This document shows, one piece after another, positions 1 through 64,000 of a DNA stretch of 64,000 nucleotides (positions are counted from its first letter, which is position 1; the number at the start of each line of letters is the position of its first letter). Made by a program: the position numbers and the translations under genes. Below the pieces are notes generated by a model. The model was not told the origin of the DNA. It made no database searches and was given only the letters and a program-made list of their open reading frames with translations. Location: NCBI GenBank assembly GCA_943704425.1, contig CALSCP010000556.1, positions 31,517 through 95,516 on the forward strand, read 5' to 3'. The stretch comes from Ministeria vibrans ATCC 50519. Lineage: Eukaryota > Protista > Filasterea.

Positions 1-852
1 TTGTTGGATGTACCCGACCTCCCGGGGTCGCAAAAAATCCCGCCCTGAACAGGTTAGTCAATATGGCCAAGTGTATTGTTGAGGATTGTGTACAAGTCTA
101 AGATGGTCAAACCGCTTCTCCTAGCACTGCTAATTGATGTTTATTGTTTGGCTCTTCTAGAGTCAAATTTACCCATATGAGTCCACTTTATTGTGTAGTC
201 GTAAAAACGACACGATCTCAAGAAATAATCTTCACTCTCGAGTCTTTACCTGACTAAAGACAGTCATTGCTAAGAACACTTTGCACTTTATTTACGTTTC
301 ACTCTTCTTATCCCAGCTCTTCACTTTCATGACACATTATATTTGTCGACTCCTCAATACACTGTGGAGAATGACTTCCAAGTGATCTAGTCAGAATTAA
401 GTCTGCCCAGGGCGGTATAGCCATCTAAATGCTATAAAAAAAAAACTCTCCGACGCAGGCGTCGAGAGTAGATGAGGGGTATAAAAATAATTATTCAGTG
501 ACATGAAAACAAATAATGAGACTGTTTCATAATAATTGAGTTGTGTGGCGTAGACAGTTACTGGCCAGCGCTCTCGATCAGACTGGGTGAGGCTTTGTTG
601 CTTTGTTGTAGATTTGGGGTGTGGGTGGTGGCTGCTATATTGTAAGCAACTTGTGTTGAGACGAATAATACTAAGAAATTTTTATCTAAGCAATTGAGCA
701 ATCAGTAGAAGTCAGTCTGTATAAGGGATTACGAATCATGATTGAAATGATAATAATTAATAACTATAATTCCTGTGATTATTATTGTTAATGACGTCTA
801 ACGTCGTACTTTAACAGTGATACTTTTAGTGGGAAAGATTTTTGTTTTAGCT

Positions 853-3022
853 TTATTGTGGTGTGGTATTTTCAGAAGGTTTCGGATTCATTGGAGAGCT
901 GCGTACTCTACTCAAGTTGAACGTCTTGGCCTTACCCATCGCCTTGATCTATTAAAAAACATGTGTGAGACAAAAAAGGAAACTGGGAGACATACTACTA
1001 TTTTGTTTACCTTGAGCAGTGTCGAAATGCTGGTGATGGTGCGCACGGCATTCTCGACTTCCTCGTCAGTAACCTCAACGGGCTCTGCACAGTTCTCTTC
1101 AATGCTCGGAAGAGTCACACTGCCATTGCATGTTGTAAAGGGATGGTCCTAATATGGGAAAGTTGCGCAACAGTGAGAAACATTTTGTGTGTGTTTTTGC
1201 GTACGCGAATTTGAGGGATTGTGATGCGTTTTGAGGGATCTTTGGTAAGCATTTTGAGAACAATGTCTTTGTAGTCTGAGGGCAGTTGACGACGCGACGG
1301 AAACGAAACGCTATAGTGAGGGAAAGAGAGTTCAGTCGTGTGTGTGTGATTTGAGATGAATAATTATTTTGGTACGGGTCACTGCGAATCTTTTCGTGTA
1401 GATCAAGAATGTTTGAGCCAACAAAGGGAACTGAGCCATATCCAAAGCAAAAGAGAGTAATGCCAAGAGCCCACACGTCAACAGGACGACCATGATAGGA
1501 TGACGCATCAGCTGATGTAGAGAGAAAAGTGTGCGAGTGAGAGGGGCGACAGATTCAATAGGCAAACAGAGCGAGAGAGAGAAAGACAAGTTAGGGGGGA
1601 GTGAATTGATGCAAAGAGTGACAATAACGGAGTCAATTGGAAGGGATTAAATGATAAACATGCACAGTGAGTGATTGTGAAGAGTTTGAAAATGTAAAAA
1701 AAACTTACTGTTGAGCACTTCAGGCGCAAGAAACGCAGGAGACCCTTTGGTCGCACTCAGTTCATCTTGAGATCCCTAATACACGATTTAATCGTACCAC
1801 ACACACAAAAAAAGATGAGTCGGAAACAAAATGCAAACTTTCAAATATCAGAGCCGAATAAATCAGTTGACCATACGCAATCTCACTCTCACACTCTCAA
1901 TCAGTATCAATCAATAAAATATACCCATTCAAAATGAGGGAACTTTCAAACATCAATCTGTATCTCAAACGCAAATGGTTTACCTGAGTGATGTGAGAGA
2001 CGCCAAAGTCAGTAATCTTGGCAATGCCATCGTCATCAATGAGAATATTGCCCGGCTTAATGTCACGGTGGATAATGTGCTTGTGATGCACTAAACCAGC
2101 AGAGACAAAAAACGCAGAGAAGTACCGCAGTGAGAATAGAATGGCAGACACAACGTGAGACAAAGTGAGAGAGACAAAATCACACTTCTTACGGTATTCA
2201 AGAGCCAACACGACATGAACAAAGTAGCGATGAGTGAGTTCGAGGGAGAGAGGCTCAACCTGTTGGACTTCCTTGATCTCCATGACAGCGCCAGAGCCGA
2301 CCAGCTCAAAGACAAGGAAGAGACTGTCCTGGCCAGTGTCGTCCATGACTTCAATGAGACGTACTACGTTGGCGTGCTGCAGTTTCTTCAGGATGGCAAT
2401 TTCACGACGCACGTCGTCCAGTGGAGTTGCGCGAGGAGCTGAAAGGAAGAGGAAAAGGAGAATGTTTGGGAATATAAAAAAGAGTCAACAAAAGGAATTT
2501 TGATTGTCATTACGTCCTGGTCGCGGTGGCCCAAGCGGTCCCTTTTTTCTCAGACGTTTCTTGTTGAGTACTTTGATGGCCTACACACACACACACACAC
2601 ACACGCACACATGTTCAGCTCCTTATCGATGTTCCTTCGCCCTTTTCAGTACGTATCGCTGGTTCGTTTCGTTGTCAATCGCCAATCGCACTACACCAAA
2701 CGCTCCGCGTCCCAACATTTTGTACATTGTGTACTGATTGATAATCTCAGCATCGTCGTCAACCTGCGACAACAGAATATTTTCATAAGACACCCAATCT
2801 CTGCGCATCTCCTTTTCCGTCTCCTATCCTTACCTCTTCTCTTGACACAGTGGTAGTTTCACGCGTCTCCACACTGCGCTTTCGTCTGGGCGACTGTAGC
2901 AATGGTCTGTAGGGCACCGGTGATTTCTGCTCTTCGCGACGCAGTGATGTCGGCGCTAATCCCACAACAACAAGTAAAATACAACAACAACCCATAAATT
3001 AATGAGTTCCACAAAGAATCTC

Positions 3023-3100
<78 letters not shown>

Positions 3101-3234
3101 ACATAAGAACTCATAATAATTCATGAGATATCTCCATCCGTCTCTCACTCTCCCTCACTCACTCCATCTCTCTCGCTATCTCATCTCACACACAAGGACT
3201 CATATAATAATAATTCATGAGATAACTCCATCCG

Positions 3235-3266
<32 letters not shown>

Positions 3267-3834
3267 ATCTCACACACAACTTACAGAGTGACATGAGCGG
3301 CATGTTCATGTGCGACGCCGACAGCGCCCGTAGCCGTTTTCCAGACTCTGCTGCTTCGGGGGTGCCGGGAAGATGCGCGTGCAGCTGTGGATGAGGAGAG
3401 TTGAGAGTGAAGGAAAAAAAAAAAAAAAACCGTTTGGGGAAATGACTTGAAAAACACTACTGTGAACATAGGAAGACCAAGGGGTCTTGAAGAAGGCATG
3501 TCTCAAGTGCCGGGGTGGGTGAGAGGGCACGCGTGCGAAGTCAGAGAAGCGAGAAACAACGGAAAAACGGTTCTTTATCATTTGGTATGGGACATTATTT
3601 TACCTGTGCGGCAGACTCAGTCGTAAGATGCGACGACGACTCTGCAGCGGAGCGGGGCGGCTCGGATTCCGACCGGAGGGGTCCCAGCAGGGACAGGGAC
3701 GACGCATCCTCGACGACAATGCTCGGAGTGCGTGAGGAGTCGGAGTGGACCGACTCAGTGCGATCAGGGTCCTCCTTCTCCCCCTCGGCGTGTTTGAAGC
3801 GCCCGCTGAACGTCCGAGCAATGCGCTTCATCAT
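853..3834 (-). CDS. CAMKK: Ca2+/calmodulin-dependent protein kinase kinase (CAMKK-like), multi-exon
   Basis: Exons give [84 protein letters not shown] and the CAMKK-type tail [18 protein letters not shown] at 3834, TAA at 853-855; GT-AG introns. Confidence 0.88.
3027..3280. repeat. Intronic (CA)n microsatellite followed by a ~90-bp imperfect tandem duplication
   Basis: (CA)n at 3027-3100; ATAATTCATGAGATA..CTCCATCCGTCTCTC..CTATCTCATCTCACACACAA occurs twice. Confidence 0.85.
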
Positions 3835-4135
3835 TTTATTTTTATTTTTACGACGTGATAGGAGTGCGTCCCTCTTGCGAGTTTCGACCGAGCACTGGAT
3901 TGAAAAATCACTGATCGTTGATCGGAAAATGAAATTTAGTCACCTTCAGAGAAACTTCAGTCGATCGCACGTCACAAACAATAGCAGAAAGCATCTTCTT
4001 GGGTGTACACGTGTTTCAGAGCGACTATTTTATTCGCCTGCCACGCAGACGCAGCGTTGCCTGTGTGCTGGATGATATCCTTCGAATCAAAACAAAAAAG
4101 TAATTGAATAGTTCACTATTATTCATTTTTCTCTG

Positions 4136-4645
4136 ATGCTCTCCACTGCTCGAAAACGAGCGCACGACGAAGGAAACGATGCCACGAGCGACGACGACTC
4201 CGAGATCACGACGGTAGAGCACACAGCGCTCTCAGACGCCCTGACGCCCGAAGACGAGCAACTCGCGCGTATTCCTCAAATTGCCGCGCGCTTTGAAATC
4301 GACCAAAAACTCGGCGAAGGTGCGCGTTCCCCGAGTGTTCTGTGGCCCTGCTGTGTCTAAACGCACCTCTCCCGTCATATCCACCTCGGGCTTCCGCCGT
4401 GCGTCGCTCATTCCTTCACACACACACATTTTTTTCCTTCCCCCTTTTGCCCTTTCAGGCGCGTTCAGCATTGTCTACGCTGCGTCGCTTCGCTCGTCGC
4501 CTGCCGTCAAGGTTGCGCTCAAGAAGCTCTACTCCAACAGCAGCCCGCAACGTATCGCGAACGAGATCAACTGTCTGGCGAAGCTCACGTACCAATCAAA
4601 AGAGATGTTTTGCCTTTGTGACTGATCTGTCACTGTCGATTTTGT

Positions 4646-4682
<37 letters not shown>

Positions 4683-5624
4683 TTTGTCTTTTGTGGTTTA
4701 TTTGCAGAAATCACGAGTCGGTGTGCCGCCTCTTAGGTGCTGTACGACACGAGGGGGACACTATTCTTGTGCTCGAGTACTTTCCCCACGATCACTTTCA
4801 TGTAAACAACACACAAATAAGACAATGTTATGCTCACATGAAACGTCTGTTAGGACTACTTTGAACGACTCACGCTGGACGACACCCGTGCCTACATGCG
4901 CGGCCTCTTCTCAGCCATGGAACACATTCACGCCCTTGGCATCATCCACCGCGACATCAAACCACGCAACTTTCTCTTTAATCCGACCACACACCAATGC
5001 AAACTGGTCGACTTTGGTCTCTCCGAGTGTCGCCCCGCCACCTCAAAGCACCACCCCTCTCTCACCGCCGCAAGCAAATCATCCACTGCTGGGGGCCTTG
5101 CCGCCAGTCACAGTCACAGTCACGCCACCGGCACGACCAGCGCCAAACCCATTCTGCACACTGTCGGTCTTGCGGGTGTCTTGCGCCACGACACCCGGCC
5201 CAAGGCGCGCTTTGTGCGTGCCGGCACCCGTGGCTTCCGCGCCGTCGAAGTCCTCCTGCAGTCGCAGCACCAAACAACTGCCATTGACGTATGGTGTGCC
5301 GGTGTGATCCTCCTCATGATCGCCGCCCGTCGCTACCCCCTCTTTGACTCCACCGACGACATGAACGGTCTGTGCGAGCTCGCGTGTGTCTTTGGCACGC
5401 GCGAACTCATCGCAGTCGCCGCAAAGCTCAACAAGACGCTCTCCTTCCACGACCATCGACCGGCCGTCCAACTCAACGACCTCTGTGACCTTCTCGCACC
5501 CACACGCGTCCAAGACTGGGCCTGCTCCGACGACATGCTCTCACTGATGAACCACTGTCTTGCACTCGATCCACACGATCGTATTACGGCTGAAGATGCG
5601 CTCAAGTTGCCCTTCTTTGAATGA
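4136..5624 (+). CDS. CDC7: Cell division cycle 7 (DDK) kinase, 4 exons
   Basis: KLGE|GAFSIVY, VALKKLYSNSSPQRIANEI, HRDIKPRNFLF, KLVDFGL, kinase insert, RAGTRGFRAVEVL, QTTAIDVWCAGVI, RITAEDAL; three GT-AG introns. Confidence 0.9.
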
Positions 5625-5880
5625 ATATCTCAAATGTACATCCATGTAAAACAAACCATGAAACCAACAATTGAAACCGATTTGTACAATGTCGAATACG
5701 CACGTGTACTGTACTTGTGTGGTCGATTGTGATTTTTATATAAGTGATCGAAAAATAAAAAACGAAAATAATATTGAAAAATGAAAAATCACAATTGTTA
5801 TTTGTTCGACTCACACTCAAAGTCACGCGACTTCACAGTTCACGAACATCCTTAGAGTATTATATTTTTGACTCTTGACA

Positions 5881-8800
5881 ATGGCAGCATCCCCACAGAC
5901 TGCGGGCATGACGGCTCACAAATACGCGATTGTCATCGGACGAACCATTTTCGACTCGAACACGCTCGAGCTTGGTACGCTGCCAGGGGTCGCGGCGACC
6001 GTCCGCAACATGGCGGTTGACCTTGTGCGCAACGGGTTCAAGGCGGTCGTGCTCGCAGACACGCCCATGGCGCTGTCGCTGCCCGCTTTCGACAATCCCC
6101 TTGAAAAAGGGTACGTCGACTTTGCGGTCACCGCCACTCAGAAGAAGGACCTGCTGTGGCTGCAGGCGGACACGACGCCTGCACACATTCGCAGCGCACT
6201 CGTTGACCTGGCTGCCATGGTCTCTGGGCACCTGCCGGGTCCGCTCGACGACTTGGTCATTTACATCTGCTCGCACGGCGTCCTCAACGCCAGCGACGGC
6301 TCGTACGGCGTAGCACTCGCCGACGTTCGGCGCACCAAGGCGAGTGTCCTCGATGCGAACGGTGACGTTGTGCACCCCGCCCAGTATGCCGACGCGTACA
6401 CGATGGAGCAGTTGCGCGACGACTTGCGCGTCGAGCAAGAACAGCGCTGGCGCAACACTCTTGTGGTGCTCGACACGTGCCATTCGGGAGGGGCGTTTGA
6501 TGCGACGGAGGTGTCGCTACGTGCGGTCGGAACGGAGGCAACCGATCAGATGCAGACGGTGTTTCAGAAGGAGTCGTACCAGTGCTTGGCGGCGGTGCCT
6601 TGTACTTCGTCGGCGTTCTGTCTGAGGCACGGCACGGTGCTGCACATGGCGCTGCGACGAGCATGGCTGTTGCCTGGTGGCGATGGCGGGGCGTTTGCGC
6701 GGGACCGCGAGGGTGCAGCGCGGTGGGCGACAATTGGACGCGTGGCGGACCGTGTCAATGTGGAACTGGCGTCGCTGATGACAGAGATTGTGCAGAATAT
6801 GCCGGCGCACCTGAAGAAATCCAACGACAAGTACTTCTTACTGCAGACGTGTCTGTTGGGACGACTGCCGTGGCGCGGGGCGCACAACACGGGGGAGTTT
6901 GTGGTGTTCAACGAGAAGTACAGGGGGCGCAACAAGCTGGTCATGGTGCCTGCTGTGCCGGCGAGTTTCACGGGACGCCAGAAGGAGTTGGGGCAGTTGG
7001 AGACACGACTGCAACAGAGTGGGACTGCGGCGATTGGGAACCTGACGGTGTCGGCTGCGGGCGGGGTGGGAAAGAGCACACTGGCGGCGGAGTATGTGCG
7101 ACGGAATGCGCATGAGTACCACTCGGTAATTTGGGTGCAGGGAAAGAGTGCGACGACGATGATGGGATCGTATCGGGAGGCAGTGCGGTACATTCCACTG
7201 AAGGATGTGGATGCTGCCAACGCAAAGGAAGAGGAGGTGGTGGCGGCAGTGAAAGAATGGCTGTCGCACGAACGAGGATGGTTGATGGTGGTGGACGGAT
7301 GTGATGTGATCACAGACGAGATGAAGACGATGATGCCCGGTGGCGTGATGGAGGGGAAGATGATTGTGACGACACGATTGCGAAGTGTGGAGGAGTTGGG
7401 AGCGCTGTTTGAAGGAGGAGACGCACCGATGGAGCTGGGGGTATTTGATGAGGATGAGGGAATGGAGTACATGCGGAAGCGACTGGCGAAACGCGCGAAT
7501 GAAGGAGATGCGTTGAGGGATATCGTGCGTGCTGTAGGAGGAATGCCATTGGCACTTGAGTTGGCGGCAGCGTATCTGGCAGCGACGCCACATGTGAGTG
7601 CTGGAAGGTATCGTGCACGGATGGAGGCAGACAGATTGAAGGCGTTGAAGAAGAGGAGTGGAGGAGGAGGATTGGAAGATCGAGTGGTGGCGACGTACGA
7701 GCCGAGTTTGGCGCGAGCGATGGAGATTGGAGGGAAGGAGGTGGTGGGAAAGATGGTTGGAGTGACGGGTTTTTTAGAGGGGAGCGGAATGGAGGTGGCG
7801 GTGCTGCGATTGCTGGTGATGGGGCAGAGGGAGGAAGAAGAGGCGGATGAGGATGCGTTTGATGTTGCACTTGGTGCGTTGTGTCGTCTGTGCGTGGTTG
7901 ATGTGAGCGGGAGTGTGGTCTCGATGCATCAGTTGGTGCAGGACGTGTGTCGCGTAGTGGCATTTGGAGATGAGGAGGAGATGTGGAGTGAGTTGCAGAA
8001 GGTGGGGAGAGTGTTGGAAGAGGAGATTGATGATGAATCGAAAGTGTATGGAGATGTGGAGTGGAGTCGACGAGTGGGAGTGCATGGAATGCGAGTGATG
8101 GAGTGGGCGTGTGTCGAGGTGGGGAGAAGGCGGACTCGTGGCGAAACGGAGGAGTATGGTGATGGTGTTGTGTGGCTGGGAATCCAATTGAGTGTGATGT
8201 GGCGGACGTTGGGGATGTACAAGTTGGCTCTTTGTGCTGCTGAGAATGCGTGTGATTGTGTGTATGACAAGACATCAGTGCTGGCTGCAAGTGCATTTAG
8301 GACATTGGGTACTGTCCATGAGTGCCAAGGTGAATACACAAAAGCTGTGGAGGTGTATGGGCAAGCACTTGTGATTCAAGAAGCAAAGCTGGGCAAAGAC
8401 CATTCTGAGACTGGCGACACACTGAACAACATGGCTGGTGTGTTCAAGGCACAAGGAGACTACAGTCGTGCTCTTGAGTACTATGAACGTGCTCTGACCA
8501 TCTGTGAGAAGTCTGTTGGTCCCGACCACCCATCCACGAGCATCACATTGAACAACATGGCTGTTGTGTTCGAGGCACAAGGAGACTACAATCGTGCTCT
8601 TGAGTACTATGAGCGTGCTCTGACNNNNNNNNNNNNNNNNNNNNNNNNNNNNNNNNNNNNNNNNNNNNNNNNNNNNNNNNNNNNNNNNNNNNNNNNNNNN
8701 NNNNNNNNNNNNNNNNNNNNNNNNNNNNNNNNNNNNNNNNNNNNNNNNNNNNNNNNNNNNNNNNNNNNNNNNNNNNNNNNNNNNNNNNNNNNNNNNNNNN

Positions 8801-11115
8801 NNNNNNNNNNNNNNNNNNNNNNNNNNNNNNNNNNNNNNNNNNNNNNNNNNNNNNNNNNNNNNNNNNNNNNNNNNNNNNNNNNNNNNNNNNNNNNNNNNNN
8901 NNNNNNNNNNNNNNNNNNNNNNNNNNNNNNNNNNNNNNNNNNNNNNNNNNNNACACAAGGAGACTACAGTCGTGCTCTTGAGTACTACGAGCGTGCTCTG
9001 ACCATCTGTGAGAAGTCTGTTGGTCCCGACCACCCATCCACAGGCAGCACATTGAGGAACATGGCTGGTGTGTTCAAGGCACAAGGAGACTACAGTCGTG
9101 CACTTGAGTACTACGAGCGTGCTCTGACCATCCGTGAGAAGTCTGTTGGTCCCGAGCACCCATCCACAGGCATCACATTGAACAACATGGCTGGTGTGTT
9201 CGAGGCACAAGGAGACTACAGTCGTGCACTTGAGTACTATGAGCGTGCTCTGACCATCCGTGAGAAGTCTGTTGGTCCCGACCACCAATCTACAGGCGAC
9301 ACATTGAACAACATGGCTGGTGTGTTCGAGGCACAAGGAGACTACAGTCGTGCTCTTGAGTACTATAACCGTGCTCTGACCATCTGTGAGACGTCTGTTG
9401 GTCCCGACAACCCATCCACAGGCGACATCATTTTCAACATGGCGGATATGTTTGATAAACAAGGAGACTACAGTCGTGCTCTTGAGTACTATGAGCGTAC
9501 TCTGACCATTTATGAGAAGTCTGTTGGTCCCGACCACCCATCCACAGGCGACACATTGAACAACATGGCTGGTGTGTTCAAGGCACGAGGAGACTACAGT
9601 CGTGCGCTAGAGTGCTATGCGCGTGCTATGACCATTCGTGAGAAGTCTGTTGGTCCCGACCACCCGTCCGCAGGCGACACATTGAATAACATGGCTGTTG
9701 TGTTTAAGGCGCAAGGAGACTACAGTCGTGCTCTTGAGTACTATGAACGTGCTCTGACCATCTGTGAGAAGTCTGTTGGTCCCGACCACCCATCCACGAG
9801 CATCACATTGAACAACATGGCTGTTGTGTTCGAGGCACAAGGAGACTACAATCGTGCTCTTGAGTACTATGAGCGTGCTCTGGCCATCCGTGAGAAGTCT
9901 GTTGGTCCCGACCACCCATCCACAGGCAACACATTGAACAACATGGCTGGTGTGTTCGAGGCACAAGGAGACTACAGTCGTGCTCTTGAGTACTATGCGC
10001 GTGCTATGACCATCCGTGAGAAGTCTGTTGGTCCCGACCACCCATCCACAGGCGACACATTGAACGACATGGCTATTGTGGTCCAGGCACAAGGAGACTA
10101 CAGTCGTGCTCTTGAGTACTATGAGCGTGCTCTGATCATCCGTGAGAAGTCTGTTGGTCCCGACCACCCATCCACAGGCGGCACATTGAACAACATGGCT
10201 GTTGTGTTCAAGACACAAGGAGATTACAGTCGTGCTCTTGAGTACTATGAGCGTGCGCTGACCATCTGTGAGAAGTCTGTTGGTCCCGACCACCCATCCA
10301 CGAGCATCACATTGAACAACATGGCTGGTGTGTTCGAGGCACAAGGAGACTACAGTCGTGCTCTTGAGTACTATAACCGTGCTCTGACCATTTATGAGAG
10401 GTCTCTTGGTCCCGACCACCCATCGACGGGCACCACATTGAACAACATGGCCATTGTGTTCGAGGTACAAGGAGACTACAGTCGTGCTCTTGAGTACTAC
10501 GAGCGTGCTCTGACCATCCGTGAGAAGTCTGTTGGTCCCGACCACCCATCCACAGGCGACACATTGAACAACATGGCTGTTGTGTTCCGTGCACAAGGAG
10601 ACTACAATCGTGCTCTTGAGTACTATGAACGTGCTATGACCATCCGTGAGAAGTCTGTTGGTCCCGACCACCCATCCACAGGCAGCACATTGAACAACAT
10701 GGCTGTTGTGTTCGAGGCACAAGGAGACTACAGTCGTGCTCTTGAGTACTATGCGCGTGCTCTGACTATCTGTGAGAAATCTGTTGGTCCCGACCACCCA
10801 TCCACAGGCGACACATTGAACAACATGGCTGGTGTGTTCGAGGCACAAGGAGACTACAGTCGTGCTCTTGAGTACTATGAACGTGCTCTGGCCATCCGTG
10901 AGACGTCTGTTGGACCCGACCACCGATATACAGGCGACATCGTTTTCAACATGGCGGATATGTTTGAGAAACAAGGAGACTACTGTCGTGCTCTTCCACT
11001 GTTCGAGCGCGCTCTAACAATTTCTGAGAACACACTTGGACAGTCGCACCCAGACACAATCTCGAACCGACTATCTTTCGATCGCGTTCACCAACGCTTG
11101 TACAATATTCTCTGA
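5881..11115 (+). CDS. NLR-like protein: caspase-like (peptidase C14) domain + NB-ARC STAND NTPase + TPR array; no introns seen, spans N-gap 8625-8952
   Basis: His/Cys dyad IYICSHG...VVLDTCHSG; FTGRQKEL; P-loop GGVGKSTLA; Walker B WLMVVDGCD; IVTTR; GGMPLALELAAAY; SMHQLVQ; 42-aa TPRs. First ATG at 5881. Confidence 0.92.
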   Translation: MAASPQTAGMTAHKYAIVIGRTIFDSNTLELGTLPGVAATVRNMAVDLVRNGFKAVVLADTPMALSLPAFDNPLEKGYVDFAVTATQKKDLLWLQADTTPAHIRSALVDLAAMVSGHLPGPLDDLVIYICSHGVLNASDGSYGVALADVRRTKASVLDANGDVVHPAQYADAYTMEQLRDDLRVEQEQRWRNTLVVLDTCHSGGAFDATEVSLRAVGTEATDQMQTVFQKESYQCLAAVPCTSSAFCLRHGTVLHMALRRAWLLPGGDGGAFARDREGAARWATIGRVADRVNVELASLMTEIVQNMPAHLKKSNDKYFLLQTCLLGRLPWRGAHNTGEFVVFNEKYRGRNKLVMVPAVPASFTGRQKELGQLETRLQQSGTAAIGNLTVSAAGGVGKSTLAAEYVRRNAHEYHSVIWVQGKSATTMMGSYREAVRYIPLKDVDAANAKEEEVVAAVKEWLSHERGWLMVVDGCDVITDEMKTMMPGGVMEGKMIVTTRLRSVEELGALFEGGDAPMELGVFDEDEGMEYMRKRLAKRANEGDALRDIVRAVGGMPLALELAAAYLAATPHVSAGRYRARMEADRLKALKKRSGGGGLEDRVVATYEPSLARAMEIGGKEVVGKMVGVTGFLEGSGMEVAVLRLLVMGQREEEEADEDAFDVALGALCRLCVVDVSGSVVSMHQLVQDVCRVVAFGDEEEMWSELQKVGRVLEEEIDDESKVYGDVEWSRRVGVHGMRVMEWACVEVGRRRTRGETEEYGDGVVWLGIQLSVMWRTLGMYKLALCAAENACDCVYDKTSVLAASAFRTLGTVHECQGEYTKAVEVYGQALVIQEAKLGKDHSETGDTLNNMAGVFKAQGDYSRALEYYERALTICEKSVGPDHPSTSITLNNMAVVFEAQGDYNRALEYYERALXXXXXXXXXXXXXXXXXXXXXXXXXXXXXXXXXXXXXXXXXXXXXXXXXXXXXXXXXXXXXXXXXXXXXXXXXXXXXXXXXXXXXXXXXXXXXXXXXXXXXXXXXXXXXXTQGDYSRALEYYERALTICEKSVGPDHPSTGSTLRNMAGVFKAQGDYSRALEYYERALTIREKSVGPEHPSTGITLNNMAGVFEAQGDYSRALEYYERALTIREKSVGPDHQSTGDTLNNMAGVFEAQGDYSRALEYYNRALTICETSVGPDNPSTGDIIFNMADMFDKQGDYSRALEYYERTLTIYEKSVGPDHPSTGDTLNNMAGVFKARGDYSRALECYARAMTIREKSVGPDHPSAGDTLNNMAVVFKAQGDYSRALEYYERALTICEKSVGPDHPSTSITLNNMAVVFEAQGDYNRALEYYERALAIREKSVGPDHPSTGNTLNNMAGVFEAQGDYSRALEYYARAMTIREKSVGPDHPSTGDTLNDMAIVVQAQGDYSRALEYYERALIIREKSVGPDHPSTGGTLNNMAVVFKTQGDYSRALEYYERALTICEKSVGPDHPSTSITLNNMAGVFEAQGDYSRALEYYNRALTIYERSLGPDHPSTGTTLNNMAIVFEVQGDYSRALEYYERALTIREKSVGPDHPSTGDTLNNMAVVFRAQGDYNRALEYYERAMTIREKSVGPDHPSTGSTLNNMAVVFEAQGDYSRALEYYARALTICEKSVGPDHPSTGDTLNNMAGVFEAQGDYSRALEYYERALAIRETSVGPDHRYTGDIVFNMADMFEKQGDYCRALPLFERALTISENTLGQSHPDTISNRLSFDRVHQRLYNIL
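8413..11058 (+). repeat. Coding tandem array of ~21 near-identical 126-bp TPR units
   Basis: Unit starts at 8413, 8539, (gap), 9043, 9169 ... 10933, all 126 bp apart; phase is preserved across the gap. Confidence 0.95.
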
Positions 11116-11625
11116 TTCCAGGTTCTCTTTTGACTATTTTCATGTAAATCTAATCAAGTTACTCTAACATTCCACAAGTCGCGATTAAATTATCTCATAA
11201 TCATTTGAGTTCCACACCTGCCACAACGAAAGTCAAAGAACACTCAAAAGGAAAACTCTTTCTTCTCTCTACCAGCACAACACTACCCAGTGTTCACTTG
11301 ACACTTTCCACTTGCCAGTGAGCAGTGAGTCGCCACTCTTACCTATCTCGGGTTGTTTCTCCCGAGACACTATTAGGAAACGATTCATTACATGAGTAAT
11401 TGTTACATGAGAGCGTTTCACACACCGTTTTTGTGGGTCTACGGGTGTTCCAATAAAGCTCCAATTCTCCATCTTCCAACTTCTTCGGGGCTAGCCTATG
11501 TTCCATGGTGATTGGTGGACGATTGTACTACTCTTCCTTTCGATTTTATTCTTTCATTTTAGTCATCTAACTCTGATACTTTTGGCTTTTGTCATTTTTT
11601 TTACACATTAATTTTTCTTCTGCCC

Positions 11626-12738
11626 ATGTCCGAATTTTCGTCGGTCGCCCCAGACTTCAGTGGCCAGCTCCTGATCAAGGTTGCCTACCACGACGACATC
11701 CGTCGCCTGGCTATCCACAACGAGGTCAGACAAGCTCGTCAGCCCACACACTCAACCTTCCCCGTCTCTCTCTCCCCTCTCGCTCTACGACAGGACCTCA
11801 CCGTCGACGAGCTTGCCATCATGCTCCAGCGCATCTTCCGCACCAAGCTACGCGCCACCGACGACTTCTTCATTAAGTATCGCGATGCAGGTTTGAGAAC
11901 TTCCCATTGAAAAGCACTTGCCGCCCTCTCACTCGCCCCATCTGCCCGCCATCCAGACGGCGACCTCGTCACCATTGCCGACAACGCCGACCTGAGCCTT
12001 GCCAAGAGTCTCTGTCGCTTCCGCCTGAGCATTGTCGTGTATGACGTGGCGCCCAAGGAGTCGCTCAAGACAGTCAAGGACATCACCAAGGCCATTCGCG
12101 ACGAACTGCACGAAAGCCACGAGCGCATTGAGACCCTCCTGCGCCATCTCAACGACCTCACCGCCACCACTGCCGCCGCCACTTCGCTCGTTGAGTCCGT
12201 TGCAAGCGGTGCCACCACCAACGCTGCGGCGGCCCTTGATCGCGAGCAGAAGCGCAGTCTGTCCAACAGCGAAGCCATCAATGCCTTTGATCCCATGTCC
12301 ACCCACGCTCCCGCCCCCACATCAACTACCACAGCCGCTGCACCAGCACTCAGTGACGACGACGTACGTGCCTACCTGGACATGCAACAGCCACAGGCAC
12401 AGCAACAGCAACAGCCACAGCCACAGCCACAGCCACAGCCACAGCAACAGCCACAGCAACAGCCACAGCAACAGCCACAGCAACAGCAACAGCCACAGCC
12501 ACAACCGCCCGTCTCATCCGCCCCAACACCAGCACCAGCAGCATCCACTCCACCGCAACCCCACTCCCAACCTCAATACCTTGCCAACCCCCAATTCCAA
12601 CCTCCACCACAAAACTACCTCGCATCCTACATCCCCCCACAACAACCCTCCAACACTCTTCCCCCTTCCTCCTACAACCCTCCCCCATCCGCCTCCACTC
12701 AACTCCCTTACACTTACTACTATCCCCCACCCAAATAA
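11626..12738 (+). CDS. TFG: TFG-like protein (PB1 domain, coiled coil, P/Q-rich tail), 3 exons
   Basis: DFSGQLLIKVAYHDDIRRLAIHNE|DLTVDELAIMLQRIFR...IKYRDA|DGDLVTIAD closely matches the recalled animal TFG PB1 domain; (CAGCCA/CAGCAA)n Q/P tract at ~12385-12505. Confidence 0.88.
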
Positions 12739-12769
12739 TAATCAAAATACACCATTCATATTATATTGC

Positions 12770-13167
12770 TCAACTCACACACAAAATGGGTCGGACAATG
12801 GCACAAAAACGCTCGAGACGCTCCTCAAACATTCTTCGCATCACCCGACTTGTCACAATGGGCTTCAACGTGGCATCTCCATTCCCTCCTTCTCCTCCTC
12901 CCAGTAACAACACCGTCTGCACCGCCCGACAGAACCGCTCGTGGACCACTGCATCGCCCGCAAGTGACTCAGCCGCACTCCCAATCATCCCGACAAACCC
13001 ATTGGGATCCGCACAGTAAAGTGAGAATAGTGCGTCTCCTGCGTCCCCCATCAAAAGAGTGTTCATCGGCAGTCGACACACCAGCTCAAACAGCGCTGAC
13101 CGCATCTCAATCAACTGCCCACTCACAACCTACACACACACACACACACACATACTCACAAATATTA

Positions 13168-13246
<79 letters not shown>

Positions 13247-16200
13247 NNNNNNNNNNGGAACGCACAGAAAAAAAAAAAAAAAGCGCACGTCGTTGTCCGC
13301 GAGGTCCTCACAATCGGGCGTGTACCGCTCCTTCTCGGCCGCCGACTCTACTTTTATGCTGTTCAAACCGCTCTGCGCTGTCTTGCGGCACCGTCTCACC
13401 CGCCCGATCGCTCTTGTAGGTTCAAGTTGAAAGCATTCTCAAAATTCGACGACACCACCGTCGCCCTGGCCGCGTCCACAGCCATTTCTGAGGGGAAAAT
13501 GGACGAACAAATGGTACGCCGACTGTGTGCCCCTCAAACCCACTTGGATTCGTTTTACTCGTGTCAACAGTTCTCCTTTTTTTTTTTTTTTTTTTCTTTC
13601 GTACTGTTTCATTCATCCTTTTGATCACTGCATGTTCGCGCGGCACGCCGACCGCAGCACCCCTCACCCGATGCTGTATTGACTCGCCCCTGTTTCTGTT
13701 TCTCCCGTGCGCCCTTCAGGAAGCGTTCCTGCGCGAGAACATCCTCGACAAGAAGCTCAAGGACAAGCTCGCTGTCGCCGATGCCAAGCTCGGGAGCTCC
13801 ATCAAGGAGGCGCTGGGGATCAGCTGTGTCAACGACGAGATTGTGCGTGAACTCATGCGCGGCGTCCGCGAGCAAATGTCCTCTCTTGTCACAGGTTAGG
13901 AAATGAGTACACACACACACACACACAAATACGACTGTACTGACTCACCTCTGAGACAGAGGAAGGCGACGAAGCAGCCTCACTGGCCATTCCTGAGATA
14001 CTCTCGAGACTTTTGCGAGCAGCGTCCATTCCAAACGTACCATAGATGGCCTGTACCAGCGCTCGGTAGACCCGGTGCGCGAGCACAGGTGGGAGGAGAC
14101 GTAGCTGGTCTGCGTGCGTCTCGCAGACATGTGCAAGCACTTGAAAAAATTCAGTGGCGAGCGAAGGGTCACGGAGGGTCGAAACGGTAACAAAGGGAAG
14201 AAGGTGCTGCAGTGCACGCACAACCACCGCACCCACGTCGGTCTCTCCATCACCGCTACTGTCGTGAACGAGCACCTCGCATGCCAGATCAAGGTAGTCG
14301 CGTGACAGTAAGTGGCTCATGAGCGTCAGAAGCATTCGAAGGTTCTCCGTGTGTCCACTGAGCGACCGCTCTCGTTCTCCTCCGCGATTTTCTTTGCCAT
14401 CTCTCCCTCCTCCTTCACCTTGGCCATCACCGCCATCGTCGTCAAACGACGCAATGCTAAACTCCTGATGGTTTTCGCTGTACACACGCACTGCATCAAG
14501 CGACGCCGAGAGCACCTGTGCCAGCTCAAGGGCCGGTAGATAGGGCACAGTGTGTAGCACAAAGGCAACCGAGGCATCCAGCGCACTGTCGACCACCGCA
14601 CACGACACGTCCGCACGGTACACGACAAAAAGAAAAGGCAGTGCTTGCAGCAGAGGATACACACACGCGTAGATGCCACTCCAGTTATCACTTGTGGTTG
14701 ACCCCGATACGCCACGTAAAATGTCGCACACAGCAATGAGCGAAAGCATCACAGCGGGCTCTTGAGCGGTCCGTGCGGCAAATCCGTCGCCCGACACAAT
14801 GTGTGTGAGTGTCTCGGTCGCCGTCGCGTGCCACAGGGCCTTCACCGAGTGATGCGGGTCCTGGGCATCCGCTGCGTTTGCCGTAATTCCCGCCGCCACA
14901 CTCCGGCGCACCTCTGAGGCCATATTCGCCGTGGATGGGTCCAGTAGCTGGCGCGCCAGCAAAACCAATTGCCCCGACTGTACGGTACAGCGACGTGCGC
15001 ACGCCCCCACATCCGACAGCGCCAACAGCAACCCGGCTGTCTCGGCTGCGACCGCCCGTTCGCCGGCCCACGCGTGCAGATTCAATGAAATCTTCCGCAG
15101 CATCATGTCGACGTAGGCAGGGCCGTAGGTGTCGCAGCCGTACGCACTCACAAGAGTCCGGCTGAACACACGGTTGCCGGACTCACGGTCGTCGTGCATC
15201 AAGTAGGTGTGAACCCAGCGCGCCAAGAACCACGCACAGGTCTCGGCAAGCGACGGCGATACCAGGCCCACCGCACCCCGTTCGAGAAACGTGTTCTCCA
15301 GCTCGGCCACACCCAGCGCAGTCTGTGCCAAGCGCACCACCGGGTTGGTCTGACCATCGTCGGCGTCGGGTCCCACACAGGCGCCTTGCTCCGAGGGCTC
15401 CTCGCCCGTGCGCACCCGACAGTACCGCACAATCTCGTCGGGCACCACGGCTCGTTCGCCCGAACTGTCGTCGGCAAGCGTATAGCCTGTGACCAGCAGA
15501 ATCCAGTGCAGTCGTTCGGCAAGCACCGGTGGGACGGCGGTATCACCAGCAGCCGCCACCGCTCGCAACTGCTCAATTCCTTCGCCGCACATGGTCTGCA
15601 GAATGCCCACACACGGCTCCAGGGCAACGCGCGCCAGAGCCGCCACACCACCCAACTGTTCGGCATACTGTTCAATGTCGCCGTCGACACAGTCCTCGTC
15701 AATGTCGTCGTCGAGCTCGGCGTCGCGCTCTGCCGCCCGCATACGCGACTCGACATACGACCGGAACACATGCTCGGCATAGGGTGTCCAAAAGCCCGAT
15801 GGGATCTCACTGACAGACTGGGTGAGCAGAACCCAGCCATCGAGAAACACGGTGAGCGCCTCGTCGCACCACTGCGTGGAGGGCTCGTCGACATCGCCAC
15901 ACACGCCGTGGCGCATGGCCGCCACCGTAGCCCGCGTGAGCATGTGCAGAAACGACTGGACGACGGGCGCTTGATCGTGCGTGCACAGGTAGGCCATATC
16001 GCATTGGATCACGAGGGCCGACACAGCGTGCGCCAGGGTGTGCAGGTCGACAGCGACGTCGTACAGCTCCGCGCCCAAAGACTGACTTGCCTCAGCGGCT
16101 GTCTCTGCCAGCGCCACACTGTCGCCCATCACGCGCTCCAGCGCCCCCATCACTCGTACGCGGTACTGATGAATGTCACCCTTGCTCGCAAAGACGGGTC

Positions 16201-17164
16201 CGCGCAGTGAAGCAAGGCGCATGAGGCACTGGCCAGTGTGCAGCAGTGCGCTGTCGGCATTGTTGCATCGACGCAACAGCGTGTGAAGCTCGACGAGCGT
16301 CTCAAGGGTCTGTCCTTCAACAAGCATCGCATGCCAGTTTCCATCGGGCGAGAGAGGTGGCAGCTTGTTGGGTGCCAACGAGGTGTTGTCGATGCCAGCG
16401 GTGAAGCGGCGTGGCGCGGCCGACGACGACGTTGAGGGTGCTTCGCAAAACGTCCACAGCAGCACTGCTTCGCAAAGTTGTGCGTACGCGGCAATCACAT
16501 TGAGTGTGTCGCTACCAAGCGGTGTGGTGGCAGCAGCAGCAGTGGTGGTGTGTACTCGGAGGCAGTCGAGCGCAAGCGAAAAGACACTGGTGAGAGCGGG
16601 TCCTTCAAAAGCGCGTTTGCACTCTTCGTGCGTCTCCCAGGCGAGTCCCAGACACGTGGCCTTTTCCGGACTGGCAAACTCGTGGAGGAGGGCCAGGAGG
16701 AGGGCGCAGGCGAGGCGCTGGAGCGCCACCGAGTCGGTGCGCGCCAAACCAACAGCCTGTTCAAACACGAGATTTCGTGCGGCGGCGCCGTCTTCGCCCG
16801 GATCAAGCCAGCTTCGCTTGACCACAACCGCCACGGTGATGAGCAGCTGTTCGCGCACAAAGGGACGCAGCGTGCCGGCTGTGGCGCGCGACGAGAGGAA
16901 CCCAATGCACTGCGCACACAACTGAGTCGTTCGCGAGCGCGGCACGTCGTTCCACAGACGCACCACGGCCGCCTTGAGACCCGACGCAGCATGGAACAGC
17001 AGGTAGTCGTGCTGCGTCTGCTCCAGGAGTGCGCACAGGCTCTCGAGAGGCGCATTGGCCAGCGCCAGCAGAGTCGATTCCGCTGCCTTGCGCTGCTGGG
17101 GCGTCACCATATTCGACATGGATTGCGCCAGCGAGGCGGCCGCCTCCAAGTGGGGGACGTCCAT
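12770..17164 (-). CDS. XPO4: Exportin-4; exons 17164-13949 and 13129-12770
   Basis: Importin-beta-like N-terminus (QRKAAESTLL, YLLFHAASGLKAAVVR, KRSWLD, HEECKRAFE, LHWILLVTGYTLADD). Phase-0 intron GTGAGT(13948)..TAG(13130) joins ...SVSE|VVSGQL..., ending FCAIVRPILCVS like the XPO4 C-terminus. Confidence 0.9.
13421..13894 (+). other. NOP58: Two-exon internal fragment of NOP58 (box C/D snoRNP protein) with no start or stop, inside the XPO4 intron
   Basis: FKLKAFSKFDDTTVALAASTAISEGKM..|EAFLRENILDKKLKDKLAVADAKLGSSIKEALGISCVNDEIVRELMRGVREQM; clean GT-AG intron at ~13513-13719. Confidence 0.8.
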
Positions 17165-17278
17165 GATGAAAAGGTAAGTGAATAAAATAAATTCGAATCG
17201 ATTTATTCGATCTTTTACTTTTTAACTATTAGTTGTTGCTCTCTCTCGCTGTCTCATTGGTGTCTCATTGACACGGAT

Positions 17279-17812
17279 ATGATCCTTCCGAAACAAACAA
17301 ACCGCCTTGACTTTCGTGCATGGACCAGCGACGACTTGAGCTTGGCGACGGCGATCTTTGGCGACGCGACTGTCAACACATATGTTGGAGGGGCTCTTGC
17401 CACAGAGGCGATTCAGGGGCGTCTAGCGGGGGAACTCGCCAACCAGAACACGCATCACGTTGCCTACTGGCCGATCACGCTCCGGGAAGAGTCGCGCGAC
17501 ATTGGCTGCTGCGGATTGCGACCGCGCACTCCGTCTGTGTATGAATTGGGGTTTTACCTTCTCCCCGCCGCCTGGGGGAGCGGATACGCTGTGGAAGCCG
17601 CCCAAAGTGTGATCCGGCATGCTTTTACCGCACTGGGTGCCTCAGCGCTGTTTGCCGGGCATCATCCGGAGAACACAAGCTCAAAGCGCACTCTTGAACG
17701 ACTGCACTTTCGATTCACCCACTGCGAACTCTACGCGCCCACCGGTCTGCAACATCCAAGCTACACCCTGACACAACAAGACTTCGACGATGATACCGTT
17801 ACACACCGATAA
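17279..17812 (+). CDS. RimJ/RimL-family GNAT N-acetyltransferase, intronless, bacterial-like
   Basis: TNRLDFRAW, IGCCGLRP, YELGFYLLPAAWGSGYAVEAA, FAGHHPENTSSKRTLERLHF. Confidence 0.88.
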   Translation: MILPKQTNRLDFRAWTSDDLSLATAIFGDATVNTYVGGALATEAIQGRLAGELANQNTHHVAYWPITLREESRDIGCCGLRPRTPSVYELGFYLLPAAWGSGYAVEAAQSVIRHAFTALGASALFAGHHPENTSSKRTLERLHFRFTHCELYAPTGLQHPSYTLTQQDFDDDTVTHR

Positions 17813-17852
17813 TAACTGTGCATGATCACTCGAAATGGATAAAAATTAACTT

Positions 17853-19175
17853 TTACACTTGCATTGGCACTGGGCCTGTGGGGACTGCGCCCGATTGGAG
17901 AAGCAGCTCCAAGCGCTGTACCTCTTCCAATGTCTTTGCACTCGCAATCGCATTCTATACATAAAAAAAAAACAATCATAATTAGGTATCAATATTAGTT
18001 GTAAGCACACACACACATACTCTAATTTTGGCGAGATCTTCAGCAGAGGGACCAGCCGGCACAACGGGAGCAGCAACACCGTCGGCCGCATCAGCCTGAG
18101 CACTCACAAGCAACACACTATCCTTCCCACTGCTCGAGCCAAAGAGACGCTTTGCCTCGGCTCTCTCGTGGGGACGCACACGACGGAAGTCAAGCATGGT
18201 CACTGAGGGGAGTGTGTGGATCACAAACAGACGGTAGTGCGTGTGCTTGGTGACGTCGTTGCCCACCAGTGACAGTCGTTTCAATGTCTTCAGTGTTCCA
18301 AGTGGTTCCAAATCTGCCAAGTTTTTCAACTGCGAAAGACAATGATAAGCAAAGGATGAAGAAGGAATGAAAGGAGAGAGCAAGTCGAGAGAGTGAAGGA
18401 CGAAGAAGGATGCGAAAAGAGGAGTGAACAGGACAATCATGAGTGAGATATGTCAGTAAGAAAGTATGAGGTTAATCATGTGTGATGGATGAGCGAGTCG
18501 GTGAGAGAGTGGCGGAACAAGGATCAAATATGTAAACGAGAGTGAGACACACAACACTATAATATAATAATAATTCCTTCGTACGTTATTTCCCGTCAGA
18601 ATCAAATCTTCAAGAATAGGCAACTGTGTCTGCAGGTGGGGAGCAATGCGGGTGATTTTGTTGTTGTTGAGGACGAGTGTGCGGAGTCGTTTGAGCTGGG
18701 GAAAGCCGTCCAGTTTGACAATGAGGTTGTCCGACAGATCCATCACATCAAATTGGTCGTCTGTCGTCCCCAGGTTCTCGATCACCGTCACTTTGCATGC
18801 TGCAGACGTCGCATGGGTCGTGTGCAACAGGAGGAGGGTTAGAGCGGGCGCGTGGAGTGTCGTTTGAGTCGAAGAGAGACGAAAGAACGAAAAGAAAAAA
18901 AAAAAAAGAGCCATGTTCGAAAAAATCAAACGTGAAAGAAAAATAATATAACAACAACAACAACAACAATGGCCTCACTGCACGCAGACAGCGCGATCCA
19001 GCCGCAGCCAAACGGCCAGGTGGAACGCGTCGTCCGTCAACAGTGGAACATACAAACGACGATTTTTTTTTTTGTGTTTTGTGTGTGTTGTCCTACCGCG
19101 CAAGTCGATCTCTCGTTCCCGCAAAGGATTGATAAACTGTGGTGCCCCAGCGATAATATCAGCTGTAAGACGCAT
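17853..19175 (-). CDS. SNRPA1: U2 snRNP protein A', 4 exons
   Basis: MRLTADIIAGAPQFINPLREREIDLR|..IENLGTTDDQFDVMDLSDN..LRRs..YRLFVIHTLP..LDFRRV..|NAIASAKTLEEVQRLE; TAA at 17853-17855. Confidence 0.95.
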
Positions 19176-19321
19176 TGTGCCAGAAATAATAATAATGAGT
19201 TGAGTTAATGAGTGATCAGTGAACTCATCAACTCAACACACTATTTATCACTCTAGAACGCATTCACTTCTACGACGTTACCCCCTTTGGATCATAATTA
19301 TCAGTATCATTCACTGCACCT

Positions 19322-21238
19322 ATGGCGCGTCACAGTAACAGGTATGGAAACTCCGCGTTTCCGTCTTTGATGCGCTGTTGACCTTCCGCCGTCTCTTTGC
19401 TCGTAGCGAGAGCTTCGTTGAGTCCCGCCGTGCCACACACAATGCACTGGAGCGAAAGCGGAGAATCTTCCAGAAGGAGCGACTCACAGAGGTGCGTGTG
19501 TGTCCAATAAGGAGAGAGAGAAAGATGTATTTTTTTTTTCTCCCCACAACGACTCATCTTTTTTTTTTATGTCTCATCTCACACCGGTCGATGGCAGCTT
19601 CGCGACGCTGTTCCCTCGCTGAAGACGGAGAAACCATCGACTGTTGAGATCCTTGAGAGTGCGTCGGAGCATATTGGCGCGCTGAAACTGCGGCATTTGC
19701 GACAGGTAAAAAAATGTGTGGTTGGTTGTGCAGTCTTTGTGTTGTGTTGTGTGTTTGTGTGTGTCTCAACTCAGTTGTGTGCAGGAACGCGAAGTGGCCG
19801 CGCTCTGTGGCGAGAACATCACTCTTACCAAGGACTTGCTTGGGAAGAACGCTGATGGACAAACAAAGGGTCTGAACGAACAGGTTAGGAATATAATCAA
19901 TCAATCATAAGGAGCTCATTGACTCACACCTTTATGCATCTTTGACCAGTTGGACTTTTTGGAAAGAGTGCGTCAAATGAAGAGTCGCGTGTACGTTCGT
20001 CTCACTGGCAAACACGCACTTCCATCCACTTCCTCAAACACCACTACCACCACGACGACGACATCTACTTCGACGGCAAGTGGAATGCGCTCTCCGGGAC
20101 GAAAGAGAGCACACACATTCTCTGTTGGCGAATCGTAAGGACCGAGACCCACTTTGTCGCGCACACACTGACTTTGTTCCTTTATGTTTTCTTTTTTACT
20201 CCATCACTGTGCTAATCTCTCCATCACTTTGCTTGTTTTTCCCTCCTCCCTCTACCACCTTACTTGTTTCTCCCTCTACCACCTTACTTGTTTCTCCCTG
20301 TATCACTTTGCTTGTTTCTCCCTCCTCTCTCTCTATCACTTTACTTGTTTCTCTCTCCTCCCTCTATCACCTTACTTGTTTCTCCCTCCTTTATAATATT
20401 TTTCTGTTTGGGTGTGATAGAGTGAAACGGGTCAAGACGGACGGTCCGGAAATGAATCGATATGACTCTGCAACAGCCGAAGACGCGCAGCTCATGGCCG
20501 ACTTCTTTGAGACAGTGCGAAAGAACAGTGTGTCACTGCAATTGCAACAGCAACAGTCAAAGCAGAGTGACGGGAATGGGTCAAATGTTACCACCACAAC
20601 CACAACAACTATAACTACCGCGACCGAGAGTGAGGGAGATGTTGACGGTGGCGTGAGTGTGAGTGCGTCGCGTGCTCCGTCGTGTCCACCCGAGCTCAAC
20701 ACAGAGCGCACGACACAGCAACAAGAGGCAGCGGCGGGAGGAGAAGCTGCGGATCGGCGACGACTGACGACACTGAGTGTGATGGAAGATGGAGGGGATG
20801 ATGAGGAGGAAGACGAAGATGAGGCGTTGAGGGATGCAGTGAAGCAGGCGATTGAGACAGGCTTTGGCGATGAGGAAGACGACGATGAACAAGACACAGC
20901 GGAGCAGGATGAGACTGCAGCAAAGAGTGATGTGGCTACAAGTGGGAGTGGAGTGCGGAGAGTGCGGCTAGCGGAGGATCAGCATGACTCGGCGGAGGAG
21001 CCTGCGTGTGCGTGTGGGAAGCCCTGGGATGGACGGTGCGACGAACAAAGTGCTATAATGTTTAATTTTCTCTGTTCTTATTCTTCTTTTTTTGATTAGG
21101 TTTATGGTGCACTGTGTTGCTTGTCAGCATTGGTTTCATGGTGACTGTGTTGGAGTGTTGCCGCGTCGTGTGCCGCCTCAGTGGCGATGTGAGAACTGTC
21201 TTAAGGTGAAGGGTTCGCCTAAGAAAATGAAAGAGTAG
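19322..21238 (+). CDS. Max/Myc/Mad-like bHLH-ZIP protein with acidic linker and C-terminal PHD finger, ~7 exons
   Basis: RRATHNALERKRRIFQKERLTE|LRDAVPSLKTEKPSTVEILESASEHI; last exons splice to CACGKPWDGR|FMVHCVACQHWFHGDCVG..WRCENC (C4HC3); TAG at 21236-21238. Confidence 0.82.
20200..20390 (+). repeat. Intronic minisatellite, ~24-bp unit (..ATCACCTTACTTGTTTCTCCCTCT..)
   Basis: About 7 imperfect copies within an intron of the bHLH-PHD gene. Confidence 0.8.
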
Positions 21239-21525
21239 TCAACTGTTTGGTTTTGTGTGTTTGTGAAGAAAACTTGTCAAAATGACATTCTATTCATCAA
21301 GAGGCCCAACCTGCTGATCGGAGGGACGACATAGTTTAACGATTTGAAGATACAACTCCAAGAATTAATTGATTAATCTCAAATACTACAACTGCCCCGT
21401 CTCTTTCGTTAATCCATAATTGTAAAACAATAGTGTTCATTATTGTATTAGAGTGAAAGCACATATCTGTCAAACTCGCCAGTCGTTGAAAAGTAAAGTC
21501 AAAGATCAAAATTATTTTATTCATC

Positions 21526-22846
21526 ATGCCGAAAAGAAAGCGATCGTACGCCCCCAAGGCCGTCAGACAGTATCACAGTAGCAGTGAGGATGAGGACGAG
21601 AGCGGCGGGGAGGACGAAGGACGCGTCCTTGCGATGGACGGTGTCTTTGAGACTGGTGACGACGATTACGGCGAGGTGGATGAAAACGCATCGGAGGACG
21701 ACGAGGAGGACGACGAGGAGGACGACGACGACGATGAAGAGTGGCAGTCGGGAGATGAAAGCTTTGTGACTGCTTCAGAGGGCGCAGGGGCAAGCGAGGA
21801 CTCGGACGAAGAGGTTGTCGAAACGGTACGGAAACAGAAACGCGTGGAACGACAATCGCCGCGCGCAAGGCTTCTCGCTGCTGAGGAGGAGGTTGCTGAT
21901 GGGGATGATGACGAGAGCGAGGACGAGGCGGAGTCGGAGGAGGTGGATGAAGGGAGTGCGGACGAGGATGAAGTGGGACGCGACGAGAAGGCCCAACGTG
22001 TTGGCATTGCGCCGCGTGCTGCCCTTGCAGACGCCATGCAGCGCATCATTGGGGGCTATGCTACTGTCGGAGAGGTAAGTTGGAGTCGATGGGGCCCTGG
22101 CGTGAGCTCATGCAACGCCTGTGTAGAATCCAATTTTGGCCAAAGATCAGCGGAGCTCTGTCAAGATTGCGCAGGAAAAACGCGAAGCCAAAGCACTGGT
22201 ACAAACGACAAAGAGCAACTTATACATCATAGTGTGTAATCTTTGGGGCTGTTCTTTTTGTGGGTGGTGTGTGTTGTTGTGTAGCGTGCTCGCATTGCAA
22301 AGAACCGCACCGTGCGCAATGCGGCTCATGTGATTCCGGACATTCGCGGACGCGCAGACGACTTGAGACTGCGAAAGATTGCCACCAAAGGAGGTACCAC
22401 AAACGAGCAGCAAGTGTGTATTTTTACAACTTGCTCTTTTGTTTTTGTTTTTAGTGGTGACGCTGTTTAATGCGGTGAGTCAACAGCAGAAAACGGCTGA
22501 GAGCGCCGATCCGCTGTTGTCGACAAAAGAGCAAAAGAGAAAATCGGACAAGTCAGTGCAGAGTCTGTCAAAATCGGGATTTCTCGATTTACTGCGGGGC
22601 AACAACAAAGACGCAACAAAGCAAAAGAAAGACACACAAGAAGCAGAGGAAGACGAGACGGAGAAGAAGAAGACGAAGAAGGCGAAGACGAGCAGTGGAT
22701 GGGGCGTCTTTGACGAGGACTATGTCAACACAAAGGCAACCATGCGCGACTGGGGACGGACGGAGGACGACGATGGAGGCGCTGCTGGAGAGCGCGAGAA
22801 AGAGGCGTATTATGACGAGAATGAGATTGAGTATGAGGATGATTAA
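21526..22846 (+). CDS. RRP15: Ribosome biogenesis protein RRP15, 4 exons
   Basis: Acidic N-terminus; LADAMQRII; DLRLRKIATKG|VVTLFNAV; LSKSGFLDLL; GWGVFDEDY..MRDW. Confidence 0.9.
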
Positions 22847-23041
22847 AATTTTCTATTCATTTCTCTGATGATCACAATATTTGTTATGCTTAATTTGTAG
22901 CTGAGACAAATACGGCTGTATACTTGACAGTTGACGCTGTAGATTGAAAGAGTTTTTTTTTAAAAAAAAAAAACAAAAACATGAAGAAACACGCCAAAAA
23001 ATCATTTGGAGCCCCAAAAAATAAAATTTCACACAAGAACC

Positions 23042-23050
23042 AAAAAAAAA
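23042..23050 (-). terminator. Pol III oligo-T terminator of the 5S gene
   Basis: T9 immediately 3' of the 5S end on the minus strand. Confidence 0.7.
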
Positions 23051-23172
23051 GGTGTGCGACACCCCCCGTTCACATCTGGTCTCCCACGATATTACTTGCG
23101 AAGGCTTGCACGAGCTTAACTTGAGTGTTCGGAAGAGAACTCGTGTTTCNNNNNNNNNAGAATGGCGGTACC
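23051..23172 (-). rRNA. 5S rRNA, divergent, interrupted by a 9-N gap
   Basis: Reverse complement: GGTACCGCCATTCT-N9-GAAACAC..CCGAAC..AAGTTAAGC..GCAAGTAATATCGTGGGAGACC..GAAC..GGTGTCGCACACC followed by T9; ~120 nt with A-box and C-box-like motifs. Confidence 0.8.
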
Positions 23173-23607
23173 TGCAGTGGTTCGGACGCGGCAAGTTAAT
23201 ATTAAACAATAGACTTTACACAGTGAAAATAAAATAATCTCACATCTGGAACCAGAGCTTGTATCGGCGGGTTCAACCACCCCGCAACAACCGCATGCTA
23301 TAGCCAATAATTGCTATTCATTCTTTTGAATCTTTTCCGTTTTTGGAAGTTAATGTCTGTCGTCTGAGGATAATTTCAGTGACTAACGTGATAATTTACA
23401 TAAACTAAAATATAACCCGCAATTCTTTGTTTGTTTTCACCTGCTTCTGTGTCGCCTGGTTTTTCACCGAAAATGTGTGAGAAAGTCTGAAAGTGTGTGA
23501 GAATGTGTGCAAGTGTGTGTGTATGAACATTGTGGTAATCTTAAAGAGTCATGAGCTGTTGTTGAGATGAGAGAAAGGAGAAAGTTTTATACATGAGAGT
23601 TTGACTC

Positions 23608-24717
23608 TCAACACATGTGAAGGCCATGGCCCATTGCAGCAACGGCAACGAGAAGGGAGCAGTAGAAGGAGTCGTAGGTCGCGGAGCCGGTCACTTGGCC
23701 CGTAACAGCTGGATTGTAGCGTAGAGTGGTCACCTCAAAGCGCTCACTTGTGTTGGTCCGTGGTGGACCCCCCACTTTGATTTCAATCACATGCGCACTC
23801 AGACTAAAGAAACAAAGACAGAGGGGGGAGGAGGAGGAGGAGAACACAGTAGAGAGTGTGTGAGAGAGAGTGTAGATGATTAGGATGACAACCTTCGGTC
23901 GACGACGAGTCGTGCAGTGACGCCGTTGAAGCCGAGCGAGGTGGATGCAGCAATCGCAGCACAGGCCATAGTATTGACGTTGTTGGGTGCAAGCGGACAC
24001 AGAGGCCGCACTGGGCCCGAGTAGACGACGTACTCGCCACCGTCGGGAGGTGCCAGGGCACACTTAGCACGCAGTGACTCGGCCACCTTGAGCGAGTCAG
24101 GGTGTTTCTTCATGGTGATGGTAAGGTCGTGGAGGGTGCCGAGGTCGGACATCTTCTTGATATCATTGGCGCCCCAGAGTGCCCCTAAGCAGAGAACGAC
24201 GCGAAACGTGAGTGCGTCAATAGTGAGTCTCAACAAGTGCGCATATACGACCACCATCGAATATGTCTCTCTCACCTGACGGAATGTACAGCCCACGACC
24301 ATCTTCAACGGCCGCCTGCCGCAGCAGGGCCGTCTCGACGCCCTCGTCGGCCAGCGCAGTGGGCGAGCCCACAATCAGGTTTGCGTGTGTCAGGAAGCGC
24401 ACCCCGTGCGACGCCACCACGGCCGGATGCGCCACTTCAATGATGTAATCGGCATTCCTTGACGCAAATTCATCCAGGTCCGCCAAAAGAACGCCCTGTG
24501 GAAGGCTCGAATCGGCTGAAACTCGTTCGGGTGTTCTGACAACACACACACACACAAAAAAAAATCACATTTCGTTCCTTTTTCGCCACATCACTCATTC
24601 AATTCACCTGTTCCAAATAAAAGCAATGTCCAGATCTTTGCCAGCAGCTTTGGCAGCGAGTATTTTCGCAGCCAGAAACTGTCCAAGCGATCCGTAACCA
24701 ACAATGCCAATTTTCAT
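23608..24717 (-). CDS. ASPDH: Aspartate dehydrogenase domain-containing protein, multi-exon
   Basis: MKIGIVGYGSLG, IIEVAHP, VGSPTALAD, LYIPS|GALWGANDIKKM, KHPDSL, YSGPVRPLCPLAPNNVNTMA, RYNPAVTGQVTGSATY, GLHMC*. Confidence 0.9.
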
Positions 24718-25022
24718 CTTATGATTTCGTCTCTTTGTCAAAAAAAAAAAATTGAGGACGAAGAAGCTACGAGAGTGGTATTGAAGAGAGTGTGTGGGAC
24801 TGTGCACCGGCGAACGAGACACAGTAAAATAAAACTATAAGGTATAAAACTATAGTTAAATAGTTAATTATTATTTATTACTGTTAATAAATTAAGACTT
24901 GGACAGAATGAACACCTTAGGAATATCTTTTTTTTAAGAACTTTGTACACTTAACGATGTGACGTCGCTGATAATGATGATAGCAAAGAGAAGCCCGATG
25001 AGGTGCCTCAAGGTAAACAAGA

Positions 25023-26729
25023 TCATTCCAATTCACACACTTCAATAGTGACTGCCGACGCTGGAGCAACTAAAACGGGCGCAAGCGCGACCCGAGCAGA
25101 GTCGCGTGTAAGCGACACGGTCTCATTGACACGCGCACCTAAGGGACGACCATCGAGGGATCCAGTAAAAGTCAGACCGGCGTATGTGAGGTGTTTGGCC
25201 GTCAGTGGCTCCTGTGCTTGTGAGGTGGTCCCGTTTAGCCGCACGAGAGTCGCAGTGAGCGACGAGGACACACGAAAGAGTGATGCGTCTAATGACACCG
25301 AGGCATTCATTGGACGGGCACTGTGGTCCTTGGCAATGAGCAACACACGCACACAACACGCCGCAGCAGCAGTCTTTGCGCTCACAAGTGCGTGCACTCC
25401 CGCACGGTACGACTCCGCTGTGTCAATTTTGCTCGTCACGTTGAGCCAGTGCGCTTCAGAGCCTCGTGTCAATTCGGTAAACATCCACAGACCGTAGAAA
25501 AGCGGACGCACTTGAAGTGTCGACGCGTTAAGGGCCATTGGAGTGTAATAGTCTGTGGGACCGCCATGAAATGCCACTTGACTCACTCCCACCTGACTCA
25601 TTTCCGAGAGGTAGTCGAGACTCCACAGGGCGGCACCAAGTGTGTCGCTCACATTGGCCTGACCACCGCACGAGGCCGAGTTGGCTTCGCCCAGGACAAA
25701 CGGGACATTGTGGTCGTGTGCGGTGCGAGCAAGAGGCGCGTACAAAAGTGCAGTGCCGCGCGATGCACGCCACGACAGTAGCGACGACATGGTCACCGTG
25801 TGTTTGGCTTTGCGCCACAGCTTGCACGTACTTGTGGGGTAGTTGTGGATGGAGAGAGAGAAGAGACGCGCCCGGTGCTCCTTGAGGTACGCCGGGAGCA
25901 TGAGTGTGTACTCGGGACGGTACACATCGGCAAAGGTCGCACCCTGCACGACTGTGCTGTTCGGCAACCCATAATCGTTGGTGTACGCTGCAAGAAATTT
26001 GTCAAAGGCCAAGCGGTAGTCGGACGCAAACGACAAATTTGAGTGGGGATGTGTCGAAATGTATGAGTCGCACTCATTCCCGATCTACAAGGAGAATAAC
26101 AGTGTTGACATTCTTCTGTGTCGAAGCGCTCGTCGGCCTACCTCGACAGCAGAAACAACGCCGCTTGAAAAGAGCCCCATAGACACGGCCGTTTGAATCT
26201 CGCGACCGCCAAGCGCAGCGTGCTGGCTGGCGAGGTTGGTGTCGAGAATGAACGAGACGTTCAGCTGGTGATTCGCAAGCGCTGCCGCAGCAAAATCACG
26301 ATATGCCGTCAGATCTGCTCGTGTAAGGTTCACTGTGCAGCCCATGGCAGCCTCACTCGGCGCATAGTCAAAGCAGGAGTTGTCCGCTGAGTTGCCACCG
26401 ACGCGAATCAACAGCGGCTGCTTAAGACGCGTCCCAGGCGGCTGCGACGCCCGCAACACACCCAATGCGTTCAGATAGGACAAACGGGGTTGCGACGATG
26501 GCTTCCCAAGCGTTCCCTGCTCGGTGAGCAGCACGCGCGCTTTGTTTGTCTCCATTGAAAGTCCCACCACATTCGGAGGAATCGTCGTCGGTTGCGCAGA
26601 CAAGGAAGAGGACACGTGGATCGAAAAGGACACCGGTAGATCACTCTTGATCTCCGGAGTGGGTGGGGTTGGTTCGCCCCAACATGCAAAATGCGTTAGC
26701 GCGACAAGTGCGAAAAATATCCGAATCAT
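25023..26729 (-). CDS. Secreted glycoside hydrolase family 79 (beta-glucuronidase/heparanase-like), 2 exons
   Basis: Signal peptide MIRIFFALVAL; GLSME; IRVGGNSAD; spliced VE|IGNECD (acid/base); SIHNYP; FVLGEANSASCGG..VSDTLGAALW (nucleophile); RPLFYG. Confidence 0.88.
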
Positions 26730-26964
26730 TAGAAAAACAATAACAATAATTTTTAACAATTTTTCATGTTTTAATAGTGATTGTGAGTATGTGACTCAAA
26801 CGAATAAAAATCCTTCGCACGGGGACAAACTGTTCACAAAATAATGACATATAAATTGATTCAAAGTCATTACATTGGAAATGTGATCTACAAGTTCTCT
26901 CGAGCGCTACAGAAACTGAACATAATAATGTATCTCTTCATATTAAAACAATATCTCTTACGGT

Positions 26965-27733
26965 TCACTTGTAAAACTGACGGACAATGACAACGGGACA
27001 GGGAGCATGGTGCGAGCAGTAGTCGCTGGTGTTGCCCAAGAGAAGTCGTTGCAAGCCAGTGCGTCCTTTGCTTCCGACGACAAGTGCGGTTGCTTGAAGT
27101 TCCGACGCGCGCTCGACGATCACTTTGCCGCGCGTCTCGTCCTCTTTGATCACATGGCAATCAAAGGTCAGCTTGGAAATAAAAGACGGAACAACAAAAC
27201 AAAACAAAACAAAAAAAAACAAAAACAAAAAACGAAATTGGTGAGTGAAAATGAGTCAAAGTTGAGGCGATGTTGACAAACCTTGCGATCTTTTGCTTCT
27301 TTCACGTACGGCCCGACATCAAAGCGCGCCCAGTACGCCTCCTACGCAGCACGCATGAGGCAACGACCACCGGCCTACACCCAATGCTTACCCGGTCGTG
27401 CACTTTCTGGTCTGTGGGTGTGCCTGTGTGAGGAGAAGGAGACGGAATCAGCGAAGGAGTGCGCGAAGTGCGAGGTTTTCGTCTCTCTGACTGATATGTT
27501 GCGACAGAGCATCGTCGCCGCTCACATGAAGCAGGTGGAATACAGTGGAGTCTCTGGGAAAGTGTGAGACGGCCCAGTCGAAGGCAGAGCGACTGGGTTC
27601 GCCACGGCAGACGGCAATAACGACAATCTGCGAGTTCACACACAAGACGGTTAAAATATTCATGGAATATGCAGTCATGGTGGCACCGCGGTACTCATAA
27701 GGCAGTATTGTAGTAGTGCAGTACCTCAGACAT
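26965..27733 (-). CDS. Universal stress protein (USP) domain protein, multi-exon
   Basis: MSE|IVVIAV..SRSAFDWAV..FHLLHV; ALVVGSKGRTGLQRLLLGNTSDYCSHHAPCPVVIVR. Confidence 0.88.
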
Positions 27734-28145
27734 TATAAAATATTACGAAAATCAAAAAAATCAAAAAAAAAAGTTTGATTGAATAATTTTTTTATTATTT
27801 TGACTGTTGTTATATTTTTTTGTATCTGCGTGATTTTATTGTAAACGAGTAAGAAGTTAACTGTAATGACTAATGAGTGTTACCAGAGTGTGATCAGCAA
27901 TGTGTGGTGCTTAAAGCGAGCGGAAGATTTGTCAAAAAGACAATTTGCTCTTATGCAATTGCGACATCATAATCATACGGACACTTCCGTGCACACAGAG
28001 CGATTGCTGACCCCTGGAATGTTTAAACGTGAACCTTTGCTGACCATGAGACATGCGCATGTGTCGTCTGACCCTCTTGTTTTCCTACAGACGGCGGGTT
28101 GAGCAAATTTGAGTGAACTTGCGAACTGCCACCAAAAATAACCAA

Positions 28146-29292
28146 ATGGAAAATGTACGTCAGGAAGTCTTCGACGCGGCCCGCCGCAACGATGTCGGCG
28201 CACTGTATAGAATCATCACCAAAAACCCAGAGGCGTTTGCCGAAAGGTATGGTCTCTTTGTGGGTTTTTGGAGTGTTGATGCAATAACGGCTTCTTCCTT
28301 TTGTGTGTGTGTGTGTGTGTTGTGTGTGTGTGTAGAGACGGCATGGGCTTTTCGCCTCTGCTGACTGCCTTCCGCCACGGCTCCTACAAGGCCGTTGAGT
28401 TTATCCTGTACATTAATGGGCTTCTCCAACACCATGGCGCACTTCCCAAACGTGCGGTTGTGCGCCAATTCTTTCGCGAGCGCTCTCAGTCTCGCAGCAC
28501 TGCACCGCAGCCGACGGTCACGGCGGCGCGCCTTCCTCAAGTTCATGAGACGACCATTGACAAGTCGATGGGGGTGTCGGGCTTTGCCATGCTCGAGGAG
28601 CTTGAGCCTCAGTCGAACGACGACATTGAGGGTGGAGAAGGTGCGCGCAGTGAGTGGCTCCAGCTCAACACTGGCTACCATCACGAGTTCTCCGACGATC
28701 TCGTGGCCATGTTCCCGCAGTGCGAGCGTGTTGTCATCGACATGATGCTAGAGGCGTCTAATGGCGATCCATCATGCGCGGCCGAGAGCCTCCTCGAGAT
28801 GATGGGTACACCGGCGCAGCCAGACAAGGACGCTGAGCGTGAGGCCATTGTAAGTGATTCGCCTGAGGAGTGGCCATCGTTGGCCAAGGCGCAAACTCGC
28901 GCACCGGGTGCTTGCGGTGAAGATCGTCTTGCGGAGTGGAGCATGATTGTGCCATGCGAAGAGCTCCCAAAGAGCGAAACGACAAAGGAGTCACTGCAAG
29001 AAGAAGAAACAGAGGAGGAGGAGGAGGAGGAGGAGGAGGAGGATTGGGATCTGGTTGAAGACGACGACACCAACAACGTCATGGCAATGGACGAAGCGGA
29101 GTTTTTCAGTGGCAGCGAGACAGACGAGGAAGAAGCGCAAGGAGAAGAAGCGGATGATGAGAAGGTCGGGTTTGGACTCGAGTGGTCGTTCTTCGGAGAC
29201 GCATCAGTGCCCAACGCACACACTCCCGCTGCACCCCAAGAACTCTCTTCCTACGCATCCATTGCTGCATCTGTCGCACAACAGGCCGCTCC

Positions 29293-29323
<31 letters not shown>

Positions 29324-29491
29324 GAGAAACAGTCGAAGCGACCGAGGAAAGCAAAGGAGCAAGCACTCCACAATGAGACGACTGCAACTGCACCTGCTGA
29401 ATGGGAGCGTAGTGAGTTTGGCTATGACACGTCTAAGCTAAGGACTCGTGCTCAAATTATTCCGCGACGCAGAGATCAAAAGAGACGTTGA
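28146..29491 (+). CDS. Ankyrin-repeat + CUE-domain protein with acidic tail, 2 exons
   Basis: VFDAARRNDV..|DGMGFSPLLTAFRHGSYKAVEFIL (ankyrin); LVAMFPQCERVVIDMMLEASNGD..AAESLLEM (CUE MFP and LL motifs). Confidence 0.75.
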
Positions 29492-29622
29492 AAGTATGAA
29501 TAAAGTTCAATTTTATTTATTTGGAAATGTATTCTTCTTCATTTATTTAGAACATGGTTCTGAGCTGTTTGCGTTGTCGCTTTTCGTTTGTGATTAAAAA
29601 TAAATTGGAAATGTCTTCTTCT

Positions 29623-34057
<4,435 letters not shown>

Positions 34058-34557
34058 TGTACAACGTCTCTTAGTAGCGAGAGAAAGTCAATAAGTAGTT
34101 AATAGACTGATCGCACCAAATTCTTATCCAATTCAATTTGTCAGATTGGTTGAGCAATCGATCGAAAGTTACGTAACTCAACCCATTGAGTCTCATAAAA
34201 CGGGATGGAAAGGACGCCTACGCACAAATCACCAGATCGACATGCACATCAACACATATAGCATTCAGCAAGCCTATGGCAGCTCTGCGGGCCTGCAAGA
34301 GTGTGTGGAAACGACCAAAGTTTTCGTTTGTGTGGTTTGAATTTGGTTTTTTTTATATATAAAAAGGAAAATTACTCGTGAACGCACAGACAGCGTGCGC
34401 AACGTTCTAGACTTCTAGTGAAAGCAGTGTACGACTGTACGTCGTTGATCGTACGACTGTACGCTTGCACAGTTACACTGAGACTCCACCAAAGTATTTG
34501 GAAATCAATCAGTTTGATCATTGATCATTCACTTTCATTGAGTGACTTGCACTTGGG

Positions 34558-37500
34558 ATGAGTCTGTTTAAGACTCGCACATACTGGGCTCAAACGGCTG
34601 GCGCTAATGAGGCATGATCATGAGCTGCATATTGTCTTCTTCTTTTTCCTATTCTTCTTTTTTTCGCTCTGTGTCACTCAAACTCAAAAAAAAAAACAAT
34701 ATCCGTCGTCTCTTTCATTAGGAATTTGACACTGGTTGCATGTGCGTGGGGCGCGTAGACGGCAGCGACGACAATGTTATTGTGGTGGGCAGCTTCACCG
34801 GGCACTTGCGGGTGTACGAGCCACGCAGGGCGCCCTTGGACGCCAGCAACGGCATTCACGACGCGAGCGACAACGACAGTGGCGACAACGGATCATCTGA
34901 AATAGTCGCTCCCTCCTCCATTGAGGTGCTTCCGGAACACCTGCTGCTTGAAGTGCAGCTGGAGCAGCCCGTGCTGCAGGTGGACTTTGGCCGGTTCGTC
35001 TCGCAACGGCCCGAAGTGGCCGCTCTGGCGGTGCTCCATCCGCACAAGCTTGTCGTGTACACTGTCGACCTTGTTCTTCCGTCGCGACCCGGCAAGAAGC
35101 GCTCCGAGCCCATGTGGCGCAACGAAGTCGCCAATGCCCAGCCCTTCAGCATGCCAGGCGCGCCCTCCTACCACACTCTCTCGCGTGCCTACGAACATTC
35201 CTTTGACCCTCACACCTCAGCCTGTTCCCTCACCATCGGTCCGTTTGGTCGTGTTCAGGTGACCGCGAAAACAAAAACATCAAAAGAGATCAATAGTACA
35301 TGCATGTACATGCATCATGCATGACACGACAAAAGTGATCTATGTCGACATTATCGACTCTAATATTAATACGACTACAGACCACAGCAAGAAGCCTCGT
35401 GTTTGACATACGTCGCAAACAACAACGCATAATTACTAATTATTTTCTATTATTTTATTTTCTCAATTTTATTATTATTATTATTATTAGCTCTTGATTC
35501 TCTATTAACTTTTATTTTCTTATTATTATTATTATCATTTCACTATCCGAAGGGAAATGTCATTTTGTTTGTATTATTAGAAGAGAAAAATGTTAAATGT
35601 ACAAAATAAAACCCTTATTTCTTTTTAGGGTCGCGATTTCATAGCAGTGCAACTATTGGACGGTTCGGTGCGCGTGTACGAGCAAGACTTGTTTGCCTTT
35701 GAACGGGTGCTCGTTGCCGAGACTGTTGTGCCCGGTACGCTCACATACTGTGGTGATCTTGACTCGTTTGTGGTGGGAGAAACGGATGGGCGCGTTATGG
35801 CGTTGCCGTACGGAACAGTGCGAGGTTCAACAGGTGACGGCACACTTGCTGGCACAGCAAACGCAGTGGCACAGACGTGTGTGCCAGAGTGGACAGTAGA
35901 CGTGGGTGAGAGTGTGCGTTCTGTGATGTACGCCCGAAACGTCGCACGGCACAGCCCCGATCCCTCGCAATCACAACAACAACTCACTCGCGACGCACTC
36001 ATCGTGTTGGGCTCTCGCTCAGTATTCTTTATCAAACCCACCACGGGGCACATAAGCGCAAGCAAAGCCTTTGAACATGCTCCCATTTGCTGCTGTGTGT
36101 ATCCTCAACAACGCCAAAAGGGCGCAAGCATCGACAGCAAACCTTCATTCACAAGTGGTCTCCTTGTTCTCACCGCAAACAATGTTCTTTCCGTCCTGCG
36201 CAACGACCAACAGCTTCTGTGGGCCGCACACGTCGACCAACCTCACGCTCAACACGCTCTCACTGTCCAACTTGCAGTCCACTCCTTTGCCTTCGTACCC
36301 GCCCTTATTGTCACCCTCTCTGACCAGGGCCATCTAACGCTTAGCTACCTCGGCACACGTACACACAACAACAACAAACCAATTAACGCACTCTCGGATC
36401 TCCCACAACAACAAAAACAACAACAACAACAACAACAAGATTTCTCGCGCGTCGCCTCCGAAATGACTCTCCTCCAGCGCCAAATATCCCAACAACACCA
36501 AGCGCTTACTCGCTCCCTCTCTCAGCTCTCCAATCACTCTCAATTACGACCGTACTGCAATAACCCATGAGTGCACATTGGCAAGTTTAACATGTTTTCT
36601 TTTTTGTAGAGACGAACCTCGATTGGAGATTAACAGTGTTGTGCCCTCACAACCCGACCAAATCGCTCATAGTAGTAACGCCGACGTCAAGGATAATGAT
36701 GTGACAGCACAGCTTATGGCCGAACCCACTCTAACAGTCCAAGTGCAGCTCACGCTCAACTCACCCACCGGCACAGCACTCACTGACCTCCGGATGTATC
36801 TCTCTCCACCCGCTCACATCGAAGTGCGCTCACTCACTCACCAACAACAGCAACACGATGATGATCATTCCCAACAGTATTGTGTACATCTGAATCGCAT
36901 CTCACCCGCAAAAGCACTCAATGTTCCTCTGCGCATTCAACTCTCGGCCGATCTGCTGCCGTCCTCCCCCGTTCTCCCCATCACCATCACATACCCTATC
37001 CCGTCCTCGGGTGGTGCCTTTGCCACTGCCCGCCACAACCTCCCTCTGCCTCTCTCCCTCATCGCCCATCGTGTTTCCCCTCATAAGGACGCCCGCTTTC
37101 GTCTCACTCTCGACACATCACAATCTCATCCCATCGCACTCACCACCCTCTTCTCCGACCTCGTCAACCACCACACAACAACCGCAATCACAGAGCACGC
37201 TGCAGACACCACCACAAACGCACTCGGAATTGCTCTCTACTGCGGCCCTATCATCACTCTCATCCCTTCAAAGCATTCTGGTCGCATCCGCATCCAATCC
37301 AATCACTTTGAGGCGCTCTGGTCTCCGCTCGAGTCCCTTGTCAATCGTCTTTCCTCTCAAAACGTCTCCCTTTCATTCCACTCGGAGCTTCCTCTCGAGC
37401 AGTACTTTTTCTTTCTCGACCGTCATTTTGAAGTAATTTAGCGAGAGAGAGAGAGAGAGTATGTGTGTGTGTTTTGTTTTTTACAAAAGTGCTTCACTCA

Positions 37501-38352
37501 GCCCTCTTCTGATCATTTAGGTTCGGTTAAAATTGCAATCGGTTCAGCGCGAAATTCATCGCAAAACGCGACTTTTTCGCGCTCTTGAAAAGCGCTTTCT
37601 CGCCACACTCAGCGAAAAGAGATCACAGAGTGAGATGAAGGACAAACACGAGAAGAACGATTCACTCTCTGGTTTGGAGTTACTTCTCGAAGAATGTTTC
37701 CAAAAGGTAACAAAACAAAACACAAAAAGGAAACAGAAAGCTTAGAGTGAAATGGTTTTGCAAAGGTGATGGAGCTGAGTGAAAGCGCGGTTCAAATGCG
37801 AATTGAGCTTGACGATGCCGCAAATTCTCTCGCGTGTGCAAATCGAGTGATTGCGCAACTCATTAGGTCCGCAAAACTAAAAACAAAAAAGAAGTAGAAG
37901 AAAGAGGATGACTGTTATCTTTTGTTTGTTTTTTTTTAGATTGACCAATAGTGACAGTGAAATAGACAGTGCCATTGCAAATGTGTTTTTGTCGGACGTC
38001 TCATCGCTCAGTGTCAGTTCCGCTGACAATGAGTGTTCTCTCGATCAATTGAGGTGACACATTGAATGTTTTATTGTAGATTGTAGTAAGACTTTCTTGT
38101 GTGTAGGTTTGTTGGGTGGGAAGAAAGTGCTGATTTGGCACTGGTTTCCTTGCTGAGAGGTCCATTGGCCAAGTCTAAGAAAGAAAAAGAAGGTTTGTTT
38201 TTGGTGTCTTATTGAAGATTTGAATTGAAATTGTTTTGATAGGAACCAATTCGAGTGCGATTGAGATGAGTGAAGATACGGTGCGACTCAAGAGACACAT
38301 TGTAATGGTTTGTGAGCGCATTCAAAAGTACTCAAAAGAGTCGATTGAATGA
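34558..38352 (+). CDS. BBS9: BBSome subunit BBS9 (PTHB1), multi-exon
   Basis: MSLFKTRTYW..NE|EFDTGCMCVG..IVVGSFTGHLRVYEP, LLLEVQLEQPVLQVDFGRF, LAVLHPHKL, GRDFIAVQLLDG, LLWAA, LSYLGT, SKHSGRIRIQS, FRALEKRFL, GWEE, RLKRHIVMVCERI. Confidence 0.93.
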
Positions 38353-38632
38353 AGTATATAAATTCTTGACACACACCGAACCGGAACAGTTGTTGACATT
38401 CACGTTTTCAAAGTATTCCCGGATTCGTATGAACCATGCTTCAACCTTACTTAATAGACCAGTACGTCGTATTTTAATGACTATTAATTAATTGTGGCTG
38501 CAGTGTCTTTCTTGTTGGTACCAAGCAAGCTCCACGCTCGCTGCGACTTTGCGTCCTTTCCAAACCCGATTTATAGATCAAGGGGAAAACAAACAATTAT
38601 TTATTTATTTATTTACTGTCATATAAATAAAG

Positions 38633-38890
38633 TTATTCGAGAGACTGAATGTCAGCGTGAGGAGATTTCGATTCGAATGAGGAGACAACGGTCGAGACAA
38701 TTTGCGGGAAAATTGTGCGAGGGGCTTTTTCGCCCCAAATCATTTCGACGTGTTGATAATCGGGATCGCAATGGACTGTGGTGGTTTCGGAGGGAAGTGT
38801 GTTGAGGAGCCAGGGGATGTCGGTGAGGCCGTCACGGGCACCTGGAGAGCAGAAGAGTTGTCATCATTAATATAATAATAATTATTATTA

Positions 38891-38942
<52 letters not shown>

Positions 38943-38976
38943 GTTATTATTATTATTATTATTATCATTATTATTA

Positions 38977-39010
<34 letters not shown>

Positions 39011-40315
39011 CATTATTATTATCATTATTATTATTATTATTATTATTAGGCTGAGAGCTGCCATTGTGGTAAGGGTAATCGTAATTAATAATTGAGATTA
39101 TTATTAGGGCAAGGGTTATCATTTGGATTACACATAATGTAAGGGTTTGAGCTTTCTCTCTCTCTTGTGTCTCCTTTGTCGTTACCATAGTAAATGTGGG
39201 TCGGAATGCGTATCTGATGAATGGGATACTTTTGAGACACATAAGAGCGATATTTTGATCCACTCGTATACAATTCATCAAACCTAAACACGAAAATGTA
39301 AAAAAAATTCTTCAGTCCCTCAAACTCACTCAAAATCACCCAACATCAGTCAAACTCATTAAATTTCACTCAACCCCACTCAAACGCCCACACACTCACA
39401 GTTATATATTATTTTCTTTGCACGTACATCTCAAAGGAACCCGACGATGAAATCTGCATCCAATGCACAATGACCTTTACACTTGTCGTACTGTACAAGT
39501 GCGCAAAATGCACTTGTTTGCGCGCCTCACTTCCGTACATGTTCATTTGCCACCCAAACAGAGACTACAGAAGAATGATAATTATTATTATTGTAAATTA
39601 TTATAAATACTATGACTAACAAAGCTCACAATTGCACCTTAAACGTAATCATCAAAAAGTAACACACACAACACAACAACAACAGAAACGGGTCATTGCA
39701 CTAATCATTATTATAGCAATCAATTGTTATTATATTATTACCGAACAAGCAGTGTCAATCGCACTCGCAAATGTTTTACGGGTCAGCAGATTACGCCAGA
39801 AATAGACAGAGGGCCACATTGAGTGACGGCCAAAGAACAGAAAGACAGAATCGGGCGCAATCCGCACAAAAGTCCGAAGAGAACCCTCTTTAAAGCCTAC
39901 AAAAACCATTTTCGTCAACTCTCCCTCACACACGTTCTCACACACTTTTTCACACATAATTATTAACAATCATAGACACTGATGTGACGAAAAGAAAATA
40001 TGACGTATTATTTTTGTGTGTTTTAGTGCCTGTGGATTTGCACGCTGGAGCAAGAGCGCAGAAGACTGAAATTTTGTGCCTCAGAGCGGGAGTGAGAGAA
40101 AAGCAGGCAAAAGCGAGTGCAGTGCCCTGCGAAAAGCCCACGTATGCCAGCCGAGTGTGGTCTGTGTGCGATAGTGCGTGGTCAATGCATGCTGGGATAT
40201 CATTGTGTGCCATTTCGTCCAGTGAAAAGTCCCAAAAGGCCGCAGATTGTGGCTTCAGCGAGGTGTGTCGTGTGCTACGGGAGGGAGGACATGTCATTTG
40301 CACATAATACTGTCA

Positions 40316-40351
<36 letters not shown>

Positions 40352-40972
40352 GACATGCATTGCAGCTCAAAACAGCTCCATTCGGTACCTGTAGCGATTG
40401 CCACGGCAATTGGCAAGCCAGACGTCGCAGCCAGCATCAACAAGCTGAAAAGCGAGCGCATCGGGCGTCACCACCCACACCTCAGAGCACATGAGGAGTC
40501 CGTGGACCATGAGGACCGGTGGCTTGGCGCGGTGTGTAGCGGAGCCGGTGTCGTGAGCCTGGCCATCGCGCCGGCCCACAATGCGGTGCAGGGTCAGCAT
40601 GTAGCCATCGCGCGTCTTGACGTAGTGCTCCTCGCCCACATAGCCGTGCAGAGCGACCAGTTCCATCGTCGACATGTCCATGGCGGCATCTTCCAATGGT
40701 GTGTCGCTACGGAACACACGGCGGCCCTGCAGCACCATCTTCTCTCGGAGGCTGTCGAGTGCAGCAACAATGGGCCGGGGCACCAGGGAGAACACGGCGC
40801 GTGTGACGAATTCGATGAGGACGACGATGAAAGCAAACAGCTAAGCGCAAGTTCACGTGAAAAGGATAAGACACGAGAAAGAGAGCGAAAGGGAGGCGCT
40901 GTCGCTCGCCAGTACCAATCGCAGGTAGCCACGCATGCCATGTGAGAAGAACCGACGGCCAGGAACCGCCAT
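38633..40972 (-). CDS. Acid lipase / sterol esterase (LIPA/Tgl1-like alpha/beta hydrolase), multi-exon
   Basis: N-terminal hydrophobic anchor; EEHYVKTRDGYMLTLHRI, PVLMVHGLL, DVWLANCRGNRY, FWDFSLDEMAHND, YVGFSQG, VKVIVHWMQI, RDGL, YQHVEMIWG; TAA at 38633-38635. Confidence 0.9.
38870..39048. repeat. Intronic (TTA)n microsatellite
   Basis: Seen directly. Confidence 0.95.
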
Positions 40973-41217
40973 TGGAAAGAGAGAGTAAATTCAACTGAAC
41001 TGGATTGAAATGTACAGTGTTACTCATTTGACATTTCACCACTCATTTTAAAGATGTCACTTGAAATGTTCTATTTGCTCACTATAAGATTTGCACACAG
41101 ATATGAGGTACTACATCGATAGAGCGATGTCTTTAAATCGCTCACTGGCATTCCTGTCATTGTCTCATATTGCGGCAACCCAAACAAACAATCGAGTGTG
41201 CACTCATTACTACATGG

Positions 41218-41929
41218 TCACCACGCCAAGACTTTCCGGACGGTCGCGACATACTCGGCGTCGGGCGTGGGCTTGCGCTTGTCCGACGTAAAGAAGGTGG
41301 CGAAGACGGGAAGGGCACGGAGCGCAGCGTGCGCGCGTGTGACGTTGGGATACTCGGCCGCAGTCACACCAGGAAGGAGCTCGTTGACAATCTCTACCGT
41401 CTCCAGGACCTTCACATCGGCCAGCGACAGACGCCCGCCCACCAGGTAGGTCTTATCAGCGCCATACTGTCGCTCCAGCGAACCAAAGTAGCGCGGCAGC
41501 TTCGATTGAATCGTCTCGAGCCCTTTGGCCTTCGCGTCGTCGCTCTGGAAGGGATATCCCACCAGAAGTGACCAGAAGTCTTTGACTCCCTCGTAGATCA
41601 TGTCGATGCTAGACGCGTCGGCGTTGCTGCTGCCGTACAGGTCCCCCTTGCGTGCCAGGTAGCGCGCAATGGCGCCGCTCTGGACGAGCCTCAGACCGTC
41701 AATTTCAAGGAATGGCACCTGAGCGAAAACGTTTGTTTTGCGATCAATTTCCCAAATATATTATATTTCGGACTGGTTGCTGCACTGCTCCGCGCACGTC
41801 GCTCACCTGCTCCCACATTAGCATTGAAGGGTCCGCTCGCAGTGCGTCCATGTGCTCCTTTTCCGTCAGAAAGCGCTCTTCGTAGTCATTGCTGGCAACA
41901 ACAGCCAGCAAGTATCGCGCAATGTCAGC
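41218..41929 (-). CDS. Glutathione S-transferase (alpha/sigma-like); 5' end lost in N-gap 41930-42169
   Basis: IARYLLAVV..YEERF..WEQ|VPFLEIDGLRLVQSGAIARYLARK, IDMIYEG, YLVGGRLSLADV. Confidence 0.9.
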
Positions 41930-42169
41930 NNNNNNNNNNNNNNNNNNNNNNNNNNNNNNNNNNNNNNNNNNNNNNNNNNNNNNNNNNNNNNNNNNNNNNN
42001 NNNNNNNNNNNNNNNNNNNNNNNNNNNNNNNNNNNNNNNNNNNNNNNNNNNNNNNNNNNNNNNNNNNNNNNNNNNNNNNNNNNNNNNNNNNNNNNNNNNN
42101 NNNNNNNNNNNNNNNNNNNNNNNNNNNNNNNNNNNNNNNNNNNNNNNNNNNNNNNNNNNNNNNNNNNNN

Positions 42170-43252
42170 ATCCTATGTGGCGCTACGAGTGCCGACCAAG
42201 CTGAAATGTGAATGAAAAAAAAAACAAAAAAAAGTCGTTATCTCACGGAACTCTCACGCGCTCCTCACGCCACGCCGAGCATGAGTGTCGACGGGAACAT
42301 TGTCATGGCACCGTCTAGCAATGGTTCGGTTACGGTCCACGGCGATATCTACGCGGATGGCGCGCTGTACGCCGACAGACAGAGCGAGAGTGGCGACGGA
42401 AGCGGAGGTGGACCGACGAATCAGCGACGAGTGCAATTGTGCCGCGGGGAAGCTGGTCGTGGGCGACCTCACTATCCATTCTCAAGCAGCGCTCGATGCG
42501 ATGAAGGGGTTTCAAAATGTTGTGGTTGCGGGTCATCTTAACATCATGGACAACACAGCGCTGACTAACCTCACCGGCCTCGACACTGTCACGTCCGTCG
42601 GCGGATTCCTCTTCGTTGGCAACGACGCAGCGCTGACCAACCTCAACGGCCTCGGCAGCCTCATGTTCATCGGCGCATACCTCAAGGTCGAAGACAACGC
42701 CGCGATGACCACCCTCAATGGCCTTGGCAACCTCACGTCGGTCGGCACATACATCTCCATCACCAACAACGCCGTGTTGACCGACTTCACCGGCCTCGAC
42801 AGACTCACGTCCGTCGGCACATACATCTCCATCCAGAGCAACGCCGCACTGACCAACCTCACCGNNNNNNNNACGCCGCACTGACCAACCTCACCGGCCT
42901 CGACAGCCTCACGTCTATCGGCGAACACTTCTCCATCATCAGCAACCCCGCACTGACCAACCTCAACGCCCTCGACAGCGTCACGTCCATCGGCGGATCC
43001 GTCACCATCTCCAACAACGCCGCACTGACCGACCTCAGCGGCCTCGGCAGCGTCACGTCCATCGGCGGATCCGTCACCATCTCCAACAACGGCGCACTGA
43101 CCGACCTCAGCGGCCTCGACAGTGTCACGTCCATCGGCTCATACCTCCGCCTTGACCAGCCGCAGGCTCACATCTGCGTGTCCACTCTGAACCGCCTCAA
43201 GGGACTGGCCTCCTCCTTACAGACAATCAATGTCATTGAAGACTCGTGTTAG
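42170..43252 (+). CDS. Probable secreted receptor-L-domain-like repeat protein (25-aa units); apparent frameshift near 42375-42382; 5' end in gap
   Basis: About 8 x 75-bp units NxALTNLxGLxxLTSVGxxLxI; GDLTIHSQAALD cap; TAG at 43250-43252. The upstream coding segment is in a different frame. Confidence 0.7.
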
Positions 43253-43547
43253 TTTAGAAGGAGTGAATTGAAAAGAGTAAACATTTTAGTAGTGAAGATC
43301 TGGTATCACCGCGTTTTTCTCACCAATATCATCTGGGGCCTGGCCATTGGGCAATGTTATACGGGTCCCTATGCTTTGTATAATGACGCCCTCAAAATTA
43401 ATAATAATTAGAAGAAGAATACAACCCATTTATTCATGATACAGTCACCAGATCTACAACATAAGCACAAGTGCAATCGCTAATTAGAACTATTTCCAAA
43501 TAAAATGTATCAAATCTCAAATCTATCAATATTATAAAACTTTTTCA

Positions 43548-44361
43548 ATGCTGCGCCTCACCAGCACTCGCAGCGTTTCTCGCCCCCTGATCGACCTGTG
43601 CAGGGTTCCATCGACTCACCGTGCAAACCACAGTCGTAAGCGTGCCGTGTGGATCTCTCAGTGTCTCACTTTGCGTTTTGTGACTAGCAGACTCTTCCAC
43701 ACACGAACATTTGGACCAGGACGTCTCCGACGACGACTCTGCCCTCCCCAACGTTCGTCTGACGACTCGCGATTGTGCTCATGCGCACGAAATTGTCGAA
43801 GAGCTTGGTGTAGTGGTTGGGACGAGTGCGCGCAGTCGCAGCATATTCCACGACATTTGGGGGCGACTCAAGGGCGTCTGGGGCGGCGAACTCCTCATGT
43901 ACAGGGATCTCTTTCAGGTACACAGGCACTGCAATGACTACGGCATGGAGGTGGCTCTCCAGAACACACATATATATACCACACACACACACACACACAC
44001 ACATATGTACATACACACACATATATGTACGTATACATACAGACACACTCACACTCACTCACTCACAGATACTCACTCACTCACAGACACTCACATACTC
44101 ACGCACTTACACACTCACACACAGGCGACAACGGCAGAAGCGACAAAGAACGCAATGGAAGACGCACACCGTCTCGGTGCAACCGATATTGTGCGTGTCC
44201 GCTACGAAGTAACTACCTTCTTCTTTCATCACATAAAGGCACACACTCAATTCCTCTCTTCCTTCCACTCCCAGGTCTCGTCGAATGAGGAAAAGATCAT
44301 TGGAGTGTCGTGTTTTGTACTTTGTGTTGGTACTGCAGTCCGCACAACCCCAAAAAAGTAA
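43548..44361 (+). CDS. YbjQ/UPF0145-like protein with a possible mitochondrial presequence, 4 exons
   Basis: LTT..EIVEELGVVVGTSARSRSIFHDIWGRLKGVWGGEL..Y, AMEDAHRLGATDIVRVRYE, GTAV; Arg/Ser-rich N-terminus MLRLTSTRS. Confidence 0.85.
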
Positions 44362-44536
44362 CTAAAACCAATACAATCATTTCTAAAATATGTAACTGTA
44401 CACACTATCAATGAATCTAAACTTTCACTTTTCTCGCTGCACTCTACAAAACACGCACAAAATTCACTCTCTTGTCTCTCCATTCATCTTCACAAGTTGT
44501 GTGGCGTTGCACGATCCCGGTTCCCCACAAAATTCT

Positions 44537-47500
44537 CTACTTCTTCGATTCGTCTTCATCCTCATCAGTTGTCCTCGACTTCTTCTTCTTCGCCGCACTC
44601 TCTTCGCTAGCGTTGGTTTCGGCTTGTCGCTTATTCCTCTTTTCATTGTGCAGCTCACTCCTTGCGCGATTCATCTCCGGAGATGGCTCGTCACTCACGA
44701 CCACAGTGTCTGCGGACAGAACAGACTGCTTGCTCAGCCGAGACACATTCTCTGCATGTCCCTCAGAGATCGTCGTGCGCGACAGATCCCACAATTCCTT
44801 TGCCACGGGGTAGAGCGCTTCTTTGGTGGCAGAAGCAGGAGTCCCCCTTTTCATTAGCAGTCGGACACTTTGGTGCATGTGCGCGCCGGGAAAATCCCCG
44901 TACTCAGGCTTGCCGTTCCAGTCCTTCGGGTTAGGCACACGCTTCTTCTCCTTCATAAACTTCGTCAACAGTTGAAGTGTGACACTCCACGATGTCTTCT
45001 CCTTGCTGCCCGTTCGCTCACGACTCGATTGCCCCGTCAGAGATGCGCTGCCAACGGGCTGTGCTTCCACGCCGCATCCAATTCCATCGCGAGCAACCGG
45101 AGCAGACGCGCGTCGCACATCCATGTCCTTGCTCGCAAGCTCGCCTGGAACAGTAGCGTCCAACTGCATCGACAAATGACGAACCGGTTGCCCAACCGAA
45201 GGGAGCCCCACGCGCGTTTCCTTCCCAATCTCAGTTTCTCCACCCGCGCCGGATTCTTCGCCCTCATCAGCGCTCGCACTGCGCGATCGCTTTCGGCTGT
45301 TTGCGTCCATGTCAACAGTCTCCTCTCGCGAGACGCTACCACTTGCACTGCGACCTCGGCAACCTTGCGACACCAGAAGAAACCCCGCTCTGTCGTGGTT
45401 CTTGAGGCACCACAGGTCCACTTGCACATCTTGCCGCGACGTGTTGAAACAATTCTGTCCGAGCATAAAGTTGGTTAAAATTAGTGTGCAGCGCTCACCA
45501 GTTTGCACAGGGAGAAGAAGTCCCTGTTGCATCAATTTCCGATGATCCGTTTTTTCAGGGGAGATCATGGTCAGCACGGATTTCTGAGAAAACGCTGCGT
45601 CGATATTGATGCCCCTGTGCTTCGGGCACACCTCCACATGCTCTTTCCACAGCTCCATCTCGGCCTCGTCCAATGTCAGACTTTCCAGCTCCATGTCCTC
45701 CTTGCCCATTGACTCCACACGCATCTTCTCCCCCTCACGCTGTGCACGGTCAAGCGGCACTTTCACACAGTCGCAGCATCTTTCCTTGTAATAGTGCTCC
45801 GCTTGCACGCGTGTGTGTGTCTTGAACTGCTCAAACATGTTGTAGCGCACGACCCGAAGACCAGCGCTCACCAAGTCGGATGCAAAATAGAAATCCTCGG
45901 CCACCGGCACAGGCTCAAACCACACCCCCTTGCGACACGACTCCTTCACATTCACCAGCAACGTACACTGTACCGGCGCTGCGTCAAACGGCGTGCGGGA
46001 ATACTGAATGGGTCGAAACCGCTGCACACCAAGCAGACCAAACTCGGAGAATTCACCACTGAACTGGGTCACGCTGGTGAGACCGCTTAGACTCGTCGAG
46101 CCAGGCATATCCAATCGCCATCGTTTGTCGGCTGCCCACTGAACATCATCAGAGACCTGTCGCTCCAGCTGCAACAACACGCGACCGGCTGAGACACATC
46201 GGAGTTCAGACTTGCCCCCGCTGTCTTCTTCGGATGGCGTATCATCAGTCGAGTGTCGATCGTAGTAACGCAAAATGTTATCGTCCATCATGACCACGGT
46301 GTCCATTCCAACGCTGTGAGCCAATCGCTGCACAAAAAGTCGCGCAAATCCCGCCTTCCCATTATCGCACGTCACTACCTCGCCTTTGAACGCTCCACCA
46401 GGCGCACGCATACTGTCGGGCAGCTGAACAATGGCAAGCCTTGCTCCCCAAACGAGACGAAACTCCTCAAAATGCTCCTTGCGACAGACCACCACTTGGC
46501 GCACCGCTACACCGACACGCTTCCCGTCCACATTCAATCGCAAGGCGTCTTCCATGTCCAGGCGCGCCTTGATGGGCCGGATCGACGGCACAAAGATCCA
46601 CGAACGCAGCCATAATTGGCCGTTGTTGCTGCGGCACCACCGTTCATAGACATGCTGTAAGGTGGCATAGGCCGTCGACTGGTCAATGGACTCAAGCCAA
46701 TCTCGTGGAAGAGACAAATGAAGTGCTACTTGCTCCCCACCACAGCAATCAAGAGGTGGTAACTGACCGGACAGTATCACGGAGAAATCGGCAACCCCAA
46801 CCGTGTTGGAGCTCAATGTGGCAACCTTTAGGTCAAACTCCGAGCGACTGCACGATGCCCCGTTGGCAGTCAATGGTTGAAACAAGGAGGGGTGGAGTGG
46901 CGGTGGTTCTGCAACATGCCAGTCCTTGATGGGCTCGTTGGCAAGCATTTGCACGATTCGTTTTTGATCTTCCCTTCTCGCAGCAGTACCTTCAATACGA
47001 ATTTCGCCGTATTTGCGCGCGTACATGCCATTCCTGAGGGGCCCTCTAAACTTCTCAGTGCACAGTGGAATGTTGACCTCGCGCTGCTCGGGATGCTGCC
47101 ACTCTTGCTCCACATCCTTGTGTCGGTCAACAGTCACAGGCAGCGGCTCGACGTCCGGCGATGGTTCCACTGCACGCTTTATCTTGTACAACAGCGCGAG
47201 GTACGTCCCAGTCTTGCCAATTTGCGGCGCTGCAGTCAGCACCCACCGATTCGTCGAAAAGTTGCCCACAGTGTTGTCAAAATCGTAGCTCTTCTTCTGC
47301 TGCTCCGCCTTCGGAGTAAAGTCCAGCCACTTTTTCGAGTCTTGGCCACACTGCGGCGGTCGATTGCTCATCTTCCTGAGGTACTCGTCGGGACGACCCG
47401 ACAGAATATCTTCCAGCGACACCTGTCCCATCTTGAAGCCTTTCTCAATGGTCTTGCGGAACCCACGACTGATCAACGCGTACGGCAACTCGGGTAGCTG

Positions 47501-50500
47501 TGTTGAAGAGAGACTCGCGTAGCGACACAGTCGGCCAAGCTCCTGCGTGACAGTCGAGAGAGAAAATTGGCTAATCGTCTCCTTCTGCAAGCGCAAGTCC
47601 ATGCAAAATAGCGAATGAGGGAACGTATCACCCATGCGCCCCTTCTGGTTGAGCACGAGAAGGCACGGCAGGTCACGAAGATCCTCGTAAAGACGAGGAA
47701 TGCAATTTGTGTTCGTGTCGGTGGTGGAAGGTGTCGTTGGTGTCGTTGGTGCCGTTGGTGTTGTTGGTGTGATTAAAGTGTGGTGCACTGGCATCGATTG
47801 CTGAGCGTTGGACGACGCATTGAAAAGGTTAATCTGCTTGTGCCAGTTGCTGAATGTGGTGCACAGCGACATCGTGCCAAAGTCGGCCAAAGGGAGAATC
47901 TTGAGGTTCCGCGTGGTGAGAGCGCGACGTACAGCGTTGTAAAACTTGATATCGTCGCCTTGGCTGCCGTTGATCCGCACAAGTGCCATCTTGCCGTCAC
48001 CTTGTGTTTTACTCGACTGCGCCAAAGTGGCAACGATGGTCTCCGTCTCGAGCTGGGACTTTTCCGTCGCAGCCTTACGGATGTCTTCGGGGAGCAATGC
48101 GAGGAGCATGGTGACAAGGTTCTCTTCCTTGGCCGACACTTTGCCGGTGTGGTGTAAGTAGCGCTTGGCTCGCAACACATGCGAAAAAAAGCGCACCACC
48201 AGAATGGAGAACTTGCTTGCGTTTTGCACATCCTTTGTGTCTGCTTTGTTGTGAAACTCAAACGTTTGAGTCGCAGTCTTGTCGAGCATGTATTCTGTAA
48301 CATCTCCGTCGCACAAGGCAATTCTGTGGTTGTTTTTTCGGTGCACGTACGCTGCATTGAGGCCGCTTTGAGTTGTGTCGAAGAGGCGACCAACACTCGG
48401 GAGCCGGAAGAAGTCGGAGACTGAATACGATGGTGCTGACGGCTGAGATTGGAAATGTCGCGCGTACAGAATCGCCGCCATGCTGGACACAATGTCGCGG
48501 AATTGCTCCAAAACAACATGGCGCATCGCGTCAATGTGGTTCTCCAACCCCAGCTGATCGGCCAAGTTGTCAGGGAAGACGCTCATGGTGCGAGTGTGCA
48601 GCTCGTCGCCGTCGCAGGAAAAGTCGTCGTGGAGCAATATGGCCGCGCAGTAGTCGTACAAGAGAAAGTCGTACTTTGACGCCGATATCTTGCTCGGTGG
48701 ACCGCTTACAAAGTTGTAGAGGTAGTCGTCCTCGCGCAGACGAGCGTCCTGCTCGTTGATGTAGTGCATGGACGCAATGTAATGGTTGACCGAAACGTAC
48801 TGCGGCTGCGAGGATTCAAGCTGCAGAAGGAACTGCGAGTTGTGTTCGCAGGAAGCTGCCGCATTACTGGGACCCGCGCAGCAGGCGCTGTCGTCAGACG
48901 GTGGCCGAAGACGCTTTTGTCCACCATTGTCACTGTCACCATCAAGCTCGAAGCTGACAAAGCCAAATCCGCGCGGGAAGGTCATGGCAAACGAGCGCGC
49001 CATTTCTCGATCAGGGTTCAGCAAACCCGTTTCGTCGCACACGTACAGCGTAGAGGTGTTGTTGACGATGAGCTTCAACAACACAGGATCGGGAAGGGAC
49101 TCGGAACGCTTCGACCGCGTGTCTTTCTCCACGTGAAATCGGTTGTGTGCTCCGCCACGCACGAGCTGGGTCAAGTTTCTACGAAACGCACTCTGTTTTT
49201 TGAGCAAAAGGGTGAACGGCATAACCATGTTGTCTTACGAATCGCTTGCGCCAAGGAACACGTCGCCATCGGTGTACTTGTCGACAAGGCGGAGGTGAAA
49301 AGGCGTTGACGTCTTGATGAGGTGCTGCTTCTGAGCCTCGGTCCAGTCAATGACGTGAAAGTCGGGCACGCGACTCTTTTGCGAGAGGACGTTGTAGGGT
49401 GTGGCCGACACGAGCAGCATTTTCACATTGTCCTTGTTGACAAGCTGATTGTCGTTGAGAATAGCCTGGTGGGCACCCGTCGACGTGATTGCATAGTGGC
49501 ACTGGAGATACAGCAAGAATCACAAAAATAATAATAATGAGACAAAATCCCAAGGATGAGTTGCATGCATTCTCTCACCTCGTCTGCGACGATGACAACA
49601 AGGTTTCGCTCGTTTTTTGCGCTTTGGCGGAGCTGCTCGTGCTTTTGGCGAAACTTGCAGCTGTCGACGTACATAAACACCAGCTTTTCCGCGCTGTCGC
49701 CGTCGCCAATGAGGTCGAGCATGTCGTCCTCAAGGCGCGCCTGTGTCTGGTCACGCAGCTGATTGAATGCGGGTGTGAGAATGACAAACTCAAAGGTGTC
49801 AAAGCGCTCCAGTGAGTTTGACTTGAACAGGTTGTCGAAGATGATGTCGGCAAGGGAGCGTTGCGTTTCATAAAAGGGGAGGCGAGGAGGAGGGGGTGGT
49901 GGTGCGCAGAGAGAGACGCTGCCGTCCTTGAACATGGGCGGAACGGTTCTCAGCAGATCTTCGTTGACCTTTTCGGCAGTCTCGTGGATGGCCTGCTCGT
50001 CTTCCTCGAGCACCGTCACACAATGCAACGAGAGGATCAGCGCAAGGACGCTGCACTCGTTGCCGTTGTCGTCGTCTGCGACCTTGTCGTCGACCACTTG
50101 GTCCTCATTCTTTTTGACAAACTCCACGAGGCGGCGGTATGGCCTTGTGTGAAGCAGCGTCGAAGGCGAGGCAGAGAAGCTGGAGCTAGAGCGGATTTGT
50201 TTGATGACTCGCTCCTGCAGCGACGCACGGAATTGCTGAGCGATTTCAGCAACATTGGAATCGACACACGCGAGTGGCGCGCTGGTGGAAGAAGAAGTGG
50301 GATCACCTGGCGGAGCAAGCACAGTCATGTGGAGTGCTGGGGTGTCAGCGTGGCGCGCGTCTGCGGATGAAAGAGCAAATTCCCGCTCGCACAAAATCGC
50401 AATGTTGAGCTCGAGCTGCTCAAGATCGACGCTCGCCGCGACAGAGAATCCCGGTGCCGACGATAGGTCGTAATCGTATATGTGTTCTGGAATGGTCGCA

Positions 50501-50863
50501 TCGGGATCGATTTGCACCAAAAATTTGGCATCTGAAAAAACATATGAAAATGAAATGAATGAATAATGAAATATAATAATTATAATAATTACAATGATTA
50601 TGATCGAGTCAATATCATTTGAAACTTGGCTCGAAACTTCGCTCACCTTTCACTTTCAAGGCTTCATCCTTAGCAACCCCGCCTTGCCGCTGCTGCTGCT
50701 CGACCTTGTGGTCCAGAGGAACCGATTGAGCGTGGCTTGAGCCGCTCACTACACAACAAATGAAATCAAAATGAAATCAAAATTAATATCATTATAAAAA
50801 ACCTTAAAACCCCGAAAGCCCACTAAGTAAACCCACCTCACACCCATATTGCACACCTGCCAT
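44537..50863 (-). CDS. GREB1-like protein: circularly permuted SF2 helicase + TAGT (base-J glucosyltransferase-like) glycosyltransferase; 5' exons uncertain
   Basis: VILTPAFNQLRDQT (Ia), VIVADE|CH (II), LVSATP (III), KGRMGDTFPHSLFCMDLR (V), QELGRLCRY (VI), then LTAAPQIGKTGTY (I). GT part: WIFVPS, GFARLFVQRLA, VVMMDDN, AEDFYF..SAGLRVVRYN. A ~60-nt intron (~49238-49179) removes the in-frame TAA. Confidence 0.82.
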
Positions 50864-51528
50864 TCAGCACCGCATTACCCTGCGGCCAACGGCAGATCCC
50901 AAACCGGTTGTTGAAAAATTGCGAAGTTGATAAAAAAAAGTTGATCAGAAGTTGATCATTCACGAAAACACAGATTACACGCACACCAGCCCCCGCCGGG
51001 CCCCCAAACGTGAACACACACAACCCTGGACAGCATTGTGTATGGAATCCGCAAATTCGCCCGCTAGATAAGACTCGCGGGTTTTTTTGGTTCTCTCACA
51101 AACTTTTTTCAAAACTCCCACGGACGATAAACGGACGATACAGTGACGCACACGCATCGCCGACTCTCGCAAACAGACACATATAACCCATGGGTGCCAA
51201 TGTTGCTTACTTTGAGTGTTGAGAAGCGGACGGTTTTGTCAGGGAGGCGAGAAAGAGTAATTATTATTATTATTAGTATTATATCTGAATTGGAAGTAAC
51301 TGAGTGAGTGAGATTGGCATTTCGAAGCGACAAAGAGAAGCAATGAAAGACGCGCATGGCGCACCGCCTCGTGATTCTTCTCTAGCTGAGCAGTGAGCAC
51401 CAGTAAGCACTCTTCCTTTTACACCCCGAGGTATCTCAGTATGAGAAAAAGATCATCGGCGTAACGAACACAATACAATCAATTCACTGAATGTAAAGCA
51501 AGTTCTTCTTCTTCGTCTTCCTCTTCAC

Positions 51529-52345
51529 GAAGAGCCGAACAAGAGGAGACGCACTAAAAAGTGACAATTTATCTCAAATACACGCACTATTTATGAAAAT
51601 TGCTAATAGTACGTATTCGATTAGGTGTTTTAGTATAATGTTGTTGTGTCAGCAGAACAATACTACTGCAATACTAAATATATTGGTCAATTGGTGTGAT
51701 AAGTAATAAGTGATTACTGTCAACAGTTAAAGTTTGAGGTTTGATAAGAGCTCCTTCTTTCAGAGTGTGTGATCTGTAAAATTGAAAAGATAAATTTCAG
51801 ATCACTTTAATTCATTCATCATATCACTATAAATACATCAACGCCTTACGCACAGCGACACAGCGCACTGATGAACGGGCAGAGATCTAAGGCGCACGCG
51901 TGTGACGAGAAAACGAAAAAGCAAGAAAAAGAGTCTCTGGAAGATTCGCTTGCACTTGCATCAAAACGGGCCGAGGACGGGCAAACGGAAACCGATGTGG
52001 TCGTTGATATGACACGTACCGTTCAAAAAGCGAATCGTTGGTTTCTTTTTCTCATCTTTTCACAAAAATATAATCTTTGTCGTTTAGAATTATCAATATT
52101 CGAATCGGTTGTTGCGACGTTGTACAGCGATACAGCGACAGTTGCGGAAAGGGAAGTGGCTGTGAGTACATTGGAGAACCACGCCGGGCAGGATGATCAC
52201 AAGAGAGTGGCGATTGTACACTCTGGCGCAATTCAGCCGATTGTTGCGCTTCTTCTCGTTGGAACAGACAGCGCCAAAGAGAAGGCGGCGGGTGCGCTGA
52301 GAAGCCTGGCCCGTAATAACGACAACCAAGTGGCCATTGCACGCG
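51529..52345 (+). repeat. Segmental duplication, copy A (paralogous to 61118 onward; continues into the ARM arrays)
   Basis: 36 identical nt GAAGAGCCGAAC..AAAAAGTGA (51529-51564 = 61118-61153), then colinear, highly similar spacer and ARM-gene 5' region. Confidence 0.92.
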
Positions 52346-54657
52346 CAGGTGCGATTGAACCGCTGATCGCCTTGTTGCGCAGTGGAACCGACTTTGCTAA
52401 GGTGGAGGCGGCAGGTGCGCTGTTCAGCCTGGCCACCAACCACGACAACAAAGTGACCATTGCACGCGCAGGTGCAATTGAACCGCTGATTGATGTGTTG
52501 CGCAGTGGAACAGACAGCGCCAAGGAGAAGGCGGCAGGTGCGCTGTGTAGCCTGGCCGTCAACGACGACAACAACGCAGTGACCATTGTTCGCGCAGGCG
52601 CAGTTAAACCGTTGAACACTCTGTTGCGCAGTGGAACCGACATTGCCCAAGAGGTGGCGGCGTTTGCGTTGTTTATCCTGGCTACCAACGACGACAACAA
52701 AATGGCCATTGCACATGCAGGTGCAATTGAGCCGCTGATTGATGTGTTGCGCAGTGGAACCGACACCGCCAAGGAGCAGGCGGCGGGTGCGCTGTCCAAC
52801 TTGGCCCGCAACAACGACAACAAAGTGACCATTGCACGCGCAGGTGCAATTGGACCGCTGATTGATGTGCTGCGCAGTGGAACTGACAGCGCCAAAGAAA
52901 CCGCAGCGGGTGCGCTGAGGAACCTGGCCGTCAACGACGACGACAACAAAGTGACCATTGCACATGCAGGTGCGATTGAACCGCTGATTGCTGTGTTGCG
53001 CAGTGGAACCGACAGCGCCAAGGAGAACGCAGCGGGTGCGCTGAAGAACCTGGCCGTCAACGACGACAACCAAGTGACCATTGCACATGCGGGTGCAATG
53101 GAGCCACTGATTGTTGTGTTGCGCAGTGGAACCGACACGGCCAAGGAAAAGGCAGCTGCGGCGCTGTGGAACCTGGCTGCCAACGACGACAACCAACTGA
53201 CCATTGCACGCGCAGGTGCGATTGAACCGCTGATTACTCTGTTGCGCAGTGGAACCGATAGTGCCAAGGAGAACGCGGCAGGTGCGCTGTCCAACCTGGC
53301 CCGCAACGACGGCAACCAAGTGACCATAGCACGCGCAGGTGCAATTGAACCATTGATTGCTGTGTTGCGCAGTGGAACTGACAGCGCCAAGGAGAACGCG
53401 GCGGGTGCGCTGTCCAATCTGGCCGTTAACGACGACAACAAAGTGACCATTGCACGCGCAGGTGCGATTGAGCCGCTGATTGCCTTGTTGCGGAGTGGAA
53501 CCGACACCGCTAAGGAGAAGGCGGCGCGTCCGCTGTGGTGCCTGGCCGCCAACGACGATAACAAAGTGACCATTGCACGCGCAGGTGCAATTGAACCGCT
53601 GATTGTTGTGTTGCGCAGTGGAACCGATAGTGCCAAGGAGCAGGCGGCAGGTGCGCTGTGGAGTCTGGCCATCAACAACGACAACCAAGTGACCATTGCA
53701 CGCGCAGGTGCGATTGAACCGCTGATTGTTGTGTTGCGCAGTGGAACCGACATTGCCAAGAAGAAGGCGGCAGGTGCGCTGAGGAACCTGGCTGTCAACA
53801 AAGACAACAAAGTGGCCATCGCACATGCAGGTGCGATTGAACCGCTGATTGCTGTGTTGCGCAGTGGAATTGACAGCGCCAAGGAAAACGCGGCGGCTGC
53901 GCTGAAGAACCTGGCCATCAACGACGACAACCGAGTGACCATTGCCCGAGCAGGTGCAATGGAACCGCTGATTGCTTTGTTGCGCAGTGGAACCGACAGC
54001 GCCAATGAGAAGGCGGCGTGTCCGCTGTGGAGCCTTGCCGTTAACGACGACGACAACAAAGTGACCATTGTTCGCGCGGGTGCGATTGAACCGCTGATTG
54101 CTCTGTTGCGCAGTGGAACCGACACTGCTAAGGAGCAGGCGGCAGGTGCGCTGTGGAGCCTGGCCCGCAACGGCGACAACCAAGTGACCATTGCACGCGC
54201 AGGTGCAATTGAACCGCTGATTGATGTGTTGCGCAGTGGAACCGATATTGCCAAGAAAAAGTCGACAGGTGCGCTGAGAAACCTGGCCGTCAACAAAGAC
54301 AACAAAGTGGCCATAGCACGCGCGGGTGCAATTGAACCGCTGGTTGATGTGTTGCGCAGTGGAACCGACAGCGCCAAGGAGCAGGCGGCGGGTGCGCTGT
54401 CCAACCTGGCCGTCAACGACGACAACCAAGTGACCATTGCACGCGCAGGTGCGATTGAGGCAGCAGTGGCTCTTCTGAGCAATGAGAGTGCATCCGACCG
54501 CTCCAAAGAGATCATTGTGCGTCTCTTACTCCAGTTGTCCAATGGAAATAGTATCAATAAGTCGGCCATCCAACAGAGTGGTGCACTGGCTCTCCTGACC
54601 AACATGGGTATTGCAGGGTCTACTTTGGCCAAGGATGCATTTATTAGTCTTCTTTGA
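51871..54657 (+). CDS. Armadillo-repeat protein 1: 18 near-identical 41-42-aa repeats plus caps; probable 72-nt intron at 52016-52087
   Basis: Unit AIEPLIxxLRSGTDxAKExAAGALxxLAxNxDNKVTIAxAG; 123/126-bp DNA repeats; T-rich GT..AG stop-free 3n segment present in both copies. Confidence 0.92.
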   Translation: MNGQRSKAHACDEKTKKQEKESLEDSLALASKRAEDGQTETDVVVDMTRTVQKANRWFLFLIFSQKYNLCRLELSIFESVVATLYSDTATVAEREVAVSTLENHAGQDDHKRVAIVHSGAIQPIVALLLVGTDSAKEKAAGALRSLARNNDNQVAIARAGAIEPLIALLRSGTDFAKVEAAGALFSLATNHDNKVTIARAGAIEPLIDVLRSGTDSAKEKAAGALCSLAVNDDNNAVTIVRAGAVKPLNTLLRSGTDIAQEVAAFALFILATNDDNKMAIAHAGAIEPLIDVLRSGTDTAKEQAAGALSNLARNNDNKVTIARAGAIGPLIDVLRSGTDSAKETAAGALRNLAVNDDDNKVTIAHAGAIEPLIAVLRSGTDSAKENAAGALKNLAVNDDNQVTIAHAGAMEPLIVVLRSGTDTAKEKAAAALWNLAANDDNQLTIARAGAIEPLITLLRSGTDSAKENAAGALSNLARNDGNQVTIARAGAIEPLIAVLRSGTDSAKENAAGALSNLAVNDDNKVTIARAGAIEPLIALLRSGTDTAKEKAARPLWCLAANDDNKVTIARAGAIEPLIVVLRSGTDSAKEQAAGALWSLAINNDNQVTIARAGAIEPLIVVLRSGTDIAKKKAAGALRNLAVNKDNKVAIAHAGAIEPLIAVLRSGIDSAKENAAAALKNLAINDDNRVTIARAGAMEPLIALLRSGTDSANEKAACPLWSLAVNDDDNKVTIVRAGAIEPLIALLRSGTDTAKEQAAGALWSLARNGDNQVTIARAGAIEPLIDVLRSGTDIAKKKSTGALRNLAVNKDNKVAIARAGAIEPLVDVLRSGTDSAKEQAAGALSNLAVNDDNQVTIARAGAIEAAVALLSNESASDRSKEIIVRLLLQLSNGNSINKSAIQQSGALALLTNMGIAGSTLAKDAFISLL

Positions 54658-54795
54658 TTCCGAAACGCTCTCAGAGAAAAACTTCGTTTTATAATAGTTG
54701 ATAATAATAATAGTATTAATAATAATAAAAATTATTATAATAAAATTATTATTAAAAATAGATGAAAGGAAACGACATTTATTACAGAGTAAAAC

Positions 54796-57700
54796 TTAGC
54801 AGATAGAAAAAGTGCGCTGAATCCACTCGAAACTTCTCGAGAGTAAACGAGACAAGTACAAGACTTTGGCCAGACGCCACACATCCAACTCCAATCGCTC
54901 AAACTGCTCGAGTCGCAATGGAGACAGTTCCACCGAGTACGACTGATCCCGTTTCCGCACTGCTCTCTGCATTATCCCTAACCATTCCAGCGCACACAGA
55001 ACCTTTGATGATCCGATGAATCGCTCATAGGTTCCCTGATACACAACAACAAAACAAAAATTATGATGAGAATGACTGCTACTACCTATCAATGATTTCG
55101 GATCAGATTCACCCTACAAAGACACACGCACATACACCACACATACACACACTTTCTCTCTTAAACCTCTCTCACAACATGAGTCAAACTTGGACTTATA
55201 ATAATATACCTCCAAAACATCGCACAAAACCACCTCGCAGACGGCCCTCCCTTCCCTCCGTGCCTCCGCATTCCCTTGCTCCACCTGCTCCACTATTCCT
55301 CCATACATTTCGCCGGCCAATCCCATTCCGCGACACATCTCATCAACAAACGCAGTCACAACCTCGTACACAACCTCGCCCTTTCTCCTTCTTCCAACCC
55401 TTTCCACTTCAGCCACACTTTCGTCATCATGGCTACTCTCTCCCTCTCCGTTCCGCCGATATTCCCCCACCGCATACCCCACAATCTTCCGCTTTGCTCC
55501 CCTCTCCTCCGCTACAGACACACTCGCAACCACTCCAGCCACATTCCGTGCTCTCCACCAGCGCATCTCCCTATCTTCTTCTTCTTCTTCCCCTTCCCCT
55601 TCTTCTTCTTCTTCTTCTTCTTCTTCCTTCACTTCCTCTAGCCCCTTCCACTTCCCACTCACACACTCCTTTTCCTTTGCTTCAATGGCATTCCCCCAAG
55701 GCAGAAACCCTAAAAACTGCGAAAGTGTCTCAGCGCCCCTAAAAATAAAACACACAACATAGACAATAATAATAATATTAAATTAATAATCATTATATTT
55801 TATCATTATTGTACCTTCCTCCTCGGTAGCGCCACACTCGATCCTCATTGCGGAAGATCCATCGCATTGTCTCTACTCGCTCAGTCGCACTCATCGCCTC
55901 AAACCGTCGCAATGCAATCCTCTCCCGCACTCCCTTAAAACTGTGCGTGTGAAACATAACACGATTAATATCAAACCAGTACCTTTCTCAACTGTTTCCA
56001 CTTGAGCGCACACCACTCAATCATTCGTGACCGTTCCATCATCTTTATCATCTCCCACACCACCCCAATGCTCGCAGAGGAACATTTTACCTCCTTCGTC
56101 GTTAACCTGCTCAGGTACACTCGACTGTCATCAAACTCCCGCACCACTCGTTCAATCGTCTGCTCTGCCACAGTCGCAATACGCTCCACAATCGCTTCCT
56201 TTGTCTCTACTGCAATACTACTTCCTTCCCCTCTCTCCTCCTCCTCCTCCTCCTCCTCCTCCACTTCTTTCTCCTCCCCCTCTTCTGCCCGCCTCTTCTT
56301 CGTCTTCTTCTTCTTCTTTCCCTTCCGCTTCTTCGCCTGCTGCTGCCCCACAAACCGTTCATAATCAAACGAACGAGCAACCACCGATGCCACACTTCCA
56401 CTTCCTACTCCCTGCTCCACTGTCATCGCCACTCCTTTCACCACAAGTGAGCCCAAAAACATCCATTGGCCCGAGTCCATTTCACGCAAGCGCACCAGAA
56501 TTTCTTCGCTCAAAATGCCCGCCAAGTCCTTCTTCGTCGTCTTCCTCTTCTTCGCACTCTCTTCCCCTCCTCCTCCCCAACGCTCCCCCTCCTCGTCGTC
56601 TCCTTCCTCCTTCCCCACCAAACGACCGACACTCTCACGCGCCACGACACAGTCATACCCGCAACGCACACGTTCCATCTTCATGTTGTCCCAGTAGCTC
56701 GCGCACTCGTCCAGAAAGTCCACACGCATCTCAAGCGCAAGGCCTTCCAGTGACAATCCTACTGACGCCGTGGCCCCCTCAAACACCTCAGGAGTCGGCA
56801 GATTGTGTGGTAGAATCAGGGCGGGTGCGCCTGTCGCGCGCAGCAGTGGGCCCACCAAATGGCTCCACACTTCACTCGTGTCCAGCGCATGTCCGTTCGT
56901 GTACGCCTTGCACACATACACTCCAGCACTTGTCAGAATGAATTCGGCATTCTCAATCTCAACGCCACGCACATCGCGAATGCTAATCACACCCGCATCT
57001 CGTCGCAACGCCAGCTCAAGAGGCTTCTCTGCATGACAGCCGTCAGGCGCATAACACCCCACAATATTTGCACCACAGCATTTCATGACAGACGGAACAT
57101 CGTCGCACAGATAGGCGCACAGCTCATGCTCGAGCTCGTCGCTTGCCGTCGTCGACACAGACACAGACAACTCAGCGTCCGCACTCGCCGTCTCCATGCG
57201 CTCCTCATCCGCCAACAGTGCCATTTTCGTCTCGGCAACCTGAGCAGCAATCGTAGCGCGTGCCCCATGCTGGGCATCGCGCACCGCACGATCAATCGCG
57301 CGCGTCACAATCGCCCTTCGTCCACGCAGCTCTTCAAGACTCAGCGGCACATCATCATCACTCGTGCCAAATATCACATCACGCTCGACTACAACGCCAT
57401 CCACGTCGACCTCGCGAATTTGAAGATCGCGCAGCAACGGAATGTACAGCGAGTAGAGCACGACAAGCGAGCGGCGCAACGCATTCTCCACACTACGTCG
57501 CCCTGTCGTGCGTACGCGCACCAACTCACGACCAAACTCGCAGTGTGCTGTCGCTGGTGCAGCACACACTCTCTCGTAGCCCCACTCGAGCAGTCGTTCT
57601 TCAATCGCCTGGTTCTCCGTCAAACGTGACACTTCGTGTGCCAAACGAGCATAAAATGTGGCCGGCGAGTCACATGTGTCGCTGAGCAGCGATGCGCGCA

Positions 57701-60272
57701 ACAATTCGGTGGCAAGACGACGCAATGCTGCGTAACGTGGCAGCTGCGTGTGTTCAAGGCGTCGAGCAATCACCAGAAGTACTTGAAAGGTCGCGGGAGC
57801 AGCGTCAAGCCAAGCGGGCAAGCAAGGGGGAAAGGTGAACGGATTGGTATGGTCCGCACGACACGAGGGAGTGGTTGTGAGTGGTGTCATGGGCAAAGGC
57901 GTGACGGGGACACTCGACGAAGACGTTTGCTGCTCGTGGCGTCCTTGAGCAAAGAGTAGACAGAGCAGCGTGAGACGCTCCATCTGCGCAGTGAGCAGAC
58001 GCACACTGTCGGCAGTCAGCGACCGCATCTCCACCTGACGCACAAGATCGGTAAGAATATCCCGAGCACTCACGCCACCCATTGAGTCCGCCGCATGTCG
58101 TCCATAGCGTTGCACTAGCATCATGTCCATCGCAATCACAGCACATATAGGTGCCAAAAATACCCCCAGCACAAACGCATCGTCTTCCTCCTCTAATACT
58201 TCTTCATCCCTATCTTCGCCTTTCCCATTGCCAAAAAGCGCCTCGCGCAACGGCGCATAGCGAGCATGCGAGAGCACTGGACGACAAATGGAGCGCAGGG
58301 CGCGCACGTCCTGGTGACGTGCACTCTGAATGAGAGCACGCAAAATGCGTCCCACACCCGCGGGCGCTCGTGTTAGGTCTACTTGGACTGATGCCTCCGC
58401 CGGCTCCACCAGCAGCAGTTTTGTGAGTTGCTCGCCTGTCGCATGAAGCATCAGCAGCGCCGCCGAGTGACCGCCGGCTTTGAGAAAGCGACGCGCCAGA
58501 CGCTCCGTGAGATCGTGCAGGTCAGTTACGGCGTGACGAGGACGCAGAGCAAGCGAGACAACGTCAATGCCAGGCGTGATGAGCACCGATACGTCCTTGT
58601 TAGCCGCAATGGCCGACTCGAGAGAGTCAACAACAGCCGAAATGGCACTCAGGTGTTGGGTAGTGGCAACACCAGCAGAGTCAAGCGCGGCAACGAGACG
58701 TGGTACAGTGACAGTGAAGATGTGAAAGGAACGCATTGCACCAGCGGCAACGCCGCGGTCAACCACGGCACAGAGTCGCGCAAGAAGCATTACGGCCGCA
58801 TCGGCATCGACTGTAGCATCCGTAGCAATCCATTTGCGCACAAGAGCAATCGTGTTGGGCAGCTCGACGGCCATGGTAAACCCGACAGTGCGCCCGTGGG
58901 AGGCCAGAGTGCGCGCCAGCGAGAGAAGCGACGTGAGAAACAACGTGCGCGTGGACAGTACAGTCGTGAGTGCCTTGACTTGGTGCCAGACAAGCGAAAT
59001 GCGATGCAGGACATCAGATAGAAGTGATGGGCGTGCACGCAGACGCAATGCGCCTTCGGTGTATTCCAGAAGCGACTGGCATACACACGCGTGCCCGACC
59101 TGCCCGAAAAAGGGAGAAAACACTGTTGGAATGATAGACGTGGCGACCGTGTGAGGCTCGAGATCGGCATACTCAAGTGCAACGCGTGCCATTCGCATGA
59201 GAAATGGAAAAAGAGTCGAGTCATCGCGTGCCAGATAGCCTTCGCTACTGTAGTTCAGCAACGACGGCACAAGTCGTGCAAGTGTGTCACGCACTGTTGC
59301 CAGCGATATCGTGTCGGAGGCAGCCAGTGAAACGGCAAGGCCTAGTGTGGCGTGTGCGTACAACGACGACGACGACGACGACGACGAAGCGGCGGTGGTG
59401 GTGGGAAAGAGACGTGTGAGAGCAGTGAGTGTGTCGAGCAGGGAAGAAGCGAGTGCGAGTTCAACGTCGACCACCACCGAACATGGGGTGCTCTGCTGCT
59501 CTTTGTCAGTCGCGTTGTCGATGCTGGCGGCAGTCTCTACAAGCTCGTCGTCGTCTAAGGCAGCAGCAATGCGGTTGGCAAGCACAAGCAGCAGCTGTAG
59601 GGTGAGCGAGGCGCTGAGGGAGAAGAGTGTGGCAGATGCTGACAGGTGCATCAGCTGCTGCAAGGTCGAGACGGAGGCCGAGGCGGCAAGTGCCAGGCTG
59701 AGTACACTGCGAGTGCCTTCGTCAAGAAGGGTGTGGGGCTGGTGGAGGCCACTGGTGGCAACCCAGTCGGGTAGCGAGTCGTGGCGGAGACGTTGAAGGA
59801 CTTGCAAGTGCGCCAAGGCAACGCGATCGTCCAGATCAGCCAGGAGACGCCCAAGGGACGCGTTGGCCAGCGCGTCGGCGAGAACACTCGCCAATTGAGT
59901 GCTGTGACGACAGGCGTCCACAAGAAGACCAAGACTGACGGTGGCACGGCGAGCAATGGAAATGTTGGTCGACGAGCAACGCGCGAGTTTTGTGAGGACT
60001 GCGACGAGATCTGAAGCAACGAGGGGGTAACGAGCAAGCGAGATGGTAGGAAAGCCTACAGTGATGGTTCCAAAGGCACGCACGGCCACAGCGTCGTCGC
60101 GTGTGGCCGCTGAGGCGCGGGACTCGACACTTGCCGCAACAGCGTCTGCGCCCAGCAACACAATCTCGGGAGGCCACAGCCGATGCCAGTCGGGCTCTGC
60201 GTCCACATGCGTATTAGAAGCTTCCGTAATGAACCATTTTAGGTCGCTGAGGTGCAGCAGAACGTCAGGCAT
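54796..60272 (-). CDS. Large uncharacterised protein: helical solenoid-like N-terminus + C-terminal GNAT-like domain, ~4 exons
   Basis: 1433-codon Leu/Ala-rich ORF splices (AAG|GT..TTTTAAG|GGA; AG|GT..TAG|G) to IVGYAVGE..YEVVTAFVDEMCRGMGLAGEMY (acetyl-CoA motif A), then a final exon GTYERF..TFSIC*. Confidence 0.7.
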
Positions 60273-60451
60273 AACGAGAAAAGAATGACAGTTCTGTGAT
60301 CTGTCTGACGTCTGTCTTTCAACACTAAGTTCACTTCTTTACTCTTTACGTTATTCAATCATTAATCATTTTGATTTTTCAAAGTCTCAAATCAGCATTG
60401 ATTAGATTCGATTGAGTGTAGAATCAGTGTGGACTCACCGGACTGTGGAGA

Positions 60452-61153
60452 ATGAAGGTTGAAGTGGACGGCAGCGACGTTGAAGTTGTTGTGGACGAAG
60501 TGCCCGACGGCACTCGCTGTGCTGGAGTGGGACTGATTCTCACTCATGGAGCGTCGGGTGACTGCAAGACGGCTCAGTTGACGCAGATTGCGCAGGCATT
60601 CTCACAGGCTGGAATTCCCACAGTTCGATTTTCGTCAAGAAAATCCGTTGACGGTCGAGCAAACGTAATGAACGCCGTCCTGGCCAAGGCCCGGGCCACC
60701 ATGGGCAGCAATGTGTCACACTGGGTGCTGGCAGGCCGGTCGATGGGCGCACGAGTGGCTGCGACAGCGGCGGTTGGAGCGGATAAAAACATTGTCGTCG
60801 GCACTCTGCTCATTTCCTACCCGTTCCACCCCCCTGGGAAGGCGGGCGACGTCGCGAAGCACCGCAGTGGACCCATCCTGAAAGTACCCATCCCTTCGTT
60901 GATTGTCACGGGCAGCAAGGACCCCTTCTCGACGGGCTCGCTCATGGCAGAGTGTGCAGCGCACAACACGCTCGTTCAACTGCTCACCATTGCAGGAGCA
61001 GACCACGGCCTTGGCAACAAGGCGGGAAAGGAAGGCCTCGCGGGGGCCATTGAGCAAATGATTGCCTTCTCGCTTCACGTGGGAGGTGGTGGCAAATCAA
61101 GCGGAGAAGAACACGAGGAAGAGCCGAACAAGAGGAGACGCACTAAAAAGTGA
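60452..61153 (+). CDS. TEX30/KANSL3-type alpha/beta hydrolase, intronless, C-terminal NLS-like motif
   Basis: LILTHGASG, LAGRSMGARVA (Ser), ISYPFHPPGK, GSKDPF (Asp), GADHGL (His), PNKRRRTKK. Confidence 0.88.
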   Translation: MKVEVDGSDVEVVVDEVPDGTRCAGVGLILTHGASGDCKTAQLTQIAQAFSQAGIPTVRFSSRKSVDGRANVMNAVLAKARATMGSNVSHWVLAGRSMGARVAATAAVGADKNIVVGTLLISYPFHPPGKAGDVAKHRSGPILKVPIPSLIVTGSKDPFSTGSLMAECAAHNTLVQLLTIAGADHGLGNKAGKEGLAGAIEQMIAFSLHVGGGGKSSGEEHEEEPNKRRRTKK

Positions 61154-61427
61154 CCAAGACACGCACTATATTTTATGAAAATCGCTAATAGTAACATTTA
61201 TGATTAGTTATTTTAGTATATGTTGTTGTGTCAACTGAACAATACTACTGAAATACTGAATACTGTTAAAGTTTGAGGTTTGATTGGAGTTCCTTCTTTC
61301 CGAGTGTGTGATCTGTAAAAGGAAAAGAAAAAAAATCAGATTCAGAAATCACAACTCAAAACTCAAATCACTTTATTTCATTCATCAACCACTGAAAACA
61401 CATCAACGCCTTACGTACAGCACACTG

Positions 61428-64000
61428 ATGGACGAGCAGAACTCTAAGGCGCGCGCGTGTGACGAGAAAACGAAAAAGTCGGAAGATTCGCCTGCACTCG
61501 CATCAAAGGGGGGCAAGGACAGGCAAACCGAGACCGATTTGGTCGTCGGCATGACACGTACCGTTCAAAAAGCGAATCGTTGGTTTCTATTTCTTATCTT
61601 TTCACAAAAATATAATCTTTGTCGTTTAGAATTATCAATATTCGAATCGTTTGTTGCGACGTTGTACAGCGGGACAGCGACAGTCGCGGAAAAGGAGGTG
61701 GCTGTGAGTGCATTGGAGAACCACGCCAGGCAGGATGATCACAAGAGAGTGGCGATTGTACACTCTGGCGCAATTCAGCCGATTGTTGCGCTTCTTCTCG
61801 TTGGAACGGACAGCGCCAAAGAGAAGGCGGCGGGTGCGCTGAGAAGCCTGGCCCGTAATAACGACAACNNNNNNNNNNNNNNNNNNNNNNNNNNNNNNNN
61901 NNNNNNNNNNNNNNNNNNNNNNNNNNNNNNNNNNNNNNNNNNNNNNNNNNNNNNNNNNNNNNNNNNGTACACTCTGGCGCAATTCAGCCGATTGTTGCGC
62001 TTCTTCTCGTTGGAACGGACAGCGCCAAAGAGAAGGCGGCGGGTGCGCTGAGAAGCCTGGCCCGTAATAACGACAACCAAGTGGCCATTGCACGCGCAGG
62101 TGCGATTGAACCGCTGATTGATGTGCTGCGCAGTGGAACTGACAGCGCCAAGGAGAACNNNNNNNCCAAGGAGAACGCAGCGGGTGCGCTGTGGAACCTG
62201 GCCGTCAACAACGACAACAAAGTGACCATTGCATGCGCAGGTGCAATTGGACCGCTGATTGCTGTGTTGCGCAGTGGAACAGACAGCGCCAAGGAGAACG
62301 CAGCGGGTGCGCTGTGGAACCTGGCCCGTAATAACGACAACAAAGTGACCATTGCACGCGCAGGTGCAGCTGGACCGCTGATTGATGTGTTGCGCAGTGG
62401 AACTGACCGCGCCAAGGTGAACGCAGCGGGTGCGCTGTGGAACCTGGCCATCAACAACGACAACAAAGTGACCATTGCACATGCAGGTGCGATTGAACCG
62501 CTGATTGCTCTGTTGCACAGTGGAACCGACAGCGCCAAGGAGTACGCAGCGGGTGCGCTGTGGAACCTGGCCGTTAACAACGACAACAAAGTGACCATTG
62601 CACATGCAGGTGCAATTGAACCGCTGATTGCTGCGTTGCGCAGTGGAACCGACAGCGCCAAGGAGTACGCGGCGGGTGCGCTGCGGAACCTGGCCGTCAA
62701 CAAGGACAACAAAGTGACCATTGCACATGCAGGTGCGATTGAGCCGCTGATTGATNNNNNNACGACAACAAAGTGACCATTGCACATGCAGGTGCGATTG
62801 AGCCGCTGATTGCTGTTTTGCGCAGTGGAACCAACAGCGCCAAGGAGAAGGCGGCGGGTGCGCTGAGGAACCTGGCCACCAGCCACGACAACAAGGTGAC
62901 CATTGCATGCGCAGGTGCAACTGGACCTCTGATTGATGTGTTGCGCAGTGGAACCGACAGCGCCAAGGAGAACGCGGCGGGTGTGCTGTGGAACCTGGCC
63001 CGTAATGACGACAACAAAGTGACCATTGCACATGCAGGTGCAGCTGGACCGCTGATTGCTCTGTTGCGCAGTGGAACCGACACGGCCAAGGAGTACGCAG
63101 CGGGTGCACTGTGGAACCTGGCCGTCAACAACGACAACAAAGTGACCATTGCATGCGCAGGTGCAATTGGACCGCTGATTGATGTGTTGCGCAGTGGAAC
63201 TGACAGCGCCAAGGAGAACGCCGCGGGTGCACTGTGGAACCTGGCCATCAACAACGACAACAAAGTGACCATTGCATGCGCAGGTGCGATTGAGCCGCTG
63301 ATTGCTGTGTTGCGCAGTGGAACCGACAGCCCCAAGGAGAACGCGGCGGGTGCGCTGCGGAGCCTGGCCTTCAACGACGACAACAAAGTGATCATTGCAC
63401 ATGCAGGTGCAATTAAGCCGCTGATTGATGTGTTGCGCAGTGGAACCGACAGCGCCAAGGAGAAGGCGGCGGGTGCGCTGAGAAGCCTGGCCCGTAATAA
63501 CGACAACAAAGGGACCATTGCACGCGCAGGTGCAACTGGACCGCTGATTGATGTGTTGCGCAGTGGAACAGACAGCGCCAAGGAGAACGCCGCGGGTGCG
63601 CTGTGGAACCTGGCCATCAACAACGACAACAAAGTGACCATTGCACATGCAGGTGCAATTGGACCGCTGATTGCTGTGTTGCGCAGTGGAACCGACAGCG
63701 CCAAGGAGTACGCGGCGGGTGCGCTGCGGAGCCTGGCCGTCAACAACGACAACAAGGTGACCATTGCACGCGCAAGTGCAATTGAACCGCTGATTGATGT
63801 GTTGCGCAGTGGAACTGACAACACCAAGGAGTACGCAGCGGGTGCGCTGTGGAATCTGGCCGTCAAGAACGACAACAAAGTGACCATTGCATGCGCAGGT
63901 GCAATTGGACCGCTGATTGCTGTGTTGCGCAGTGGAACTGACAACACCAAGGAGAACGCGGCGGGTGCGCTGTGGAGCCTGGCCGTCAATGACGACATCA
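61428..64000 (+). CDS. Armadillo-repeat protein 2 (paralogue of 51871), incomplete: three N-gaps, runs off the window end
   Basis: Same N-terminus (MDEQNSKARACDEKTKK..) and the same 123-bp unit; frame changes occur only at gaps. Confidence 0.88.

Follow-up and report, generated by a model that had tools for sequence, protein, structure and literature searches.

A caspase-like protease domain in one open frame with an NB-ARC switch and a TPR array in Ministeria vibrans: a probable NLR-like STAND protein

The locus and its open frame

The forward strand of the window (the whole stretch of Ministeria vibrans DNA that was analysed, 64,000 nucleotides) carries an open frame from 5875 to 11115, with an in-frame stop immediately upstream of 5875 and the first ATG at 5881. 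The features of this frame are given below, with residues numbered from the methionine at nucleotide 5881 (aa 1).

5881..11115, +: whole coding frame, 1744 codons as written, gap included; stop codon at 11113-11115
5914..6915, +: divergent Peptidase C14 domain (caspase/metacaspase-like, clan CD), aa 12-345
6268..6279, +: CSHG (aa 130-133), predicted catalytic His132-Gly133 at a strand end; aligns with the invariant GHG of C14 proteins
6469..6489, +: LDTCHSG (aa 197-203), predicted catalytic Cys200 with Asp198, metacaspase-type DxCHSG; aligns with the invariant D..C of C14 proteins
6916..6975, +: linker between protease and NOD, family consensus NKLAMVPAVPASFTG (alignment A1); pLDDT below 50 at aa 356-365
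6979..7587, +: NB-ARC nucleotide-binding domain (PF00931, 52.6 bits, E 5e-14, cut-off 23.5)
7060..7077, +: P-loop GGVGKS (aa 394-399), Lys398; G-G-K columns (nearly) invariant in alignment A2
7282..7299, +: Walker B LMVVDG (aa 468-473); Asp invariant in A2
7363..7377, +: sensor 1 / RNBS-B IVTTR (aa 495-499); Arg invariant in A2
7537..7554, +: GLPL-type GGMPLA (aa 553-558); P-L-A invariant in A2
7924..7938, +: MHD-type MHQLV (aa 682-686), His683; His invariant across 18 sequences, bacterial ones included
7588..8265, +: ARC/winged-helix region and spacer preceding the repeats (FxSxx_TPR coverage; AfsR structure matches A2 over NOD and TPR)
8266..8624, +: TPR array left of the gap (Pfam), with degenerate units at its start, then one full 42-aa unit and one cut unit
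8625..8952, no strand: assembly gap (328 N) that interrupts the TPR array; at its written length it takes up the remainder of one unit plus two whole units
8953..11097, +: TPR array right of the gap (Pfam), with 16 units of 42 aa (126 nt) that are almost identical, and a degenerate capping unit
11098..11115, +: tail of five residues, then the stop codon

According to the sequence-only reading, a single frame combines a C14 protease with NB-ARC and a TPR array, and this architecture was borne out by the motifs, by Pfam matches for NB-ARC and TPR and by the fold and profile homology of the C14 domain. It had also described the gene as lacking introns among intron-rich genes. The single open frame stands, and the neighbouring protein kinase gene is divided among several ORFs, but the window also holds other open frames of 1100-1565 aa, such that a long uninterrupted frame is not peculiar to the caspase-NB-ARC-TPR gene. 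The genomic surroundings are eukaryotic, with protein kinases (as exons) and exportin-4 on the same contig; as these genes share the contig and paralogues are spread over many contigs, bacterial contamination was rejected. An Rfam scan of the window found nothing but one 5S rRNA.

The protease domain

Against Peptidase_C14 (PF00656) the present copy scores only 16.6 bits, under the Pfam cut-off of 21.4, and the caspase call was therefore rested on fold and profiles. The Pfam check thus came out in favour of the NB-ARC (52.6 bits) and the TPR array (TPR_12, 127 and 1031 bits) but left the protease under its cut-off, which is exceeded by the paralogues C138 (27.4 bits), C1441 (24.1), C1613 (23.9) and C328 (22.8). 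The AF2 model of the protease domain (pLDDT 87.7) shows the central caspase sheet and alpha/beta fold of clan CD, and the top Foldseek matches of this model were all caspase-fold proteins; a C14 fold is hence predicted, with His132 within strand 124-136 and Cys200 right after strand 192-199. When the family was aligned by hhalign with 12 reference proteins, 11 of them Pfam C14, homology was found at 99.8% (E 1.2e-28), and the dyad that had been read as intact, His132 and Cys200, fell on the invariant catalytic columns. Despite the sub-cut-off Pfam score, this profile-profile homology makes the domain a divergent C14 member. The family profile matched 347 proteins at E <= 0.001 among 1.84 billion representatives, and 7 of 10 sampled matches exceed the Pfam C14 cut-off. 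The best non-self matches reach only about 50 bits, a word search with the domain gave one match, and against PDB sequences the profile found nothing under E 0.4, i.e., no solved caspase by sequence.

From its sequence, the N-terminal domain is probably an active, metacaspase-like C14 cysteine protease. In metacaspases and paracaspases, the Asp of the DxC motif goes with Arg or Lys, and not Asp, at the P1 position of the cleaved site, and the presence of Asp198 in this motif suggests the same preference here. An improbable alternative is that the caspase-like domain is a pseudo-protease, a non-catalytic scaffold or regulator that signals by recruiting partners. Cys has been lost in the paralogues C837 (LDSSQIG) and C1075 (LDTSDSA) and His in C2675 (GRG), and all three retain long open frames, suggesting that not all family members cut; moreover, pseudo-orthocaspases are known in bacteria (PMC6426788). 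Against a pseudo-protease at this locus stand the retention of His132, Gly133, Asp198 and Cys200, the position of both catalytic residues on invariant columns, and conservation within the family: among the 27 paralogue domains of alignment A1, Asp198 is invariant, Cys200 and Gly133 are each conserved in at least 90%, and His in most.

The NB-ARC switch and ARC region

A family search of the same genome places the NB-ARC domain at the identical position. Its motif set is complete, in agreement with the sequence-only reading, comprising Walker A, Walker B, sensor 1, GLPL and an MHD-type motif in which MHQ stands where MHD is usual. The key residues are invariant in A2, the family NOD alignment and profile of 18 sequences, which takes in TPR-bearing metagenome matches. 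NCBIfam FxSxx_TPR (NF040586) covers aa 358-915 in one stretch at 206 bits, under its cut-off of 300. A search of solved structures with the NOD-TPR profile A2 gave AfsR of Streptomyces as the best match across the whole module (E 5e-22), and plant NLRs were matched as well; the single NOD sequence found no match in the PDB. The closest outside relatives of the NOD are only 25-30% identical, and all named matches, at 23-30% identity, are bacterial (actinobacteria, cyanobacteria, Chloroflexi and myxobacteria).

The TPR array and the assembly gap

The repeats, about 22 in number, are kinesin-light-chain-type (KLC-type) units of 42 residues that match PF13424/PF13374 (TPR_12/TPR_10), with TPR_12 reaching 127 bits on the left side of the gap and, over 17 stretches, 1031 bits on the right; the presence of a long TPR array is thereby upheld. 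KLC1/2 are the best PDB matches of A2, a profile that includes TPR-bearing metagenome matches. Over the 18 readable units (16 right and 2 left of the gap), mean pairwise nucleotide identity is 86%, and variation is concentrated at unit positions 12, 18, 31, 38 and 41.

One single frame is open on each flank of the gap, and it is identical on both. Counted along the 126-base repeat, the left flank ends at phase 50 and the right one begins at phase 0, so that the 328 N (76 + 2 x 126) are in phase and in frame; a frameshift in the gap had been a concern of the earlier reading, and none is implied by the gap as written, the 328 bases themselves being unread. The gap length is an estimate, and mis-joins are easily made between paralogues whose TPR arrays share 90-93% DNA identity. 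Behind the N run there could be a stop, a frameshift or a false junction at which the 5' portion of one gene meets the repeats of a second paralogue. We consider such a broken or chimeric frame a slim prospect, given that the gap is exactly in frame and in repeat phase, that the frames of paralogues with the same layout run without interruption for as much as 1990 aa, and that the left units match the right side of their own gene best (97.6% over 210 nt, versus at most 93% for 12 other paralogues). Two sequences from ERZ23497376 (P0074 and P0075) are other paralogues and do not cover the gap.

The paralogue family

The genome (29.7 Mb) contains 37 matches to the N-terminal domain and 32 to the NOD. 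At least 17 full-length paralogues are uninterrupted and free of stops, which answers the call for a genome-wide count, and the family comprises about 20 genes. Of 29 NB-ARC loci in the genome, 12 have no C14 match. Comparison with 8 paralogues gave dN/dS values of 0.2-0.5 in the protease, NOD and ARC regions, indicating purifying selection, and divergence among paralogues has reached saturation (dS >1.5).

Further analysis of the separate regions showed that modules have been exchanged between paralogues. The protease of the present copy is closest to that of C1077 (dS 0.20), while its NOD is closest to that of C837, with a dS of 0.14 as compared with 1.6 for the C837 protease; in C2675 the NOD is 82% and the protease 36% identical. 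Different sensors also stand behind the same type of protease, namely WD40 in C138 and LRR in C837, and the C138 paralogue (NB-ARC and WD40) matches Apaf-1 and plant NLRs in the PDB.

A 33%-identical relative was found in a second assembly. Closer relatives in ENA assembly ERZ23497376 and Logan run SRR23272272, seemingly from outside, were rejected as evidence of a wider distribution because they come from the same organism. Four compared contigs (L041, L043, L044 and L046) have about 99-99.8% DNA identity to loci of the same genome.

Origin of the gene

The sequence-only reading had raised the possibility that the gene was horizontally acquired. As a recent event this is very unlikely and the suggestion was not sustained: GC3 is like that of the neighbours, the flanks are eukaryotic, the paralogues are saturated and the nearest outside NODs are only 25-30% identical. 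Acquisition of the gene or of its NB-ARC-TPR module from bacteria at any time is possible but, in our judgement, the less likely course. Bacterial descent would fit the exclusively bacterial named matches of the NOD region at 23-30% identity, FxSxx_TPR as the best NCBIfam match (206 bits), the absence of introns from all paralogues and the fact that protease-STAND-repeat fusions are common in bacteria (PMC3501461). By comparison, identity to every bacterial protein is low and the best non-self match of the protease profile is about 50 bits; GC3 (0.54-0.76) lies inside the range of other frames in the window; the family is old in its lineage, as seen from the saturated dS and the relative in the second assembly; and the word search was dominated by prokaryotic data. 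The NB-ARC-TPR module may have an ancient bacterial origin.

Proposed function

Taking the module roles and the receptor reading together, we regard it as probable, with some reserve, that the locus at 5881-11115 is a genuine gene in the nucleus of a microbial eukaryote and encodes a tripartite STAND ("NLR-like") protein. Sensing and execution are probably combined in this one protein. Its best reading is that of a putative ligand-triggered receptor with its own effector, because the family resembles an NLR repertoire in having many paralogues, swapped modules and conserved repeats with few variable positions. A ligand would be bound by the TPR array, which would keep the NOD closed with ADP; binding would let the nucleotide be exchanged and the protein oligomerise, the course followed by other STAND proteins, and oligomerisation would crowd the N-terminal protease domains and switch them on by proximity, a cis counterpart of what Apaf-1 does in trans for caspase-9. 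We infer activation of a metacaspase-like domain by proximity from this analogy; metacaspases are usually monomeric and activated by calcium. The output would most likely be cell death or another defence or non-self response. The term "apoptosome-like", used in the earlier reading, may hold as a mode of action but does not hold as membership, as the present copy has no CARD and no WD40.

The same chassis might instead serve a STAND regulator of the AfsR or MalT type with a stress or developmental role, the number of paralogues reflecting neutral birth and death. AfsR is the solved structure that best fits the NOD-TPR profile over the whole module, and no ligand or pathogen link is known. We give this non-immune role a low probability, since no DNA-binding domain was matched by Pfam in the present copy, and since the family has three features by which recognition repertoires of the NLR type are marked (PMC4986451): an effector of the enzymatic death type, numerous paralogues among which effector, NOD and sensor have been swapped, and repeats that are almost identical but for a few variable positions. 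With respect to the receptor reading, a gasdermin (PF04598) search of the genome gave no match, and control genomes were equally silent; PADLOC matched no STAND defence model (Avs, bNACHT) and only a generic TPR model (E 8.6e-10).

Significance

Proteins of the protease-STAND-repeat kind are already known, and what is apparently new is their occurrence in a relative of animals; a literature search turned up no holozoan protist for which a fusion of a caspase-family domain with NB-ARC has been described. According to a study of sponge NLRs, strict NLRs do not occur outside animals (PMC3879445). The expansion of the family, its maintenance under selection, the shuffling of modules and the resemblance of the TPR arrays to those of fungal NLRs suggest that the fusion is actively used in recognition and is not a stray one. 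Among the shuffled forms is one with WD40 repeats, whose chassis is Apaf-1-like.

Animals use CARD, death or PYD adaptors to bring the caspase to an NB-ARC or NACHT platform. It is a speculative and rather unlikely extension of our reading that a unicellular relative of animals has an intracellular recognition repertoire of about 20 genes, with a caspase-family protease in cis with NB-ARC and TPR, WD40 or LRR sensors, working as a "one-chain apoptosome/inflammasome". If true, this would show that STAND-driven protease activation was possible in the animal stem lineage before death-fold adaptors separated sensor and protease. The system is a simple one, a single polypeptide without adaptors that may need no downstream partner, and could show whether STAND oligomerisation by itself activates a metacaspase-like protease; it also opens the question of what single-celled relatives of animals recognise.

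Comparison with known systems

Under strict nomenclature, an NLR has NACHT or NB-ARC plus LRR (PMC3879445). Leucine-rich repeats are absent from the present copy, in which Pfam found only TPR families among repeats, and the protein is therefore an NLR-like STAND protein rather than a strict NLR.

Within clan CD, the protease domain is 12-22% identical to Arabidopsis metacaspase 4, MALT1 paracaspase, caspases and legumain, and differs from them in its longer C-terminal half and in having about 30 extra residues (aa 140-170) inserted between the catalytic His and Cys.

Bacterial metacaspase-NACHT-WD40 and Chloroflexus metacaspase-NB-ARC fusions are known (PMC3501461). Bacterial metacaspase/orthocaspase-STAND-repeat proteins likewise hold a C14 protease in cis with a STAND NTPase and protein-binding repeats, and a distant match of the family profile (P0109), with C14, nSTAND1 and HEAT, follows exactly the same logic. 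In contrast to these, the Ministeria host is eukaryotic, the protease forms a separate, very divergent C14 subfamily, and the NOD is an NB-ARC with KLC-type TPRs in about 20 recombining paralogues. AfsR and the actinobacterial TPR proteins of the FxSxx-COOH system resemble the Ministeria protein over the whole length of NB-ARC, ARC and TPR, but its score of 206 is below the cut-off of 300, it has no SARP DNA-binding domain and it carries a protease head; its module is related to NF040586 without the protein being a member.

Likeness to the Apaf-1/CED-4 apoptosome lies in an NB-ARC switch whose expected oligomerisation would turn on a caspase-family protease by proximity. The present copy differs in lacking a CARD, in having TPR instead of WD40 (neither CARD nor WD40 was matched by Pfam in it, WD40 being found only in the C138 paralogue) and in carrying the protease in the same chain rather than recruiting it.

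Among fungal NLRs, PLP-1 is a patatin-NB-ARC-TPR protein, others are of the sesB-like/NB-ARC/TPR kind, and a small S8- or CHAT-headed set is linked to gasdermins (PMC12881547, PMC4986451); their TPRs are near-identical repeats with few variable positions (PMC4986451). The Ministeria effector is metacaspase-like C14, not CHAT, S8 or patatin. Shared with the fungal NB-ARC-TPR proteins are the effector-NB-ARC-TPR layout, module swapping, an opisthokont host, and KLC-like TPR units with more than 85% internal conservation and few variable positions.

Open reading frame and assembly gap

The frame at window positions 5875-11115 (+) is the sole long frame in its region with family support; it has its first ATG at 5881 and an in-frame stop immediately 5' of it. 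Long antisense frames over the gene were rejected as unsupported by-products of the repeats. The frame is interrupted by one assembly feature:

8625-8952: assembly gap of 328 N, within a tandem array of 126-base (42-residue) TPR units

Each flank carries a single stop-free reading frame, identical left and right. The final 60 bases left of the gap align to the post-gap array at offsets 116 and 242, and the left flank therefore stops at repeat phase 50 while the right flank starts at phase 0. The missing bases amount to 76 + n x 126, which the 328 N match exactly at n = 2, and any whole number of TPR units in the gap preserves the frame. The left units are 97.6% identical over 210 nt to the right-side units of the same gene and at most 93% identical to the arrays of 12 other paralogues, and this similarity argues against a join of different loci. 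With the gap, as written, in repeat phase and one open frame on both flanks, the sequence-only observation is confirmed: a single frame from 5881 to 11115, which would run on through the gap.

Protease head

The gene's own copy of the head reached only 16.6 bits with Pfam Peptidase_C14 (cut-off 21.4), so that the expected Pfam domains were recovered above cut-off for NB-ARC and TPR but not for the protease; several paralogues exceed the C14 cut-off. In an alignment of 27 N-domain copies, all from the Ministeria genome (A1), Asp60, Trp93, Trp190, Asp198 and Arg328 do not vary, at least 90% of the copies retain Gly133 and Cys200, and most have His132 (residues counted from the Met at 5881). The AlphaFold2 model from this alignment was confident (pLDDT 87.7, pTM 0.89), and its best Foldseek matches in the PDB were caspase-fold proteins, namely MALT1, procaspase-7, the Geobacter caspase-like protein 3bij and metacaspase 4 (E from 4e-7), in agreement with the C14 fold that had been anticipated. 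His132 lies inside strand 124-136 of the model and Cys200 right after strand 192-199, both canonical positions.

A sequence search of the PDB with the protease family profile gave no match to solved caspases. Searched against 1.84 billion representatives, the same profile found 347 proteins at E <= 0.001, and Pfam C14 was above cut-off in 7 of 10 sampled from these. A comparison profile of 12 such matches, 11 of them C14, aligned to A1 with 99.8% probability (E 1.2e-28), placing CSHG on an invariant GHG and LDTCHSG on an invariant LDxC, the catalytic columns that the proposed His/Cys dyad called for. Taking into consideration the model fold, the profile-profile homology and the paralogues above the Pfam cut-off, the head belongs to C14 as a divergent domain whose His-Cys dyad is intact. 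The DxCHSG version of the Cys motif is the one seen in metacaspases. There, as in paracaspases, the S1 pocket is lined by the Asp that precedes the Cys by two residues, a feature that accompanies cleavage after Arg or Lys.

NB-ARC and TPR modules

The full NB-ARC motif set and long TPR array described from the sequence were confirmed by Pfam matches to NB-ARC (52.6 bits, cut-off 23.5) and to TPR_12 (127 bits left of the gap and 1031 bits right of it). The motif set is complete (GGVGKS, LMVVDG, IVTTR, GGMPLA and MHQLV), and no variation was seen at its key residues when bacterial relatives were aligned with the family. Among NCBIfam models, the actinobacterial FxSxx_TPR model matched aa 358-915 with 206 bits, below its cut-off of 300, and caspase_w_EACC1 matched weakly.

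The 18 readable 42-residue TPR units are on average 86% identical in DNA when compared pairwise, some pairs being fully identical, and vary mainly at positions 12, 18, 31, 38 and 41, less at 16, 20, 34 and 42. On the KLC-type TPR layout, positions 31/34/38/41 form one face of helix A and 12/16/20 one face of helix B. With their high internal conservation and few variable positions, the Ministeria units resemble the TPR arrays of fungal NLRs, where strong internal conservation with few variable concave-face positions has been tied by Dyrka et al. to concerted evolution and diversifying selection (PMC4986451).

Paralogue family and module exchange

Across the 29.7-Mb genome (2860 contigs, the window being C556:31517-95516), the genome-wide paralogue count proposed from the sequence was completed and yielded 37 N-domain matches and a further 32 for the NOD, the NB-ARC switch region. 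About 17 paralogues are full-length; these are spread over many contigs, without internal stops and in open frames of up to 1990 aa. NB-ARC loci number 29 in total. Against 8 paralogues, dN/dS was 0.22-0.46 for the protease, 0.22-0.51 for the NOD and 0.21-0.35 for the ARC region between NB-ARC and repeats, indicating that all modules are maintained by selection.

Comparison of window 5881-8250 with L016, L014 and L018, DNA pieces of this genome, showed that the modules have different nearest relatives. The closest copy of the protease is on contig C1077 (dS 0.20) and that of the NOD on C837 (dS 0.14), where the protease is distant (dS 1.6) and Cys-less. The copy on C2675, His-less in A1, shares 82% identity with the gene over the NOD but 36% over the protease. 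From these sequence comparisons, recombination or domain exchange inside the family appears likely. Along window 5881-11112, the modules differ sharply in GC skew (protease +0.09, NOD/ARC +0.54, TPR -0.02); these shifts and the drop in GC3 from 0.76 to 0.54 are consistent with modules of differing history.

Two family members carry other repeats:

C138 (L031:2239-7767, minus strand): WD40 paralogue, 1843-aa open frame with C14 (27.4 bits), NB-ARC (107.6 bits) and WD40 propellers
C837:26333-30736 (L037:2334-6737, plus strand): LRR frame, 1468 aa, caspase-like domain plus LRRs

The PDB matches of the C138 NOD were ZAR1, NRC proteins and Apaf-1; this paralogue has the same type of chassis as Apaf-1, but carries its protease in cis. 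The LRR frame lies just upstream of the Cys-less caspase-like/NB-ARC/TPR paralogue at C837:32285. Shorter frames (320-600 aa) hold the N-domain alone or with unannotated tails. On C2085, two paralogues with equal scores in opposite orientation, 41595-43937 (+) and 96471-98813 (-), form an inverted duplication spaced by about 55 kb. Contig L042 comes from the public ENA and Logan data treated below and had no match among the Ministeria loci compared. At L042:588-2180 it carries a degraded copy (P0001) in which the surroundings of the catalytic Cys are missing and remnants of protease and ARC are fused; a separate C14 gene of 339 aa follows at L042:2170-3189 and shows 22% identity to the protease domain of the window gene.

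Relatives outside the genome

Word searches and a large profile search returned close outside matches from ENA assembly ERZ23497376 (sample SAMN09406036) and Logan run SRR23272272. The four contigs compared (L041, L043, L044 and L046) showed about 99-99.8% DNA identity to Ministeria loci, and these matches were therefore ruled out as independent relatives, being the same organism assembled independently. A different case is protein P0081 (L047:317-1990, on the 2153-base contig JAOQFC010032800.1 of NCBI assembly GCA_025491055.1), which is 33% identical over aa 188-698 and retains DACHSGG, linker and P-loop in unchanged order; the caspase-like/NB-ARC fusion is thus present in at least one other organism. 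The remaining best protease matches score about 50 bits. The NOD search found NB-ARC-TPR proteins 23-30% identical, several of them TIR-headed and every named one bacterial, and among solved structures the NOD-TPR module matched Streptomyces AfsR first (E 5e-22) and plant NLRs next.

Genomic setting and origin

Assembly from metagenomes of cultures has been reported for the Ministeria genome (PMC9492541). Downstream of the gene, the same contig carries:

13892-17221, minus strand: exportin-4 homologue, 1110-aa open frame with 25% identity to a snail XPO4 across 96% of its length

The best named relative of this protein is from an animal, which confirms a eukaryotic nuclear setting. Upstream, protein-kinase exons come to less than 300 bases from the gene, one kinase gene stopping about 260 bases 5' of the receptor gene start. 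Contamination as the source was ruled out by these kinase exons and exportin-4 on the same contig. Protein-kinase domain pieces at 4896-5621 (+) and 1900-2412 (-) are split over several ORFs, and a single Rfam match to 5S rRNA at 23051-23173 (-) lies just over the gathering score (42.8 vs 38 bits).

Possible horizontal acquisition had been raised. Other open frames in the window reach 1100-1565 aa, so that intron absence is no strong signal. GC3 by module (0.76, 0.62 and 0.54) is within the spread of the other long window frames (0.42-0.71, mostly 0.55-0.70). Since the family is old in the lineage, its composition matches and its flanks are eukaryotic, recent horizontal transfer is very unlikely. 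The similarity-search lists would be compatible with bacterial ancestry in the distant past, either for the NB-ARC-TPR module or for the entire fusion.

Proposed mechanism and comparison with known systems

The anatomy, the conserved catalytic and nucleotide-binding residues and the repertoire-like evolution are what the analysis shows; if the protein works as STAND proteins studied so far do, the best-supported mechanism would be that of a receptor. At rest, the NOD would sit closed and ADP-bound under the control of the TPR array, and binding of a ligand at the variable face of the repeats would release it; ATP-bound NODs would then assemble into a ring, in which crowding would activate the N-terminal protease domains.

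In the literature searched, whose coverage is incomplete, no paper was found that describes a family of C14-NB-ARC fusions in holozoan protists. Among bacteria, metacaspase-NACHT-WD40 proteins occur widely, and two of the metacaspase-NB-ARC type have been noted in Chloroflexus (PMC3501461). In fungi, a small group of NLRs has S8 or CHAT protease heads and activates gasdermins, and PLP-1 is a patatin-NB-ARC-TPR protein (PMC12881547). Amphioxus has LRR-caspase and TNFR-caspase fusions as well as TIR-NB-ARC-WD40 (PMC2575513); placozoan NB-ARC genes are numerous, and CARD-caspases are separate genes there (PMC6321704). A study of sponge NLRs lists unicellular holozoans with only NACHT plus ANK, TPR or WD40 (PMC3879445). 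The interest of the C14-NB-ARC-TPR family of Ministeria stems from its place on the tree of life.

What the first reader, a model, noticed from the sequence alone, without database searches (positions are those of the whole stretch)
44537..50863. GREB1-like permuted SF2 helicase-glycosyltransferase with intact motifs: candidate DNA base-glycosylation machine
Seen: helicase motifs run Ia-II(DECH, split by an intron)-III(SAT)-V-VI(QELGR), and only then Walker A (APQIGKT, ~47205-47245), i.e. a circular permutation. They are followed by a GT-A-like domain (MMDDN ~46277-46291; AED ~45895) and a tail faintly like helicase-associated domains (WSVTLQLLTKF..RVP). Known: animal GREB1 has this layout (PQIGKTG, DLR, QELG), and its glycosyltransferase belongs to the TET/JBP-associated family that includes the kinetoplastid base-J glucosyltransferase. 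As I recall, the animal helicase motifs are degenerate. Inference: an ancestral-type, ATP-driven enzyme that may glycosylate oxidised DNA bases, implying an undescribed hypermodified base in this lineage.
Basis: partly seen in the sequence, partly recalled or inferred. Interest (0 to 1): 0.8.

Follow-up and report, generated by a model that had tools for sequence, protein, structure and literature searches.

The report
GREB1-like helicase-glycosyltransferase gene in a protist
This is an intact gene of the already described GREB1-like family, a rearranged helicase-type ATP motor fused to a sugar-transferring enzyme related to DNA-base glycosyltransferases; no partner enzyme that would prepare DNA bases for glycosylation was found, so the proposed new DNA base remains speculation.

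Summary
On the minus strand, 44537-50535, at least three exons encode a protein that matches Pfam cpSF2-GREB1 in every exon (1.4e-10, 1.9e-18, 8.4e-40) and TAGT (4.6e-11). They run II (DE|CH, split by a 77-nt intron), III (SAT), V, VI (QELGR..R), then Walker A (PQIGKTG), then the glycosyltransferase DDN and ED motifs.

It is not new in kind. Both Pfam families were built for this layout. Shin et al. 2021 (PMC7968844) already list GREB1-like proteins in many protist lineages.

Intact helicase motifs are the rule in this clade. Two paralogs in the same genome have them, as do 107 of 108 full-length relatives (named ones are coral proteins).

The "helicase-associated" tail is not supported.

A whole-genome search found no TET/JBP dioxygenase. 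This is a moderate negative, with no positive control.

Two other first-reader notes of this scan flagged GREB1-like genes elsewhere in this genome, probably the two paralogs.

Verdict: new member of a known kind; interest about 0.3.

The parts
50650..50863 (-). Unresolved 5' end: candidate start codons (ATG at 50863 and at 50847) and a possible mini-exon (~50650-50759)
   Evidence: Reading-frame inspection. The open frame of exon 1 has no in-frame ATG near its start. Phase-1 donors after both ATGs fit the acceptor at 50536. There are no RNA data, so this is inference only.
49579..50535 (-). Exon 1 (319 codons): lineage-specific N-terminal region, then the start of the permuted helicase. It carries a Q-like FYETQ (49861-49875), a Ia-like FVILTPAF (49765-49788) and the first half of motif II, VADE (49579-49590).
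   Evidence: Pfam cpSF2-GREB1 1.4e-10, profile positions 4-114. Alignment with the paralogs and coral relatives.
49502..49578 (-). Intron 1, 77 nt, GTGAGA..CCAG, splitting the DE|CH box
   Evidence: Sequence. The joined motif equals ADECH of the intronless paralogs.
49239..49501 (-). Exon 2: CH of motif II (49496-49501) and motif III VSATP (49397-49411)
   Evidence: Pfam cpSF2-GREB1 1.9e-18, profile positions 114-185. Alignment.
49179..49238 (-). Intron 2, 60 nt, GTAAGA..CGTAG, phase 2. This is the most likely model. An alternative phase-0 pair (donor GAC|GTGTTC, acceptor AACAG|AGT) is not excluded.
   Evidence: Sequence and frame bookkeeping. No RNA evidence.
44537..49178 (-). Exon 3, 1546 codons plus TAG: insert domain, second RecA-like half, displaced Walker A, TAGT domain and tail
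   Evidence: Uninterrupted ORF. Pfam cpSF2-GREB1 8.4e-40 and TAGT 4.6e-11.
48548..49084 (-). Insert domain between the two helicase halves (exon-3 residues ~32-210), shared with coral relatives
   Evidence: BLASTP to 50+ relatives, best 1.7e-5. The fold is unresolved: the paralog model has pLDDT <50 there.
47519..47989 (-). Second RecA-like half: MALVRI strand, motif V KGRMGDTFP (47618-47644), DLR (47591-47602) and motif VI QELGRLCRY (47519-47545). A Pro/Thr-rich stretch (47720-47767) stands where relatives have a Cys/His cluster.
   Evidence: Near-invariant columns in A1. Motif blocks. The Cys/His cluster is present in 108/108 relatives and in both paralogs but absent here.
47204..47233 (-). 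Displaced Walker A / motif I (AAPQIGKTGT), lying C-terminal to motif VI. This is the circular permutation.
   Evidence: Sequence. It is invariant in the family. In the paralog model, the strand, P-loop and helix (residues 837-864, pLDDT 60-89) are aligned into one compact alpha/beta domain together with residues ~40-140.
45806..46510 (-). TAGT glycosyltransferase domain (GT-A fold): PS.R (46577-46594 region), GFAR (46337-46351), DxD as MMDDN (46277-46291) and ED (45890-45904)
44540..45805 (-).
   Evidence: No Pfam family at E<=10. No similarity to the paralogs or to 120 relatives. The AF2 model is disordered beyond the GT core.

Best explanation
The gene encodes an intact member of the GREB1-like family. 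A circularly permuted SF2 (DExH) ATPase has had its P-loop strand moved behind motif VI. It is followed in the same chain by a TAGT-type GT-A glycosyltransferase.

Shown: domain identity, motif order, conservation of every ATPase and glycosyltransferase signature residue, and the GT-A fold.

Inferred: the permuted motor binds a nucleic acid and hydrolyses ATP. The GT-A domain uses a nucleotide-sugar held by the DDN motif and a divalent metal. The motor positions or gates the transferase on a nucleic-acid-bound target.

The acceptor is not settled. I rate a protein acceptor on chromatin or RNP, as shown for human GREB1 with ER-alpha, as more likely than a hydroxymethyl-pyrimidine in DNA. The reason is that no TET/JBP hydroxylase was found in this genome.
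For: - Pfam cpSF2-GREB1 matches all three exons and TAGT matches exon 3, all above the curated cut-offs.
- Motifs II, III, V, VI, I and DxD occur in that order.
- The same order and residues occur in two paralogs and in 103-108 of 108 full-length relatives. DECH and SAT lie outside the stretch used to find those relatives, so they are not ascertainment artefacts.
- Near-invariant catalytic columns.
- GT-A fold with the DDN just after a confident strand.
- Kinship with phage DNA-base glycosyltransferases.
- A 1546-codon open exon argues for a functional gene.
- Human GREB1 O-GlcNAcylates ER-alpha, and GREB1-like proteins are reported in many protists (PMC7968844).
- No Tet_JBP match in the 29.7-Mb assembly. 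The same tool found weak TAGT hits (23-49 bits) and AlkB-type 2OG dioxygenases.
- Coral relatives add ankyrin and OTU modules, which act on proteins.
Against: - No biochemical or expression data.
- hhalign against two canonical SF2 helicases of the same genome found nothing. The only canonical-family hint is a sub-threshold ResIII hit over motifs II-III (E 0.04).
- An intact nucleic-acid motor fused to a domain whose closest characterised relatives glycosylate DNA bases fits a DNA acceptor just as well.
- The TET/JBP negative lacks a positive control, and the assembly is fragmented (2860 contigs).
Confidence: 0.6

Rival explanations
1. One reading: an ATP-driven DNA translocase that glycosylates oxidised pyrimidines (hmU/hmC) in DNA, as JGT does in kinetoplastids. 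This would produce an undescribed hypermodified base in this lineage.
For: - The TAGT domain matches phage 'beta-glucosyl-HMC-alpha-glucosyltransferase' phrog_842 (1.5e-6) and phage TAGT structure models.
- The helicase motifs are intact.
- The genome also has a solo, phage-like TAGT gene.
- NLS-like basic clusters occur in the tail (by eye).
- From my own knowledge, JGT is a TAGT enzyme acting on hmU in DNA (Bullard 2014; Sekar 2014). I did not read these papers here.
Against: - No Tet_JBP match anywhere in the assembly, nor within 14 kb either side of the solo TAGT gene.
- Only one partial C5-methyltransferase-like locus exists.
- The only assayed GREB1-clade enzyme modifies a protein (PMC7968844).
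- No note among about 8,700 first-stage notes on this genome mentions TET or JBP. This is a lead only, not evidence.
Confidence: 0.15
2. An RNA-directed or conflict/immune-type enzyme. The DExH motor senses or tracks RNA or foreign nucleic acid, and the transferase marks RNA, a viral genome or an associated protein. This would fit the multi-copy, fast-diverging nature of the family.
For: - Three deeply diverged paralogs plus a solo TAGT gene sit in a small genome. The window copy is only about 32-34% identical to either paralog in TAGT (p1 and p2 are about 65% identical to each other).
- Corals carry large multi-copy families, several on one contig, with Ank or OTU additions.
- Two paralogs are intronless.
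- STAND-like and Mrr-like ORFs lie near the solo TAGT gene.
Against: This is purely circumstantial. There is no defence-system model hit and no linkage data for this gene. The neighbouring genes in the window are ordinary eukaryotic genes.
Confidence: 0.1
3. A decaying or non-functional paralog. The window copy has lost the Cys/His cluster that every relative keeps, and it may be on the way to pseudogenisation.
For: The Cys/His cluster is absent and replaced by a Pro/Thr-rich stretch. The tail is lineage-specific and of low complexity.
Against: The exon has 1546 open codons, the splice sites are canonical, and every catalytic motif of both enzymes is intact.
Confidence: 0.04

Closest known systems
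Animal GREB1 / GREB1L
   Same: The cpSF2-GREB1 domain is followed by a TAGT domain in one chain (Pfam PF20692 + PF20691). The nearest ESM-Atlas clusters are animal GREB1 (0.86, 176 shared features).
   Different: - No GREB1_N, GREB1_2nd or GREB1_C domains were found.
- The helicase motifs are intact here, whereas the human helicase is described as catalytically inactive (PMC7968844).
- There is no N-terminal Zn-binding domain match.
- The tail is unrelated.
Coral 'uncharacterized' GREB1-like proteins (for example Oculina, Montipora, Stylophora, Acropora; P0027, P0079, P0093, P0120)
   Same: These are the best sequence relatives: 39-46% identity over motif V to Walker A, E down to 1.7e-30. They share the permuted order, intact DECH/SAT/QxxGR/GKT motifs, the DDN and ED motifs, and the insert domain.
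   Different: The coral proteins carry a Cys/His cluster inside the second helicase half and C-terminal ankyrin repeats, and one has an OTU domain. The window protein has none of these.
Kinetoplastid base-J glucosyltransferase (JGT) and phage TAGT / glucosyl-HMC glucosyltransferases
   Same: Same TAGT family and GT-A fold, with a DxD motif.
   Different: Those are stand-alone enzymes that work with TET/JBP or other pyrimidine hydroxymethylases. Here the domain is fused to a helicase, and no TET/JBP gene was found. The solo TAGT on contig C312 is the closer analogue: phrog_842 scores 1.3e-15 there against 1.5e-6 here.
JBP2 (SNF2 ATPase fused to a TET/JBP hydroxylase; from my own knowledge)
   Same: The logic of fusing an SF2 motor to a DNA-modification enzyme. 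This is a functional analogy only.
   Different: A different ATPase family, no permutation, and a hydroxylase rather than a glycosyltransferase. Not tested here.

Membership tests
GREB1-like (cpSF2 + TAGT) family | cpSF2-GREB1 domain (PF20692) above the curated cut-off | tested here: met
   137.5, 66.9 and 40.9 bits in the three exons against a cut-off of 26.2, in colinear profile order.
GREB1-like (cpSF2 + TAGT) family | TAGT domain (PF20691) C-terminal to the helicase in the same chain | tested here: met
   43.5 bits against a cut-off of 27.5. It lies in the same exon as motifs V, VI and Walker A.
GREB1-like (cpSF2 + TAGT) family | Circular permutation: Walker A lies after motif VI | tested here: met
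   The motif order II<III<V<VI<I holds in the sequence and in 103 of 108 relatives. Structural support is weak.
Animal GREB1/GREB1L orthologues | GREB1_N (PF15782), GREB1_2nd (PF20688) and GREB1_C (PF20267) domains | tested here: not met
   None was reported at E<=1 to 10 in any exon. The animal clusters carry them.
Catalytically competent SF2 (DExH) ATPase | Walker A GKT, Walker B DExH, motif III SAT, motif VI Q..GR..R | tested here: met
   All are present and near-invariant in the family alignment.
Catalytically competent SF2 (DExH) ATPase | Two RecA-like domains with the P-loop inserted into domain 1; ATPase or translocase activity | tested here: inconclusive
   The paralog model has pLDDT 44 and only the domain-1 core and the P-loop unit are confident. 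Matches are generic Rossmann-like folds. hhalign to canonical helicases found nothing. Activity is not testable with these tools.
GT-A metal-dependent glycosyltransferase | GT-A fold with a DxD motif after a core strand | tested here: met
Base-J-type DNA glycosylation system (JGT with JBP1/2) | A TET/JBP hydroxylase in the same genome | tested here: not met
   PF12851 gave 0 candidates in the 29.7-Mb assembly. The negative is only moderately strong: there was no positive control and the assembly is fragmented.
Base-J-type DNA glycosylation system (JGT with JBP1/2) | Glycosylated hydroxymethyl-pyrimidine present in DNA | not testable with these tools
   Needs nucleoside LC-MS/MS or antibody and sequencing signals.
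Helicase-associated (HA) domain in the tail | Match to the HA family (PF03457, as I recall the accession) or conservation among relatives | tested here: not met
   No Pfam family at E<=10 for exon-3 residues 1201-1546. No BLAST similarity to the paralogs or 120 relatives.

The most novel reading that the evidence does not exclude
In a unicellular relative of animals that appears to lack TET/JBP enzymes, and possibly DNA 5mC, an ATP-driven permuted helicase carries a DNA-base-type glycosyltransferase along nucleic acid. It glycosylates a base (DNA or RNA) made by a still unknown route. Together with the phage-like solo TAGT gene, this would mean an undescribed glycosylated nucleobase close to the animal stem, and it would reveal the ancestral job of the cancer gene GREB1.
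Probability: 0.1. Interest if true: 0.8.

Novelty: new member of a known kind. Interest (0 to 1): 0.3.

Why it matters
GREB1 is a much-studied hormone-response and cancer gene, and the role of its dead helicase is unexplained. Relatives in single-celled organisms keep every ATPase residue, so they are the natural place to find out what the motor-plus-transferase machine originally did and whether its acceptor was DNA, RNA or protein. For this window alone the gain is modest. It is a sound annotation and extends the family to one more protist genome, with three paralogs and a solo phage-like TAGT gene. It also shows that the family persists where no TET/JBP enzyme can be found, which weakens the assumed link to oxidised DNA bases.

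Tried and rejected
- Word-based protein searches with all of exon 3 and with the paralog's residues 200-1450 found nothing. Only a search limited to motif V through Walker A worked.
- A PDB sequence search with the paralog helicase gave no meaningful hit.
- The AF2 model of the complete helicase domain was too poor for a fold assignment: paralog, 886 residues, 33-row alignment, pLDDT 44. Foldseek found nothing. The VIA wide search gave only generic Rossmann-like matches.
- hhalign of the family alignment against two canonical ResIII-type helicases of the same genome found nothing.
- The idea of an HA-like tail was rejected.
- I looked for a TET/JBP gene next to the solo TAGT gene and found none.
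- Iyer et al. 2013 (NAR) could not be read here, and the supplement of Shin et al. 2021 is not held.
- I did not run the large representative-protein search, because the family scans had already settled the identity.
All searches of the window gene were done exon by exon, by reference. The complete helicase domain was modelled on the intronless paralog instead.
- The contig is not human.

Full report
**What is there.** The minus strand between 44537 and about 50860 carries one gene.
- Exon 3 is a 1546-codon open frame.
- Upstream lie exon 2 (49501-49239) and exon 1 (50535-49579).
- The introns are 77 and 60 nt with GT..AG ends.
- The true start is unresolved. Exon 1 has no early in-frame ATG, and several phase-compatible mini-exon models exist between 50650 and 50863.
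Every search of the window gene was done exon by exon, by reference. The step of searching or folding the spliced protein was left out.

**Identity.**
- Pfam finds cpSF2-GREB1 in all three exons (1.4e-10, 1.9e-18, 8.4e-40), with colinear profile coordinates.
- Pfam finds TAGT in exon 3 (4.6e-11, 43.5 bits against a cut-off of 27.5).
- No other family appears. In particular, the animal-specific GREB1_N, GREB1_2nd and GREB1_C domains are absent, and nothing matches the tail.
- The nearest ESM-Atlas clusters are animal GREB1.

**Motifs.**
- The order along the chain is: Q-like FYETQ, Ia-like, II (VADE|CH), III (SAT), an insert domain, V (KGRMGDTFP), DLR, VI (QELGRLCRY), then Walker A (AAPQIGKTGT). 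In the transferase come PS.R, GFAR, DDN and ED.

**Relatives.**
- The 29.7-Mb assembly holds two further GREB1-like genes, on contigs C1367 and C1735. Each is a single ORF, of 2088 and 2021 codons. There is also one solo TAGT gene on C312.
- A word search limited to motif V through Walker A found 175 relatives, with a best E of 1.7e-30 and 39-46% identity. The named ones are uncharacterised coral proteins, many with ankyrin repeats and one with an OTU domain.
- Of 108 full-length relatives, 107 keep DE[CA]H and 106 keep SAT. These motifs lie outside the stretch searched. In 103 relatives all six motifs stand in the permuted order.
- Intact ATPase motifs are therefore the norm in this clade, not a peculiarity of this gene.
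- In the TAGT domain the window copy is about 31-34% identical to either paralog and about 28-34% identical to the coral proteins. By that measure it is about as far from its paralogs as from the corals, so the duplication is old or the copies evolve fast.
- One real difference stands out. All 108 relatives and both paralogs have a Cys/His cluster inside the second helicase half. The window copy has a Pro/Thr-rich stretch there instead.

**Structure.**
- The TAGT region of the window gene was modelled with a 31-row alignment (pLDDT 62, core 70-89).
- In the viral model library the best matches include phage 'TET-associated glycosyltransferase' proteins and a glucosyl-HMC glucosyltransferase.
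- PHROGs gives phrog_842 at 1.5e-6.
- The whole helicase domain was modelled on the intronless paralog and came out poor (pLDDT 44). Only the DECH/SAT-bearing core (residues 10-140) and the C-terminal strand, P-loop and helix (837-864) are confident.
- hhalign to canonical helicases failed. A ResIII hit over motifs II-III is sub-threshold (E 0.04).

**The functional claim.**
PF12851 gave no candidate at all.
- The same tool did pick up 23-49-bit TAGT matches, five AlkB-type loci and 34 ResIII matches.
- The negative is therefore meaningful. It is not proof, because there was no positive control and the assembly has 2860 contigs.
- One partial C5-methyltransferase-like locus exists.
- No TET/JBP gene lies within 14 kb either side of the solo TAGT gene.

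**Literature.**
- Shin et al. 2021 describe human GREB1 as a Zn-binding domain, a catalytically inactive permuted SF2 helicase and a glycosyltransferase.
- They show that it O-GlcNAcylates ER-alpha.
- The 2013 paper that defined TAGT and proposed DNA glycosylation for this family could not be read here. That attribution is from my memory.

**Earlier notes.** Other agents of this scan take the genome for a marine, Capsaspora-like filasterean. I did not test this. Filasterea is not in the published list, so this would be a small taxonomic extension.

**Verdict.**
- The family assignment is secure.
- The thing is a new member of a known kind.
- The mechanism most likely combines an active nucleic-acid-dependent ATPase with an active nucleotide-sugar transferase.
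- The acceptor is open. I lean to a protein acceptor over a DNA base, because the hydroxylase that would supply the base was not found.

Noticed in passing
G000:C312:14329-15654 (L015:4330-5655, minus strand): A solo TAGT gene (442-codon ORF) is much closer to phage DNA-base glycosyltransferases than the GREB1-like copies are: phrog_842 1.3e-15, and the ESM-Atlas nearest clusters are phage TAGT at 0.91. Its N-terminal ~230 residues are unassigned. It is the better JGT analogue in this genome.
   Followed up: partly
G000:C1367 (L013:1772-8035, minus) and G000:C1735 (L014:1981-8043, minus): Two GREB1-like paralogs are single uninterrupted ORFs of 2088 and 2021 codons, in a genome that other notes describe as intron-rich. 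The window copy has at least two introns. The L013 ORF contains a short run of masked bases (X) near its C-terminus.
   Followed up: partly
window 47720-47767: A Pro/Thr-rich stretch replaces the Cys/His cluster (C..C.H.H) that all 108 full-length relatives and both paralogs carry inside the second helicase half.
   Followed up: yes
L027:3017-6877 (minus) and L027:8758-9429 (minus), i.e. G000:C312 ~22.0-28.4 kb: A 1287-codon STAND-type ORF (weak AAA_16 / NB-ARC matches) and a small ORF with an Mrr_cat restriction-endonuclease-like match lie about 6-13 kb from the solo TAGT gene.
   Followed up: no
G000:C2017:21733-22185 (L016:1450-3138, plus): This is the only C5 DNA-methyltransferase-like locus found in the assembly. 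The match covers only the first half of the profile (positions 19-162), so its type (DNMT2-like or other) is undetermined.
   Followed up: partly
window 43900-44200: A (TG)n/(CA)n-rich microsatellite-like stretch lies immediately 3' of the gene.
   Followed up: no
window 51871-54657 (plus): The neighbouring gene is a 928-codon ORF of near-identical armadillo-type repeats. Other first-reader notes already flag it.
   Followed up: no
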